Assembly: GCA_905215905.1 (NCBI GenBank)
Contig: CAJMRI010000010.1
Location: 2,838-66,837 of the forward strand
Direction of reading: 5' to 3'
DNA from: an uncultured bacterium
Lineage (GTDB): Bacteria > Actinomycetota > Coriobacteriia > Coriobacteriales > Coriobacteriaceae
Length of the DNA: 64,000 bases
Shown here: positions 1 through 64,000 of the stretch, piece by piece
How the letters are laid out: every line of letters begins with the position of its first letter
Position numbering within the stretch: position 1 is the first letter of the stretch
The notes under the pieces: generated by a model
What the model was told of the DNA's origin: nothing
The model's database searches: none
Seen by the model: only the letters and a program-made list of their open reading frames with translations
Position numbers and translations under genes: made by a program

Positions 1-2255
1 GAATAACGTTGGCGCGGCAGGTCGTTGGACTCGCAGATCATGAGACCCGTCGTGGAAAGCTGCTTATCAAAGAGCAGATTGAGGTTGAGCAGCAACGGGC
101 GCAGCTGCAGACCGATAAAGAGCGCGATGGCAAGGAACACGCCCAGGACGCACAGGTTGAACAGGTAGTTGAACGAATACATGCCACCGACGGTCTCGCG
201 CAGCAGGTTGATGCCATAAGTGAAGGGCAGCAGCGGATGCAGCCATTGGAAGAAGCCGGGCATCATCTCGATGGGATACATGCCCGACGAGCCGGGGATC
301 TGCACAATGACGAGGATGACGCCAATGGCTTTACCGATATGCTTAAACGTGGTGGACAGCGCATAGATGATGTTGACGTAGGTGAACGAAATAGCGATGC
401 CGCCCAGTACAAAGAGCAGCGGATTGACGCACTGAACGCCAATGACCAGGTCGCCCACCGTAACGATAATGGCCTGGAACGCGCCCAGGATCACCAGCAG
501 CAGCCAGCGGCCAAAGTAGCCCTGACGCGCCGTAAAGCTACCGATGCCCTCGCGGTCGACCTCGAGTTTATAGATAGCGATGAGCACATAGCCGCCTACC
601 CACAGCGCCAGATTGGTGTAGAAGGGCGCGATGCCCGAGCCAAAGCTCTTGACCGGATAGATTGACTTGGACGTCAGCTCAACCGGAGATGCCATGAAAT
701 CTGCCACGTCATTGACGTCGACGTCCATGAGGTCGGCGAACTCGCCCATAGACTCAGAGGTCTGCAGCGCCGCAATGTCATTGGCGGCGGTCGCGAGCTT
801 GTCCTGAACCTTGGCAAGGGAGGCGTCGGTTTGGGACAGCGTGGTCTTTGCCTGCTTGAGCGTGGCGTCGAGCTGCGCCAGCGTGCCGCGCGCGCTCGCT
901 ATCGTGGGGGTCATACCCGACACAATGCCGGTCAAATCGCCCGAAACGGCGGCAAAGGAGTCAAGCGCGCTCGAAGCCTTCGGAAGTGCGTTCTGACCCA
1001 GATCGGTCTGAGCCTGACCGAGGCTAGCCGTACCGGTCTGAATTGCCGCGTTGAGTGCGTTGCTCGCGTTCGAGATTGCCGTAGCGTCGTTTGCCATGGC
1101 GCTCGACTGTGCAGAAAGGCCATCCTTGATGCTCTGCAGCTTCTGGTTTTGCTCGCGAAGCGAATCGATGGTCGATACAATGCGCGCGTCAATTTCCTCG
1201 GAACCTGTCGACGTGTCATTAACGAGAATCTCCAAGTGCCCGATAACGGCCTTATTGTGATCGATCGTCGCCTGGAGAGACTCGAGCGAGTTGTCGATGC
1301 GGGTGGTCGTAGATGTGACCGTACCCGTTAGCTTGCCAATCGCAGCGTTCGCGGAGGCTGACGTCTTGGTGAGTGCAAGGCTACCTTCCGAGAGTGCCTT
1401 GGAGAGCGAGGTGATAGAGTTGCCCGCCGTGGCGCGAGCCTCGCCCAGCAGATTATTACCCTGAGCGATTGCCTGCGTTAGCGAAGGCGCCTGCCCCTGC
1501 AGGCCCGCCAGCGCAGCATCGGCCGAAGCAATCGAGCTGCTTGTCTTGTCGATGGCGGTGTTCATGTCGCCGATGGAATCACGTACTTCGCCCAGGGTAT
1601 CAGACGCCTCGGACACCGAGTCCGCCAGCGAATCCTGGGTCTGGGTTGCCTTGTCTTTAAGGTCGATGCCGGCATCCTTGGCGATGCCCGCTACGGTCTC
1701 GCCCACCGTGGAGACAAACTCCGAGTTGATCTGCTCCTCGATGGTGTTGGCACCGGTATCGGTGACCTTGGGCGCAATGGCGCTCTTCTTCTCATTGACG
1801 TAATAGGTGAGCTTCGGCTGATGGTAATTGCCATCGAGCATCGAGACAAGATTGTCGGAGAAGTTCTTGGGGATTACGATCGCAGCGTAGTATTCCCCGC
1901 TCTCGACACCCTCTTTGGCATCGGCAGCCGAGTCGACGAAGGTCCAGCCCAGCTGATCGTTCTCCTTGAGCTGATCGACTACCTTATCGCCCGCGTTGAG
2001 CTCGCCCACTAGGTCGTTCTGAGTGCCCTGATCGTTGTTGGCGATGGCAATCTTGATACCTTGGGTGTTTCCGTACGGATCCCAGTTTGCCACGATGTTG
2101 TACCAGGCATACAGCGAGGGGATAACGCACACGCCCAGGGTAACCACCAAGGCGACGGGGTTCACAAGCAGTCGCTTAATGTCGCGCTTAAATATCGCAA
2201 AGGAGACCTTTGCATCGGATAGTTTGCTGCCGAGACTCACGCTTGGACCATCCAT
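1..2255 (-). CDS. YhgE/Pip family membrane protein (3' end runs off the window)
   Basis: Not in the ORF track because it has no stop in the window. Manual translation from ATG 2255 gives MDGPSV...IFKRDIKRLLVNPVALVVTLGVCVIPSLYAWYNIVANWDPYGNTQGIKIAIANND, the typical YhgE/Pip N-terminus. The frame at the left edge is consistent, with C-terminal TM segments. Confidence 0.9.
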   Translation of the reverse strand, partial: MDGPSVSLGSKLSDAKVSFAIFKRDIKRLLVNPVALVVTLGVCVIPSLYAWYNIVANWDPYGNTQGIKIAIANNDQGTQNDLVGELNAGDKVVDQLKENDQLGWTFVDSAADAKEGVESGEYYAAIVIPKNFSDNLVSMLDGNYHQPKLTYYVNEKKSAIAPKVTDTGANTIEEQINSEFVSTVGETVAGIAKDAGIDLKDKATQTQDSLADSVSEASDTLGEVRDSIGDMNTAIDKTSSSIASADAALAGLQGQAPSLTQAIAQGNNLLGEARATAGNSITSLSKALSEGSLALTKTSASANAAIGKLTGTVTSTTTRIDNSLESLQATIDHNKAVIGHLEILVNDTSTGSEEIDARIVSTIDSLREQNQKLQSIKDGLSAQSSAMANDATAISNASNALNAAIQTGTASLGQAQTDLGQNALPKASSALDSFAAVSGDLTGIVSGMTPTIASARGTLAQLDATLKQAKTTLSQTDASLAKVQDKLATAANDIAALQTSESMGEFADLMDVDVNDVADFMASPVELTSKSIYPVKSFGSGIAPFYTNLALWVGGYVLIAIYKLEVDREGIGSFTARQGYFGRWLLLVILGAFQAIIVTVGDLVIGVQCVNPLLFVLGGIAISFTYVNIIYALSTTFKHIGKAIGVILVIVQIPGSSGMYPIEMMPGFFQWLHPLLPFTYGINLLRETVGGMYSFNYLFNLCVLGVFLAIALFIGLQLRPLLLNLNLLFDKQLSTTGLMICESNDLPRQRY

Positions 2256-2447
2256 CCTGTCGTTGAATCAAATCGTACTATCAAAACCATTGTACGTAGG
2301 CGCTTTAGCGTCTCGAAGCACAATGGTATTGAGTTTTGCGGGTAGCAATATACTACGAAGATGAGTTAGTGTACAGTTGTACAGTATCTTTAATATCAGC
2401 AGGTCACAAAACCACAGCCCGCACAAATTAGCAATCCGAATAGTCAT

Positions 2448-2542
2448 TGGGAACGTTCTTAAACGACTAGTCAAACAAGAACGTCCCCGATGACTAAGGA
2501 GTGTCCCCAGGTGCCGGTAGAAAAGGAACGTCCCTAACTGCC
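2448..2542. repeat. Cluster of GAACGTCCC/GTGTCCCC short repeats, including copy 1 of a 47-bp direct repeat (2496-2542)
   Basis: GGGAACGTTCTT...AAGAACGTCCCC inverted pair; 2496-2542 matches 4933-4979 at 44/47 nt. Confidence 0.8.
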
Positions 2543-2570
2543 GCATCGCCAACGGCTACCAACAACAAAA

Positions 2571-2739
2571 ACGCCGATGTTTTGGCGCAGACAGCGAAAG
2601 CCCGCCAGAGCGAGCAAGGTGCCTTGAAACGAGGCGGCATTGACCTTCTGGTCATGCCGCCGAAGCTGAAAGGCAGATTGCCGCCCTGGCGGGCTTGCAG
2701 CGTCGAGTAGTTACGCGGTTCGTAGAACCGCGTAACTAC
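2571..2739. repeat. Rod-hairpin intergenic element, copy A
   Basis: Near-gapless alignment to 58821-58990 with compensatory changes; terminal hairpin GTAGTTACGCGGTT-CGTAG-AACCGCGTAACTAC. Confidence 0.9.
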
Positions 2740-2743
2740 CAAA

Positions 2744-4768
2744 CTACATAAGCTCGCAGACAGCTGCTGCGAAGGCAACGGGGTCCTCGGGGAGGATGCC
2801 CTCGACCAGCAGGGCCTGATCGTAGAGCAAGCCGGAGTACTGCTTGATCTTATCGGCGTCGCCTGCCTTCTGGGCAGCGACAAGCTTGTCAAAGACCGGG
2901 TGCTTGGCGTTGAGCTCGAGCACGCGCTGGCTCTTGGGCATGCCGTTGGGCGCGCCCTCGGGCCCCTTCTGGAGCACCTTCTCCATCTCGAGCGAAAGCG
3001 GACCCTCGGTGGTGATGCAAGCGGGGGCATCGGTCAGGCGCGCGGAGACGGCAACTTTCTCGACCTTGTCACCGAGCGCCTCCTTCATAGCGCTAAAGAG
3101 GTCCTCGTTTTCCTTGGTGGCGTCCTCGGCCTCCTTCTTCTCGTCCTCGGTCGCCATGTCAAGATCGCCGGTCGCGACGTTCTTAAGCTCCAGGTGACGA
3201 TCCTCGACCTCGGGCTCGGCACCATCGGCAACTGCCTTCTCGGCAGCCTCGCGAGCAGCGTCATCCTCGTAGACCTTGGGCATATCGGCAGCCACGTACT
3301 CACGCATGGCCTGGAAGGTAAACTCATCCACGTCCTGCGTCAGCAGCAGTACATCGTAGCCGCGGTCGAGCACGCCCTTCACGACGGGCATCTTGGCCAG
3401 ACGCTCGCGCGAATCGCCGGCGGCATAGTAGATTGCCTTCTGGCCCTCGGGCATGCCCTTGGCATACTCGGCAAGGGTGATCATCTTCTGCTCCTTGGCA
3501 GACCAGAACAGCAGCAGGTCGGCGAGCTCGTCGGCCTTCATGCCGTAGCTCGAGTAGATGCCGTACTTCAGACCGCGGCCAAAGTTCTCAAAGAACTTCT
3601 CGTATGCCTCGCGGTCGTTGTCGCGCATGTCCTCAAGGTCGGCGGTAATCTTCTTTTCCACACGCTTGGCGATAACCTTGAGCTGACGGTTCTGCTGCAG
3701 CGTCTCGCGCGAGATGTTGAGCGACACGTCGGCGGAATCCACGACACCGCGCACAAAGTTGTAGTAGTCGGGCAGCAGGTCGTCGCACTTCTCCATAATC
3801 AGCACGTTGGAGCTGTAGAGCGCCAGGCCCTTCTCGTAGTCCTTGCTGTACAGATCGAACGGGGCGCGGCCCGGCACAAACAGCAGGGCGTCGTACTCGA
3901 GCGTGCCCTCAGCATGGAAGCTGATGGTGCGTGCGGGATCGTCAAAGTCGTGGAACGTTGACTTGTAGAACTCGTCGTAGTCCTTCTGCTCGACATCGGA
4001 GCTGCGCTTTTTCCAGATCGGCGTCATTGAGTTGACGGTCTCGAGCTCCTGGTAGTCCTCGTACTCGGGCTTGTAGTCGTCGCCGGCGTCCTCGGGCTTG
4101 GGTTTCTGGCGGCTCTTGCTCACCATCATCTGGATCGGGTAGCGCACATAGTTGCTGTACTGCTGAATCAGGCTCTTGAGACCCCACTCGGTCAGGAAGC
4201 GATCGTAGGTCTCGGCCTCGCCGTCGGCGTCGAGCTTCTCGTTCTCGCGCAGCGTCAGGATGACATCGGTACCGTGCTCGGCGCGCTCGCCATCCTCGAT
4301 GGTGTAACCCTCAAGACCATCAGACTCCCACACGTGAGCGGTGTCCTCGCCATAGGCGCGGCTGACGACCTTCACATGGCTGGCGACCATAAAGGCCGAG
4401 TAGAAGCCCACGCCAAACTGGCCGATGATGTCGACATCCGAACCCTGTTGCTCGGCGTTCTCGGTCTTAAACTCCTCGGAGCCGGAATGGGCGATGGTGC
4501 CCAGATTGCGCTCGAGCTCCTCGGCGGTCATGCCAATGCCGTTATCCGAGATGGTAATGGTGCGGGCGTCTTTATCAAAGGAGACGCGAATAGCCAGGTC
4601 GCCCTGGTCGAGCTTGACGCTCGGATCCTGCAGGCTCTTAAAGTTGAGCTTGTCGACGGCATCGCTCGCGTTGGAGATAAGCTCGCGCAGGAAGATTTCC
4701 TTATTGGTGTAGATGGAGTTGATCATGAGGTCGAGCAGTTTTTTGCTCTCGGTCTTAAATTGACGCAT
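2744..4768 (-). CDS. htpG: Molecular chaperone HtpG (Hsp90)
   Basis: YTNKEIFLRELISNASDA, DNGIGMT, IIGQFGVGFYS, LNISRE motifs. Confidence 0.98.
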   Translation of the reverse strand: MRQFKTESKKLLDLMINSIYTNKEIFLRELISNASDAVDKLNFKSLQDPSVKLDQGDLAIRVSFDKDARTITISDNGIGMTAEELERNLGTIAHSGSEEFKTENAEQQGSDVDIIGQFGVGFYSAFMVASHVKVVSRAYGEDTAHVWESDGLEGYTIEDGERAEHGTDVILTLRENEKLDADGEAETYDRFLTEWGLKSLIQQYSNYVRYPIQMMVSKSRQKPKPEDAGDDYKPEYEDYQELETVNSMTPIWKKRSSDVEQKDYDEFYKSTFHDFDDPARTISFHAEGTLEYDALLFVPGRAPFDLYSKDYEKGLALYSSNVLIMEKCDDLLPDYYNFVRGVVDSADVSLNISRETLQQNRQLKVIAKRVEKKITADLEDMRDNDREAYEKFFENFGRGLKYGIYSSYGMKADELADLLLFWSAKEQKMITLAEYAKGMPEGQKAIYYAAGDSRERLAKMPVVKGVLDRGYDVLLLTQDVDEFTFQAMREYVAADMPKVYEDDAAREAAEKAVADGAEPEVEDRHLELKNVATGDLDMATEDEKKEAEDATKENEDLFSAMKEALGDKVEKVAVSARLTDAPACITTEGPLSLEMEKVLQKGPEGAPNGMPKSQRVLELNAKHPVFDKLVAAQKAGDADKIKQYSGLLYDQALLVEGILPEDPVAFAAAVCELM

Positions 4769-4932
4769 GTGCAGTCCTTTCGCGCTACCCCCGTCCGCAA
4801 AAACGGCCCGGTTGCCCGAGCCGCATCGCAGACCTGCTATGTTCAGACTTAGATTTTATAACCCATTAGCGCGCATATATACATACGGAATCGAAAAACT
4901 GCATGTCCAAACGCTCCGATGCGCCAATTGCC

Positions 4933-4979
4933 AAGGAGTGTCCCCAGCTGCCGGCAGAAAAGGAACGTCCCTATCTGCC
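4933..4979. repeat. 47-bp direct repeat, copy 2 (contains the stop codon of the GNAT gene)
   Basis: AAGGAGTGTCCCCAGCTGCCGGCAGAAAAGGAACGTCCCTATCTGCC versus 2496-2542. Confidence 0.8.
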
Positions 4980-5471
4980 ATCTACGCGCTTAGCCATCCA
5001 GGCATGGGGCTGGCCTTCATCCTCATAGTCCACCGGGGCAATCTGCGTGTAACCTGCCTTGGCATAGAGTGGCAGCACGTATTCCTGCGCGTGCAGCTTA
5101 ATGAGCTTGGCGCCGGCATCACGCGCACACGTATCGCTGGCCTCGACAATCTTGCTCGCCAGACCGCGACGGCGCATGCTCGGCAGTACAGCCACGCGCC
5201 CCATAATATAGGTCTCCCCCGCCGCGACGTCTTCGTCCAAATCGCACGCCGGCGACACCGGAGCCTCTGCGTCAGCCGCGCGCTCAAGCTCTTCGGGAAA
5301 CACGCGCGAGCAACCGGCAAGCTCACCGTCTACATAGAGCGTCACATGGATGCAGTTCGGATCCTCGTCGATAGCGTCGAACTCATTCTCGTAGCCCTGC
5401 TCGTCCATAAAAACGACGCGGCGCACCAACGCCGCGTCATCAAAGCATCCCGTCTTAAGTTGGATATCCAT
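4971..5471 (-). CDS. GNAT family N-acetyltransferase (ElaA/YjcF-like)
   Basis: VRRVVFMDEQG, MGRVAVLPSMRRRGLA, LHAQ..VLPLYAKAGY, EDEGQPH; start may be 5471 or 5489. Confidence 0.88.
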   Translation of the reverse strand: MDIQLKTGCFDDAALVRRVVFMDEQGYENEFDAIDEDPNCIHVTLYVDGELAGCSRVFPEELERAADAEAPVSPACDLDEDVAAGETYIMGRVAVLPSMRRRGLASKIVEASDTCARDAGAKLIKLHAQEYVLPLYAKAGYTQIAPVDYEDEGQPHAWMAKRVDGR

Positions 5472-5510
5472 AGCTGCCCTTTCATTCAACGCGAACGTTA
5501 GGGACAGATT

Positions 5511-6161
5511 TTAGCGAAAATGAGCTCCGCGCACGCTAAACTTCGCGCGAGCCTTCGCCAGACAGTCGTAATGACCCACGTTATGGGCATCGCTCGCGAT
5601 GAAGCTGTACAGGTTCTGATCGAACAGGCGCTGTGCCGGCTTTTTCTCGCGACCAAAGCGACCGCCGGCAATAAAGTCCGCCGAAGCCTGCAGCTTGCAG
5701 CCCATATCGACCAGGCGCTCCGCCACGCTTACATCCTTTTGAACCGCACGATAGCGCTCAGGATGAGCGATGATCACCTGATAGCCACGGCACTGCAAAT
5801 CGTAAATCGTGTTCTCGTACTCTCTAAACGCATACGCATCGGCATGCGTCGAAAGCTCGAGCAGAAACTCGTTGGTCCCATCGAAATGCAAGTGATCCGC
5901 GGCATCGATACCAAGCTCAACGAGCTTTCGATGGTTGACCTCGAAGCCCATCTGGAGCGGAAAACCGTCAGCGTTATCGCGCAGCAGCTCAAAGGCATCC
6001 CACATCTTGTCGTAATCAAAATAGGGATCACGGCAGTGAGGAGTGCAAACGATTCTGGTTACACCGGCCCGCTTGGCAGCCTCGAGCATCGCCAAGCTCT
6101 CTTCGAGATCGGCGGCGCCGTCGTCTACACCCGGCAAGATATGGCAATGAATGTCACGCAT
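5511..6161 (-). CDS. cpsB: PHP-family tyrosine-protein phosphatase (CpsB/CapC/YwqE)
   Basis: DIHCHILPGVDDGA, TPH, IAHPERY, ASDAH motifs. Confidence 0.93.
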   Translation of the reverse strand: MRDIHCHILPGVDDGAADLEESLAMLEAAKRAGVTRIVCTPHCRDPYFDYDKMWDAFELLRDNADGFPLQMGFEVNHRKLVELGIDAADHLHFDGTNEFLLELSTHADAYAFREYENTIYDLQCRGYQVIIAHPERYRAVQKDVSVAERLVDMGCKLQASADFIAGGRFGREKKPAQRLFDQNLYSFIASDAHNVGHYDCLAKARAKFSVRGAHFR

Positions 6162-6178
6162 AGGTCAGCCTTAATCAA

Positions 6179-6916
6179 CTAAACGTTTGCTCGGTTGGTG
6201 AAGATGCCCTTTTTGGAAGTGCCCTGACCGTCGGAGCCCTTCTTAACCTTCTTACCGTCCTTGGTGTAGTAAGAATAATAGTACTCGCTGGTCTCGGTCT
6301 CACAGTAATTCATGACGGTACCGATGAGCTTGACCTTCTCGGACTTCTTAAGCTGGGCGATAGCGTTGAGCGCCTCTTCGCGCTTGGTAAAGTCCTCGCG
6401 CACCACGAACAGCGCGCCGTCGGTCAGGCTGGCAATCTCGGCAGCATCGATGAAGGTGCCGACCGGAGGAGCATCGAAGATGACGTACTGGAACTTAGCA
6501 GACAGTGCCTTGACCAGCTTGGCAAAGCGATGGGAGACGATGATGTCGGCAGGATTGGGAATATGCGGCTCAGCATCGAGGAAGTAGAAATTCTTCTGAC
6601 CTGTCTCGACAATCGCCTGGTCGATAGAAACCTGCTCGGACAAGACTGCATAGAGTCCGCCGCGGGAGCGGACGCCGAGCATATCGGCAAGGGACCTGCG
6701 GCGCATATCGGCCTCGACCAGGAGCACGGACTTGCCGCTCGTGGCGATTGCCTGAGCAAGGTTAATGGAAACCGTAGACTTGCCCTCGTTGGGAATCGAG
6801 GAGGTAACGGTGATGGTGCGAATGGGGTCGTCCACGCTCGCAAAGCGGATATTGGCCAGAAGGGTCTTGGCGGCATTCTGTACAACGAGCTTATCGGTGT
6901 TCTTTGCCTTAGCCAT
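6179..6916 (-). CDS. cpsD: BY-kinase catalytic subunit (CpsD/CapB)
   Basis: Walker A NEGKST, A' LVEADMR, B VIFDAPP, Tyr cluster EYYYSYY. Confidence 0.93.
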   Translation of the reverse strand: MAKAKNTDKLVVQNAAKTLLANIRFASVDDPIRTITVTSSIPNEGKSTVSINLAQAIATSGKSVLLVEADMRRRSLADMLGVRSRGGLYAVLSEQVSIDQAIVETGQKNFYFLDAEPHIPNPADIIVSHRFAKLVKALSAKFQYVIFDAPPVGTFIDAAEIASLTDGALFVVREDFTKREEALNAIAQLKKSEKVKLIGTVMNYCETETSEYYYSYYTKDGKKVKKGSDGQGTSKKGIFTNRANV

Positions 6917-6918
6917 GC

Positions 6919-7575
6919 CTATTTACCACCTTTCATAGCCGGAATTCGGCCAACAACGGGAATACCCAGGAGCTCTTCTGCCTCTTCGGCACCGCGGATG
7001 CGGGTATTGAGCATGTCTGCCAAAACGACATAGGCAACTGCGATAAAGATACCGGCGAGGAACGCGACGGCAATATACAGCGTACGCTTGGGGCCGCTGG
7101 GGGCTTCGGGGGTCTTAGCCTCGTCGATAACGTTGATGCTCTGGGCAGCGCCGACGTTCTGAGCGACCGTACTCACCGAGCTGGCAATGGCCTTTGCGAC
7201 CTCAGCCGTCTCCTTGGCATCGGTACCGGTAACCGAAAGCGTAATGACACGCGTGGTGGTCTCGGAGGAAACAGACACCTTGTAGTCATCCAGATCGGTG
7301 AGGCCCAGTTCTTTGGCGGCGCCGCTCTTAACGCTATCGCTATCAAGCAGCGTGGCGATATCGTTGGAAAGCATCTGGCTCGCCGAGAGATCGTTGTAGC
7401 TCATCTGACCGCTATCGTCGGTCTTGGCGAGAATGTACATGCTCGTCGTCGCGGTATAGGTGTTGTCCATCGCAACGAAGGACACGATGCCCATGGCGAT
7501 CGCGCAGACCACCGGAAGGGTGATGACCAGCTTGAGGTGCTTTTTGAGCAGCTGGAACAGTTCGAGAAGGGTCAT
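6919..7575 (-). CDS. cpsC: BY-kinase modulator / chain-length determinant (CpsC/Wzz/YveK)
   Basis: Two TM helices, YTATTSMYI, IDEAKTPEAPSGP, LGIPVVGRIP; adjacent to cpsD. Confidence 0.9.
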   Translation of the reverse strand: MTLLELFQLLKKHLKLVITLPVVCAIAMGIVSFVAMDNTYTATTSMYILAKTDDSGQMSYNDLSASQMLSNDIATLLDSDSVKSGAAKELGLTDLDDYKVSVSSETTTRVITLSVTGTDAKETAEVAKAIASSVSTVAQNVGAAQSINVIDEAKTPEAPSGPKRTLYIAVAFLAGIFIAVAYVVLADMLNTRIRGAEEAEELLGIPVVGRIPAMKGGK

Positions 7576-7770
7576 GCAGCTTGCCTTTCATTTCCCCAGT
7601 TCGGATTGACAAAACTGTCCGTATGTTATCGCATCTTTTTACCGAGACCAAACTCTATACATAAGAAACAGGCTCTCCTGTAAAAATGACGGAAGCAATC
7701 GTAAAATTGCACAACAACGCCGCACCCGAAAGTCCGATGCGACGTCTACATCAATATCTATGTTGTATCG

Positions 7771-9195
7771 CTATGCGAATGGCTCGTCCTGCTGTATGGG
7801 AAACGTCACCGTAATGGTGGTTCCCACGCCCAACTCGCTCGACAGATCGAGCGTGGCGTGATGATACAGGGCCGCATGTTTGACAATGGCAAGCCCCAGG
7901 CCGGTTCCGCCGCGTGCCTTGGATCTACTCTTGTCCACGCGATAGAACCGCTCAAATACCTTGCCCTGTTCTTCAGGCGCGATACCGATTCCCGTGTCGG
8001 CGACCGCGAGGAACGGATGACCTTCGTCGTTGGTGCCGCACTGCAGCGCAACCATACCGCCGGGTCGATTGTAGCGGATGGCGTTGCTTGCCAGATTGTA
8101 GATGAGCTCGTCAATCAAGCGCGACACGCCTTCGATGACCACAGGCTTGGTCTCATGACTTATCGTCACATTCGCTTGACGGGCGACCTGTTCAAGACGC
8201 TGCTCAACCGTGTAGATGGCACGCGAGAGCTCAATAGGCTCCGTGGACCCAATGGGCACCGCCTCGCCCTCAGTCGCACGCTCGGCCTCGTCCAAGTTAG
8301 ACAGCGTAAGGATATCGTTGACAAGCGCTGCCAAGCGGCCCGCCTCACGATAGATACGACCGCCAAAGTTGCGCAGGTCATCCTCGCCCTCAACCATGCC
8401 TTTTGCGATGAGCTCGGCATAGCCCGAAATCGCCGTAAGCGGCGTCTTGAGCTCATGAGTGATATTCGCCGTGAACTCGCGGCGCATACGGTCGTTGTCC
8501 GCTAGCACCGCCATTTGGCGCTTGAGTTCCTGGCGCTGCGACTCGATACGCTCAAGCATGGGGACCATCTCGGCATAGGCGTGCTCATAGCTACGGCGCG
8601 GGTGGTCCAAATCCACCTCTTGCAACGGCGCGATGATGGCACGGGACTCGCGGCGCGCCATAAAAAACGAGAGTACCGCACCCGCTGCTGCGATAAGCAG
8701 CATCGGCGCCACCATCGACAGCAAAATCGCCGCAACGCCAGGCTGGGCCTGCGCCAAGCGGACAACCTGGCCGTTATCAAGGGCGACGGCGCGATACAGC
8801 ATAATCTCGTCGAGCGTAGAGCTTGCGCGCTCCGCGGAACCCGAACCACTCTCAAAGGCCTCGATGACCTCGGGGCGATCGCCATGGTTGGGCAGTGTGG
8901 AAGGCGACGCCTCGTTGTCGTAGGCAACCGATCCATCCTTGTTAATCAGCGTGATGCGTAAGTCCTCGCGATCGAGGCTACGCAAGAACGGGATGGGCTC
9001 CTGCTGCTCGTCGAGGGCGGCAGCAATGAGCTCGGTTTCCTGCGCCAGATTGGCACTCGTGGCATCCGCCAAGGTGTTTTGCACAAAGAACGCACCCAGC
9101 ACCGTAAACGCCACGATAACCGCCATGGCGCAAACAAAGATCGTCACAAAAACGCGGTGCGATAGCGTTTGTTTTCCCTGGGGGGCGAAGACCAC
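7771..9195 (-). CDS. phoR: Sensor histidine kinase, PhoR-like
   Basis: LRITLI..DG.V..D, NHGDRPEV, HELKTPL H-box, VFERFYRVDKSRS, GTGLGLAIVKH. Confidence 0.85.
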   Translation of the reverse strand: MVFAPQGKQTLSHRVFVTIFVCAMAVIVAFTVLGAFFVQNTLADATSANLAQETELIAAALDEQQEPIPFLRSLDREDLRITLINKDGSVAYDNEASPSTLPNHGDRPEVIEAFESGSGSAERASSTLDEIMLYRAVALDNGQVVRLAQAQPGVAAILLSMVAPMLLIAAAGAVLSFFMARRESRAIIAPLQEVDLDHPRRSYEHAYAEMVPMLERIESQRQELKRQMAVLADNDRMRREFTANITHELKTPLTAISGYAELIAKGMVEGEDDLRNFGGRIYREAGRLAALVNDILTLSNLDEAERATEGEAVPIGSTEPIELSRAIYTVEQRLEQVARQANVTISHETKPVVIEGVSRLIDELIYNLASNAIRYNRPGGMVALQCGTNDEGHPFLAVADTGIGIAPEEQGKVFERFYRVDKSRSKARGGTGLGLAIVKHAALYHHATLDLSSELGVGTTITVTFPIQQDEPFA

Positions 9196-9198
9196 GGG

Positions 9199-9927
9199 TT
9201 ACTCCTCCGATGCGGTGGACGCGGTGTCGTCACCTTCGGCACCATCACCGGCAGAAGGCTCAGCCAAGCGGTAGCCCACGCCGCGCACGGTCTCGATGGC
9301 GCTGGCATGCTCGCCCAGTTTTTGGCGAAGCGTCTGCACGTGCACGTCAACGGTGCGCGAACCGCCGTCGAAGTCCCAGCCCCACACGCTCTGCAGCAAC
9401 GACTCGCGGGTAAAGACCACGCCGGGCTTGCGCATGAGATACTCAAGCAGGTCGAACTCGCGCAGGGTGAGCTTAAGCGGCTCGCCGGCAACGGTCACCT
9501 CGCGATGGCTGGGCGAGAGCACGATGTCGCCCACACTGAGCACATCGCTCGCCTGCTTGACCATGCCGCCGCGACGCAGCAGTGCGCGGCAACGGCTCGC
9601 AAGCTCCATGAGCGAAAACGGCTTAGTCAGGTAATCGTCGGCACCGCCATCGAGCGCCATCACCTTGTCGAGCTCGGTGTCCTTGGCAGTAAGCATCATG
9701 ATGGGCACCGTCGCCGTCAGGCGGTCGGCGCGCAGGCGACGCATAATCGCCAGGCCATCGGTATCGGGCAGCATGATGTCGAGCAGGACGGCATCGGGTA
9801 CCCGTCGCGCCACGGCGGCCTTAAACTCGCCGTCGCACGAAAAGCCCTCGGCCTCGATCCCCTGCTTGCGCAGCGCATAGACCGTCAAATCCCTGATGTT
9901 GTCATCGTCCTCGACGTAATAGATCAT
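9199..9927 (-). CDS. phoB: OmpR/PhoB-family response regulator
   Basis: VEDD, LLDIMLP, MLTAK, RTVDVHV, IETVRGVGY; lies between pstB and the phoR-like gene. Confidence 0.85.
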   Translation of the reverse strand: MIYYVEDDDNIRDLTVYALRKQGIEAEGFSCDGEFKAAVARRVPDAVLLDIMLPDTDGLAIMRRLRADRLTATVPIMMLTAKDTELDKVMALDGGADDYLTKPFSLMELASRCRALLRRGGMVKQASDVLSVGDIVLSPSHREVTVAGEPLKLTLREFDLLEYLMRKPGVVFTRESLLQSVWGWDFDGGSRTVDVHVQTLRQKLGEHASAIETVRGVGYRLAEPSAGDGAEGDDTASTASEE

Positions 9928-9991
9928 GTTGAACCCCTTTGCGGCCGGCATGACCGCATCTTAACCCTAAAGGTACCTTAACGAGATGGTA

Positions 9992-10867
9992 TCAGCCAAA
10001 ACGTCCCGTCAAATAATCCGCTGTGCGCGAATCGGTCGGTTTTTTGAAGAGCTGAGCGGTGGGCGCGTGCTCCACCAGCTCGCCCAGCAAGAAAAACGCG
10101 ACCGAGTCGGAGATGCGCGCCGCCTGCTGCATATTGTGCGTAACGACCACCAACGTGCAGGTCTCCTTGAGCTCGCAGGCAAGCTGCTCCACCACCAGCG
10201 TCGACACGGGATCGAGGGCGCTCGTGGGCTCGTCCATCAGCAGAATGTCGGGCTGCACGGCAAGTGCACGGGCGATGCACAGGCGCTGCTGCTGTCCACC
10301 CGAAAGACCCAGGCCCGACTCCTTGAGCTTGTCCTTGACCTCATCCCACAGAGCGGCTCGACAAAGGGAATCCTCGACCAGCTCATCCAGCACGACGCGA
10401 TCGCGCACGCCCATGCCACGGGGGCCGTACGCGACGTTGTCGTAGATGCTCATGGGAAACGGGTTGGGGCGCTGGAACACCATGCCCACGCGCTGGCGAA
10501 GGCGGCAGATGTCGTAATCGCCCAGGATATCTTGACCATCGATCGCAATCTTGCCCTCGATTCGGCAGTCCTTGATGCCGTCGTTCATGCGGTTAAAGCA
10601 GCGCAGCAACGTGGACTTTCCGCAGCCCGAAGGCCCGATGAACGAGGTGATCTGCTTGTCGCGGATCTTGATATTCACGTCCTTGAGCGCATGATGGTCG
10701 CCATAGAACAGGTCGAGGCCCTCGACGTCGATGCGCGTCGGCGAGGCGGCAAGGTCCTGCGCCGTGGGGCGCGTCGCGTCTCCGACTTCGCGCTCGTGCG
10801 CAGCCTCGGCTCGCGCCTCCATTAGCTCCTCGAGCTCCGTGGGCTCCATAGCCACACCAGCCGTCAT
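9992..10867 (-). CDS. pstB: Phosphate ABC transporter ATP-binding protein
   Basis: [60 protein letters not shown]. Confidence 0.95.
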
Positions 10868-10906
10868 ACCGCATACCTCCACGTCGATATCAATTCAGCA
10901 GTATCG

Positions 10907-10960
10907 ATAGTAGAAACCGCGGCTCATACGCACGTGAGCGCATTGTCAGGTGTTTGTAAG
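10907..10960 (-). promoter_or_regulatory. Putative pho-box-like tandem repeat plus -10 element upstream of pstB
   Basis: Minus strand TTACA-N6-TGACA (11-bp period, 10944-10959), then TACTAT (10907-10912). Confidence 0.5.
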
Positions 10961-10970
10961 GGCGCCTACG

Positions 10971-12215
10971 CTACGCGGCGGGCAGCTCGATGGTAAAAAC
11001 GGTATGCTCGGGTGTCGATTCGCACGCGATGGCGCCGCCATGCGCGCATACAATCTCCTTGGCGATGGCGAGACCCAGCCCAGCGCCGCCGCGATTGGTC
11101 GCACGCGCCGCATCCAGGCGATAGAACTTCTCAAAGATCACCTTGAGCTTTGGCTCAGGGATCGGATCGCCCTGGTTTATAAATCGTACGCGCACGCCGC
11201 CGTTACCCAAACGTCTGGCCTCAATCGTGATCATCGAGCCTTCATAGCTATAGGCAATAGCGTTTTTCATGATGTTGTTGAACACGCGAGCCATTTTGTC
11301 GCCATCCACGAGCACCGTCAGGTCCTCGCGAATATCAACTTGGACTTCCTTATGCTGCTCGTTGAGGATGGGATAGAACTCGTCAGTCACCTGAGCCAGC
11401 AGCAACCCCAGATCAACATAGCCGCGCGTGAGCACGATATCGTGGAAGTCAAAGCGCGTGATATCGAAGAACTCTTCGATGAGCGTATCGAGCCGGTGCG
11501 CCTTGTCGAGCGCCACGCCCGTAAAGTGCGCACGTTGCTCAACCGGCAGCTCAGGAGCCTCTTGCAGCAGCGAAAGATAGCCCACCACACTGGCAAGCGG
11601 GGTGCGTAGGTCATGTGCCAAGTACGTGACCAAATCGTCCTTGCGATGCGACTCGTCACGCAGAGCTTGCTGCACCTTGCGCTCACGGTCACGCACGCGG
11701 TTAAGGGCGCCCTCGACCTCCAAGAAGTCGCCGTCGATGTTATCCCAGGTGTCGGGGTGATCGATCAGGCGATCTTGAATACGAGCGGCCAGCACACAAT
11801 CGGCATGCTGCTCGCCCTGCTCGTAGCCATGGTAGTACAGGGCGCGGCCGCAAAAGAACAGCACGCACACGGCAAGCGCCAGCACAAAGCCAAGCATGTT
11901 GAATACAAAGCCGGCATCGAACAACACCGGCCCTTCGATGCCGCCGAGCGCCATGGCGCCAATCGCCAACGTCATGGCCCACGCGGCACCGCCAATCACC
12001 ACGCAACGGCGCACGATTTCGAATCGATCGATCAGCAAAAAGCCGACAAGCAGCACCGCTAAGACTCCGGCGATGTTGTCGATGCCAATCAGCAGCAGGC
12101 TCAGCAAAAAGAGCAGCACCGTCGCAAGCGCGCGGTTGTCGACGACTGCCCGTACGTATTCAAAGAGTCGATCGGGCACCTCGAATGCCTGCCTATCGTC
12201 TTTTGTCATATCCAC
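10971..12215 (-). CDS. Sensor histidine kinase, VanS-like
   Basis: YLAHDLRTPLASVVGYL, LIEEFFDITRF, IFEKFYRLDAAR...GGAGLGLAIAKEIV; multi-TM N-terminus. Confidence 0.88.
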   Translation of the reverse strand: MDMTKDDRQAFEVPDRLFEYVRAVVDNRALATVLLFLLSLLLIGIDNIAGVLAVLLVGFLLIDRFEIVRRCVVIGGAAWAMTLAIGAMALGGIEGPVLFDAGFVFNMLGFVLALAVCVLFFCGRALYYHGYEQGEQHADCVLAARIQDRLIDHPDTWDNIDGDFLEVEGALNRVRDRERKVQQALRDESHRKDDLVTYLAHDLRTPLASVVGYLSLLQEAPELPVEQRAHFTGVALDKAHRLDTLIEEFFDITRFDFHDIVLTRGYVDLGLLLAQVTDEFYPILNEQHKEVQVDIREDLTVLVDGDKMARVFNNIMKNAIAYSYEGSMITIEARRLGNGGVRVRFINQGDPIPEPKLKVIFEKFYRLDAARATNRGGAGLGLAIAKEIVCAHGGAIACESTPEHTVFTIELPAA

Positions 12216-12234
12216 TTCCCCACCATCAAAGGCG

Positions 12235-12930
12235 CTATTCGATTATGTAGCCGACGCCCCAGACGTTTTTGATAAAGCGCGGCTTTTGAGCGTCGTCGCC
12301 AATCTTTTCGCGCAGGTGGCGAATGTGCACCATCACCGTATTGTTGGAGCCGGGCATAAAATCCTCGTTCCACACCGCGCGGAACAGATCCTCCACGGCT
12401 ACCACGCTGCCGCGATGCTCAACCAGATACAGCAAGATGGAATACTCGATGGGCGTGAGGCGTACCGGTGCACCGTCCACCGTTACGGAACGAGCATCGC
12501 GGTTGATCTCCAGGCCGTCGAGCTGGATGGTCGGCGACTCGGCCGCCTGCGAGCGGCTACCGTAGCTGGTGTAGCGGCGAAGCTGAGCGTGCACGCGCGC
12601 GATGAGCTCCAGCGGACGGAACGGCTTAACCACGTAATCGTCCGCGCCAAGCGAAAGGCCCTCGATCTTGTCTTGCTGGGCATCGCGCGCCGTCAGCATG
12701 ATCACAGGATAGGTATGGCTGAAACGGATCGTACGCAGTAGCTCAAAGCCATCGATATCGGGCAGCATGACATCCAACAGTGCCAGATCGAACTCCTGCT
12801 CCAGGATTGCCTTGGCAGCATCGGCCCCGCTATAGGCAATCTGGACATCAAAGCCCTCTTTTGTAAGGTAGATACCAACCAAGTCGGCGATGGCCTTCTC
12901 GTCATCAACTACCAAAATGCGCTCGTTCAT
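12235..12930 (-). CDS. OmpR-family response regulator, VanR-like
   Basis: ILVVDDE, KPFRPLELIARV.AQLRRY, SNNTVMVHIRHLREK, IKNVWGVGY. Confidence 0.9.
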   Translation of the reverse strand: MNERILVVDDEKAIADLVGIYLTKEGFDVQIAYSGADAAKAILEQEFDLALLDVMLPDIDGFELLRTIRFSHTYPVIMLTARDAQQDKIEGLSLGADDYVVKPFRPLELIARVHAQLRRYTSYGSRSQAAESPTIQLDGLEINRDARSVTVDGAPVRLTPIEYSILLYLVEHRGSVVAVEDLFRAVWNEDFMPGSNNTVMVHIRHLREKIGDDAQKPRFIKNVWGVGYIIE

Positions 12931-12995
12931 GCGTGCTCCTCTCGCGCTCCATTATGCCCGAGGCGACGCACGCCACACACAACAAGCGTGGGTGA

Positions 12996-13011
12996 TTAAG
13001 TCGGCCTTAAG
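12996..13011. promoter_or_regulatory. Putative OmpR-family binding tandem repeat in the divergent RR / carboxypeptidase spacer
   Basis: TTAAG-TCGGCC-TTAAG, 11-bp period. Confidence 0.35.
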
Positions 13012-13127
13012 CACCCTTGTGCCCGTTCGGGCGCGGATGTGGGCCACGCACGCACGCGATGATCGCCGACGCCGGCAAACGATATACTCTAGTTCCAGAA
13101 GAGACCATCCCGTCGAAAGCGAAATCC

Positions 13128-14468
13128 GTGAAGTCCCTCACCTCTTTTGCAAAGCGCTCAGCCCAGCTTGCCGCCGGCTTTGTCTGCGCTATCGCCCTTG
13201 CCGCTGGCGTGCCCACCGTCGCCGGCGCCCAAGTACTCACGACCGACAATGTTTGCGGCAAAACCGCCGATGCGCGCGGCATCACGGCCGAAAACCTGCC
13301 CGATATCGATGCGACCAATGCCCTCGTCATGGGCAAAGACGGCACCGTCTACTATGCCCGCGGCGCCGATGAGCAGGTCAAGATTGCCTCGATCACCAAG
13401 GTCATGACCGCAATCCTAACCGTCGAGAATTGCAAGATGGACGAGAAGGCCACGGTGAGCAACGCCGCAGCCACCGTGGGCAATTCAACAGCCGGCCTAC
13501 TCGAAGGCGACGAGCTCACCGTGAAGCAGGCACTGCGCGGCCTGATGATTCCCTCGGGCAACGACGCCGCCATCGTGCTCGCCGAATATGTGGGCAAGAA
13601 GATCGACCCTAAGACCAAAGACGCCGAGGCAACATTTGTGAAAGCCATGAACGAGCGCGCTAAGAAGCTCGGTTGCACCGGCACGCTTTTTGAAAACCCG
13701 CATGGTCTGGACTTTGATGAGTGGGCTGGTGATATGCACTCAACCGCACACGACGTAGCGCTGATGATGCAGGAGGCCATGAAAAACGACACGATCCGCG
13801 AGGTCGTAGCGAGCGAAGATTCCTGGATCGAGGTCACGGGCGCCGACGGCACCGACCATTCGCATTCCATGGACACGCATAACTATTTGCTAGGCCAAGA
13901 TGGCAACATCGGTGGCAAGACCGGCACCACCGATGATGCAGGCTATTGCTTTACGGGTGCCTACAACCGCGATGGCGACGAGATCTACACCGTCGTTTTG
14001 AACTCCACCACCACCGACCAGCGCTTTACCGATACCGCAACCCTTGCCAATTGGTACTACGGTCACAAGGTGACGGTCGCAATCGCCAACACGCAGGAAA
14101 AGACCGCCAACGGCAACCCACTTATGGCGCGCATTGGCCAAACCGACTGGACGGATAAGACGATCGACGCCACACTCGCCGATCCTACGGCGCAAGCGAC
14201 CGTGTTTTCCCTTGCCGGCGAGGTGACCGAAAAGGTTAGCTACGACGATCTTTCGGGCACGGTGCATGTGGGCGACAAGGTGGGCAGCGTCACGCTCAAG
14301 CAGGACGGCACCAAGATCGCCGTCATGGACCTAGTTGCCGACGAGGAAGGCGCAGGGCCGAATCCCATTGAATGGCTGCTCGTGAAGCTCGATCGCTTGG
14401 GCCGTCGCATCGACAACCGCCCACTCACGGCAGAAAGCGAGACCGTCGCCAAGGCGCCCGAGGTGTAG
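13128..14468 (+). CDS. D-alanyl-D-alanine carboxypeptidase (peptidase S11)
   Basis: SxxK (SITK), SxN (SGN), NPHGL, KTG motifs; signal peptide after GTG 13128 (start uncertain). Confidence 0.92.
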   Translation: MKSLTSFAKRSAQLAAGFVCAIALAAGVPTVAGAQVLTTDNVCGKTADARGITAENLPDIDATNALVMGKDGTVYYARGADEQVKIASITKVMTAILTVENCKMDEKATVSNAAATVGNSTAGLLEGDELTVKQALRGLMIPSGNDAAIVLAEYVGKKIDPKTKDAEATFVKAMNERAKKLGCTGTLFENPHGLDFDEWAGDMHSTAHDVALMMQEAMKNDTIREVVASEDSWIEVTGADGTDHSHSMDTHNYLLGQDGNIGGKTGTTDDAGYCFTGAYNRDGDEIYTVVLNSTTTDQRFTDTATLANWYYGHKVTVAIANTQEKTANGNPLMARIGQTDWTDKTIDATLADPTAQATVFSLAGEVTEKVSYDDLSGTVHVGDKVGSVTLKQDGTKIAVMDLVADEEGAGPNPIEWLLVKLDRLGRRIDNRPLTAESETVAKAPEV

Positions 14469-14492
14469 GGTCAAAGAACAATACGCTCACTG

Positions 14493-14526
14493 AAAGAAGG
14501 TATCCGAAAGGATGCCTTCTTTTTTT
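14493..14526 (+). terminator. Intrinsic terminator
   Basis: AAAGAAGGTATCC-GAAA-GGATGCCTTCTTTTTTT. Confidence 0.8.
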
Positions 14527-14528
14527 GA

Positions 14529-14790
14529 GGGTTCGAATCCCCAGCCGCCATTCTTGATAATAAAAAGGGCCCCAAATGGGACCCTTCTTTCAAGTCATAC
14601 TGGCGGAGAGCTGGGGATGTCCGGGCATGCTGTGCATGCCCTCCGGCTTCAAAGCCTGGCGGCTTTTCGCCCACGGGCTACAAACGCTTTCGCGTTTGCT
14701 TAACGCCCGTGCCCTCTCGGGTTCGAATCCCCAGCCTCCTTTCTCCGCACAAAAAAGGGCCCCAAATGGGACCCTTCTTTCAAGTCATAC
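14529..14790 (-). repeat. tRNA-linked 190-bp module downstream of tRNA-Ser
   Basis: 14562-14618 duplicates 14752-14808 (tRNA 3' end plus terminator); inverted T-arm copies at 14529-14545 and 14719-14735. Confidence 0.9.
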
Positions 14791-14881
14791 TGGCGGAGAG
14801 CTGGGGATTCGAACCCCAGATGCCCTTTTGGGGCATACTCGCTTAGCAGGCGAGCACCTTCGGCCTCTCGGTCAGCTCTCC
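14791..14881 (-). tRNA. tRNA-Ser(GCT)
   Basis: GGAGAGCTGACCGAGAGGCCGAAGG...CTCGC-CT-GCT-AA-GCGAG, long variable arm, GGTTCGAATCC, encoded CCA. Confidence 0.97.
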
Positions 14882-14973
14882 GTAACAGCCGTTCTATAGT
14901 AACCAAACAGCCAAGGATGAGCAAGAGGAAATTTTCTAATTGCCTAGCAGCCTTTCCTTCTTGAAAGCTTCGC

Positions 14974-17415
14974 CTACCCCAGCGAGCGGTTGAGGGAGCC
15001 GAGCTCGTCGTTGCCCATGGTGCGCCACATTTGGAAGATACAACCGCGCGCCAGGAAAAAGAAACCGTTGTCGACCAGTTGCACAGCGGCATCTGCCAGC
15101 TGATTCGTCACGGCGGACACTGGCGGCAGCTCTAGTCCAGCCCTGTGGATGGTCTCGACCGCTTCCTCGAACGTCGGAGGCTCGCTGACGCCCATCTCGT
15201 TCATAAGGCCCTGCATTTCTTCCAGCGCGCTGCTGCCCGACTCCTCGCCGCGCGGCACCAGACGGTAACAAGCCAGCGCCAGGTCGAGCTGATCGCAATT
15301 CCAATAGGCAAACGCCAAGCGATAGAACAGGTAGCCGATTGCAGAACGATCGCTGGCAATACGTAGGCCGTGGCGCGCCACCTCGATAATCTCGTCAAAG
15401 CGCTCCAGACGCGCAAGCACGTTGATGAGCGCAAAGTGCGACTGCATGGACGAGCGCGCCAGATCGTAAAGATGGCGCACCTCGGGCAGTGCTCGTTCAA
15501 AGTCCTCTTGCTCGGCGTAAAAGCTGCAGATCTCGTGCTGGGCAAAGTACAGCGCATCGGGCGCACGAAGGATTCGCACAGAGCGGTCTTCTTCCAACAC
15601 CGGTAGCACCATGCGCACCAGCTGGTTATCGCAAAACTGCGTTTGAACCGGACCTGTCGCCAAAAGCTCGGCGACGGCGCACTTGGCCTCCAACTCCTCG
15701 ACAAGACGGGAAAAGCCTTCAAAAGCACCTGTACGGTCGACTTTTGCCTGCTCGCGCAATTCAACAACACGGGCCACGTATGGGTCGTCGTCCTCTTCCA
15801 TGACCTCCAGCTCGTCAGCCGTATCGGCAAGCAGCAGATCGCGCAGCGCCGGCGGCAGCATGCGATGGTCATCACGCGGACGAGCATGAACCTCCGCCGG
15901 CTCAATCGTCTCCGGAGCGGTTGACTCATACGCCTCAAGCACACGCTTGCACGGCATATCGTCCATGTCCATGCTCTCAAGATCCTTGGCGACAGGCACG
16001 CAATCGGCCAGATAGGCCGCACGCCCAAAGAAATACGTTGCGACAACGCACTCGCCCTGCTCACTGTCGGGAGCAGCAATCTGCACATAGCAGCGCGTGA
16101 TGCAGGTGCCCGCGGCAAAACACGCTGCCGCAAGCGTGAGCGCCACGCGCGCATCGTGCTCCGCGGCCCAGATCGTGCGCGTGTCCTCGTCCAGCTCGTG
16201 CCAGGCGTCATCTTGAGCGTCGTATTCACGTTGCGGCATGGCATCAACGACAGACTGCCCAAACCGAACGAGCATAATCCCCTCGGCAACGTTTGCCCGA
16301 TAGGTATAGTCGAGCCGCGTGACCACGTTAAGCGCCTCGACAATACGCGCGAAGCGGGTACGCACATCCCACTCACCGCCCGGCTGGCAAGCCACCGTAC
16401 CCGGTTCGCCCCACGGGTTATCGCTCGAGGCCGTATCGAGCAGTCGAGGAACATCGTTGGTCGTCTTAGCGATATGCCACGCATCAAAGAGCGCGCAGCC
16501 CTCAAGGCTCGGCGACGAGGCCGCGGGGACCAATCCAGCCCCGATGCGCTCAAGGATGCCGGAGAGGCGGTTGAGACGGCACTCGATGGCAAGCAGCATG
16601 TCAATCTCGTCCTGGTCCAGCAGGCTACGATCAAAATTGAGATAGAAAAGCTTTGAACGATCAATGCGAGCCAGGCTCATCTCGGACTTGGCAGCGATGG
16701 TGCGCAGGCGGGGCAAGTCAATTTCACTCATAAGGGCAGCGGCATAGCGCTCGATACCGCTCGGATTCTCGGCATGGTCAACGCGGTAAAGCAGCGTCTC
16801 GATAGCATCAGGGAGCGGTGCCGTGTTAAAGCCCAAAAACACCTCGACCGGCTCGGGCAACTTTACGAGCTTGATCTTGTCGATAACATTTTGCATACCC
16901 TCGTCGAGTCCGCCGGCGTCCGCCGTGCTCGCAAAAGCGCTTTCGGAGTTGGCAAATATCACGTAGCGCAAGAACATCGAGGCCATGAACTCGCCGTAAG
17001 GAAGGGCGCGGGTCGAATTCCATGTCTCGTGGTCGGACTGCTCGCGCATGGGGCCTTCGGGAGAGCCGACGGTTCGCGCGCACGCGCGCATTGTGCCGTT
17101 GGCTCCCCGAACCACAATCTCACCAATACCGGAGTCCGACTCGTCAAGGACCAGTTCCATGTCGGGATCGTTGGGCAGCGGAGCCTCGCTAACGGGGCGG
17201 TCCACCTTGTACACCTCACCCGAAACGCTTACGTAGCCCAAAAGCGACACATGACTTTTGCCAACGAATTCGACGACATAACAAGATTCATGCTGATCCT
17301 CGCCAAAGAGTTTCCAGACCACGCCATATGAGCGTCCCGCAGGCTGCTCGGGCATCGCCGGAAAGCGCTTCTTAGGATCGAGAAACCTGAGCTTGTATGT
17401 CGGACGCTCTGCCAC
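14974..17415 (-). CDS. Large hypothetical protein with probable C-terminal TPR-like repeats
   Basis: 813-aa ORF; helical repeats such as YRLAFAYWNCDQLDLALACY near the C-terminus. Confidence 0.75.
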   Translation of the reverse strand: MAERPTYKLRFLDPKKRFPAMPEQPAGRSYGVVWKLFGEDQHESCYVVEFVGKSHVSLLGYVSVSGEVYKVDRPVSEAPLPNDPDMELVLDESDSGIGEIVVRGANGTMRACARTVGSPEGPMREQSDHETWNSTRALPYGEFMASMFLRYVIFANSESAFASTADAGGLDEGMQNVIDKIKLVKLPEPVEVFLGFNTAPLPDAIETLLYRVDHAENPSGIERYAAALMSEIDLPRLRTIAAKSEMSLARIDRSKLFYLNFDRSLLDQDEIDMLLAIECRLNRLSGILERIGAGLVPAASSPSLEGCALFDAWHIAKTTNDVPRLLDTASSDNPWGEPGTVACQPGGEWDVRTRFARIVEALNVVTRLDYTYRANVAEGIMLVRFGQSVVDAMPQREYDAQDDAWHELDEDTRTIWAAEHDARVALTLAAACFAAGTCITRCYVQIAAPDSEQGECVVATYFFGRAAYLADCVPVAKDLESMDMDDMPCKRVLEAYESTAPETIEPAEVHARPRDDHRMLPPALRDLLLADTADELEVMEEDDDPYVARVVELREQAKVDRTGAFEGFSRLVEELEAKCAVAELLATGPVQTQFCDNQLVRMVLPVLEEDRSVRILRAPDALYFAQHEICSFYAEQEDFERALPEVRHLYDLARSSMQSHFALINVLARLERFDEIIEVARHGLRIASDRSAIGYLFYRLAFAYWNCDQLDLALACYRLVPRGEESGSSALEEMQGLMNEMGVSEPPTFEEAVETIHRAGLELPPVSAVTNQLADAAVQLVDNGFFFLARGCIFQMWRTMGNDELGSLNRSLG

Positions 17416-17538
17416 GAAATATCACCCTGATCGGTCGCTTGAGAAGGAGTGGTCGCGAATAAGTCACGACATCTACTCGGAATCTTACACGAGTCGACAG
17501 GAAATCGTCCCTTTGGACGAAGGCACTCAAGCTGGCGC

Positions 17539-17767
17539 AAAAGAAAAGCCCCCGTTGCCGGGAGCTTTAATCTCAAATGGTGCGGCGTATAGGATTCCGC
17601 GCATCCGCTGCGCGGATCCGCACCGGCTTCGCCCGCCTGCCGGCGTGCTCGCCCGCGGGCTAAAAACGCTCCGCGTTTTCTTTACGCCCGCGCCTCGACC
17701 GAGGTTCGAATCCATGCGGTGCTTACGTAAAAGAAAAGCCCCCGTTGCCGGGAGCTTTAATCTCAAA
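17539..17767 (-). repeat. tRNA-linked 190-bp module downstream of tRNA-Arg
   Basis: 17539-17597 identical to 17729-17787; core 17598-17701; inverted T-arm AGGTTCGAATCC at 17702-17713. Confidence 0.9.
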
Positions 17768-17844
17768 TGGTGCGGCGTATAGGATTCGAACCTATGACGT
17801 TCTGATTCGTAGTCAGACCCTCTATCCAGCTGAGGTAACGCCGC
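17768..17844 (-). tRNA. tRNA-Arg(ACG) copy 1
   Basis: 77 nt, anticodon loop CT-ACG-AA, CCA end. Confidence 0.97.
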
Positions 17845-17856
17845 GACTTGTTGATT

Positions 17857-17885
17857 ATTATGCACAGGGACTGAATAATGGTCAA
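17857..17885 (-). promoter_or_regulatory. Sigma70-type promoter of tRNA-Arg copy 1
   Basis: TTGACC-N17-CATAAT. The same arrangement precedes copy 2, and TTGACT-N17-TTTTAT precedes copy 3. Confidence 0.75.
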
Positions 17886-18033
17886 GCATTTTTTCAAAAA
17901 AAGTTATCGAATTTGATTTTTACTCATTTGATGCAGTCGATCGACTCGATACTTTCAAACACGGCGAAAGCAACTCCTCAAGTATGTCGACATATAAGAA
18001 AAGCCTCCGTTACCGGAGGCTTTAAAGTTCAGT

Positions 18034-18110
18034 TGGTGCGGCGTATAGGATTCGAACCTATGACGTTCTGATTCGTAGTCAGACCCTCTATCCAGCTGAG
18101 GTAACGCCGC
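18034..18110 (-). tRNA. tRNA-Arg(ACG) copy 2
   Basis: Identical to copy 1. Confidence 0.97.
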
Positions 18111-18263
18111 AACGCACGGATTATTATGCACGCGAGCCCCCGATGGGTCAAGCGACAATTTGAAAAATTTTTCCGAAGCGCTGATTAAGTTGTCGTGCGG
18201 ATCCGCACCGGCTTCGCCCGCCTAAAAGAAAAGCCCCCGTTGCCGGAGGCTTTCAAGTTCAAT

Positions 18264-18340
18264 TGGTGCGGCGTATAGGATTCGAACCTATGACGTTCTG
18301 ATTCGTAGTCAGACCCTCTATCCAGCTGAGGTAACGCCGC
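18264..18340 (-). tRNA. tRNA-Arg(ACG) copy 3
   Basis: Identical to copy 1. Confidence 0.97.
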
Positions 18341-18419
18341 AGCGCAAGACATATAAAACCACTTTAGTTCGTTAGAGTCAAGCAAAATCTCAAACTTTTT
18401 TTGCGCGGGCCGCAATTTG

Positions 18420-18800
18420 TCACGCTGCACCACAAGCATCAGCGCTTCTTGTGCGATCGATTGGCTTCTCAATCACATCGAACCCGGCGCCAAGCTCCCC
18501 CAGAAGCGAACGCACCCGTTGGGCACAGTCGTAGTCGGCAAACGAGATACCCAGCATGCGCGCCACCTGGTTAGAAGTTCCCACCTCATAAAACCGCTCA
18601 AGCGCCACAAGCCCCTCATGCGCCACAAACGTCTCGACCACATGCGGCGACTCCTCAAAGCACCATTGCGTCAATGGTCCCTCACTCGTCTGCCGAACCA
18701 CCAAGCCACCCATACCCGATGGCTCGCACGTTACCAGCAGGTGTTCCCCGCCCTCATCGCTCTGGAACAAAACAACCCGCTCGTCGAACAGCTCCATCAC
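18420..18800 (-). CDS. Hypothetical protein (126 aa)
   Basis: ORF with RBS AAAGGGG; acidic globular sequence; no recognised domain. Confidence 0.7.
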   Translation of the reverse strand: MMELFDERVVLFQSDEGGEHLLVTCEPSGMGGLVVRQTSEGPLTQWCFEESPHVVETFVAHEGLVALERFYEVGTSNQVARMLGISFADYDCAQRVRSLLGELGAGFDVIEKPIDRTRSADACGAA

Positions 18801-18857
18801 ATCCCCTTTCTCTTGCTCTTAGCCAACAAAAGAATAGCAGGTAAATGCATGTATACA

Positions 18858-18870
18858 GAACGTCTGTTCG
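18858..18870. promoter_or_regulatory. Putative LexA (SOS) box
   Basis: CGAAC-AGAC-GTTC on the minus strand fits the Gram-positive GAAC-N4-GTTC consensus; about 60 bp upstream of the 126-aa gene. Confidence 0.55.
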
Positions 18871-18915
18871 TGTGTTTTCTATCGAGCTGTCCGCACGGCA
18901 TGGTATAGCCGTACA

Positions 18916-18946
18916 CAAAAAGGGCGCCCCTAAAAGGAGCGCCCTC
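18916..18946 (-). terminator. serS terminator
   Basis: AGGGCGC stem followed by a T-run on the minus strand. Confidence 0.7.
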
Positions 18947-18968
18947 GCAAATCGCCTATGCAGCTAGT

Positions 18969-20252
18969 TTACGCGACCGGCTCGATCTTCTCGAGGCCGC
19001 CCATGTAGGGACGCAGAACCTCGGGGATCGTGATGGTGCCATCGGCGTTCTGGTAGTTCTCCAGAATAGCAGCCATGGTACGACCAGCCGGCAGGCCGGA
19101 ACCGTTAAGGGTGTGCAGGTAGCGCGAACCCTTGAAGTTCTCGGGGTCGCGATACTTGATGTTGGCACGACGGGCCTGGAAGTCACCGCAGTTGGAGCAG
19201 GAGCTGATCTCCTTGTAGGCGTTGTAGCTCGGCAGCCAAACCTCGATGTCGTAGGTCTGACGGGCAGAGAAGCCCAGATCGCCGGTGCACAGGCTAATCA
19301 CGCGATACGGCAGGCCCAGCTGCTGCAGCAGGTACTCGGCCTCGGCGGTCATGCTCTCGAGCTCCTCGTCGGACTCCTCCGGCTTAGCGAACTTAACCAT
19401 CTCGACCTTGTCGAACTCGTGCTGACGGATAATGCCGCGGGTGTCGCGACCGGCGGAACCGGCCTCCTCGCGGAAGCAGGGGGTGAAGGCAGTGTAGCGG
19501 CGCGGCAGGGTGTCGGCATCGAGGACCTCACCGGCATGCAGGTTAGTCAGTACGACCTCGGCGGTAGGAATCAGGAAGTTGTCGCCCGAGACGTGATAGG
19601 CGTCGTCCTCAAACTTGGGCAGCTGGCCCGTACCGAACATGGTCTGACGCTTGACGACGATGGGCGGCCACCACTCCTTGAAGCCACGGCTCGTGTGCGT
19701 GTCCAGGAAGAAGTTGATAAGGGCGCGCTCCAGGCGGGCACCGGCGCCACCGAGAACGGTGAAGCGGCTGCCGGAGAGCTTGTTGCCACGCTCGAAGTCG
19801 AGGATGTCCAGATCGGTGCCCAGATCCCAGTGCGGCTTAAAGTCAAAGTCGAACTCGCGCGGGGTGCCCCAGCGGCGACGCTCGATGTTCTCGTCCTCGT
19901 CCTTACCGTACGGGGTGGCCTCGCACGGAATGTTGGGCAGGTGAGACATGAAGTCGTACTGCTCCTGCTCAAGAGCGGTACGGCGCTCGGCCAGACCGTC
20001 GATCTTCTCGTTGACGGCGCGCACGGCCTCCTTGGCGGCCTCGGCCTCGTCCTTCTTGCCCTCCTTCATCAGGGCGCCGATCTTCTTGGACTCGGCATTA
20101 CGCGTGGCCTGGAGCTCCTCGACCTCGGTGATAACGGCACGACGCTCGTCGTCGAGCTCAAAGAACTTCTCGCGATCCCAAGACGTCTGGCGATTTGCCA
20201 TGGCGGTATCGATGGCATCGGGGTTCTCGCGAACAAACTTGATATCAAGCAT
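18969..20252 (-). CDS. serS: Serine--tRNA ligase
   Basis: [56 protein letters not shown]. Confidence 0.98.
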
Positions 20253-20363
20253 TAGATCCTCCGGCGATATACATTCCATTTAGGTTGCAGCCTTGTACAT
20301 GTATGGGCAAGTATATACTTATGAGCGTTTACGACCCAACTCAACTACGCAAGAAGGCACCCA

Positions 20364-20537
20364 ATGGACGCAGTTTTTTCCTTTTTGTTTGGCACCCGCA
20401 CCGGTTTTGCCATCCTTTTCGCCGGCGGTATCCTGCTATTTGCGATTCTTGCCTTTGTGATGGAGAAGCGCACCCATAAGATGTATGTCGACCGCGGCCC
20501 CAAGTCCGAGGACGAAGAAGACAGCTTCTGGGACTAA
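20364..20537 (+). CDS. Small membrane protein (57 aa), absent from the ORF track
   Basis: RBS AAGAAGG; MDAVFSFLFGTRTGFAILFAGGILLFAILAFVMEKRTHKMYVDRGPKSEDEEDSFWD: one TM helix plus charged tail. Confidence 0.8.
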   Translation: MDAVFSFLFGTRTGFAILFAGGILLFAILAFVMEKRTHKMYVDRGPKSEDEEDSFWD

Positions 20538-20548
20538 CCTGCCAAAAA

Positions 20549-20679
20549 GGACAGGTTTATTTTGGTCGGTTTTATCTGGGCAAACGCAAGCGCCTCGCAA
20601 CTGGAATTGAGCCAGTTGCGAGGCGCTTTTTGCTATAGAGATAAAACCGCAGGAAAAACCTGCCAAAATAAACCTGTCC
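20549..20679. repeat. Nested long inverted repeat (GGACAGG...CCTGTCC) between convergent genes
   Basis: Arms GGACAGGTTTATTTTGG/CCAAAATAAACCTGTCC, CGGTTTTATCT/AGATAAAACCG and a 17-bp perfect inner stem AAGCGCCTCGCAACTGG. Confidence 0.85.
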
Positions 20680-20693
20680 CTAAATGGAAGGTT

Positions 20694-21464
20694 TTACTGG
20701 AGGGTGGCGTCGATGGCCTTGACGAGGGCGCTGCGCATGCCGGCGTCCTCGAGCGCGATGACGCCCTTGATGGTAGCACCGCCGGGCGAGCACACGGCAT
20801 CCTTCATCGCTGCGGGATGCTGACCGGTTGCAAGCTGCAGCTTTGCCGTACCCAGTACCATCTGGCTCACAATGCGATAGGCATCGGCGCGCGGAATACC
20901 GTGTTTGACGGCCGCATCGCCCAGAGCCTCGATCGCCATGGCGACAAACGCCGGGGCGCAACCGCCCACGGTACCGCCTACAAACAGCAGACTCGAATCG
21001 AGCTCGACCACCGTGCCAAGCTTTCCGAGCAGACCGAGCACCGTGGCACGCTGCCCATCGCTAAGCGTGGAAGCCTTCTCGCAGGCGATAACGCCCTCGC
21101 CCACCGAAACCGGCGTGTTGGGCACCGTCGAGATATGAGCGACACCTGGCAGGACCTGTTCCCACTTGGCGCTATCCCAGGTCCAGGCGACCGAAAGGAT
21201 GACCTTGTCGGCTAGCGTATCCTTGAGTGAAGCGAAGACTTTCTCAATCATGTACGGCTTGACCGCCGCAACCACGATATCGGACGCGGCAACAACCTCC
21301 GCCGCATCATGGCAGGCAGCCATGCCCCGCGCCTCGCAACGCTCGACCAGAGCATCGTAACGGCCTGCGCAGGCGCACATGTCGCCCGCGGCCACGCCGG
21401 CGGCAATCCAGCCATCGGCCATAGCGCTCGCCATATTGCCAAAACCGACAAATCCGATCTTCAT
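20694..21464 (-). CDS. proC: Pyrroline-5-carboxylate reductase
   Basis: GFVGFGNM, AVKP, PNTP, GCAPAFV, KDAVCSPGGATIKG. Confidence 0.95.
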   Translation of the reverse strand: MKIGFVGFGNMASAMADGWIAAGVAAGDMCACAGRYDALVERCEARGMAACHDAAEVVAASDIVVAAVKPYMIEKVFASLKDTLADKVILSVAWTWDSAKWEQVLPGVAHISTVPNTPVSVGEGVIACEKASTLSDGQRATVLGLLGKLGTVVELDSSLLFVGGTVGGCAPAFVAMAIEALGDAAVKHGIPRADAYRIVSQMVLGTAKLQLATGQHPAAMKDAVCSPGGATIKGVIALEDAGMRSALVKAIDATLQ

Positions 21465-21537
21465 ATCACACAGTCCTCTCAGATGCGTTCCTCAAAACGA
21501 AAGCCATTGTCCCACGCTATTGTTTCGTATTGCCGAC

Positions 21538-22014
21538 CTACTTGTGATACGGCTCGCCACGGCTAATCTTGCAGGCGCGGTAGATCTGCTCCAGCAGCAC
21601 CACGCGCGCCAGGTTGTGCGGCAAGGTAATGCGCCCAAAGCTGAGCATCTCGTCGGCGCGGGCGCGCACGGCATCGCTCGCGCCGTCCGATCCTCCGATT
21701 ATAAAAGCGATGTCGCTGTTACCCCTCAGCATGAGGTCATCGAGACGGGTCGAGAGCTCCTCGCTCGAACGCTCTTTGCCCTCAATGGCCAGCAAGATCA
21801 CATGCGCTCGAGGCGGCAGGGCTGCAAGTATCGCCGCCCCCTCCTTGTCGCGCGCGGCATCCACACCGCCCGCCTTGGCCGGGTCGATATCGGCCACCTC
21901 GCGGATATCCACCTTGGCATAGGCACCCAAGCGCTTGGCGTACTCGGCGCAGGCATCCTTCCAAAAACGCTCTTTGAGCTTACCGACGCATACAACGGTG
22001 TACTTCACGCGCAC
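21538..22014 (-). CDS. rlmH: 23S rRNA pseudouridine-1915 N3-methyltransferase
   Basis: VCVGKLKE, FIIGGSDG, TLPHNLARVVLLEQIYRA..I..GEPYHK. Confidence 0.97.
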   Translation of the reverse strand: MRVKYTVVCVGKLKERFWKDACAEYAKRLGAYAKVDIREVADIDPAKAGGVDAARDKEGAAILAALPPRAHVILLAIEGKERSSEELSTRLDDLMLRGNSDIAFIIGGSDGASDAVRARADEMLSFGRITLPHNLARVVLLEQIYRACKISRGEPYHK

Positions 22015-22953
22015 CTACTCCTTCGACTCGTTCTGAACTTTGCCGGCGGTCAGCATCTGCTCGAACATCGAGGCAGACTGCGAGAAATCACTCGGTAGCA
22101 CGACCGTCGAGGTTTTGCCCGTGCGAGCGAACTCCGTCATCATCTCGGACCACTGCGTAAACATGAACAGCTGGTTGGCCTCATCGTTGCCGACGCCCGT
22201 CTCCTGGATAATCTCGAGCGAGTCTTTGATGCCCAGCGCGATGGCTTTGCGCTGGTTGGCGATGCCCTCGCCTGCCTTTTCCATGGCCTCGGCCTCGGCG
22301 GTCGCCTCGGTGACGCGCTTGATGCGGTCGGCCTCGGCGAGCTCCTGCGCCGCAGCGCGCTTGCGCTGGGCGGCATTGATGTCGTTCATGGAGTTCTCGA
22401 CCTCCGTCGGCAGCGCAATCTTGGTGATGAGCGTCGACACGAGGGTGAAGCCATAGGCGGCCATCTGCTCGGACACGGTGGCGTTGACGTCCTTGGCGAT
22501 GTCATCCTTTTTGGCAAAGACCTCATCGAGCGTGTAGACGGGGATGGAGGAGCGCAAGGCATCGGTGATGAAGTCACGCATTTGGTCGACGGGCTCCTGC
22601 AGCATGTAGTAGCTCTTGTAGATGCCCGAATCTGCCGGACCGGCGCCCATGTCATAGCTCACGTGGTACTGAGCAGAGACCTCAAGACCGATAGTCACGT
22701 TGTCTTGGGTCTTAACGTCGATGCCAAAACCGTTTTTCATGGTGCGCAGACTCACCGTGGCGGCTTTGCGGTCGATCACGGGCACCTTCATGTGGAAGCC
22801 CGCGTTGACGATGCGGTTGAACTTGCCCAGACGCTCGATGATCACAGCATGCTGCTGTTCAACGACATAGCAGGCGTTGGGAAGCAGCAGCAACAAGATG
22901 ATGATGGGAAACAGTAGGCTCGTAAGGGCGGCGATGATACCGGATAACAGCAT
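22015..22953 (-). CDS. SPFH/Band 7 domain membrane protein
   Basis: IIERLGKF, KTQDNV, SMNDINAAQR; N-terminal TM. Confidence 0.92.
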   Translation of the reverse strand: MLLSGIIAALTSLLFPIIILLLLLPNACYVVEQQHAVIIERLGKFNRIVNAGFHMKVPVIDRKAATVSLRTMKNGFGIDVKTQDNVTIGLEVSAQYHVSYDMGAGPADSGIYKSYYMLQEPVDQMRDFITDALRSSIPVYTLDEVFAKKDDIAKDVNATVSEQMAAYGFTLVSTLITKIALPTEVENSMNDINAAQRKRAAAQELAEADRIKRVTEATAEAEAMEKAGEGIANQRKAIALGIKDSLEIIQETGVGNDEANQLFMFTQWSEMMTEFARTGKTSTVVLPSDFSQSASMFEQMLTAGKVQNESKE

Positions 22954-23118
22954 GGTCTCTCCTCTGATAGGCGCACGTTGGCACTAGGATACCCGCACGA
23001 AGCAGCTGTGTGACACCAACAAGAGGACCCGTGGTCAAAAAAGGCCAAATATGAGTACTGTTACCAGTTTAGTAACAGCGTATTTGGGTCAAAATCGCCT
23101 CTTTGAACCCGAGGCCTA

Positions 23119-24624
23119 GGTAGCGCACAGAGATGTGGTGTAAGAGGCGGGGCATGCCCCGCCTCCGCCCTTTCTTGAAAGGGAGGGGACACCGCCTAGA
23201 ATTCGTCGTTGGAGTAATGAAGGTGACGAATGGAAGGAAAGGCGATGCCCCAAGAAGAGAGTGTACTGCGCCTCGGCCGCGACGAGGCCCTCGAGGCGGC
23301 GAGGCTTTGGCAGGAGTGCGGCGACGCGCGCGAGTTCGCGTGCAGGGTGCTGGGCAGCGTGATGAACGCGCTGATGGACTCCGAGGCCCAGCAGATGTGC
23401 GGCGCGAGCCGCAACGAGCGCAGCGGCGGCAGGGAGAACAGCCGCAACGGCTACCGCCCCAGGTCGCTCAAGACCGCCGTGGGCGACGTGGAGCTCGAGA
23501 TACCCAAGCTCAGGCACGGCACCTACTACCCCGAGGGCATGCTCGCGCGATGGTCGCGCGTCGACACCTCGGTGGCCGCCATCGTGCAGGAGATGTACGT
23601 ATGCGGCGTATCCACCCGCAAGGTCGAGCGCGTGGCGTCCAAGCTGGGCATATCCTCGCTGTCGAGCTCGGAGGTCTCGAGCCTCTGCTCCGACCTCGAC
23701 GCCGAGGTGGCGGAGTTCCGCCGCCGCGACCTGTCGGGCACGCCGTGCTGCTACCTGTGGCTCGACGCCACCTACATGAGCTGCAGGGTCGGCTCGTCGG
23801 TCGTCTCGCAGGGCGTCGTGACCGCGATCGGGCTGGGCGCCGACGGGCGCAAGCACTTCCTGGGCTGCGACGTGGTCGACACCGAGAGCGAGGACTCCTG
23901 GGCGGCATTCCTCGGCGGGCTGCGCGAGCGCGGGCTGGCCGGCGTTCGCCTCGTGGTCTCCGGCAGCCACGCCGGGCTCGTGGCCGCCGTCTCGCGCCTG
24001 TTCCAGGGCTGCGCCTGGCAGCGCTGCGTGACGCACCTGCAGCGCAACCTCCAGAGCGCCTGCTCGGGCAGGCCCGAGGACTCCAAGGCGGCCGTCAGGG
24101 ACCTCGTGCACGCCGCGGTCTACCAGGACGACCCCGACCTCGCGCGCTGCGTGTGGGCCGAGGCGGCGCCCTGGGTGGCGTCGGTGTCCGCCAGGGCCGG
24201 CGAGGTCTTCGAGCAGGCCGAGGACTCCGCGCTGGCGTTCACGGCCTTCCCCAGGGCGCACTGGGCCAAGCTCCGCACCAACAACGTCCAGGAGCGCGCC
24301 AACCGCGAGATCAAGCGCCGCTACAGGGTCGTGCAGTCCTTCCCCTCGAGGGAGTCGATGCTGCGCCTGACGCGCGCGAGCCTCATGGAGACCGAGGGAC
24401 AGTGGTCCCAGCAGCGCGTGTTCTCCGAGGCCTCGGCCGCCGAGGGCTTCGCCGAGCCCGCGGACAGGCCGGCCCCGACAGAGGGGAGGCGCCGCGCGCT
24501 CGGGCGGCGCGCCAGGGAGATAGTGGACGAGATAGTCGAGAGGCGCGGTCTCAAGAAGGAGTAACATCGGGACTTGCAGCGACGGACCTCAGGACGCTCT
24601 TACACCACGTCTGCGCGCGCCACC
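23119..24624 (+). mobile_element. IS256-family insertion sequence (1506 bp)
   Basis: 28-bp imperfect TIRs (GGTAGCGCACAGAGATGTGGTGTAAGAG, 23/28 match); 8-bp TSD GAGGCCTA at 23111-23118 and 24625-24632. Confidence 0.95.
23230..24564 (+). CDS. IS256-family (mutator-type) transposase, possibly inactive
   Basis: RNGYRPR, EMYVCGVSTRKV, WLDATY, WQRCVTHLQRN, RTNNVQERANREIKRR; the second catalytic position reads VVSGSH. Confidence 0.93.
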   Translation: MEGKAMPQEESVLRLGRDEALEAARLWQECGDAREFACRVLGSVMNALMDSEAQQMCGASRNERSGGRENSRNGYRPRSLKTAVGDVELEIPKLRHGTYYPEGMLARWSRVDTSVAAIVQEMYVCGVSTRKVERVASKLGISSLSSSEVSSLCSDLDAEVAEFRRRDLSGTPCCYLWLDATYMSCRVGSSVVSQGVVTAIGLGADGRKHFLGCDVVDTESEDSWAAFLGGLRERGLAGVRLVVSGSHAGLVAAVSRLFQGCAWQRCVTHLQRNLQSACSGRPEDSKAAVRDLVHAAVYQDDPDLARCVWAEAAPWVASVSARAGEVFEQAEDSALAFTAFPRAHWAKLRTNNVQERANREIKRRYRVVQSFPSRESMLRLTRASLMETEGQWSQQRVFSEASAAEGFAEPADRPAPTEGRRRALGRRAREIVDEIVERRGLKKE

Positions 24625-24816
24625 GAGGCCTATCGAAATTACTCCATTTTGTCTCAAGGTTGAGCCAAATTAGCGTACATCTGTTGCGTAAAATGAGCAA
24701 AAATGGCTTCGTGAAATGTCTCTATTTTCGTGCCAGTACTCATATTTGCCACTTTTTGACCACAGAGGCATCTACCGCGCGAAATCGATAGGTCAAATCT
24801 GCCAAAAACGGCCCGT

Positions 24817-25041
24817 AAAAAAGCTCCCATTGCTGGGAGCTCTTTCATTTAATGGTGCGGGCGAAAGGACGTCCGCGTATCCGCTTCGCGGATCCGCACC
24901 GGCTTCGGCCGCCTGCCGGCGGACTCGCCAGCTCGCTAAAAACGCTCCGCGTTTTCTTGACGCTCGCTCCTTCGCAGGTTCAAGTCCCTGCGATGGGCAC
25001 ATAACAAAAAAGCTCCCATTGCTGGGAGCTCTTTCATTTAA
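24817..25041 (-). repeat. tRNA-linked 189-bp module downstream of tRNA-Leu
   Basis: 24817-24870 duplicates 25006-25059; core homologous to the Arg and Ser modules; inverted T-arm AGGTTCAAGTCC at 24976-24987. Confidence 0.9.
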
Positions 25042-25128
25042 TGGTGCGGGCGAAAGGACTTGAACCTTCATGGGGTTGCCCCCATACGGACCTGAACCGT
25101 ACGCGTCTGCCAATTCCGCCACGCCCGC
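25042..25128 (-). tRNA. tRNA-Leu(CAG)
   Basis: GCGGGCGTGGCGGAATTGGCAGACGCG, TT-CAG-GT loop, variable arm, GGTTCAAGTCC, CCA. Confidence 0.97.
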
Positions 25129-25171
25129 GTGCAGGAATTAGAATAACGGAGCGCCATCGCGAACGCAAGAA

Positions 25172-26089
25172 CTATTTTTGAAAAAGTTTGCAGGCATTTT
25201 CCCAAGCGGCTTGCGCGATTGTTTCGGCGTCCTCACCAGTGCGATCGACACGGTCGTTAACCAGCGCGTTTGCCGTAATGGAGATCATTGCTGGCTCGCA
25301 TTCAAGACCGCGAATGGGCTCCGGCGCCATATACGGGCAATCCGTCTCGAACAAAATGCGGTCGAGCGGGGTCGCCGCAAATGCCTCGCGCACGTCGTCG
25401 TTGCGCTTAAAGGTGGCCGCACCACCATAGGCGATATAGCAGCCCAGCTCCACAAAGCGCTCCATCGTGGCGCGGTCCTCGCCAAAGCAGTGCAGCACGC
25501 AACCGGCCTGAGGCACACCCACCTCGCGCAGCACGTTGTACGCATCCATATGCGAGGTGCGCTCCCCATCCGAGTCCTCGTGCCGCAGGTGCAGCTCCAC
25601 CGGCACATTGCGGCGCACGGCAACTTCGAGCTGACGCGCCATGCAATCAATCTGCACACTGTGGGGCGCCGGCGCGATGTCGTCGTCGTAATCCATGTGG
25701 TAGTCCAGACCGATCTCGCCGATACCGGCGCACAAAGGGTCATCGAGCGCAGCAACAACCTGCGCGTGAATGTCATCGGTATAATCCGGCGCGCCATAGG
25801 GGTGAACGCCAGCGAGATACTTGATCTGCGGAATATCCCGCATCGGCAGAATTTCGCGCACGAGCCAGTCGCTATAGTCCGTCACGCTGCGCTTGTCGGC
25901 GATGGGGTCGAGCATCGTCACCAACAGGTCGACGCCCGCGGCTTTGGCGCGCACGAGCGTCTCGGGCACTTCTTTCCCCCAAAACGAAAGCAGATGCGCA
26001 TGCGTGTCAGCAAGCGGTGCCAAGGGCACGGGACAAGCAACCGTCTTCTTTTTCTTGGTAAACGTCACGCGTTCGGCATTAGGCATCAT
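25172..26089 (-). CDS. tatD: TatD family hydrolase
   Basis: DTHAH, GVHP, IGEIGLDY, LHCF, FETDCPYMAP. Confidence 0.93.
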   Translation of the reverse strand: MMPNAERVTFTKKKKTVACPVPLAPLADTHAHLLSFWGKEVPETLVRAKAAGVDLLVTMLDPIADKRSVTDYSDWLVREILPMRDIPQIKYLAGVHPYGAPDYTDDIHAQVVAALDDPLCAGIGEIGLDYHMDYDDDIAPAPHSVQIDCMARQLEVAVRRNVPVELHLRHEDSDGERTSHMDAYNVLREVGVPQAGCVLHCFGEDRATMERFVELGCYIAYGGAATFKRNDDVREAFAATPLDRILFETDCPYMAPEPIRGLECEPAMISITANALVNDRVDRTGEDAETIAQAAWENACKLFQK

Positions 26090-26939
26090 GGATGAGCTCC
26101 TGAGCCAGGCGGATAAAGTCGGCAACATCAAGCGTTTCTGCGCGCGTGGTGGGTGCGATACCGCAAGCCTCAAAGGCGGCGTCGAGCACGTCCTTGGCAA
26201 AGCCGTTGGCGCTCATGGAATTGCGGATGGTCTTGCGGCGCTGAGCAAATGCAGCATCAATCACGCGGGCCACAAACTCGCGATCGAGTCCTTCGGGCGC
26301 CACGCCGTCAACACGGTCGATACGCACGACGGCCGAGTCCACGTGCGGTGCCGGCATAAAGCAACGTGGCGGCACCTCAAAGCGACCCGTAACCTGCGCA
26401 TACAGGCCGAGCTTTGCCGTGTAGCCGCCATAGGTCTTGTTACCCGGCACCGCGGCAATGCGATCGGCAACCTCCTTTTGAACCATGACCACGGCACGCT
26501 TGAGCGCGGGCATCGTCTGGAAGAACTGCAGGATGATCGTCGCCGCCACGTTATAGGGCAGGTTCGCGACAAATACCGTCGGCTCACCGCCTGCAGCCTG
26601 CTCAATCTGCCCCGTCGTCACCTTGAGCGCGTCGCCCATGATAAAGCGGAAGTTGGCATAGTCGGCGGCATGGGCATCGAGCACCGGTTCGAGTTCGGGA
26701 TCGGCCTCGATCGACGTGACGCACGCCGCCTCCTGCAGCAGCGCGAGCGTGAGCGTACCAACGCCCGGGCCAACCTCGAGCACGCGCTCATCGCCCGTGA
26801 GCTCGGAAAGCTCGCAAATGCGCTCAATTACATGGTTGTCGATCAGGAAGTTCTGGCCCAGGCGATGCTTGGTCGCAAGGCCAAACTCCTCCAGCAGCTC
26901 CCTTGTTGCCGTGGGGTTTGCCAAAGGCAAAGTTGTCAT
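26079..26939 (-). CDS. rsmA: 16S rRNA m6,6A dimethyltransferase
   Basis: LGQNFL, LEVGPGVG, ANLPYN, MVQKEVA, P.PHVDS. Confidence 0.97.
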   Translation of the reverse strand: MTTLPLANPTATRELLEEFGLATKHRLGQNFLIDNHVIERICELSELTGDERVLEVGPGVGTLTLALLQEAACVTSIEADPELEPVLDAHAADYANFRFIMGDALKVTTGQIEQAAGGEPTVFVANLPYNVAATIILQFFQTMPALKRAVVMVQKEVADRIAAVPGNKTYGGYTAKLGLYAQVTGRFEVPPRCFMPAPHVDSAVVRIDRVDGVAPEGLDREFVARVIDAAFAQRRKTIRNSMSANGFAKDVLDAAFEACGIAPTTRAETLDVADFIRLAQELIHDA

Positions 26940-27046
26940 AGTTGCCTCCTTAGCATGATGGCGGCGTCTTGAAACAAAAGGGCATGGACCGTTGCGGCCA
27001 TGCCCTTACATCTAAACAGCAAATTGCCGATATGGCGCGCGGCGTC

Positions 27047-28648
27047 TTAGCCCAGACGCGGGAACAGCGGATCGCCCTTCTCGACGGGCTGACCACCAGC
27101 AAGCAGGCCCCAAGTGCAAATGCCCTTGAGGTCGTCGCTCGCGGCCTCGCCCTCACAGGACAGGCGGCGCAGAGCCTCGGCAGAAGTCTGGGGCATGAGC
27201 GGCATCAGCAGGTGGGCGGCGATGCGGATGGCCTCGAGCAGGTTGTAGATCACAAATGCCAGCTCGTCAGCCTTGGCCTCGTCCTTGGCAAGCGCCCAGG
27301 GCTCGGAGTCCTCGATGTAGTGGTTGGCGGCGTGGATGAGCTCCATGACCTCATCCTTGGCTCCGCCGTAATCGAGCACGTCCATCTTGGCCATGTAGCG
27401 GTCGACCAGGCCATCGGCAATCTTTGCCAGCGGGTTATCGAACGCGTCGGCAGACGCCGGTTTAGCCGGGGCGCAGCCGTCAAAGTACTTTGCGCTCATG
27501 TTGAGCGAGCGCGAAATGAGGTTGCCCCAGCTGTTGGCCAGATCGGCGTTGTAGACCTGCTCCATGCGATCGAAACTGATGGCGCCGTCGGTGCCGGGGA
27601 CCACGTCGGTCATAAAGTAATAGCGGTAGCCCTCGACGCCCAGCATGTCGATAACATCCTGCGGAGCGATGGCGTTGCCGCGGCTCTTGGACATCTTCTC
27701 GGCCTTGCCGGTCTCGGCATTGCGCACGGTCAGGAAGCCGTGGGCAAAGACGTGCTCGGGCAGGGCCTCGCCGATGGCCATGAGCATGGCGGGCCAAATG
27801 ACGCAGTGGAAGCGAATGATGTCCTTACCCACAATATGGAACTGCGCGGGCCAGCGATAGGCCAGCTCGGCACGGGCCTCGTCGGTGTCGACACCGTAGC
27901 CGACGGCAGTCATATAGTTGAGCAGCGCATCGAACCACACGTAGGTCACGTGACCCTCGTCAAACGGGACCTGAATGCCCCAGTCAAAGCTCGTACGGCT
28001 CACGGAAAGGTCGTTAAGGCCGCCCTCGACAAAGCTACGTACCTCGTTCATGCGGAACGCAGGCTCGACAAAGTCGGGGTGCTCGTCATAGAGCTTGAGA
28101 AGCTTGTCCTGGAAGGCGGAAAGCTTAAAGAAGTAGGACTCCTCCTGCACGCGCTCAAGCGGACGGTGGCAGTCGGGGCATAGATGCTGGCCGACGCTGC
28201 CGTACTCCTCGTCGCCCTTCTGGACCTGCGTATCGGTGAAGTAGGTCTCGTCAGGCACGCAATACCAACCGTCGTAGCTGCCCTTATACAGGTAACCGGA
28301 CTCCTTCATGCGCTCCCACAGATACTGCACGGCATGATGCTGGCGCGGCTCGGTGGTGCGGATGAAGTCGTCGTTGGAAATCTCGAGCTTGCTCCAAAGC
28401 TCCTTGAAGTGCGGGGCCTGGCTATCGGTCCACTCCTGCGGCGTCATGCCATGCTTGGCTGCGGCCTCGGCGACCTTCTCGCCGTGCTCGTCCATGCCGG
28501 TCAGGAACTTGACGTTATAGCCGGCGGAGCGGCGATAGCGAGCCTGAACGTCGGCGATGATGGTGGAATAAGCCGTGCCCAGGTGCGGATCGGCGTTGAC
28601 GTAGTAGATGGGCGTCGTGATAAAGAACGAAGGCTTGCTTTGATCCAT
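27047..28648 (-). CDS. metG: Methionine--tRNA ligase
   Basis: ITTPIYYVN..HLG, YVWFDAL, GKDI..FH, KMSKS. Confidence 0.98.
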   Translation of the reverse strand: MDQSKPSFFITTPIYYVNADPHLGTAYSTIIADVQARYRRSAGYNVKFLTGMDEHGEKVAEAAAKHGMTPQEWTDSQAPHFKELWSKLEISNDDFIRTTEPRQHHAVQYLWERMKESGYLYKGSYDGWYCVPDETYFTDTQVQKGDEEYGSVGQHLCPDCHRPLERVQEESYFFKLSAFQDKLLKLYDEHPDFVEPAFRMNEVRSFVEGGLNDLSVSRTSFDWGIQVPFDEGHVTYVWFDALLNYMTAVGYGVDTDEARAELAYRWPAQFHIVGKDIIRFHCVIWPAMLMAIGEALPEHVFAHGFLTVRNAETGKAEKMSKSRGNAIAPQDVIDMLGVEGYRYYFMTDVVPGTDGAISFDRMEQVYNADLANSWGNLISRSLNMSAKYFDGCAPAKPASADAFDNPLAKIADGLVDRYMAKMDVLDYGGAKDEVMELIHAANHYIEDSEPWALAKDEAKADELAFVIYNLLEAIRIAAHLLMPLMPQTSAEALRRLSCEGEAASDDLKGICTWGLLAGGQPVEKGDPLFPRLG

Positions 28649-28717
28649 GGGGTTTGTCCTCCAGAAAAACGTTGCATACAGGGGATGATTCTAGCGCAAG
28701 GGCTGGATATCCTCCAT

Positions 28718-29596
28718 CTATTGCATATCGAGCACCATGGCATAGACATCGCGCTTGCGGCGCGAATACTTCTGAGACAGGCGCTTGGCCACCGCAGAGG
28801 CGGGCTCCCCCTCCTCGAGCGCGGTGCGGATATCCTCGCGCAGGGCCTCGTCGGGATCCGCTACCGCAGCGCCAACCGGCGCGATGCCGGCCTCCTCGTC
28901 CTCGCTCGGCGGCGCGATGACCAGCGCAATCTCGCCCTTTACCTCGCCGCGAGCACGCAGCTCCTCGGCAAGCTGGTCAGCGGGCCCGCGCAAGACCTCC
29001 TCGTGCAGCTTGGTGAGTTCGCGGCAGACGGCGACCTCACGCTGGGGAAAGACCTCCGCCACGGCCTCGAGCGTCGCCACGATGCGATGTGGAGACTCGT
29101 AGAAGATGAGTGCGCCAGGCACCACGGCAAGGCGCTGCAAACGGCGCACACGGTCGCCGTGCTTTCGGCCCAAAAAGCCCTCGAAGAAAAAATGCTCGCA
29201 GGGAATGCCGGACGAAACGAGCGCCGTGACGCAAGCAGAGGGCCCGGGAATAACTTCGACGGGCACATCGGCCTCACGCGCCGCCTCGACCAGCGCCTGG
29301 CCGGGATCGGACACGCTCGGCATGCCGGCGTCCGAGGCAAAGGCGAGGGTCTCCCCCGCCAGCAGACGGTCGACCAGGCCGGCAGCGCGGCTAGCGATCA
29401 CATTCTCGTCGCAACGGACAAGCGGCTTGGAAATGCCCAGGTGCATCAGCAGCTTTGACGTCACACGCGTGTCTTCGCAGCAAATGGCATCGGCGGCGGC
29501 AAAAGCCTCGCCAACGCGCGGGGACAGGTCGCCTAGGTTGCCGATGGGCGTGCCGACCACATAGAGTTTGCCCGTATGGGCGCTGTTTTGCGTCAT
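28718..29596 (-). CDS. rsmI: 16S rRNA C1402 2'-O-methyltransferase
   Basis: GTPIGNLGD, CEDTR, SDAGMPSVSDPG, YESPHR, RELTKLHEE. Confidence 0.97.
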   Translation of the reverse strand: MTQNSAHTGKLYVVGTPIGNLGDLSPRVGEAFAAADAICCEDTRVTSKLLMHLGISKPLVRCDENVIASRAAGLVDRLLAGETLAFASDAGMPSVSDPGQALVEAAREADVPVEVIPGPSACVTALVSSGIPCEHFFFEGFLGRKHGDRVRRLQRLAVVPGALIFYESPHRIVATLEAVAEVFPQREVAVCRELTKLHEEVLRGPADQLAEELRARGEVKGEIALVIAPPSEDEEAGIAPVGAAVADPDEALREDIRTALEEGEPASAVAKRLSQKYSRRKRDVYAMVLDMQ

Positions 29597-29602
29597 ATCA
29601 AC

Positions 29603-30664
29603 CTATTCAATCATGCCGCGCTCGAGCGTACCGAGCGCCGCGCGGGCGTCCCATGCTGCAATGCGCTTCTCGGTCTTCCACGTTTGGAAGAACCAACCGG
29701 CAGCCGGCGCAAACGAAGCCAGCTGGTTGGCGATAAACACGCGCTCGTAGGCATTGCGGCCCTCGGGCGTAACCGACGAGTTGGCAAAGATCGCCGCACC
29801 CGACCATTCGCCCACCAGCACGGGGAACCCAGTCGAAATCGCCTCTTTGAGCTCGCGCTTGTTGCGCGAAATCGCCGTCGTCAGCCCGCGGGGGCTCGTG
29901 ATGTCGAGCGCATATTCGTCACGGTAATGGTACAGGTGAAGGTCCATGTAGACGTTCTTGTACTTGGCACCGCGCATAAAGTGCTTCCACTCGCCAGGGT
30001 GTCCCGAAGAGGAAAAGACGACAATCTTGTCCTCGGGCATATACGAACGAACGAGCTCGTACGCATCACGATAGAAGTTGCGCAGGTAGTGCGCCGGAAT
30101 GCCGTCCGTCACGGTAAAGAGGCTCTTGCGTACACTCATCTGCGGCGTATCCAACAGCTCGATGCCCAGCAGGCTCTCGGCCTCACCATAGCGATCGGCC
30201 AGGCGCTCGAGTACATCGAGCGCAACGTGACGGCCATTGGTGGACGAATGCCACTCAGCGACGACTTCCGGCGTCGTGGGCGAATCGTTGGAATCGCCCT
30301 GACCGCCGGGTACAGTCGCCAGATCGAGCAGTACGCGGATGTTGTACTTGGCGGCCCACTCAATAGCACGGTCGATATAATCGACGACCGAGATATAGGA
30401 AGCGTCGGACTCCTGCGAGCCAAAGGCATACCACGGCACCGGCAGGCGCACGGCGTTGAGACCGATCTGCGCCATACGACGAAAATCGTCCTCGCTCACA
30501 AACGTCTCGTAATGGCGACGCATGCGCTCGTTATAGGCAGCGGTGCCCATGGCCTCCTGCAGCTCGGCTGCATTGGATGCTCCGGTCGCTGCATAGAGCG
30601 ACGGGGTCACCCAGGGCTCGGGAATAAACCAGCCAGAGAGATTAACGCCGAGAATCCTCTCCAT
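29603..30664 (-). CDS. GH5-like glycoside hydrolase homologue (exo-beta-1,3-glucanase type) with a degenerate acid/base motif
   Basis: GVNLSGWFIPEPWVTPSL, GLNAVRLPVPW, DLHLY, VGEWS, GWFFQTWK; the expected NEP reads DTP. Confidence 0.85.
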   Translation of the reverse strand: MERILGVNLSGWFIPEPWVTPSLYAATGASNAAELQEAMGTAAYNERMRRHYETFVSEDDFRRMAQIGLNAVRLPVPWYAFGSQESDASYISVVDYIDRAIEWAAKYNIRVLLDLATVPGGQGDSNDSPTTPEVVAEWHSSTNGRHVALDVLERLADRYGEAESLLGIELLDTPQMSVRKSLFTVTDGIPAHYLRNFYRDAYELVRSYMPEDKIVVFSSSGHPGEWKHFMRGAKYKNVYMDLHLYHYRDEYALDITSPRGLTTAISRNKRELKEAISTGFPVLVGEWSGAAIFANSSVTPEGRNAYERVFIANQLASFAPAAGWFFQTWKTEKRIAAWDARAALGTLERGMIE

Positions 30665-30945
30665 CACGGCCCCCTTCAAATCGCGCAGGTCGAACCTGCA
30701 TCGTATTGCATAGGAAAAGTATCGTTTTGAGTATACCCGCGCGTGCGGACAGGCGACCGAACGGTCTACAAAGTGGCGCAAAAGTGGGAGGAATGTCCGG
30801 GCAGGCGGAACCCGAGATGTACACGTGCGTCGGAAGCAGGCGGCCGGAAAGCGTGCCCCGTTTTTTCGCAAAAGACTGGGATGCATTTTCCGCAGAGCCA
30901 TGCATAAAAGAAAAGGACCCCTTTGCAGGGGTCCTAGTCAATTCA

Positions 30946-31021
<76 letters not shown>

Positions 31022-31144
31022 ATTTGAGGTGTGCCTTGTTTCAAGGCTTGATTAGTATAACCAAGGACGCGTTCCGGTCAACCGAGAATTTTAAAAAAGT
31101 TTTTGAGCACAGCCTCGGTTCTATAAATCGGCACGTCAGAGGCA

Positions 31145-31432
31145 TCAGCCGGCAGCAAGAAGTTTTTCGCTCAGAGCCGCACGGGCAAACTCACTTGGCG
31201 TCATCCCCTCGGCAGCCGCCCGTCGACGAATGGCCTCCTTCATTCCCAGAGGAATCTTGACCGACAGCGTTGCCGTCCCCTCACCTGAGAGTGGGGGCCG
31301 TCCATGCACGATCCCACCAACGGTGTGTTCGCCATCCGGAAACTCTCCGCGCTCGTACGACTCGCACCACGCGTCAATCATTTCATCCGTTACAACCTGA
31401 CCATTAGCGGCCGTATACGTCTTGCCCATCAT
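31145..31432 (-). CDS. Ribbon-helix-helix (CopG-like) protein, putative antitoxin
   Basis: GRPPL....TATLSVKIP..MKEAIRRRAAAEGMTPSEFARAAL is an RHH signature. Confidence 0.8.
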   Translation of the reverse strand: MMGKTYTAANGQVVTDEMIDAWCESYERGEFPDGEHTVGGIVHGRPPLSGEGTATLSVKIPLGMKEAIRRRAAAEGMTPSEFARAALSEKLLAAG

Positions 31433-31694
31433 CGACCCCTTTGCCGAGCCCGTTCAATCTCCTGCCAAAATTTCTTCTGGACTGGAGACAAGGCATGAAT
31501 GATAAGCCCCCACGGACAAGCTCGACCGCGACAAGCTCCACGCTTCGTCCGTCTGGGAGCCATCCAATCGCAAGCCATCTCGGCGGCTCGTCCTTCGGCT
31601 CGCGACGAATGCACTCAGTAACCGCAAGCCAAGCGCTAAGCACCTGCTTTTCCGTCAGGTGCTTTTTAGCGTTGGGATGGATCTCAACATCCAT
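31429..31694 (-). pseudogene. Putative toxin gene (HP.A.KH / IIHA type), split by a frameshift at a G5 run
   Basis: RBS GGAGGAG; MDVEIHPNAKKH...GRSVELVAVELVRG continues in another frame as LIIHALSPVQKKFWQEIERARQRGR*, whose stop overlaps the RHH start (ATGA). Confidence 0.7.
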
Positions 31695-31752
31695 GCATCT
31701 TCTCCTCCATCTTACCCAATTTCGTATGACGAAAGTCCGCTGTCGCCAATTC

Positions 31753-32112
31753 TTAAGCCGGCACGCGTTGGAGAGCAGGGGTCGAAACAATGATTGAAGG
31801 ACGCTCTAGTACGGCCCAGGCGCCGGGGCAGGAGCACATACGCCAGGGACGTACGTTTTCGTAGCATACGAGGACATAGCCACGTGCATCGATAAAGGCG
31901 ATATCGATGGGATAGGCCATAAAACACGTATGGACCGAAGAGCAGCGTGGAAATGCCATGACGAGCGGCAGACCGTTGGCGGCAACCGGACACCGTCCCA
32001 GCATGCCGCGCAGGCGCACGGCAAACGACTCCGCCACCGCAAACTCGGCCGGCGTCCAGCCCAGCCTATTGAGTGCCCGCGCGTAGGCGATGTAGGACGA
32101 GACCGCGGTCAC
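31753..32112 (-). CDS. DUF192 family protein
   Basis: A.SF..RLRGMLGR, CSSVHTCFMAYPIDIAFID, VLE; GTG overlaps the upstream stop. Confidence 0.85.
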   Translation of the reverse strand: MTAVSSYIAYARALNRLGWTPAEFAVAESFAVRLRGMLGRCPVAANGLPLVMAFPRCSSVHTCFMAYPIDIAFIDARGYVLVCYENVRPWRMCSCPGAWAVLERPSIIVSTPALQRVPA

Positions 32113-32585
32113 ATGACCACCCCCGGACGCCATGGATCGACCGTCACCGCGCGCTCGTGCGACAACGTTGTCGGCGCCCCCAGCGGAACGCCAGCGATGC
32201 TGAGAGAAGTCGGCCACGGCTCATAGTGCATGGTGCAGGTGTAGGTCCTAAACGTACCGGATAGGGAGAGCAGGCCACCATCCGATGCCTCCGCGCCTTG
32301 CTCGCTCGACACTTCGATCTGCAAGCCATAGCCTTCCATGGCATTCAGAATTTGAGTCTGAACCGTCGCCGAGGCATCGGCAGAGCTTTCGTCGCCCTCC
32401 CCCTCCGACGCCACGGCGTGCGCCAACACGATGTCGGGCACCACGCGGTCGAAGCGCGCGACAGCGCTGGCAAAGATCATGACGTTGTACACGATGAGTG
32501 CCAGCACCAGCAAAACGGGCGTAACCACTGCCATCTCCACCGTCGCTTGGGCGCGCTCCTCGCGCAGACGCATGCGGATACTCAT
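32109..32585 (-). CDS. TadE-like pseudopilin
   Basis: RAQATVEMAVVTPVLL N-terminal motif plus TM. Confidence 0.8.
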   Translation of the reverse strand: MSIRMRLREERAQATVEMAVVTPVLLVLALIVYNVMIFASAVARFDRVVPDIVLAHAVASEGEGDESSADASATVQTQILNAMEGYGLQIEVSSEQGAEASDGGLLSLSGTFRTYTCTMHYEPWPTSLSIAGVPLGAPTTLSHERAVTVDPWRPGVVM

Positions 32586-34738
32586 TACGACCCACCGCCC
32601 AGAGCGCCAACCAGCGTGGCGACATCGACGGTGAGCGGGATGGAGCCGCCGCCGGGCAGAGGAATCTCCGCAAGCGTGAACACCGTGCCGCTAATGGTGC
32701 GTTCGACTTGATATTCCAACGCCTCGCAAAGCGCCTTGGGATCGGTCACGCCCAACGGAATACTTCGCAGCTTGTCTTGCGCTTGAGAGAAACCAGCAAT
32801 GTCAGACCCCGGACTCTTAATGACGTTGGCGGAATCGGTCAGCACCGGCTTTCGCAGGCGCAAGTCGCACGGCTCCAGACCCAACGCCGCCACGGACGCC
32901 GAAACGGTATCGCCGAGCCACGATGCGATGGAGCCCAACGCGCCGCTGCCCCCTCCTAGGCCTTTAATCATCTCGTCCATAAGTTCGTCGGCCGAACCTT
33001 GGATGTCTCCGTATCCCACAAGCAGCCGTCCCCAGACATCCATGACGCCATCGAGTACGCCGGCAACGCCACCCGAGCGTTCCTTCAATGTCGAGAAAAA
33101 TCGCGAAAGCACGTTGTTTTGCGCCGTCGCCCCATCGGGCGCCAGCACCGCGGCAGAGATGGCACCGCGATCGCCAAGCCTGACTGCCGTGTTAAACGAA
33201 GAGTTGAGCTCATCGGGGCTCGAGATGGCACCCGAAACCGCAAAGGCAACCACGCCGTTGCGACCGGGCGGAGCGATACGCGGACGCTCACCGGAAAGTT
33301 CTTTGATGGCGGTATCGAACGCATTGCCCGCACGGTCGGCTTCGTCCTCGGTCTGACGCTCGAGCTCGAGCTCCTTGTTGCGACAGTCGACGTAGTCCTC
33401 CAGGGCGTCTTTAAACTTGTCAAAGTGATACTCGAAGCCGTTTTCGATAGAGGTTGAAGGCGCCGCAACAGCACCAAGCGACAAAACGCCAAAATGGCAT
33501 TTGCTGCATTTATCCTGTCCATCGTAATCGGCAACCGAAGCAAATCCGCTCGGCGTCCCTTTCTTATAGTTGGGGCAGGTCGTCCCGTAATGCAGATACG
33601 CCTTGTCATCGTTTACGCTAGTCGGCCACACCGCATCGGTATAGAGTTCCGTCGCCCGAACCTCATCAGAGTTGCGCGGCAGCAGCGGAATATAGGAGGA
33701 AACCCTGTCTCCGTTCTCGGTTATATATGCCCGATCGACCTCCGCGTTCGCATAGGTATAAAACGCCTTACGCGCCGCAGACTCTGCCTTCATCTCGACA
33801 CTCGAGCCCTGGGGCTTCTCATTTGTCAGACGCCAATGGTAGTAGTCCTTCGCGCGATCAAGGGCAACTTGAGGCTCCCACGTAACGCTCGATGAGTAAT
33901 GCGGATTTTGAACACCGGAAAGATCCGTTAGGCTTTTTGCGCGCTCCCACATACAAGAACAGCTGCCGACCGAGCCCTTGTCAGACCCACCACAATCCGC
34001 CAGCCAAGCGCGCTCCTTTGCCTTCGCCGTCTCCTCCGAGGCCTTCCGCAGCTCCTCGGCCGCACGCTCTAAATCATCTGATGTGTCTTTAATGGTATCG
34101 GTCGAGATCTCTGACCCTTTGAGCGCAGCAAAGTCCGACTCGGATGTCCTGGGCACGGCAAGCGCCGTACCGGTATAGGTCACACTATCGGTATCCTGCG
34201 CCGACACCGCCTGCGTGGCACGCGCGGCGATCAGATACGGCAGAGCCGTCTCGATTTTCTGTAAGCCTTCCGATGCGCTTTTGGCAAACTTGTTGCGCGT
34301 TTTAATGATCTCGATCCCGGTGTCGACCATATTGCCGGCAACCGGCTCGGCACCCGGGATGAGGATGGCGACCAGGCCCGTCCCGATCGTGGCAAACCCC
34401 GCCAGCCCCAGACTCAAGATACTCGCATCAACCACCGTGGCAGCCGTGTGATAGGACGACACCACGTTGGCACCCGCCAGCGCGCCGCTATCGGCCGCCA
34501 CCTGGGTGTCCCCGGCACGCGACATGCTCCATATCGCCGCGGTCGACGAAAACAACAATGTGAGCACCACTAGGATGACCACGGCAGAAGAAAGCGTGGT
34601 ATAGGCGCCGTCTTCGATAAACAGATCGACACCGGCTCGACCCATAAAGCCGCCTCGCTTGCAATGGCAGCTCGGACGGCGCGTCAAAACGCGTCTAGAC
34701 CAGAAACGCTTAATCCCATGTAGCAATCCACGAATCAT
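32585..34738 (-). CDS. TadG-like pilus-associated large protein
   Basis: EDGAYTT+TM, TQVAADSGALAGA motif, coiled coils, Cys/His cluster; start uncertain (34738 has RBS GGAGGG). Confidence 0.75.
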   Translation of the reverse strand: MIRGLLHGIKRFWSRRVLTRRPSCHCKRGGFMGRAGVDLFIEDGAYTTLSSAVVILVVLTLLFSSTAAIWSMSRAGDTQVAADSGALAGANVVSSYHTAATVVDASILSLGLAGFATIGTGLVAILIPGAEPVAGNMVDTGIEIIKTRNKFAKSASEGLQKIETALPYLIAARATQAVSAQDTDSVTYTGTALAVPRTSESDFAALKGSEISTDTIKDTSDDLERAAEELRKASEETAKAKERAWLADCGGSDKGSVGSCSCMWERAKSLTDLSGVQNPHYSSSVTWEPQVALDRAKDYYHWRLTNEKPQGSSVEMKAESAARKAFYTYANAEVDRAYITENGDRVSSYIPLLPRNSDEVRATELYTDAVWPTSVNDDKAYLHYGTTCPNYKKGTPSGFASVADYDGQDKCSKCHFGVLSLGAVAAPSTSIENGFEYHFDKFKDALEDYVDCRNKELELERQTEDEADRAGNAFDTAIKELSGERPRIAPPGRNGVVAFAVSGAISSPDELNSSFNTAVRLGDRGAISAAVLAPDGATAQNNVLSRFFSTLKERSGGVAGVLDGVMDVWGRLLVGYGDIQGSADELMDEMIKGLGGGSGALGSIASWLGDTVSASVAALGLEPCDLRLRKPVLTDSANVIKSPGSDIAGFSQAQDKLRSIPLGVTDPKALCEALEYQVERTISGTVFTLAEIPLPGGGSIPLTVDVATLVGALGGGS

Positions 34739-35246
34739 AATCTCCCTCCAGCCATTCGGGACGCGATTGATACGAGACATCGACCTTGAGCTCAACGTAG
34801 CCGCCCTCGGCGGCACCACCCATAGCCTGCGCAAACGCACCGATCACGGGCAACGGCTTGACCTCGCCGGAAACGGACACGGACGAGACGCCACCCGCAC
34901 CGGCCCGGCCAAGCTCGATATCCCACGACAGCGGCCCGCCGGCATGAAAGATCGAAACGTTGGGCACTGCGGCAAGCCGGCGGCGGGTGAACTCCTTAAG
35001 ATCGTCGTCCTCCGCCGTCGTCGTGGTCATGAGCCGCGCGGTCTCGGCGGCGGCAGACTCCATGACCGCGCGCGTATAGAGCAGGCACACCGGCTGCAGT
35101 GCGAGAAGGATGAGCGTCAGAAACGTCGGCAGCAAAAAAGCGGCCTCGACCGTAGACTGCGCCCGGTCCTCGCACGCGATATCAATACAACGCGATGTCC
35201 TTAGCGCCCGCAGCGGCGTCGATAACCGACATCGAGGCAACGCCAT
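34710..35246 (-). CDS. TadE-like pseudopilin
   Basis: RAQSTVEAAFLLPTFL...AAAETAR; start codon uncertain. Confidence 0.75.
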   Translation of the reverse strand: MALPRCRLSTPLRALRTSRCIDIACEDRAQSTVEAAFLLPTFLTLILLALQPVCLLYTRAVMESAAAETARLMTTTTAEDDDLKEFTRRRLAAVPNVSIFHAGGPLSWDIELGRAGAGGVSSVSVSGEVKPLPVIGAFAQAMGGAAEGGYVELKVDVSYQSRPEWLEGDYDSWIATWD

Positions 35247-35400
35247 GGGATGCCGCCCGCTCGACCAGCGCCGCCAAGCGCCCATCGGTGCCAGCACGCC
35301 AAAGTCCCGCAATCGCCAGCACGATCGATAACAGCGCCACCGTGACGATGGCGTATTCCACAGTCGCTTGGGCAACCTCTTCACGCAGAACGCCATGCAT
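35182..35400 (-). CDS. Small Flp/TadE-like pilin
   Basis: VAQATVEYAIV plus hydrophobic helix; RBS AAGGAGG. Confidence 0.75.
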   Translation of the reverse strand: MHGVLREEVAQATVEYAIVTVALLSIVLAIAGLWRAGTDGRLAALVERAASHGVASMSVIDAAAGAKDIALY

Positions 35401-35401
35401 T

Positions 35402-35965
35402 TCACGATCCCTCCTTTGAGTTTATTGTTTGCGGGACCAGGCGCACGGCGCGCAGACGACACGAAGCATCGCCAGTATCCGCGGCAACCGTCACCATATC
35501 GACCCAGCCGCGTCCGTCGCGCACGATGGCGCCCCACACGTTGCCCTTGATATCGAGATAGCCGCTCAGAGCAAGTTGTGCCGTGGGTACCTCGCGATAG
35601 GCACGCAGCATATCCGCTGCCGCTTCGGTCATCGGTCGGTCCTCGGACCATGCAAGCCGGACCGCAATCGCGTTGCCCTCAGGCGAATCCGTCGCAGTGC
35701 CAGACCGCTTGTCGAGCGCCCGCAGAAAGGTTTGCGCCGTGACAGCGACATCCGAATCGTCCGCATCTCGCATCTCATCTTTTTGAGACGCCACCGCCGA
35801 ATCTGAGCCCAAATCGGAGGCGGTCCCAGGACGCTGCTGCCGCGCGGCGTTAAGCCCCCAAAGCACCACCGCTATCGCCACGGTCAGGCAAGCAAACACC
35901 AGCAGCACCCCGATGGGGCGCTCGCCCTCTACAGGCTGTTGATGCCCTCGCTGATAGCGTTCCAT
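35402..35965 (-). CDS. Hypothetical membrane-anchored protein in the Tad locus
   Basis: Single N-terminal TM; fills the operon gap; start uncertain. Confidence 0.65.
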   Translation of the reverse strand: MERYQRGHQQPVEGERPIGVLLVFACLTVAIAVVLWGLNAARQQRPGTASDLGSDSAVASQKDEMRDADDSDVAVTAQTFLRALDKRSGTATDSPEGNAIAVRLAWSEDRPMTEAAADMLRAYREVPTAQLALSGYLDIKGNVWGAIVRDGRGWVDMVTVAADTGDASCRLRAVRLVPQTINSKEGS

Positions 35966-36162
35966 AGATCTTGGACCTTGCCCTTAAATGCGACGATGGC
36001 GATGATCGCGATCACCACGAGCACGCCCACTAAAATGGCGTACTCGGTGGTACCCTGCGCGCTCTCCTCCTGCAACAGCTCCTTGGCATGCTGGCGAGTG
36101 TGAATCGCCCGGCAAAAAGCCCAGCTCCAAGCCTTGTCAGCAACTTCGACCATCGTGTTCAT
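35929..36162 (-). CDS. flp: Flp family type IV pilin
   Basis: SAQGTTEYAILVGVLVVIAIIAI Flp motif; RBS GGAGG. Confidence 0.9.
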   Translation of the reverse strand: MNTMVEVADKAWSWAFCRAIHTRQHAKELLQEESAQGTTEYAILVGVLVVIAIIAIVAFKGKVQDLWNAISEGINSL

Positions 36163-36172
36163 GTATTCCTCC

Positions 36173-36814
36173 CTACATCATCCCGCCTGCTCCCAGCAGC
36201 GGGCCCAATATGGACAGAAGCAACGCCGGCAAGATGAGCGTGCCGGTGGGAATCAGCAGCTTGACGGGCGCACGCTCGATCTCGCGCTCGACCGCGGCGC
36301 GATGAGCCGCACGGATCTCGCGACTTTGAGCGGCCAGCGTCTCGGCAAGTGGGGCACCCAGGGCGAGCGCCTGCCCCACCGTGATGGCAAAGGTCTCGAG
36401 CGCTCGCACGTCCAGGTCGCGCGCGGCGGCCAACAACTCGTCCTCACGCGTGCCCACGCCCACCTGCCACGCCATGCAGGCGCGCTCAAGGCGAAGAGCC
36501 AGCACTGACCGGCGGTTGGCGCAGAAAATCTCAAGCGCCGCATCAAACGAAAGACCGGCCGAAAGACCCAAGCGCACAACATCGATCATCTCGGACACTT
36601 CGCCGAGCGACACTCGCGCCGGGCCGCCCGCTCCAACCGCGCCCTTCACTCGCGCGGTCAGAGCATCGACCACCGAGCGACCCGCGGCAGCGACCAGCAC
36701 CGCCTCGCGCTTGCAGGCCCCTGCGATCTTGCGTGCATCCGCCCGATCCAAACCCGTCGCGACAAATACACTCAGGGCGCACAGGCAAGCCGCAACTGCA
36801 ACCGGGGCGCTCAT
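36173..36814 (-). CDS. tadC: TadC-like T2SS-F platform protein
   Basis: AGLSFDAAL, GAPLAETL, APVKLLIP..LILPA. Confidence 0.87.
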   Translation of the reverse strand: MSAPVAVAACLCALSVFVATGLDRADARKIAGACKREAVLVAAAGRSVVDALTARVKGAVGAGGPARVSLGEVSEMIDVVRLGLSAGLSFDAALEIFCANRRSVLALRLERACMAWQVGVGTREDELLAAARDLDVRALETFAITVGQALALGAPLAETLAAQSREIRAAHRAAVEREIERAPVKLLIPTGTLILPALLLSILGPLLGAGGMM

Positions 36815-37737
36815 AGCTCCACCCGCATAATGCGCCGGATAACCACCAGGGCAACGGCGTTGAGGGCAAGACCCAGCACCACAGCGCCCGCGCCGGCGGG
36901 CGTCGCAAGACCGCGACGAAAATCTGCCGAAAGCAGCGCCAACACCGCGCACATGCCCGCCGGCATCGCCGCGACCATATGCGCAGACATGCGAGCCTGC
37001 GACGTCTTAACATCCAGGCGGCGCTTGAGCTCAATGCGCTCCCCCACCATGCTCGACGCCTCGGACAGTAAGTCGGCAAGCGGAGCGCCGGTGCGCTGAG
37101 ACACCTTAAGCGCCAAGGTCACAAGCGAAAGACCGGGGGCGTCGATACGCACGAGCAAGTCATCGAGCGCGTCGGTCGCCGAGATGCCGCAATCGATCGC
37201 CGCCGCCACCCGCAAAAACTCGGTATGCACTGGCTCTTGCGCATGAGCGCCCACAAAGCGCATGCCCTGGGCCAGCGAATGTCCCGAGGCAAGCGACATG
37301 GAAAGTGCGGTAAACGCCTCGGGCATTGCCTCTTCTGCATCGTGTTGCTCGCGCCGGCTCTCAAAGCCATCCCGAGCGGCACCAACGGCAAACGGAGCAA
37401 CAAGTCCCAAGGCAAATCCGAGGGGCGATAACGACACCATCGTTAGTAAAACGCAGCAGACACCGCTCGATAGCAGCAGAAACGCCAAACGTCCCGAAGC
37501 ATCTTCGATCACGAGGCCAAGGCGATGCGCCGGAGCCAGCGATGCCCACGAACGGGCGATCTTTTTCAGCAGATCGTTTTCCACCAGCTCACGCGGCAGC
37601 TTCTCTGCCACCGTCTCGAGCGCCTGACGTGCCAGCTCCGCCGGCGGTACCTGCGGCACACGAGGTTCCGCCCCGCACGCCGTCGCGACAGAAAGCCCTG
37701 CCAAGCCCCCTACGACGAGGGGCACAGTGATCTCCAT
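36811..37737 (-). CDS. tadB: TadB-like T2SS-F platform protein
   Basis: MPEAF..LSMSLASGHSL, TGAPLADLL, TSQARMSA. Confidence 0.87.
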   Translation of the reverse strand: MEITVPLVVGGLAGLSVATACGAEPRVPQVPPAELARQALETVAEKLPRELVENDLLKKIARSWASLAPAHRLGLVIEDASGRLAFLLLSSGVCCVLLTMVSLSPLGFALGLVAPFAVGAARDGFESRREQHDAEEAMPEAFTALSMSLASGHSLAQGMRFVGAHAQEPVHTEFLRVAAAIDCGISATDALDDLLVRIDAPGLSLVTLALKVSQRTGAPLADLLSEASSMVGERIELKRRLDVKTSQARMSAHMVAAMPAGMCAVLALLSADFRRGLATPAGAGAVVLGLALNAVALVVIRRIMRVEL

Positions 37738-39038
37738 TCGTCCACCTCCTCTTGTGTGAGCGTCCCCGACCGCAGGCCTTCTGCGATAAACGGCGGCTCG
37801 CGGTCAAGCGTCCAGGTGCGCTCGGCGGCATCGAACGTCACATAGCGCTCGAGCTCTACGCCGCCCGATGCGGCGCGTCGCACCCCCGAATACGAGGAGA
37901 CGAAGCGCCTGCCATCGGCGTGGCGCTCGGACATCACGATACCGTCGAGTGCCATGGCAATCTGCTCCTCGATGAGCTCGCTCGGCAGATCGATGCCATA
38001 ACGTGCAAGCAACGTCAGACGCACCACGGTCTCCTGTTCTGAACCCGCATGAAGCGTGGTGAGCGACCCGTCGTGGCCCGTGTTCATGGCCTGCAACATG
38101 TCGCAGCACTCGGCACCGCGCACCTCGCCCACCACGATGCGGTCGGGGCGCATGCGCAGGGCATTAGTCACCAGGTCGCGGATCGTCACCGCGCCCTCGC
38201 CCTCAATTGAAGCCTCGCGCGCCTCTAGGCGCACCACGTGCGGATGATGCGCAAACTTGAGCTCGGCAGAGTCCTCGATCGTCACGATGCGCTCGCCGGT
38301 GGAAATCTCACATGACAACGCGTTGAGCAGGGTGGTCTTACCAGATCCCGTGCCTCCCGCAACCGCCAGGTCCTGTCGCAGCGACACCGCACACGACAGC
38401 AGCTGCGCATACCAAAGCGGCAGCGATCCCAACCCCACGAGCTCGTCCAGCGAGCAGATACGGTCCGAGAACTTTCGGATGGTGAGAATCGGTCCGTCAA
38501 TCGCCACAGGCGGAATCACCGCGTTGACGCGATAGCCCGTTTTGAGGCGGGCGTTGACGATGGGGCTGCGCTCGTCGATACGGCGGCCAAGTGGCGAGAT
38601 AATGCGGTCGATAAGCACACGGATCTGCTCATCATCCTCAAACGCATGCTCGATGGGGTACAAGACGCCGCCGCGTTCAAAGAAAGCCGAGCGGCAGCCG
38701 TTGATCATGATCTCGGTAACGGTGTCGTCCTCGATGAGCGGCTGCAACGGCCCCAAGCCCACCACGTCATCCAAAATCTCGTCGATGATGGTCTCGCGCT
38801 CGGGCGTCGCGAGATCGGTCGGCTCCTCAACATTGAGCGCCGCCTCCACCGCAGGACGCAATTCCGAGCGGGCAAGTGCCGGGTCGATATAGGCGCTGAT
38901 ACGCGCCACTTCGTCGTAACCCATGCGGTCCATCACGGCGCGCTTGGTGCGTCGTTTCACGGCGCGGCGACGCCCCACATCTACAGGCGCTGCCGCCGCC
39001 GCAGCGCCGGCAGCCTTAATCCTCGTTTGCAGGCTCAT
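37710..39038 (-). CDS. tadA: CpaF/TadA pilus assembly ATPase
   Basis: [55 protein letters not shown]. Confidence 0.96.
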
Positions 39039-40687
39039 CGCTGATCACCCTCGCGCGACCAGGGAAGGCGGATACGCGGGCGTTCGGTGCGCGTTGCACG
39101 GTCGGCGACCATATCGCTCCAAGGGCCGACGGCGCACCCCAGTTCCACGAGCATCTCGCGCGTGGCCTCGCGCACGCTAGTCGCAAAAGCGCTGGTCTGC
39201 CCCACTGCCTCGTCAGCGCGCCCAAACGCCATGAGCGCGGCGAGATCCTGCCCGCCATCGGCGATACGAATCTTGGAGCTTAACGCACAGGCAATCTCAA
39301 AGCGCATGGCGACGTCCTCGTCTGCCCCGCGCGCACCGAACCGGTTGAACACGGCGCTCATGCGCGTGCGCGGCACACCTACTCGACCTGCCAGTTCAAT
39401 GACGCGCGATGCCGATGCCGCGGACGACACCGCCGCATCGCCAACGACCAGGCAACGGTCGCTCGCCGCCACCGCAGCCGCCACGGCGTCGCCCCAAAAG
39501 ACCGAGGTATCGATAAAGACCACGTCGGATTCGCGACGCAGAACATCAAGCAGTAGCTCCACCGGACGTGCCATGAGCTCGGCTTGCTCGGGCGCCGCGA
39601 CGGGACCCCAGAGCGTAACGCCCGGCGCCACGCGCATCGAAGCGGCTACGATATCCGGCTCGGTGAGCATGCCCGCCGCCGACGGCTCGATAAGTGCCGC
39701 CATATCGCGCGGAGCATCGACGCCTAACAAGTCGTAAAGGTTTCCAAACATCAGGTCCAGGTCGAGCACGGCGGCACGCAAGCCCAACAGCGACGATGTG
39801 TGTGCCATGATGGCAACGATCGTCGACTTGCCGCAACCGCCCGAACCCGAAATAGCGCAGATGACTGGAGCTCGATGCGGCGGAGCGGTAGCGTCTGCCG
39901 GCGGCATCGGAGGCGGCGGGGCGGGCGTCGGTGACAGCGTCCCCGTCTCCCCCGCCGCAACCACGTGCTGCGTCCAAGCCGGCATGGCTGCTTGTTCGGT
40001 CTGCGAGGCAGGCTCGTTCTGCGCAATCTGCTCATGCTGCATCAGCGACAACTCGCCGCACCCGGCAAGGCCCTCAACTTCGTCGAGTTCATCCGCCAGA
40101 TTCACGCCGTGCACGTATCCCATATCTACTGCCGGGGAGTCGCCAGCATGCTGCGCCGGCCCTCCAGCGTCATCGTATACAAGGGGGTTCCGGGGGCGCC
40201 GACCATGCTCGGCTTCCGCTTTTCCATAATCATCAACACGCGGGCCTCTTGTAGCGCGAGGCGCCCCGGGTTCCCTATCAACAAAAGCATCGGGCTCAAT
40301 CGTCATGCGCCGATCGGAATCAACCGCTCCCTCGCCCGCGCGCCCGTTGCCGCATATACTGTGTGCAGCGATGACCTCGGTCGCCCCCGCGCGAAACAGC
40401 CCCTCGATATCCGACGGATCGAGCGCTTCTATCAACACGACCACGCGACTCACGCGGCCTTCGGCCGTCAGGCGCGCAACAGTCTTGCGCACATCTTCGG
40501 TATCAAACAGAGACGCCGCGATGATGGCAGCCCCGCGGCGCGACGGAAACGCCCGCGCCATGGAAACCAGCCCGTCCAGGTCACCCACGCGAAGCACCTG
40601 TGCACCCGCATCACGGCCCTCGACTTCCCGCTGCAACAGCCCGTAATCGCCGCACGCGCAGCACGCAAGCCAGATCGCCTTCATCAC
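39035..40687 (-). CDS. CpaE/TadZ-like ParA/MinD ATPase with receiver-like N-terminus
   Basis: GSGGCGKST, LDLDLMFG, VFIDT; long low-complexity Pro-rich linker. Confidence 0.82.
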   Translation of the reverse strand: MMKAIWLACCACGDYGLLQREVEGRDAGAQVLRVGDLDGLVSMARAFPSRRGAAIIAASLFDTEDVRKTVARLTAEGRVSRVVVLIEALDPSDIEGLFRAGATEVIAAHSICGNGRAGEGAVDSDRRMTIEPDAFVDREPGAPRATRGPRVDDYGKAEAEHGRRPRNPLVYDDAGGPAQHAGDSPAVDMGYVHGVNLADELDEVEGLAGCGELSLMQHEQIAQNEPASQTEQAAMPAWTQHVVAAGETGTLSPTPAPPPPMPPADATAPPHRAPVICAISGSGGCGKSTIVAIMAHTSSLLGLRAAVLDLDLMFGNLYDLLGVDAPRDMAALIEPSAAGMLTEPDIVAASMRVAPGVTLWGPVAAPEQAELMARPVELLLDVLRRESDVVFIDTSVFWGDAVAAAVAASDRCLVVGDAAVSSAASASRVIELAGRVGVPRTRMSAVFNRFGARGADEDVAMRFEIACALSSKIRIADGGQDLAALMAFGRADEAVGQTSAFATSVREATREMLVELGCAVGPWSDMVADRATRTERPRIRLPWSREGDQR

Positions 40688-41343
40688 TCGTCGCCTCCGC
40701 TCTTTTTGCCGCGCGCCGTGGCGGGAATCGTCAAGCTGACCGTTCCCTTGCCCGAGGCTCCCAGCAGTTCCTTGACGTCTTCGGGGTCAGCCGCCAGCGT
40801 CACCCATTCGATCTTGCCCTCGCGCGTGGCACCGGAATCCTCACTGGTATCGATCACGTACGCGCCGCACAGCCGATCGGTCACGCCGTCTTTTTGCACA
40901 TACACATCCACGTAGCTGCCCACGCCCGTAGCACCGCCGACCGAGTGCTCGGCATCGACCGCCACCGAAACGGCGACCTTGCCCTTAGGCACCTCGAGCT
41001 TGCGGCTCTCGACCTTGGTGTAGACATTGCAGATCACGGCGTTTTTGGGAATACGCGAAGTCGTCACGTCGCCGCGCACCTGGCGCAGCTCGGTCGCCGC
41101 GTCACGCGGCAGCAGACTCGTCAGCCACTCCTGGGTTATGACATTGGTCTCATCGAGGGTCTCGCCCACATCGATATCGCGCGCCGCGACGCATACCTCG
41201 ACGCGATCGCCACCGTACTTGGCCAAGGTCTCAGCCTGGACCTGTTCGGCTTGTGAGCGGATCGATGAGCCGTAAACCATGCAGAGCAGAGCAGCGAGCA
41301 CGCCCGCGACCAGACTGATGGCGATGCGCTTGCTCTTGTTCAC
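40684..41343 (-). CDS. cpaB: CpaB/RcpC (SAF-domain) pilus assembly protein
   Basis: N-terminal TM, VCVAARDIDVGETL, VPKGKVAVSV...VGG...GSYVDV. Confidence 0.85.
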   Translation of the reverse strand: MNKSKRIAISLVAGVLAALLCMVYGSSIRSQAEQVQAETLAKYGGDRVEVCVAARDIDVGETLDETNVITQEWLTSLLPRDAATELRQVRGDVTTSRIPKNAVICNVYTKVESRKLEVPKGKVAVSVAVDAEHSVGGATGVGSYVDVYVQKDGVTDRLCGAYVIDTSEDSGATREGKIEWVTLAADPEDVKELLGASGKGTVSLTIPATARGKKSGGDE

Positions 41344-41594
41344 GGCCGCTCCTCTCATGGCAGTGCCGGGCGAATGCCCGTACCACCATTGTCTGGGCGG
41401 TCAGAGTGCAAAGCGGCGCAATCGCAATCTTGGTTTTCGATGTCAAACCAATCGCTGACCAAAAGCTGACCAGCCCGTCAAGCTCGTGGCAAGGTTTTGG
41501 TCAGCACGTCAGCAAACTGCATGTTTCGAGGCTTTTCCGCAGCAAAAAGCCGTCTCCCGAACAGTTGGGAAACGGCTGTCATAGGAAAAATCAA

Positions 41595-42779
41595 TTACAG
41601 ATGGACATCGGGATCGAGCATTTGAGCACTCACGCGCATGGATGACGCCAGGTTTTGGAACGTTTCCAGACGCAGGCCATCGATCTGCCCGGCGTCCTCG
41701 GCCTCGCGAACGGCGCAACCCGGCTCATGGGTATGCGTGCAATCGCCAAACCGGCACGCACGCGATGCCTCGACAATCTCGGGGAAGGCGCGGGCCAGTC
41801 CCCGCTCGTGACCCACGAGCGGTAGGCTGCGCAGGCCCGGGGCATCGGCGATCACGCCGGCGTCGCCCGGCAGCGTCACCATCACGCGCGCGACGGTAGT
41901 GTGACGGCCCTGGTCGTCGCGTTCGCGCACACCGCCGGTCGCCAACGTATCGTGGCCCAGCAGCGCATTGAGCAGCGTCGACTTGCCGGCACCCGACTCG
42001 CCCAGAATCATGGCGCAGCTCCCGGCAGGCACGCAGGCACGGACCTCGTCCAGGCCGCGGCCCTCGGCAGAGGACGTCACGATCACGCGCACGTCCGGAC
42101 CCACCAGGCGGCGCACGCGGTCCAGATCGCGCTCGAGTTCCCCGGCATCGCAGCGGTCAGCTTTGGTGAGTACCACCACCGGCTCGGCATCGCAGTCGAG
42201 CGCCAATACCAGCGAACGCGCCACACGGTCGAGCAGCACCTCGCCGGCACCGAGCGCCTGCACGATTAGCACGCTATCCACGTTGGAGCAGAGCACCTGG
42301 CGCTCTCCGCGGGCACGGCCGCGCCAACGCTCAAAGCTCGTACGGCGCGGCAGCACGCATTCAATCACGCCCATATCGTGCCCGGGAGCGCGGCGCACCG
42401 CCACACGATCGCCCACGGCAGGCAGCAGGACCTCGTCCCCACCGCGCGACTTGGCAAATCCCACGGCATGCTCGGCGCGGAAGGCATCGTCGGCAGTCGC
42501 CACCAGCGGAAACCCACGATCCAAGCGCACCACGGCGCCAAGCTGCATCTGCTCGGGCTCCTCGGCATGTGCGCAGAAATCATCAAAGGCAGCCTGCTGA
42601 GCTTCATCGACCGGCAGGTCATCAAACGCCGGAACGTCCCGCAGCGCGTCAAGCCCCGGTACACTCGCCAGCAACTCCTCAGCAGATGCGGGAGCCTCGG
42701 TCGCGAGCTTCCGACGACGATCACGCTTAGCCCGCGCCCCCGTCGTCTTTTTCTTCGCTTTAGCCTTAGCCTTGCCCAC
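41595..42779 (-). CDS. rsgA: Ribosome small subunit-dependent GTPase A
   Basis: TKAD, GESGAGKSTLLN, GRHTT, DAPG, CRFGDCTHTHEPGCAV. Confidence 0.95.
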   Translation of the reverse strand: MGKAKAKAKKKTTGARAKRDRRRKLATEAPASAEELLASVPGLDALRDVPAFDDLPVDEAQQAAFDDFCAHAEEPEQMQLGAVVRLDRGFPLVATADDAFRAEHAVGFAKSRGGDEVLLPAVGDRVAVRRAPGHDMGVIECVLPRRTSFERWRGRARGERQVLCSNVDSVLIVQALGAGEVLLDRVARSLVLALDCDAEPVVVLTKADRCDAGELERDLDRVRRLVGPDVRVIVTSSAEGRGLDEVRACVPAGSCAMILGESGAGKSTLLNALLGHDTLATGGVRERDDQGRHTTVARVMVTLPGDAGVIADAPGLRSLPLVGHERGLARAFPEIVEASRACRFGDCTHTHEPGCAVREAEDAGQIDGLRLETFQNLASSMRVSAQMLDPDVHL

Positions 42780-42920
42780 AAGCGCCTCCCAGCACCACAA
42801 ATCACAACTGAGCAGGTATTTTCCCACAAAAAAGAGTCGGTCGAGCAAATGCTCGACCGACTCACACACTTTCCCCCAGCCTTTATCATCCGCGCGAGGA
42901 AAGCCAGCAGAGTCACCGCA

Positions 42921-43008
42921 GGGCCCGCCCCGGAAGCCCTTTCTCCCGAACGATCCCGCAGCGCAAAGCGCGAGGACCAGTGAGGGAGAAAGGGCGTGGG
43001 GCGGGCCC
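42921..43008. repeat. Long GC-rich imperfect hairpin just downstream of the P-type ATPase
   Basis: GGGCCCGCCCC/GGGGCGGGCCC, GCCCTTTCTCCC/GGGAGAAAGGGC, apex GCGC-AAA-GCGC. Confidence 0.75.
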
Positions 43009-43020
43009 GGACAGGTTAAT

Positions 43021-45702
43021 CTACTCCTTCTCCACAGCGCGCATGATCGCCTTGTAGATCTCCATCAGCGGGATGATCAGGAAGGCCAGGCCCAGGGCAG
43101 CGACAACGCCCTTGAGCTCAAGCGTCACGGGGCCAAAGAACATCTCGGCAAGCGTCGGCTGCACGGTCACGATCACCGTCAGCACCAGTGCCAGCGCGGC
43201 GGAAGCCCACAGCCACTTGTTCTGCTTCTTCATGGTGAACAGCGACGCACGACGGCTGCGCATATTGAAGCAGTGGAAAATCTCGACCATGTTGAGCGTG
43301 ATGAACGCCATCATCACGCCTTCCTCGTCGGCATTGCCGGCGATCATATCGGCGATGTGGATGTAGCCCATGTCAAAGTACACGCCCACAAAGAAGCTCG
43401 CCAGCACCAGCGCGGTGATGATTAGGCCCTGGACCACGCAGTCCAGACCCATATGTCCGGCAAAGACACCGTCCTTGGCGTTGCGCGGCTTGCGCTTCAT
43501 GATGTCGCCCTCGGCATCCTCCATGCCCAGCGCAAGCGCGGGGAAGCAGTCGGTGACCAGGTTCACCCACAGCAGCTGCACCGGCTGGAAGATGGTAAAG
43601 CCGATGAGCGTGGCGATAAACACCGAGAACACCTCGGCAAGGTTGGCCGAAAGCAGGAACTGGATGACCTTGCGGATGTTGTCGTAGATGCGACGACCCT
43701 CTTCGCAGGCGCCGATGATGGTAGCGAAGTTGTCATCGGCAAGTACCATGTCGGCGACGTTCTTGGTGACGTCGGTACCGGTGATGCCCATACCAACGCC
43801 AATGTCGGCGCGCTTGATGGACGGGGCGTCGTTGACGCCATCGCCCGTCATGGCCACGATCTGGTCGCGCGACTTCCAAGCCTCGACGATGCGTGTCTTG
43901 TGCTCGGGCTGGACGCGGGCGTACACGCCGTAGTCCTCGATGTGCGCGTCGAGTTCCTCGTCGCTCATGCGATCGAGGTCGGCACCGGTGATGGCCTGGC
44001 TGCGATCGGCGACGATGCCCAGCTGCTTGGCGATGGCCACGGCGGTGTCGATGTGGTCGCCCGTGATCATGACGGTGCGGATACCGGCGTCGTGCGCCTC
44101 GTGGATAGCGTCGGCCACCTCGGGACGGACCGGGTCGATCATGCCGGACAGGCCACAGAAGACCAGGTCATGCTCGAGCGCAGCGGGGCTGCAGTCGTCG
44201 GGAACCTCGGTGTAGGTGCGGCTTGCCAGCGCCAGTACGCGCAGGGCCTCGTCGGCCATGGCCTTGTTGGCCGCCACGAGCTCGGCGCGGCGCTCCTCGG
44301 TCAGGGGGACGACCTTATCGCCCTCGTAGATATGGGTGCACAGGCCGATCACCACGTCGGGCGCACCCTTGGTGTACTGCTCGTACTCGCCATCCAGGGT
44401 CTCGACGACCACGGACATCATCTTGCGGCCCGAGTCAAACGGGGCCTCGCCCACGCGCGGATGCTCGGCAGTCAGGCCAGTGAGGCCCGCCTTGCCGGCG
44501 TCGTTGACGAGCGCGCACTCAGTCGGCTCGCCCACGGCCTCGCCCAGCTCCTCGTCCCACTGAGCATCGGAGCACAGCGCCATGCCGGCCAGGAACTTCT
44601 CCTTGGGCGCAGCGAGCTCGTGCTTGACGACGGTCATCTTGTTCTGGGTAAGGGTACCGGTCTTGTCGGAGCAGATGGTCTGCGTGCAGCCAAGGGTCTC
44701 GACGGCAGAGAGCTTGCGGATAATCGCCTGGCGCTTGGCCATCTTGGTCACGCCGAGCGAAAGGACGATGGTCACGACGGCGACCAGGCCCTCGGGAATG
44801 GCAGCGACGGCAAGCGAGACGGCGACCATAAAGGTGTCGAGCAGGGCAGTCGGGTCGGTGAGGACATTGCCCACGCCGTGGCGGAGGATGTCAACGCCAA
44901 AGATCACGACGCAGATGACGATCACCATAATGGTAAGGATGCGGCTGAGCTCGGCGAGCTTCACCTGCAGCGGCGTGAGCTCTTCCTTGGCCTCGGCCAG
45001 GGCGCCGGCGATCTTGCCCATCTCGGTGTTCATGCCGGTGCCGACCACGACGGCGCGACCACGGCCGTACACGACGGTGGAGCCCATATAGCACATGTTC
45101 TTACGGTCGCCGAGCGGCACGTCGTCGGTGCCGGCGGCGAGCTCGATCACGTTGGCATGCTTCTCGACGGGCACGGACTCGCCGGTGAGCGCGGCCTCTT
45201 CGATCTTCATCGTGGCGCTCTCGAGCACGCGGCAGTCGGCCGGGACGGAGTCGCCCGCCTCGAGCATGATCACGTCGCCGGGCACGAGCTCGGCACTCGG
45301 CAGGTGCACGAGCTTGCCGTCGCGTAGCACCTTGGACTGCGCCGCACTCATCTCCTGCAGGGCCTCGAGGGCCTCCTCGCTCTTGGCTTCCTGGACCACG
45401 CCCAGCACCGAGTTGACGATAACGACGAACATGATGATGGCAACATCGGCAAAGTCGGGCTCGCCCTTGACCATGCCCGTGAGCGCACTGATGACGGCGG
45501 CAACGATCAGCATGATGACCATAGGGTCAGCCATCTGTTCAAAGAAACGCTTCCACAGCGGCGTCTTCTCAGCTTCCTCGAGCTTGTTAGGGCCTGTCTT
45601 GGCGAGGCGCGACGACGCCTCGTCGTTGCTCAGGCCGAGGTTCTCATCGACACCTTGGTCGCTGAGCACCTCCGCCGCGGCGGACAGGTATTCCTTTTGC
45701 AT
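43021..45702 (-). CDS. Cation-transporting P-type ATPase (P2A, Ca2+-type)
   Basis: TGES, IPEGL, DKTGT, KGAP, TGDGVNDAP, LLWVNLVTD. Confidence 0.95.
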   Translation of the reverse strand: MQKEYLSAAAEVLSDQGVDENLGLSNDEASSRLAKTGPNKLEEAEKTPLWKRFFEQMADPMVIMLIVAAVISALTGMVKGEPDFADVAIIMFVVIVNSVLGVVQEAKSEEALEALQEMSAAQSKVLRDGKLVHLPSAELVPGDVIMLEAGDSVPADCRVLESATMKIEEAALTGESVPVEKHANVIELAAGTDDVPLGDRKNMCYMGSTVVYGRGRAVVVGTGMNTEMGKIAGALAEAKEELTPLQVKLAELSRILTIMVIVICVVIFGVDILRHGVGNVLTDPTALLDTFMVAVSLAVAAIPEGLVAVVTIVLSLGVTKMAKRQAIIRKLSAVETLGCTQTICSDKTGTLTQNKMTVVKHELAAPKEKFLAGMALCSDAQWDEELGEAVGEPTECALVNDAGKAGLTGLTAEHPRVGEAPFDSGRKMMSVVVETLDGEYEQYTKGAPDVVIGLCTHIYEGDKVVPLTEERRAELVAANKAMADEALRVLALASRTYTEVPDDCSPAALEHDLVFCGLSGMIDPVRPEVADAIHEAHDAGIRTVMITGDHIDTAVAIAKQLGIVADRSQAITGADLDRMSDEELDAHIEDYGVYARVQPEHKTRIVEAWKSRDQIVAMTGDGVNDAPSIKRADIGVGMGITGTDVTKNVADMVLADDNFATIIGACEEGRRIYDNIRKVIQFLLSANLAEVFSVFIATLIGFTIFQPVQLLWVNLVTDCFPALALGMEDAEGDIMKRKPRNAKDGVFAGHMGLDCVVQGLIITALVLASFFVGVYFDMGYIHIADMIAGNADEEGVMMAFITLNMVEIFHCFNMRSRRASLFTMKKQNKWLWASAALALVLTVIVTVQPTLAEMFFGPVTLELKGVVAALGLAFLIIPLMEIYKAIMRAVEKE

Positions 45703-46144
45703 ATAGAGTCCCCTCCTGGGATTCGGGCCACTCAGCAGATTGATGCCCGATCATAATTCCCAGGAGAAGGGCAAGGGCTCATCAAGGCTGCCGTGCTGAG
45801 CGGCAGTTGATAGTGGAGCTATGGTACCCCAAAGCGACGCGTCTAGCCAAAACAATCGGTTTGGAAATATGGTCCGCACGCAACGGTGCAGACCGTGTGA
45901 TGCTCAACATTGGTAAAACGTTTTTTCTTCGGCACATCGCCAAACTGACATATCGCCCAGATAGCAGCGGTTGGAGTGGTTGGTAAAGATTTTTCATATA
46001 CCGTTTTTCCCGCAAAAAATGAACTTCCATTTCGGCATACGGTCGATTTTTTGGGGTATTCGGTCGGCATTTCGTTATAATCATCTCGGTTTTATTTCTT
46101 ATGGTTTATCTATCAGCGCAAGACGATGTCAGATGGAGGTCTGA

Positions 46145-47605
46145 ATGTACAAGCGCACTAAGATTGTATGCACCATGGGTCCCGCCTGCGATAGCGACGA
46201 GACCATCCGCGAGATGATCAAGGCGGGCATGAACGTCGCCCGTTTTAACTTCTCGCACGGCTCCTACGACGAGCACCACGGTCGCATCGAGCGCGTCCGC
46301 CGTATTTCCAAGGAGCTCGGTCTGCCTGTCGGCATCCTGCTCGACACCAAGGGCCCCGAGGTCCGCACCGGCCTTCTGGTCGACGGCAAGAAGGTTGCCG
46401 TCAAGACCGGCGATAAGATCGTCGTCACCGCTCAGCCCACGTCCGAGGATTTCCACGGCACCGCTAAGCACATCTCCCTCGACTACCTGGCTCTGCCTTC
46501 CGAGGTCGAGAAGGGCTCCCTCATCCTGATCGATGACGGCCTGGTTGCCCTCGAGGTCGAGTCCGTCAGCGGCCAGGACATGACCTGCGTCGTTAAGAAC
46601 GACGGCCTGATCGGCGAGCGCAAGGGCGTCAACATGCCCAACGTCAACATCTCGCTGCCCGCTATCACCGAGCGCGATCGTCAGGACATCCTCTTTGGCC
46701 TGACCGAGAACATCGACTACATCGCCGCTTCCTTCATCCGTGACGGCGAGTCCGTCCGCGGCATCCGCAAGCTTTGCCGCGAGAACGGTGGCGAGCACGT
46801 GACGATCTTCCCGAAGATCGAGTGTGCCCTGGGCGTCGAGAACTTCGACGAGATCCTCGAGGCTTCCGACGGCATCATGGTCGCCCGTGGCGACCTGGGC
46901 ATCGAGATCAAGCCCGAGCTCGTTCCCCACATCCAGAAGGAGATCATCGCCAAGTGCAACGCGGCCTACAAGCCCGTCATCACTGCTACGCAGATGCTCG
47001 ACTCCATGCAGCAGAACCCGCGCCCGACGCGCGCCGAGGTTGCCGACGTTGCTAACGCCATCTACGACGGCACCGACGCCGTTATGCTCTCTGGCGAGTC
47101 CGCTGCCGGTAAGTACCCGGTCGAGGCCGTCAAGATGCAGGCCAGCATTGCTCTCGAGACCGAGAAGTACCTCCCGGCCCACGCTCCGCTCGAGGTTCCG
47201 GCCGATGCTCACGGCACCCGCGTCGTCAACAACGTTGTGGGTATGTCCGCTGTGAACATGGCTACCACCGTTGGCGCCAAGTGCATCACCGTGCCGACGA
47301 CCACCGGTCGTACCGCTCGCCTGATCTCGCACTTCCGTCCCAACATGCCGATCTGCGCGTTCTCCCGCCACGAGTGGGCCGTCCAGCAGATGATCATGTA
47401 CTGGGGCGTTATCCCGCATCAGGCCGAGATTACCCAGGGCACCGTCAACGGCACGATCGTCAAGGCGATCGAGACCGCTAAGGAGCTCGGCTACGTCGAG
47501 GCTGGCGATTTGACCGTCGCTACCGCCGGCGATCCCCGCATGAGCGTCCAGCTCGAGGACAAGGTCTCCTCGACCAACGTCGCTTACGTCGCTCAGGTGC
47601 GTTAA
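46145..47605 (+). CDS. pyk: Pyruvate kinase
   Basis: TKIVCTMGP, RFNFSHG, DTKGPE, MVARGDLG, ATQMLDSM, MLSGES. Confidence 0.98.
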   Translation: MYKRTKIVCTMGPACDSDETIREMIKAGMNVARFNFSHGSYDEHHGRIERVRRISKELGLPVGILLDTKGPEVRTGLLVDGKKVAVKTGDKIVVTAQPTSEDFHGTAKHISLDYLALPSEVEKGSLILIDDGLVALEVESVSGQDMTCVVKNDGLIGERKGVNMPNVNISLPAITERDRQDILFGLTENIDYIAASFIRDGESVRGIRKLCRENGGEHVTIFPKIECALGVENFDEILEASDGIMVARGDLGIEIKPELVPHIQKEIIAKCNAAYKPVITATQMLDSMQQNPRPTRAEVADVANAIYDGTDAVMLSGESAAGKYPVEAVKMQASIALETEKYLPAHAPLEVPADAHGTRVVNNVVGMSAVNMATTVGAKCITVPTTTGRTARLISHFRPNMPICAFSRHEWAVQQMIMYWGVIPHQAEITQGTVNGTIVKAIETAKELGYVEAGDLTVATAGDPRMSVQLEDKVSSTNVAYVAQVR

Positions 47606-47633
47606 GTCGTACTTGCAAGCATGTTTGCATTGC

Positions 47634-47670
47634 AAAGGGCCCGGAAGGCTTCGCCTTCCGGGCCCTTTTT
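47634..47670 (+). terminator. pyk terminator
   Basis: AAAGGGCCCGGAAGG-CTTCG-CCTTCCGGGCCCTTTTT. Confidence 0.88.
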
Positions 47671-48026
47671 CTGTGTCAATGCCGGCACACGACAAAACAC
47701 GCACCCATTTCTTTACCAAAAGCGCGAAATCCACCTTTCGAGGCCCAAAAATAAAGTCCCAAGCGCTAAAAGTGTTCGCCCGATGGCGAAACCACACCTT
47801 ACCCGACGCTGCTAAATCGTTTTAGCAAGAGCCAGATCGACCGCGTTTTCGGAAGTATGCGGCAAATTCTGAGACCTCCGAGCACACCCCGTTTTTTCGC
47901 AACAAAATGCCTGATAAACTGGCCTCAAAAGCCAGGTCTGCTCACAGGGTTCAGATTTTGCCGCATACTTCCGAATTGACGCTGGCATCGCACGGTCCAA
48001 AAGCACATTTCGACCAGGAGGATATC

Positions 48027-49100
48027 ATGGACCTGACGCTATGCGGTCAATCCGCTTTTTACTATCACCGTATCCCGCCGCAGGTATTAGGGCTTTACCC
48101 CGCTATTAGCCTTGGCAATATGGATCGCAGATGTTGCGGCCTCGGAAGTCATGCAGTTGTAAAAGACCTGCTTCACGCACCGCTTCACAGGCTTGTATTC
48201 ACTCGAGCACAATCCGGGTCGCGAAGCCTGTTTAAATCGCACCTCCTGACCCAAGAGCCGCCTCCCGGGTCGTTTAGGCAAACTGAACATGGATTTGATG
48301 TCACGTCGCCCGAGTTTACGCTGCTCAGCCTTGCTACGCAGGTCTCACGCAACCAGTTACTCATGGCTTGCTACGAGATGTGCGGCTCCTTTGCAGTGTT
48401 TACGCCCTGCGAGCGAACGCAACAACAACTCGATGAAGCCATTTCGCTTAAGCTCATTCCATCCAACTGCGGTTGGGAGCGTGTTGTCGACACCAAGGGC
48501 AATGACACCAATTTGTGGAAGCGCCCGCCGCTCCTCAGCGCGGCGGATATCGCCGCGTTCGCCAAGCAGGCTGCAGGCCTGCGCGGCGTTAAACAACTGC
48601 GCTGGGCGGCCGAGCACATGACGGGGCAGACCGCCTCGCCCTTCGAAGTACAGACCTCTATGCTTGTCTCGCTCCCCCGCAACGAGGGCGGCATGGGCAT
48701 CAACATCGCAAACAACGTGCGCATCCCACTTAGCGACGCCGCGCGCTCACTGTATGACAAAACCTGCTGCTACGCCGATATCCTCATCGAGAGCAACACC
48801 GACAGCATGGGCGTCATCTTGGAATGCCAAGGCCGCTCCGCCCACGATGGCGAAGCCGCAAGTCTCTCCGATGCCGAGCGCACCACCGCCCTCACAAGCA
48901 TGGGCTATGACGTTATCCAGATAACCTATGAGCAAATCAAAGACACGAAGAGCTTTAACAACATCGCCGAACTCATCCATAAAAAGGCAGGGCTCCCCTA
49001 CATCCCAAAGACCGATCAGAAACGCACCACCGAAGATGCCCTGCGGCGGGAGCTATTGGTCGATTGGGATGAGCTGTTCGCCGTCAAGCCGGCCAGCTAG
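48027..49100 (+). CDS. Hypothetical protein with C-terminal PD-(D/E)xK/DUF559-like domain
   Basis: RBS AGGAGG; TSPE..L, SPFE, YADIL...ILECQG..H, D..R..AL..MGY.VI.IT pattern. Confidence 0.7.
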   Translation: MDLTLCGQSAFYYHRIPPQVLGLYPAISLGNMDRRCCGLGSHAVVKDLLHAPLHRLVFTRAQSGSRSLFKSHLLTQEPPPGSFRQTEHGFDVTSPEFTLLSLATQVSRNQLLMACYEMCGSFAVFTPCERTQQQLDEAISLKLIPSNCGWERVVDTKGNDTNLWKRPPLLSAADIAAFAKQAAGLRGVKQLRWAAEHMTGQTASPFEVQTSMLVSLPRNEGGMGINIANNVRIPLSDAARSLYDKTCCYADILIESNTDSMGVILECQGRSAHDGEAASLSDAERTTALTSMGYDVIQITYEQIKDTKSFNNIAELIHKKAGLPYIPKTDQKRTTEDALRRELLVDWDELFAVKPAS

Positions 49101-49945
49101 CAGCTAGTGATCAGAGGGACTGCGGGGACGTCAGAAGCGGCAACGCGAGTCGCAAAGCCCACCTCGGTCAGCTCGATGACCTCGGTAAACGTTGCATCGA
49201 AAAACTCCTCAGTTAGCAGGCGGTATGGCGGATGATCGGGCTCACCGGGGTTTTCGCGCACAATCTCGTGCATAACGCCGATGGTCTTGAGCACATACTC
49301 CTTATGGATGGGATACTGCCCAAAACGTGCCGCAGCGGTATACAGACGATCGGTCGCACGCGGGATGGAAACAATGCCGAGCGTCTTACCAAACCAGTCA
49401 AAATCGCCCTGCTTTTTAATGCGGAATTCCTCGCACGGCTTGCCGCCGTGCGCCTCCAGGTACTGATTCACGCGCGTATTCCATACGGTATCGGCCACCA
49501 GATGCGACCAGACGCCCAGCGTTAAATCGAGCAGCGACTGCGCCACATCTTCGGACGCAAGCGAGAACTCACAGGCGCCGGGACCGGCAACCGGCTCGGC
49601 ATCCTTGTAGCGCTGGGGATAGTGCACGCGGTTCAGTCGCTCGCGCTCCTCGATAATCGAGGTCGCCGCGGCTGGCGCACCGGTGGGCGAACTTTTAAGC
49701 AGCGGCGTCACATAGGTATCCCAGAACTCGTGCTCGCGTGGTTTGGGGATAGGCTCGGGCTTAGCAAAGTGCGTGATGCGGTACGGGATGGGATCGGCAA
49801 TGCCGGGAACCATGTAGCCCACAAAGATATCCGGAACCACGCAGCCAAACAAAAAGGCATTGCGGTCGCGCACGCTATCGGCAAGCACGCTAGCACGTGT
49901 CAGCAAGCGCTCCGTTTGAGCGATATGAATGTTCCAGCTTGGCAT
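49097..49945 (-). CDS. Zinc-dependent phospholipase C-like / HD-type protein
   Basis: MPSWNIH, FLFGCVVPDI, THF, GVWSHLVAD. Confidence 0.7.
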   Translation of the reverse strand: MPSWNIHIAQTERLLTRASVLADSVRDRNAFLFGCVVPDIFVGYMVPGIADPIPYRITHFAKPEPIPKPREHEFWDTYVTPLLKSSPTGAPAAATSIIEERERLNRVHYPQRYKDAEPVAGPGACEFSLASEDVAQSLLDLTLGVWSHLVADTVWNTRVNQYLEAHGGKPCEEFRIKKQGDFDWFGKTLGIVSIPRATDRLYTAAARFGQYPIHKEYVLKTIGVMHEIVRENPGEPDHPPYRLLTEEFFDATFTEVIELTEVGFATRVAASDVPAVPLITSC

Positions 49946-50025
49946 AGCCACCCCCATAAAAAACCTGGATAACTATACCATCACGGCAAAGCCGCGCGGG
50001 CGGCTACGCATCCTCTACGCAGCAA

Positions 50026-50820
50026 CTATTCCGCAGCACCGCTCTCGGTTCCATACGACGGCGAAGGCGCCTCGACCACATGGTGATATCGATCGATATA
50101 GATGGCACGGGCCCCCAAGCGGCGCACCAAATCTTGATGGTGCGTACTCATCAAAACCGTCTTACCGGCAGCAACGTAGGCCAGCAAAAAGTTGACTACG
50201 ATGTCGCACGAGTCCTCATCGAGCCCGTTGGTGGGCTCATCGAGCACTAGGATATCGGGGTTCATCGATACGACCGCCGCCAGCGCAACGCGTTTCTTTT
50301 GCCCGCCCGAAAGCTGATAGGGCGAGGCATCGACCAGATCGGCAACCTGGAACAGCTCCATGGCATCGCGGACGCGGCGCTCGAGCTCGTCTGTCGGCAG
50401 CCCCATCTGCGCGGGACCAAAAGCAACTTCCTCGCCCACCGTGGCACAGAACAGCTGGGCGTCGGCATTCTGGAACACAAAGCCCACGCGCTGATGAAAA
50501 CGCTGAGCGGCTGCGGAATCCTTGAGATATGCCGCATCGACCACGCGCCCATCGAACAGGTACGCACCCGCGTCCGTAAGCTCAAGGCCGTTAATAAGGC
50601 GCATGATCGTCGTCTTGCCACAACCGTTAGGACCAAGCAGGGCAACGAGTTCACCACGATCGACCTGCAGCGAAACGCCGTCGACCACCGTATGCCCCGT
50701 ATATGAGAACACCACGTTGCGCAGCTCGATGAGCGGCACGCTCTTGGCGCCAGTAGCACCGCTCGCGCCCATCACGCCATTCGTATCGTTTGCCAAAACG
50801 TCGCCCTTCCCTATCCACAT
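50026..50820 (-). CDS. ECF transporter ATPase (CbiO/NikO)
   Basis: GPNGCGKTT, VGFVFQN...QLF..TV.EEVAFGP, LSGGQKKR, LDEPT; start uncertain. Confidence 0.9.
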   Translation of the reverse strand: MWIGKGDVLANDTNGVMGASGATGAKSVPLIELRNVVFSYTGHTVVDGVSLQVDRGELVALLGPNGCGKTTIMRLINGLELTDAGAYLFDGRVVDAAYLKDSAAAQRFHQRVGFVFQNADAQLFCATVGEEVAFGPAQMGLPTDELERRVRDAMELFQVADLVDASPYQLSGGQKKRVALAAVVSMNPDILVLDEPTNGLDEDSCDIVVNFLLAYVAAGKTVLMSTHHQDLVRRLGARAIYIDRYHHVVEAPSPSYGTESGAAE

Positions 50821-50840
50821 CGACGGCTCGGCCGCCCGCG

Positions 50841-51677
50841 CTACAGCACCACGCACAACACGGCGAGCAGCACCACGACGGCCGCATAAACCGCATCGCG
50901 CCAGCCAAAGCCGCTCCGCCCGGGCGCCGGGTACGCACCGGCAAAGCCGCGGCAGAGCATAGCCTCGTCCATCGTGTGGCTGCACTCCATCGCCTTGATA
51001 AAGGTCATGCCCATGATACCCGCCAGCGAGTCGGTGCGCGAAAATCCCTCAGGCGCACGGCCAACGCTGCGCAGCATGACCGATTCGCACAGATCGTGCG
51101 CCGTGCGTCCCAGCACCTCGATATGCTTGAGTGCCATATCAAAGGTAAAGATGACCTCGTCGGGCAGGCGCAGCATCTTAAGCGCCGCCGACATGCGACT
51201 CCAGGTGAGCGTCCACGAAACGCCCAGCACCAGCGACACGTTAATGAACGTCTTGAGTGCAATCTTGAGCATGGCGCCCGCGGCAGACGCGCCCAGCAGC
51301 AGGGCAGGCAGTGCCAGAACCACCGCAAGCCCCGTGGCGCCGAGCGCCGGTACAAAGGTCGCACGCAGCCCGCGAGCGGGGCGCACCGCGACCAACACCA
51401 GCGCGATAGCCGCCATCAGCATCAGGTACAGCGGGCTCTGCGTCAGACACACGCACAGGACGCAGACGAACATCCCCACCAGGCGCACCGGAGCCGAAAC
51501 GCAAGAAAGGGCGCGGTCGACCATCGACCCGCCCTCGTGCGCGCCCCCACCCAGGCGAACCCGCTCAAGCAGGCTCGCCAGGTGCAGGACGTTCTTTTGC
51601 ATCACACGATGCCGAGCCCCCGCGGGCTCGTAACGCTGCTCGACCGCAAGCCAGCTAGGCAGCTCGGCTATTGCCAT
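50841..51677 (-). CDS. ECF transmembrane component T (CbiQ/NikQ)
   Basis: Hydrophobic protein with L.MLRLP, MLRS and AMLCRGF motifs. Confidence 0.85.
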   Translation of the reverse strand: MAIAELPSWLAVEQRYEPAGARHRVMQKNVLHLASLLERVRLGGGAHEGGSMVDRALSCVSAPVRLVGMFVCVLCVCLTQSPLYLMLMAAIALVLVAVRPARGLRATFVPALGATGLAVVLALPALLLGASAAGAMLKIALKTFINVSLVLGVSWTLTWSRMSAALKMLRLPDEVIFTFDMALKHIEVLGRTAHDLCESVMLRSVGRAPEGFSRTDSLAGIMGMTFIKAMECSHTMDEAMLCRGFAGAYPAPGRSGFGWRDAVYAAVVVLLAVLCVVL

Positions 51678-52740
51678 GAGCACCGCTTTCCTTGACCGTC
51701 AGCGAGACCAGGCGGAATGCGATGGTGAGCACCGCCACGCCAATCACGCCCGAAAGGATATACATGGTAGCCTGGCCGGCAAAGCCAAGGCCTTGCTCCT
51801 CGGAATAGGCCTGCAGATAATCGCCCGTGGGCAGGGCATCGGCAAAGGTCGGGGTATCGAGACCGACCGAAGCCTGCAGGCTGTCATCGCCAGCCTCTTG
51901 AACGGCGGTCGCGGCGCCCTCGGCGTCCCACTCACCCCAGGCGTCACCCGTGGCCAGCAGGCCCAGCGGTGTTGCTACGACAAGCACGGCAACCAGGATG
52001 AGCGTGGGGACCAGCGAGGTCTTCTTGGCGGCAACGCCCTCGGCAGCAAGTTGGCCATCGACGGCCTCGGGCCCGACAATGATGCTCGGCGCCGTCTTCT
52101 TAATGAAACCGTAGATCGCGGCCGTCGCCACGCCCTCGATCACGCCGGCAACCAGCATATGCGGGATCAACATGGCCGGAATAGCCACGGACAGCGGGAA
52201 GGGGCAGTACAGCGGCGCGCCCGAAGCATTGGTAAAGAGCATCGGCTGAATACCAAACTCGATTGCCGCGCACAGGGCCGCCAGGCACAGGCCGACCCAG
52301 CCGCTTACGATGGCAGAAACTGAGGTGCCCCAGCTCTTGTCGTGCAGACGGCTGTTGAGCGCACGGAACACGATAGCAGCGACAAACGGCAGCACAAAGG
52401 CCATGTTAAAGCAGTTGGCGCCAAACGACAGAACGCCGCCGTCTCCAAACAGCAGCGCCTGCAGCGCCAGCGCGACCGAGACAGCGATAGCCGCAGCCTC
52501 GGGGCCCAGCAGCAACGCGATGAGCGCGCCGCCAACAGCGTGACCAGTGGTGCCACCGGGCAGCGGCACGTTGAACATCATGAGCAAGAAGGAGAACGCG
52601 GCGCAAATGCCCAAGAACGCCATATGCTCGCGATCGAGCGTGGCGCGCACCTTTTTGATGCAGTGGACCCATACGGGCACCATCGCCACCGCCATAACGG
52701 CATCGGTCTGCGGGGACAGGTAGTTGTCTGGAATGTGCAT
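51655..52740 (-). CDS. ECF Ni/Co substrate component, NikMN-type fusion
   Basis: N-terminal MHIPDNYL, GGTTGH, QALLFGDGG, C-terminal PLGLLA.G.AWGEW extension. Confidence 0.9.
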   Translation of the reverse strand: MHIPDNYLSPQTDAVMAVAMVPVWVHCIKKVRATLDREHMAFLGICAAFSFLLMMFNVPLPGGTTGHAVGGALIALLLGPEAAAIAVSVALALQALLFGDGGVLSFGANCFNMAFVLPFVAAIVFRALNSRLHDKSWGTSVSAIVSGWVGLCLAALCAAIEFGIQPMLFTNASGAPLYCPFPLSVAIPAMLIPHMLVAGVIEGVATAAIYGFIKKTAPSIIVGPEAVDGQLAAEGVAAKKTSLVPTLILVAVLVVATPLGLLATGDAWGEWDAEGAATAVQEAGDDSLQASVGLDTPTFADALPTGDYLQAYSEEQGLGFAGQATMYILSGVIGVAVLTIAFRLVSLTVKESGAHGNSRAA

Positions 52741-52797
52741 ATACGCCTCCCGGTTGTCGGCGCACAGAATTGCAACGCCGCTTGAATCACCTTGCCA

Positions 52798-52825
52798 GTG
52801 TTACGCATTGCCAGATTCGTAACAC
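52798..52825. promoter_or_regulatory. Putative NikR-type operator
   Basis: Perfect 8-bp arms GTGTTACG-N12-CGTAACAC (28 bp in total), about 60 bp upstream of nikMN. Confidence 0.65.
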
Positions 52826-52987
52826 GCCGCGGGCTATCATAGCAAAACGGCGCGCTGCCGACAAAGCAGCACGCCGTTATGTAATGCGTGTGTCATATAT
52901 GCAGGCTCAGCGATGCCTTTTCCGAACACCGCGGTCACGCAGAGCCCACAGCAACCGCCATCAGGCCCTACGCTCCCAGCGCAAGTC

Positions 52988-55441
52988 CTAGCCGCGGACC
53001 TCGCCGTTCACACCCTTGCACACCTTGGTGACGATCTTCTGGTGCGCCTTCTCGACCTCTTCGCTGGTGAGCGTGTGGTCGTCGGAGCGATACGTAAGCG
53101 CGAAGGCCATGGACTTCTTGCCCGCACCGATGCGGATGGGATCGCGGTAGACGTCGAACAGGCGCACGCCCTCGAGCAGCTTGCCTCCGGCACTCGTAAT
53201 ACGACGCTCAAGATCCTCACAGGTCACAGTGTTGTCGACCACGATAGCGAGGTCGTGCTCAACGGCCGGGTACTGCGAGAACTCACGGTAGTTCTCCTGG
53301 TTGCGGGCGCCCTTGATCAGCTTGTCCAGATCGAGCTCAAAGGCAACGACGACCTCGTCAATGCCCATAGCCTCGCGTGCCTCGGGGTGGATCTCGCCAA
53401 CCCAGCCCAGCACGGTACCGCCCGAGAGCACCTCGGCAGCACGACCCGGCTGCAGGAAGGCATAGCTCTCGCCCTCGACGGGACGGAAGCGAACCTTCTC
53501 GATGCGCAGCTGGGCGAGCAGCTCCTCGACAATACCCTTGCCAAAGAAGAAGCGCAGCTTGCGGTACTTCATGTTCCAGGACTGCTCGCTCCACTGGCCC
53601 GAGAGCACACCCGCCACGGACTTGGTCTCCTTGGGCAGGCTGGCGTTCTCGCGACCGTGGAACAGGCTGCCGACCTCGTACAGGTGCACGTTGGGCGTGC
53701 CGTGGGCCTCGTTATAGGCCACGGATTGCAACAGGCCCGGCAGCAGCGAACGACGCATCTCGGTCTGCTCGGCTACCAGCGGGTTCATGAGCACCACGGG
53801 GCAGCCGCGGCCCTCGGTGGACATGCCGATCTTCTCCAGGTCGCCCGGGGCGGCAAAGCCAAAAGTCGTGGTCTCGTTGAGGCCGCAGGCGCGCAGGATT
53901 TCGCCGACCTTGCGGGTGAGCTTCTGCTCGCGGGTCAGGCCGCCGATGTGGTTCTTGGCAGCCGGGATGGTCGCCGTCACACGGCCCATGCCCCATAGGC
54001 GCAGGACCTCCTCGATCAGGTCAATCTCGCGCGGCAGGTCGGGGCGGAAGCTCGGCGGAGTGACCATAAAGTCGTCGCCGTCGCGCTCGACGGTGCAGCC
54101 CAGGCGGGTGAGCGAGCGCTCGATAAAGTCGGGCTCGATGTCGGCGCCGCAGATGGCGTGCACGCGGGCCAAGCGCAGCTTGATGCTATCGATGGTCTTG
54201 GGCGCGGGGAACACGTCGACATAGCCGGGAGTAACCTCGCCGCCGGCGATCTCTTCGATGAGCGCGCAGGCCACGTTGGCCACATCCACGCAGCCGGTCT
54301 CGTCGACCTGACGCTCAAAGCGGATGGAGGCGTCGGAGATCAGCGACAGGTCGCGGCTGGTGTGCGAGGTGCGACCGGCATTGAAGCAGGCACTCTCGAC
54401 CATCACGTCGACGGTGTCGTCCTCAATCTCGGAATCCATGCCGCCCATAACGCCGGCCAGCGCCACGGGACGCTCGCCGTCGGTGATGAGACCCATGCCG
54501 GCGTCGAGCGTGCGCTCCTCGCCGTCGAGGGTCGTGAACTTCTCGTCCTGCTGGGCGGCGCGAACCACCACGCGGCGATGGCCCTCGCGCTCGGCAAAGG
54601 TGTCCAGGTCAAAGGCGTGCAGCGGCTGACCGGTGAGCATCATCACGTAGTTGGTGATGTCGACGATGTTGTTGTGCGGACGCACGCCCAGGGCGTTGAG
54701 GCGCTTGACCATCCAGTCGGGCGACGGGCCGACCTTCACGTTGCGCACGATGCGGGCGACATAGCGGTCGCACAGCCCCTCGTCGGCAATCTCGACCGAA
54801 AGCTCGTCGTCCGTCGCGCGGCCGGTCTCGGCCTTGATGGCGGGCAGCTCAACGTGGAAATCGCGGTCGAAGATGGCGCCGGTCTCGCGAGCCATGCCGA
54901 TCATGGACAGGCAGTCGGGGCGGTTGGGCGTGATCTCGCAGTCGAGCACGGTGTCGCTCGAGCCCACGTACTCGGCAAACGGCATGCCGCAGGGCGTATC
55001 CTCGGGCAGGATCATGATGCCGGAGTGGTCGCCGCCCAAGCCGAGCTCGCGCGCGGAGCAGTTCATGCCCATGGACACGACGCCGCGAAGCTTGCTCTTC
55101 TTGATCTTGATGTCGCCGGGCAGCTCGGCGCCGATCATGGCCGTGACGATGTGGTCGCCGGCCTCAAAGTTCTGCGCGCCGCAGACAATCTGCAGCGGGG
55201 CGGGGTTGCCGTCGGCGTCGAGGTTCTTGTCACCCACGTCGACCGAGCACACATACATGTGGTCGCTATCGGGGTGCGGGGTCTTGGTGAGCACCTGGGC
55301 GGTCACCACGTGGTCGAAGGACTCGCCCACGGTATCGATCGCCTCGACCTCGGTGCCGGTACGGATATATTCGTCCGAAAGGGTCTTGGGATCCTCCGGA
55401 ATATCGATCATGGTCTTGAGCCAGTCGTAAGAAACACGCAT
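52988..55441 (-). CDS. pheT: Phenylalanine--tRNA ligase beta subunit
   Basis: IVCGAQN, ITPNRPD, GQPLHAFD, FRPDL.REIDLIEEV, C-terminal FDX-ACB domain. Confidence 0.98.
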   Translation of the reverse strand: MRVSYDWLKTMIDIPEDPKTLSDEYIRTGTEVEAIDTVGESFDHVVTAQVLTKTPHPDSDHMYVCSVDVGDKNLDADGNPAPLQIVCGAQNFEAGDHIVTAMIGAELPGDIKIKKSKLRGVVSMGMNCSARELGLGGDHSGIMILPEDTPCGMPFAEYVGSSDTVLDCEITPNRPDCLSMIGMARETGAIFDRDFHVELPAIKAETGRATDDELSVEIADEGLCDRYVARIVRNVKVGPSPDWMVKRLNALGVRPHNNIVDITNYVMMLTGQPLHAFDLDTFAEREGHRRVVVRAAQQDEKFTTLDGEERTLDAGMGLITDGERPVALAGVMGGMDSEIEDDTVDVMVESACFNAGRTSHTSRDLSLISDASIRFERQVDETGCVDVANVACALIEEIAGGEVTPGYVDVFPAPKTIDSIKLRLARVHAICGADIEPDFIERSLTRLGCTVERDGDDFMVTPPSFRPDLPREIDLIEEVLRLWGMGRVTATIPAAKNHIGGLTREQKLTRKVGEILRACGLNETTTFGFAAPGDLEKIGMSTEGRGCPVVLMNPLVAEQTEMRRSLLPGLLQSVAYNEAHGTPNVHLYEVGSLFHGRENASLPKETKSVAGVLSGQWSEQSWNMKYRKLRFFFGKGIVEELLAQLRIEKVRFRPVEGESYAFLQPGRAAEVLSGGTVLGWVGEIHPEAREAMGIDEVVVAFELDLDKLIKGARNQENYREFSQYPAVEHDLAIVVDNTVTCEDLERRITSAGGKLLEGVRLFDVYRDPIRIGAGKKSMAFALTYRSDDHTLTSEEVEKAHQKIVTKVCKGVNGEVRG

Positions 55442-55522
55442 CTAGCTCTCCTTTCATACTGAAAGCCTGCGAAGAGATGCAGGTGGAAACTTCAACTTTG
55501 TGAACATTCCTTACAAAGCGAG

Positions 55523-55620
55523 GGTTGTCCAAGTGCGGCAGATCGGCCCGAAAGAGGAGTGCCGCGTACTTTGGTACGCAAGCGACGAATGAGCGCCGAG
55601 GTGCCGTGCTTGGGCAAGCC
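55523..55620. repeat. Rod-like hairpin between pheS and pheT
   Basis: TTGTCCAAGTGCGGCA/TGCCGTGCTTGGGCAA, TCGGC/GCCGA, apex GCGTAC-TTTG-GTACGC. Confidence 0.75.
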
Positions 55621-55625
55621 GCAGC

Positions 55626-56702
55626 CTAGAACTGATTCAAGAAACGCATATCGCCTGTCATGAGCGTTCTGAGGTCGGGCAGGTCGTAGCGCAGGGCCGC
55701 GACGCGCTCGGCGCCAATGCCAAAGGCGAAGCCGGTGTACTTCTCGGGGTCGATGCCGCAGTTGATGAGGACGTTGGGGTCGACCATGCCGCAGCCCAGG
55801 ATCTCGATCCAGCCGCTGTGCTTGCAGAAGTTGCAGCCCTTACCGCCGCACACGTGGCAGCTCACGTCCACCTCGCAGGAAGGCTCGGTGAAGGGGAAGA
55901 AGTGCGGGCGGTAGCGCGTCTTGCGGTCCTCGCCAAACATGCACTTAACAAAGTAGTCGAGCGTGCCCTTCAGGTCGCCGAAGGTGATGCCCTCGTCGAC
56001 GACCAGGCCCTCGATCTGGTTGAACTGCGGCAGGTGGCAGGCATCGGCCGTGTCGGGACGGTAGACGGTGCCCGGGCAGATCATGTAGATGGGCGGCTTC
56101 TGCGACTCCATAGTGTGGATCTGCACGCCCGAAGTCTGGGTGCGCAGCAGCACGTCGGACTCGCCGTGGGCGTGAGCCTCGGGGTGCGCGACGCTGCCGG
56201 GGTTGTTGTCGACCACGTAGAAGGTATCGCGGGCCGAGCGGCTCGGGTGATCCATGGGAGCGTTGAGCGCGGTGAAGTTGTAGTAAGAGGTGTCGACCAT
56301 GGGGCCGGACTCGACGGTGTAGCCGATGCCGCAGAAGATGTCCTCGGCCTCCTCGATGATTTGCTTGATCAGGTGCTGGTGGCCGATCTGCGGACGGATG
56401 CCCGGCAGCGTGATGTCGACGGCGTCGTGCTCGAGTGCGCGCTTGAGGGCGGCGGCCTTCATCTCGGTGTTTCGCTCGTCGAGCATGCCCTCGATCAGCT
56501 GGCGCATCTCGTTGGCGCGCTTGCCCATCACGGGACGATCCTCGGGGGCGAGCTTGCCCATCATGCGCATCAAGCCGGTGATACGACCCTTGCGACCGAG
56601 CAGCTCAACACGCGCAGCCTCGAGCTTGGCGGCGTCATCGGCGCCTGCGACGAGCTCCTTGGCCTCTTCCTCGAGTTTGACCAGATCATCAATCAGACTC
56701 AT
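55626..56702 (-). CDS. pheS: Phenylalanine--tRNA ligase alpha subunit
   Basis: HPSR...DTFY, LRTQTS, FPFTEPS, GCGMV, GFAFGIG.ER. Confidence 0.98.
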   Translation of the reverse strand: MSLIDDLVKLEEEAKELVAGADDAAKLEAARVELLGRKGRITGLMRMMGKLAPEDRPVMGKRANEMRQLIEGMLDERNTEMKAAALKRALEHDAVDITLPGIRPQIGHQHLIKQIIEEAEDIFCGIGYTVESGPMVDTSYYNFTALNAPMDHPSRSARDTFYVVDNNPGSVAHPEAHAHGESDVLLRTQTSGVQIHTMESQKPPIYMICPGTVYRPDTADACHLPQFNQIEGLVVDEGITFGDLKGTLDYFVKCMFGEDRKTRYRPHFFPFTEPSCEVDVSCHVCGGKGCNFCKHSGWIEILGCGMVDPNVLINCGIDPEKYTGFAFGIGAERVAALRYDLPDLRTLMTGDMRFLNQF

Positions 56703-56784
56703 GTCTTCCCTTTCGTCTCTCGCGCATCCACTTGCCGCGGCGGCTGGAGCCACCCGGAGCTGCGGATGTGCGGCCCGGTTCGGT

Positions 56785-57070
56785 AACAAAAAAACCGCCC
56801 TCGGGCATGTGCATTGCCCAAGGACGGTTGAATTCCGCGGTACCACCTTGTTTGACCCGGCGGATGTCTGGCCCGCCGCGCCCACTCTGTGCCCCTTGTC
56901 GCGAGGCTCACGGCTTCCCTACTGGGGCTTCGCCGCCGCTGGCCGCGTGCCCGTTGAGGTCGCTGCTCGGGAGTGAACGCTTGGCCCTTGTCACCGCAGG
57001 AAGGCTCGCAGCCCATGACCTTCCCTCTCTTGCCGGCGACGCGGCGGGCAAAACCCTCTCCGTCAACGCA
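56785..57070 (-). promoter_or_regulatory. T-box riboswitch (Phe specifier TTC)
   Basis: GCGTTGA, AGAGAG bulge, GCTG box, specifier TTC, AGTA, AACAAGGTGGTACCGCGG T-box, then a GC stem plus T7. Confidence 0.92.
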
Positions 57071-57206
57071 TTGGGCTATAGGATAACACATTCTGCGTGT
57101 GCATCGCCGCGTTCCGTTTTGTTCGCACTGGGTACAAGGCAGGTAGCTGTGCAAACTGGCCGCGCGCCCACCCGAAGCGCTCGGCTCACGAGATCAAGGA
57201 TATGGT

Positions 57207-58781
57207 ATGGGAAAGAAACTCGATAAGAAGGCCGAGCCTGCAGCGGGCAAGACATCCAAAGGCATGAAGGTCGATAAGGCCGTCAAAAAATTCCGCAAGC
57301 TCGAAGGCAAGCTGTGGACTCGTGAGTACCTGCTCAAGATTGCCGAGTTTGACGGCGCGACCATTGCCCCCGCCAACGGCGCAGCAGCGCGTGCCGACGC
57401 CATGGGCACGCTTGCCGGCGAGCATCACAAGCTGCTGACCAGCGAGAAGTCCGTTGAGCTCGTACGCTCGTTAGCGCGCGAGACCGTCGCCGGCGGCAAA
57501 ATCGACGACCCTCAGCTGCTCGACGAGATCCGTGTGCTCGGCCGCGATCAACGTGAGGCCAGTGCCATCCCCACCGAAGAAGCCGAGGCCTGGACCAGGC
57601 TCACCTGCGAGGCGGACGCCGTGTGGCGCAAGGCCAAGGCAGCCAACGACTGGGCGAGCTTTGAGACCTATGTGGATAGAATCGTCGCCCAACTTAAGCA
57701 TCAGGCCGAGCTCATGGACCCCAAGCGCGATCCATACGACGTTTGGCTCGACCAGTACGAGCGCGGCCTTTCCGCCAAGAGCTTCGACGCGTTTTGCGAC
57801 GAGGTCAAGGCCACGGTCGTGCCGCTCGTGCACGCCATCGGCGAGCGCGGCCAGCAGCCGGCTGCCGACTTTTTGCACGCCCACGTGCCCGAGGCTGCCC
57901 AGCGCGCCATGAGCTTCGACCTTATGAAGCTTGTCGGCCTGGACCTGGACGACACCACGCTTGCCTTTACCGAGCATCCGTTTAGCGAGGGCTTTGCCGT
58001 GGGTGATGCGCGCATCGCGACGCACATCTACGAGGACGACTGCATCTCCAACGTCTACAGCATCATCCACGAGGCGGGGCACACCATGTACGAGCTGGGC
58101 GTCAATCCCGCCTACGCGCGCACCTGCCTGGAGGGCGGCACCTCCATGGGCATCCACGAGAGCCAGAGCCGCTTTTTCGAGAACACCGTGGGTCGCAGCC
58201 GCGCCTTTATGGGCCCGCTGCTCGAGGTGCTGCGTCGTCACGCGCCCGAGGTCTACGGCGACGTCGACGAAGACACGCTCTACCGCGCCGTGAACATCGC
58301 GCAGCCGTCGTTGATCCGCACCGAGGCCGACGAGCTCACCTATCCGCTGCATATTATGGTGCGCTACCAGATTGAGCGTATGCTGTTTGCCGGCGAGGCT
58401 GCGGCCAAGGACATCCCCGCGCTTTGGAACCGCTTTATGGACGAGTACCTGGGCATTCCCGTTCCCGACGACACGCACGGCTGCCTGCAGGATACGCATT
58501 GGAGCGGCGGTTCGTTTGGCTACTTCCCCACGTATGCGCTGGGTAGCGCCTACGATGCCATGTTTGTGCCGGCCATGTGCCGCGACGGCGTCGACCTTAC
58601 CGGTGCCTGCGCGAGCGGCGATCTGGCGCCCGTCCGCGCCTGGCTGGGCGAGCACATTTGGCAGTGGGGCCGCGCCAAAGACGCGCCGGAACTCATCAAG
58701 GGCGCCTGCGGCATGGCCTTTGACGCCCGCTACTACTGCAGCTACCTGCAGGACAAGTTCACCACACTGTACGAGCTGTAA
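57207..58781 (+). CDS. M32 family carboxypeptidase
   Basis: HPF, HEAGH, HESQ, IRTEADE, GCLQDTHW, GYFPTYALG. Confidence 0.95.
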   Translation: MGKKLDKKAEPAAGKTSKGMKVDKAVKKFRKLEGKLWTREYLLKIAEFDGATIAPANGAAARADAMGTLAGEHHKLLTSEKSVELVRSLARETVAGGKIDDPQLLDEIRVLGRDQREASAIPTEEAEAWTRLTCEADAVWRKAKAANDWASFETYVDRIVAQLKHQAELMDPKRDPYDVWLDQYERGLSAKSFDAFCDEVKATVVPLVHAIGERGQQPAADFLHAHVPEAAQRAMSFDLMKLVGLDLDDTTLAFTEHPFSEGFAVGDARIATHIYEDDCISNVYSIIHEAGHTMYELGVNPAYARTCLEGGTSMGIHESQSRFFENTVGRSRAFMGPLLEVLRRHAPEVYGDVDEDTLYRAVNIAQPSLIRTEADELTYPLHIMVRYQIERMLFAGEAAAKDIPALWNRFMDEYLGIPVPDDTHGCLQDTHWSGGSFGYFPTYALGSAYDAMFVPAMCRDGVDLTGACASGDLAPVRAWLGEHIWQWGRAKDAPELIKGACGMAFDARYYCSYLQDKFTTLYEL

Positions 58782-58820
58782 GGATTGACCAGCACGCCAT
58801 CGCCAACGCCAACTATGTTG

Positions 58821-58990
58821 ACGCCAATGTCTTGGCAACGTCAGCGAAAACGACCCTAAGCGAGCAAGGTGACGTGAAATGAAAGGGCGCTGACCTTCTG
58901 GTCGCGCCCTTGAAATTGAACGTCAGATTGCCGCTTAGGGGCGTTTGCAGTGTCGAGCAGTTACGCGGTTTGGTAAAACCGCGTAACTAC
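58821..58990. repeat. Rod-hairpin intergenic element, copy B (overlaps the glmM stop codon)
   Basis: Homologous to 2571-2739 with compensatory substitutions. Confidence 0.9.
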
Positions 58991-60318
58991 AGAGCCTCGA
59001 GCGCGTTGGCAATGCGCTTCATGGCGGCATCGGCGGATGCTTGGTCGGGTGCCTCGGCCAGCACGCGGATAACCGACTCGGTTCCACTCTTGCGTACGAG
59101 CACGCGGCCCTCGCCTGCCAGCGCAGCCTCGGCCTCGGCGATGGCGTTCTGCACGCCCATGTTCTCGAGCGCGGCGTCCTTGTCCGCCACGCGCACGGCC
59201 ACCTGCGCCTGCGGCAGCAGCTTGCACGGAGCCGTGAGCTGCGAGAGCGTCTCGCGCTCGGCACGAATCACTTCCATCACGCGCAGCGAGGTCATAATGC
59301 CGTCGCCCGTGCGCTCGATATCGCCAAAGATCGTATGGCCCGTCTGCTCGCCGCCTAGGCTGTAACCGCCCTCGCGCATCTTGGCATACACGTGACGGTC
59401 GCCCACACCGCTGGTCACGGCACTTAGGCCGGCAAGCTCCAACGACTTGATCAGGCCAAAGTTGCTGGCAATCGTCGGAACCACGGTACCGCCCGAAAGG
59501 CGACCGTGCTTGTTCAGGTACACGCCGCACACGTACAGGATCTGGTCGCCATCGACCACGCGCCCGCGCTCGTCCACGGCCAGGCAGCGGTCGGCATCGC
59601 CGTCATAGGCAAAGCCCACGTCCAGGCCCTGCTCCACCACGTGGCGCTGCAGACGCTCCATATGCGTGGAGCCGCAGTCGACGTTGATGTTAAAACCATC
59701 GGGCGCGGCATTGATCACGCGCACGTCGGCGCCCAGCGCGTCGAACACCGGCTTGGCCACCGAGGACGCCGAGCCGTTGGCGCAGTCGATGCCGATCTTG
59801 ACGCCCTGCAGCGAAAAGTTCGCGCTGGCGATGAGCGAGGCAATGTAGCGGTTGCGGCCCTGCATGTAGTCCACCGTGGCGCCGATGTGGTTGCCCGTGG
59901 CCAGCGGCACCTCGCTCTTGCCATCGACGCAGTCCTCGATGAGCTCCAGTACGTCCTCGTCCATCTTAAAACCGTCGCTATTGACGAGCTTAATGCCGTT
60001 ATCGCAAAACGGGTTGTGGCTCGCGCTGATCATGATGCCGCAATCGAAGCAGCCTTCCACGGTCTGATGCGCTACGCCCGGCGTGGGGATCACGTGCAGC
60101 ATATAGGCGTCCGCACCGCTCGCGACCAGGCCACTCACCAGCGCCGCCTCGAACATATAACTCGAGCGACGCGTGTCCTTACCCACGATGACGCGCGCCT
60201 TGCGCTCGCGGTTGGCGCCGTAATACCAGCCCACAAAACGGCCAATCCTATAAGCGTGCTCTACCGTCAGCCCAACGTTAGCCTCACCGCGAAAGCCGTC
60301 GGTGCCAAAGTACTTCAT
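58987..60318 (-). CDS. glmM: Phosphoglucosamine mutase
   Basis: KYFGTDG.RG, SASHNP..DNGIK, DGDADR, GGEQTGH, RKSGTE..IRV. Confidence 0.9.
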   Translation of the reverse strand: MKYFGTDGFRGEANVGLTVEHAYRIGRFVGWYYGANRERKARVIVGKDTRRSSYMFEAALVSGLVASGADAYMLHVIPTPGVAHQTVEGCFDCGIMISASHNPFCDNGIKLVNSDGFKMDEDVLELIEDCVDGKSEVPLATGNHIGATVDYMQGRNRYIASLIASANFSLQGVKIGIDCANGSASSVAKPVFDALGADVRVINAAPDGFNINVDCGSTHMERLQRHVVEQGLDVGFAYDGDADRCLAVDERGRVVDGDQILYVCGVYLNKHGRLSGGTVVPTIASNFGLIKSLELAGLSAVTSGVGDRHVYAKMREGGYSLGGEQTGHTIFGDIERTGDGIMTSLRVMEVIRAERETLSQLTAPCKLLPQAQVAVRVADKDAALENMGVQNAIAEAEAALAGEGRVLVRKSGTESVIRVLAEAPDQASADAAMKRIANALEAL

Positions 60319-60401
60319 GCGCTCTCCTTACAAAATAGGGGCGAACAGATTGCCTGTCCGCCCCAAAATGGTACTCGATTATCTGCGCTACCAGAAAAAC
60401 C

Positions 60402-62714
60402 CTACGCCGACGCGCTGTCGCGAGCCGCCTGGCATGTAGGAGTCTGACGCAGCGTAAGCGGCTTGTCCCCCGCCTCGGCTGACGTGGTCAGCGTATATGT
60501 GATCGTCGTCGTCTCGCCAGCATGCAGGTCAACGGTGCCCGAATAGAAGGGGATTCCATGCCACGTAGCGGCGCCAAGACCAAACTGGGTGCCCTCGACG
60601 GTCAGGCCAGTAATGTTGCCGCCCGTCGGGGCAAACAACGAGACATTCAGACGTTCGTCGTCGCGCGCGGCATCAGGCGCGCTCGCCGCGACGTAGTCGG
60701 GCAGCTTGCCGGCCTCCTCCTGCGTCATGATGTTCGTCAGGGTAACGGTGATGCGATACGAGCATGTGCCGTCACCGTTCTTGATGCCCTGCCCAATCTG
60801 CGTATCGGCATTCAGGTACCAGTCGAGCTTGGAGAAGCTCAGGTTGTTAAAGTAGACACCAGCAACGGGATCTTCACTCGGGTCATCCGGATCGGGCAGC
60901 GAGGCGTCGATGTTCATCTCCTTGATAGCGTTCTGCTCGTCATCGTTTTTCATCCACGCGATCAGGCGGCCCTCTTCGGCACCGCGCTCAACGGCGCTGA
61001 CAAGCTTCGTAACATCGACATCGCCGATACCGCCAAGGATCTTGTCGAAGGCGGCGCTGGCAACAGCCGCAAAGATACCGTCCGACTCCTCGACCGGATA
61101 GTTCCAGTACACATCGTGCATGAGGACCTTTGCGGCGTTGGTGCCGTCGACAACCGTTCCGTCGGGCAGCGACACGTTACCGACCAGGCCCAGCAGATAC
61201 TGCAGGAACACCGGGTCGATACCCACGACGCCGTCAACGTCCTGACCATATTGAGATTTCCACAGGGCTGCGACACGCTGCGAGTTGCGGGGCCAATCGG
61301 GCGAATAGGTATTGCCCGAGTTGTACAGGTTACTGTGGTTGCCGAACAGCGCCTCATCCTCTTCGTCGACGCTCTCGACTGCCTCATCCTCGCTGAGTCC
61401 AATGCGGGGAACAAACTCGCCAATCGACATCTGGCCGTCGGTGACCGAAATCAGGCCCTGCGAACCGCCAAAGCCGCCGCAGGCACGAATCTCGACGTTG
61501 TTCATGGCGTACACAAGGTAGTTGCGCGTCTGGCCGTTGGCGCCGAGCATCTGGGGAAGGACGGGGGCGACATTCTCCGCCGCGTCAACCGCGCCGTTGA
61601 GGGTGGCAAAGCCGTCCTTGGCCTTATCGACCAGCTCGGTCACCTGGGAAATATGAGTATCGCCAATGCCCTGGACCTTCTCGTTGGCGCTCTTGAACAC
61701 CTTTGAGCTATCGGAAAGCGAATCGGCAACGGCCTGCAGCGCGGACACGTTAATCATGCCGTCCTGAAACAACTTGCCGGGCGTGGCCTGCGAAAGGTTG
61801 TCGGCCATGGGAACCAGCGCGTTGCTCGAGACATCGGACAGGGCGTCGATCATGGTGCGGGCCGCATTGATGTCGCCGCCATACACCGGAATAAACGAAG
61901 CCGCCGTCCACAGCGGGCTCGAGGTCTCCGCCTTCATGCTGTCGCAGAGCTCATCGATCTTCTTCGCGTCGTCAGGCAGCGTCGAAAAATCGCCCGACGT
62001 GACCTTGTCCTTAAGGCCACCGACGATCTCGACAGCCTCCTTCGCTTCGCTCTTTACGGTCTTTGCCGAGTTAAGCAGCATAAAGCCGCTTGCGCCAAGC
62101 GCAACGAGAAGCACCGCGACCACAGCGGCAACAATGGCGCCGGTGTGACGCTTTTTGCGCTCGCCCTTGCGATGGCGATGACGGACCAGACCGTCAGAGG
62201 TCGAACTCGACGAAGCGTCGCTACCGTAGTTCAAGCCAAAATCGTAATAATCTTCCTTGGAACCCGAGCCCGCAAACTCGGCACCGCTATCATCCAGGCG
62301 GGCGAACGTGCCAGTCTCGGAGGCACCGGTGTAAATCGTACCAAGGTTACCCGTAAGCCCCGCGCCACCGGCAGAGGGAGTATTGTTGGCGGCCTTGCCG
62401 GCATTAACGTTGCCGGCGGCATTTGCGGCGTTGGCAGCACCTGCGTTGTTCGCAGGTACCGAAGGAGCCCCGCTCGGCTGCGACGCGGAGGTTGCACCGC
62501 CCGCAAAGACATTCCCTCTTGCACGGCCGGTCTTTTTTGCCTTTTGAGACTGCTCGTACAGAGCGGTAAACATCGCCGTCTCGCCCGGGGACACGCGCTT
62601 ACCGGAACCGCCCTGTCCAGCGCCGCCCGGCGTGCCGGCCTTACCAGCCCCGTTCGGACGCGGCGGAACTGCAGGACGGCCGCTATCGCTGCCCTTAAAG
62701 TGATTACCAGCCAT
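60402..62714 (-). CDS. DUF4012-like membrane-anchored protein
   Basis: Low-complexity N-terminus, one TM, R.YLV..MNN.EIRACGGF.G, SPDWP, VDGVVGIDP, SKLDWYL. Confidence 0.8.
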   Translation of the reverse strand: MAGNHFKGSDSGRPAVPPRPNGAGKAGTPGGAGQGGSGKRVSPGETAMFTALYEQSQKAKKTGRARGNVFAGGATSASQPSGAPSVPANNAGAANAANAAGNVNAGKAANNTPSAGGAGLTGNLGTIYTGASETGTFARLDDSGAEFAGSGSKEDYYDFGLNYGSDASSSSTSDGLVRHRHRKGERKKRHTGAIVAAVVAVLLVALGASGFMLLNSAKTVKSEAKEAVEIVGGLKDKVTSGDFSTLPDDAKKIDELCDSMKAETSSPLWTAASFIPVYGGDINAARTMIDALSDVSSNALVPMADNLSQATPGKLFQDGMINVSALQAVADSLSDSSKVFKSANEKVQGIGDTHISQVTELVDKAKDGFATLNGAVDAAENVAPVLPQMLGANGQTRNYLVYAMNNVEIRACGGFGGSQGLISVTDGQMSIGEFVPRIGLSEDEAVESVDEEDEALFGNHSNLYNSGNTYSPDWPRNSQRVAALWKSQYGQDVDGVVGIDPVFLQYLLGLVGNVSLPDGTVVDGTNAAKVLMHDVYWNYPVEESDGIFAAVASAAFDKILGGIGDVDVTKLVSAVERGAEEGRLIAWMKNDDEQNAIKEMNIDASLPDPDDPSEDPVAGVYFNNLSFSKLDWYLNADTQIGQGIKNGDGTCSYRITVTLTNIMTQEEAGKLPDYVAASAPDAARDDERLNVSLFAPTGGNITGLTVEGTQFGLGAATWHGIPFYSGTVDLHAGETTTITYTLTTSAEAGDKPLTLRQTPTCQAARDSASA

Positions 62715-62863
62715 AAAGAAATCCTCGCAATTGAGTCGCAATGAAAAAGTCCATAACGTTACTAGTTTATGGCATTTTGAGCATCGACAGCTAAACTCCA
62801 GACACGGACATCAATTGGCGAAAATGCGGCACAACACCTTTTCCGTCCTGGCGGCGGCGCCAG

Positions 62864-63886
62864 CTACACCGTCAAAAACACCATCGCGATAATCATGGCA
62901 AAGCCCGCCAGGTCGGTGGGCAAAAACACCGTTCCCAGCATAAGGGCGCTGGTGATGGTGGCCGAAACCGGCTCCATGGTTCCAAGGAGGCTCGCACGCA
63001 CCGAGCCGATGTCCTTAACGCCCTGCATATAGAGCATGTAAGCAAAAAACGAGCCGATAACCACGAATACCGCGAGCGCCTCGACGCCGGCAGCGTCGAG
63101 TGTCGGCATATGCGCCCAAGGCTGCACGAAGACGCACGAGACCACGCCCGCCGTGAGCATTGCCGAGCCCGTGACGATGGGGCTGCCGTATTCGGGCAGG
63201 ATCTTAGCGGGAATCACCGCCATACACGTGGCGCTGACCGCACACATAAGACCTGCTGCCAGGCCAAGCGGCGAGATATTCAGGCTGGTGGGGTCGCCGC
63301 CGGTGGCGATTAAAAAGGTTCCACCCAGAGCCAGGCCAATGCCGATAACTTCGCGAGTACGCGGCATGCGGCGATCGGTCACGCAGGTGTAGCCCATGAT
63401 GATAACGAGCTGCAGGCACTGGAGCACCGTCGCGGTTCCGGCGTTCGTCAGGCGCACGGCCGAAAGATAGCAAAACTGGTTGAACAGCAGACCAAAGGCG
63501 GTAAAGAGCAGCAGCTGCTTGCGATCGGCGGGTGTGGTCCAGAGCTTAATCAGGCGCTCGCGGTCGCGCGTAACAACCACGGCCATAAAGAGTAGACCGG
63601 CGAGAATCTGACGCACGCTCATAAGCCACAAGGTGTCGACATGGTAGGTATCGAACAGAAAGCTCGCGCTGGTGCCCGAGAAGCCCCAAAACGAACCGCC
63701 CACCAACGTAGCCAAGACGCCCGTGATCATCTTGCGCGTCGAAGCGCTGTTCAGGCGCTCGCGCCAAGCGCGGCGGGTGCTACGGCTGAGCTCATCGGTG
63801 CCCTCGGGCACATCAATGTTCGATATATCGGTCATCGGCACCGAAGCCCCTGCGCCTTCGACCTGCTCGACACGCTCTTTGCTCAT
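62864..63886 (-). CDS. DMT/EamA family transporter
   Basis: About 10 TM, WGFSG, NAGTATVLQ, ASLLGTMEPVSA. Confidence 0.9.
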   Translation of the reverse strand: MSKERVEQVEGAGASVPMTDISNIDVPEGTDELSRSTRRAWRERLNSASTRKMITGVLATLVGGSFWGFSGTSASFLFDTYHVDTLWLMSVRQILAGLLFMAVVVTRDRERLIKLWTTPADRKQLLLFTAFGLLFNQFCYLSAVRLTNAGTATVLQCLQLVIIMGYTCVTDRRMPRTREVIGIGLALGGTFLIATGGDPTSLNISPLGLAAGLMCAVSATCMAVIPAKILPEYGSPIVTGSAMLTAGVVSCVFVQPWAHMPTLDAAGVEALAVFVVIGSFFAYMLYMQGVKDIGSVRASLLGTMEPVSATITSALMLGTVFLPTDLAGFAMIIAMVFLTV

Positions 63887-64000
63887 TCCATTCCCTCGAA
63901 GCAGCCTGGAAACAATTCGGCTTACCTTACCACGGCGAAGGCACCAGCCGAAGGCTTGTCCGCTTATCGGTAGGACAATTCCGCAGACGTCTTTCCATAG

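Follow-up and report, generated by a model that had tools for sequence, protein, structure and literature searches.

What is the sequence of about 170 bp that adjoins the stop codons of both htpG and glmM in the window (the whole 64,000-nt stretch analysed here), which of its strands folds, and what brings it to gene ends? An earlier note, made from the letters alone, had described two copies, at 2571-2739 and 58821-58990, and had offered three options: a non-coding RNA, a 3′-UTR motif or a mobile element acting as single-stranded DNA. The last of these fits best, and we put at about one half the probability that this is a non-autonomous DNA element, encoded in its structure, which is directed to gene ends and whose copies conversion homogenises. 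The element itself is real, uncatalogued and order-wide.

Architecture, covariation and range

Both copies are present where they had been placed, and their 99-nt rods align without gaps (Table 1). They differ at 29 positions; among the 40 rod pairs, 13 are compensatory, the number first counted, 24 are unchanged and in three one copy has a mismatch. The two rods agree at all 19 unpaired positions, so that the supposed invariance of the unpaired parts holds for this pair, but apex and internal loops vary across the family. The folding z-score is about -10 for both copies on either strand, and none of 200 shuffles was as good. The separate hairpin is real as well, with 15 bp instead of the 14 bp proposed; its CTAC end (GTAG on the other strand), which had been linked to REPs and RAYT nucleases, belongs to these two copies rather than to the family at large. 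Profile matches confirmed both host genes, htpG (NF003555) and glmM (TIGR01455), on the minus strand and with their stops abutting the element. The window also holds a third copy, overlooked before, which consists of the rod only and lies between pheS and pheT.

Table 1. Features in and around the element (window positions, except in the last row)
Feature	Position	Strand	Remarks
Copy 1, leader	2571..2591	+	about 20 nt, with loose conservation and little pairing (position profile of 161 distinct copies, alignment)
Copy 1, 5′ foot CAGCGA	2592..2597	+	near-invariant; IS1111-type IS110 insertion site in other copies
Copy 1, rod	2598..2696	+	40 pairs, purine-purine internal loops, tandem GA, TTCT apex
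Copy 1, 3′ foot GCAGCGTCG	2697..2705	+	near-invariant
Copy 1, small hairpin	2707..2739	+	core 2710-2736, GTT...AAC, GTA triloop
htpG, host gene of copy 1	2744..4768	-	stop 7 nt from AAC end
Copy 2	58822..58987	+	leader; foot 58842-58847; rod 58848-58946; foot 58947-58955; small hairpin 58960-58987, GGTA loop
glmM, host gene of copy 2	58987..60318	-	G of TAG is the element's last base (and the hairpin's); rod-less alleles have TAA
Copy 3, rod-only, older subfamily	55516..55625	+	between pheS (stop 55626-55628) and pheT; site also filled in two divergent Collinsella genomes
Separate palindromic repeat family	2441..2496		intact copies end in GTAG...CTAC; frequently lies 5′ of rod in Collinsella; outside the element
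IS110 at foot	G000 C38:1-1530 (L174); ends of C46, C29, C30; L361, L366, L367, L379, L380, L381		IS1111-type, at AG of CAGCGA

An iterated profile search gave 52 matches at E ≤ 0.01 in this Collinsella genome, hairpin-only pieces included, and a covariance model (R1) gave 47, of which 45 are distinct whole rods; the genome holds about 45-50 copies. The full unit, about 180 bases long, runs from a leader of about 20 nt through the foot CAGCGA, the rod, the foot GCAGCGTCG and a 5-nt linker to a hairpin of about 12 bp, GTT...AAC, and conservation begins about 20 nt before CAGCG in the profile of 161 distinct copies. The leader has no complement at the 3′ end, i.e. there are no terminal inverted repeats. 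Between the feet the rod measures 97-103 nt in 160 of 164 distinct copies, and about a third of the copies in this genome are rods only. In longer variants (loci L177, L178 and L179), additional hairpins with GNA loops interrupt the 5′ arm close to the apex, and extra hairpins inside or before some copies likewise have GNA loops.

The proposal of a structure-selected dispersed element is supported by covariation: 0.697 versus 0.180 after shuffling (29 of 33 pairs), and 0.738 versus 0.214 across families (34 of 38 pairs), the controls being shuffled and slid alignments and the alignment rows being related. One source of such a pattern could be neutral, if a quasi-palindrome acquired its covariation from template-switch repair with no selection on structure. 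Two-sided changes do far exceed one-sided ones, as intrastrand copying predicts, and tandem partial duplications of the element occur. However, template switching would erase mismatches, yet the purine-purine loops, the rod length and the feet are kept across four families while the stems turn over; neither would it give strand bias or stop-codon bias. The retained, strand-specific mismatches largely refute this explanation, which we hold to be extremely improbable.

Search of 151 genomes of the class with R1 found the element in 28 of 30 genomes of its own family, 19 of 24 of family f3, one of 13 of f6 and the single genome of f9, with only four weak matches elsewhere in the sample. Copy-rich genomes are G155 (44 matches), G149 (38), G019 (38), G056 (35), G089 (41) and G105 (49); further genomes are G338 (f5, 35), G392 (f6, 38) and G401 (f6, 20), the last of which had none by an exact pattern, whose picture of patchy copy number was therefore overstated. 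Since the named records that carry the element include, besides Collinsella, the genera Enteroscipio, Gordonibacter, Adlercreutzia, Rubneribacter and Aphodovivens, f3 is probably Eggerthellaceae; the closest named record is Collinsella aerofaciens. The element spans at least four families of Coriobacteriales, mostly at different genes. Outside the order, a phylum sample of 151 genomes gave no credible match, the sole one, at E 7e-4, sitting in coding sequence. A second order of the class yielded weak matches in two of its genomes, with nothing but the apex motif in common; of the distant repeats seen in that order (L352, L354, L355, L356), two lie beside tRNA genes. Phages gave no match, six matches in viral contigs being due to chance. 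One plasmid record carries the element with 10 matches (NZ_OY725717.1, L358), but at 900 kb and with housekeeping genes including tyrS, this C. aerofaciens record is probably a piece of the chromosome.

Against Rfam 15, the window has no match over the gathering threshold, copy 1 has only chance matches at E ≤ 10, and eight other loci have none on the element. The full-text literature searched, in which subscription journals are largely missing, gave no description of the family. Supplement table 1 of PMC8040213, with 39 mentions of Coriobacteriaceae and with its Eggerthellaceae rows covered in part, holds no long, highly covarying multi-copy entry, though a fragment may be listed. Just past a copy in G019, a 6S RNA-like Rfam match below the gathering threshold (36.4 bits, E 2e-4) lies on the minus strand of L104 at 1668-1831, and the flank of L110 is similar.

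Folding strand and position at gene ends

The folded strand, first considered ambiguous, is resolved by the positions that do not pair when only Watson-Crick pairs are scored. On the + strand of 42 rods these comprise A·G (262), G·T (82), G·G (61), A·A (27), A·C (23) and pyrimidine-pyrimidine (12), i.e. 350 purine-purine oppositions against 12 pyrimidine-pyrimidine and 82 G·T against 23 A·C, and bulges are purines in 124 cases versus 21. Because wobble, mismatch and bulge counts favour the + strand, the fold is that of the strand opposite to the abutted gene, and 164 distinct rods give the same signature. Predicted RNA energy is better on the folding strand in 40 of the 42 rods. As the mRNA strand is the worse-folding one, the 3′-UTR motif of the abutted gene that had been offered is disfavoured; it nevertheless has folding energies of about -40 to -85 kcal/mol.

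RNA prefers GNRA tetraloops. In the small hairpins of 103 distinct copies, GNRA is found six times, GNYA 76 times, a GNA triloop 18 times and another loop three times, a count that omits 18 further copies lacking a hairpin of 8 pairs and that, the copies being related, overstates independent events. Loops of the form G...A make up 100 of the 103, those of DNA type (GNA or GNYA) 94; among 53 ordinary terminator-like hairpins, none has a GNYA loop. GNA and GNNA loops, as well as tandem YGAR sheared pairs, are described as stable DNA motifs (PMC10085684). Against a DNA fold stand RNA-like signs outside Collinsella, where G·T reaches 7% of pairs (only 2.6% in the Collinsella set, which favours DNA), tandem G·T is conserved and cUUCGg is the commonest apex (19 of 67), UUCG loops being a sign of RNA (PMC2864571). 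It also counts against DNA that the folding strand serves as template in transcription and, in most cases, for leading-strand synthesis, and so is not the strand usually exposed. On balance, the fold probably acts as DNA rather than RNA, though by no wide lead.

If it acted as RNA, the folding strand could be a non-coding RNA, namely a scaffold for protein binding whose transcription runs towards the gene end and may extend into the complement of the stop region of the host mRNA, i.e. a scaffold with a flanking guide. The purine-rich internal loops, the tandem GA, the conserved tandem G·U and the cUUCGg apices mentioned above would suit it, and so would the fixed length, the invariant junction and the energy preference for the folding strand; the 94 to six loop count would not. 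Furthermore, no conserved promoter was found in the leader profile or by a scan at copy 1, many copies have just 30-50 nt before the next gene of the same operon, and no TnpB-type domain exceeds the cut-off in this genome. We judge such an RNA unlikely. Unstranded RNA contigs of three runs span pheS-pheT, where they contain a different insert of 148-158 nt, which tells neither strand nor transcript.

The geometry at gene ends is nearly fixed. In this genome, by a crude gene caller made for this analysis, a gene was called next to the folding strand's 3′ end for 48 of 50 matches. In 46 of these 48 that gene ends there on the opposite strand, its stop mostly lying between -1 and +7 relative to the AAC end; genes flanking the opposite side are mixed. 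An antisense gene end was found as well in G338 (10 of 10), G392 (9 of 10), G401 (9 of 9), G149 (19 of 20), G155 (16 of 18), G105 (8 of 10), G050 (6 of 6) and G089 (6 of 9), while one genus departs, with mixed orientation (G056 4 of 7, G019 1 of 6); the loci of the last five of the former and of this genus are the best-scoring ones plus 14 hand-picked regions, partly chosen as exceptions. Sense-oriented exceptions are L167 3364-3485, L171 1085-1204, L176 1020-1142 and L169 750-839, comprising hisA-hisF in two genera, a site after adk and one before ilvC; at the hisF site the small hairpin ends at the ribosome-binding site. The hosts are housekeeping genes and operon junctions. Hosts in other families are also hosts here in two of 35 cases, which is chance level, so that insertions have been independent, compared with four of nine within the own family. 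As host genes differ between families, the stop-codon geometry must have been reached independently many times.

Two simple targeting rules were rejected. Replication-strand targeting, hinted at by two one-contig genomes, is ruled out here, since orientation follows the gene strand and not the replication fork (36 of 46 versus a baseline of 74%, p 0.62). A fixed target of the TA or RelE-like kind is inconsistent with the varying stop position, and the under-use of TGA (1 of 45, p 0.08) is not significant. Neither a target-site duplication nor a fixed target motif is visible; at glmM and htpG no such duplication was seen either, but rod-less alleles there are not clean empty sites.

Another possibility is that the element is a cis signal in mRNA, a 3′-end barrier, intercistronic stabiliser or ribosome-stalling stem comparable to E. 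coli REP, ERIC or YPAL, which recombination would have spread and whose antisense fold would be a by-product. REPs near stop codons stall ribosomes. Here the element is flush with stop codons, the mRNA strand does fold, as noted, and rod-only copies lie solely between co-oriented genes (17 of 17), whereas full copies are split 14 to 14 with convergent pairs (14 of 28, p 2.5e-4); the pheS-pheT and hisF sites have been retained across species or genera. The wobble, mismatch, bulge and loop signatures, however, are all on the other strand, the hairpin has no U-tract terminator (none at the small hairpin of copy 1, with one weak 5-pair site in its leader), full copies are found inside operons in two genomes, and empty alleles are common at glmM. 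That the element is primarily such a signal is improbable in our estimate; a secondary effect on mRNA ends is possible.

Turnover and the search for a mobiliser

Occupancy of individual sites varies between genomes. At glmM, 12 genomes comprise three with the full element, one with a partial one and eight with none, the stop being TAG versus TAA. At htpG, eight of 13 close genomes have element sequence, whose visible rods fall into three subfamilies, and five have another repeat; these rod-less sites (L006, L008, L009, L011, L015) bear another hairpin repeat of about 65 bp and a short conserved tail at the stop. Among the sites listed for relatives, many others are occupied too, yet the rod found between the shared flanks is not the one seen here, a pattern pointing to conversion among copies. 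G338 and G392 contain genome-specific, closely similar copies. Many sites, such as pheS-pheT and hisF, are kept for long. Between strains, the last 12 coding bases differ by 17% in host genes versus 7.5% in other genes; of 19 host genes, 15 show the rise (p 0.047 in comparison with 37 other genes), a weak effect, marginal per gene, to which alignment bias may contribute. There is no kilobase mutation shadow, nothing being seen beyond the last 24-30 coding bases.

The link to GTAG and RAYT drawn in the earlier note does not survive. On this idea, the element would be a GTAG REP or REPIN moved by the RAYT-like HUH transposase of Collinsella. Such a gene exists here (L002 116-916, contig C42), with a C-terminal extension and a score below the NF047646 cut-off, and the family has homologues in 27 of its 30 genomes; of 26 other Collinsella, 24 have such a gene. 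The rod often adjoins a palindrome family ending in GTAG, and group 2 TnpA-REP requires a structure with conserved mismatches (PMC8266576). But a GTAG/CTAC tetranucleotide stands at the palindrome foot in only four of 31 hairpin-bearing copies, and the rod is absent from 33 RAYT/tnpA/TnpB-like loci, the gene of this genome included, with no REPtron-like flanking. Y1_Tnp was not found in the copy-rich G149, G155, G019 and G056, nor are G338, G392, G401 and G044 among the 98 of 201 genomes with a Y1_Tnp match, and these eight negative genomes hold about 17-44 copies each. Conversely, G075, G083 and G133 have RAYT homologues and no rod was found in them. A RAYT as mobiliser is very unlikely.

Searches for other enzymes gave no mobiliser. 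A reverse transcriptase, as a retro-element or group II intron derivative would call for, is absent here and present in three of 10 copy-rich genomes, not tracking the element; none of six TIGR02249 matches to integron integrase passes the cut-off; Y2 transposase of the IS91, ISCR or Helitron-like rolling-circle kind was found in none of 11 genomes, but as the control genomes gave no match either, this does not count against such an enzyme. No autonomous partner flanked by orphan element ends was found in this genome. IS110, considered as mobiliser, was rejected: close homologues occur in 20 of 151 genomes and are missing from G019, G056 and G105.

How, then, would the non-autonomous DNA element introduced above spread? 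The fold would work as DNA, and a structure-reading nuclease or recombinase, recognising the element as a folded single strand or as a cruciform arm, could place new copies at gene ends. These would be tolerated, with the reading frame spared and a weaker fold left in the mRNA, and existing copies would be homogenised by gene conversion. Against this picture count the lack of a mobiliser among the enzymes searched for, the absence of a visible target-site duplication or fixed target motif, the mixed orientation in one genus and the long retention of many sites. A bolder version, which we advance only tentatively and hold to be more doubtful, is that of a shape-defined mobile DNA in which a pair of template-strand hairpins would be put at stop codons by a host or other non-Y1 enzyme, with attC-like logic and no integrons, reinvading different genes in each family of Coriobacteriales and rewriting last codons.

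Known systems and insertion sequences at the foot

As a structure-defined repeat, the element works like REP and attC, yet it belongs to none of REP, CGTC REP, MITE or attC. With the GTAG REP/REPIN/BIME system and its RAYT (TnpA-REP) it shares the dispersed extragenic palindromes, often at stop codons, the conserved mismatches, mosaic clusters and the role of target for the IS110 family (PMC8266576, PMC3733652). It differs in its length of some 180 nt, two unlike hairpins, fixed orientation to genes, and lack of a GTAG tag, of an inverted doublet and of a cognate Y1 transposase among those found. Closer in some respects are CGTC REPs, with CGTC a few bases before the small hairpin and no dedicated transposase (PMC3733652). 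These have stems of 8-9 bp, loops of 4-5 nt and a CCA tail and are not reported there from Actinobacteria, the main text holding no term for Coriobacteriia or Actinobacteria (PMC3733652); our element has a stem of about 12 bp, with CGTC 5 nt away, no CCA tail and an upstream rod. How palindromic repeats can spread with no transposase of their own has been raised as an unanswered question for CGTC REPs (PMC3733652), and the element is a sharp test case for it in culturable gut bacteria, given its invariant feet, fixed length, single folding strand, fixed stop-codon geometry and many carriers with no Y1 enzyme.

YPAL/RU-2, ERIC, Correia and RUP are similar in size (100-200 nt), long stem-loops, intergenic position and co-transcription, YPAL being 168 bp with internal inverted repeats (PMC2229807). 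Unlike them, the element has no terminal inverted repeats, TA ends or visible target duplication, and it has deep covariation and an antisense fold. Integron attC sites lie after the stop codon, with the core order RYYYAAC...GTTRRRY. The hairpin of the element, GTT...AAC, is reversed relative to that consensus, the rod has the feet CAGCGA and GCAGCGTCG, and, unlike attC or CALIN, the copies are dispersed at housekeeping genes with neither cassette arrays nor an integron integrase over the cut-off. Common to both are the conservation of structure over sequence, one folded strand opposite the gene, unpaired bases that are kept, and targeting by IS1111-type elements (PMC2095811). Likenesses to group II intron DV, ribozymes, T-boxes, k-turns and CRISPR repeats were considered and dropped.

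An IS110 element (NF033542) has inserted twice in this genome, at AG of the CAGCGA foot (Table 1). Its subterminal inverted repeats and downstream non-coding region are the IS1111 layout (PMC11187229), and among 11 loci of close homologues, the junction is the element's leader or rod in seven, lies elsewhere in three and is cut by a contig end in one. Two segments of the non-coding region vary with the target variant and match it, in the manner of IS1111-group elements at REP or attC (ISPa11 and ISKpn4, PMC11187229; ISPpu10, preprint 10.64898/2026.03.19.712850), and they may be bridge-RNA guides. Unlike the known targets, the element is a new target family, and this IS110 is a passenger in only some carriers. 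With the guides in that putative role, the foot-aimed IS1111-type element would offer a natural pair of bridge RNA and target with covarying guides.

Other repeats lie close by. The GTAG...CTAC palindrome family of about 55 bp (Table 1; also L358 1080-1130 and 2460-2480, and L028-L038) is a better candidate RAYT substrate than the rod; half-copies of it abut the glmM stop, and a different IS110 sits inside one copy. A third repeat, at 2500-2545 of the window (also L368 and L383), is an imperfect palindrome of about 45 bp adjoining copy 1, with a further IS110 subgroup inserted in its copies. In G004, an IS200 tnpA element lies in the glmM intergenic region (L033). Elsewhere in the window, three tandem tRNA genes with identical scores occupy 17771-18340 of the minus strand.
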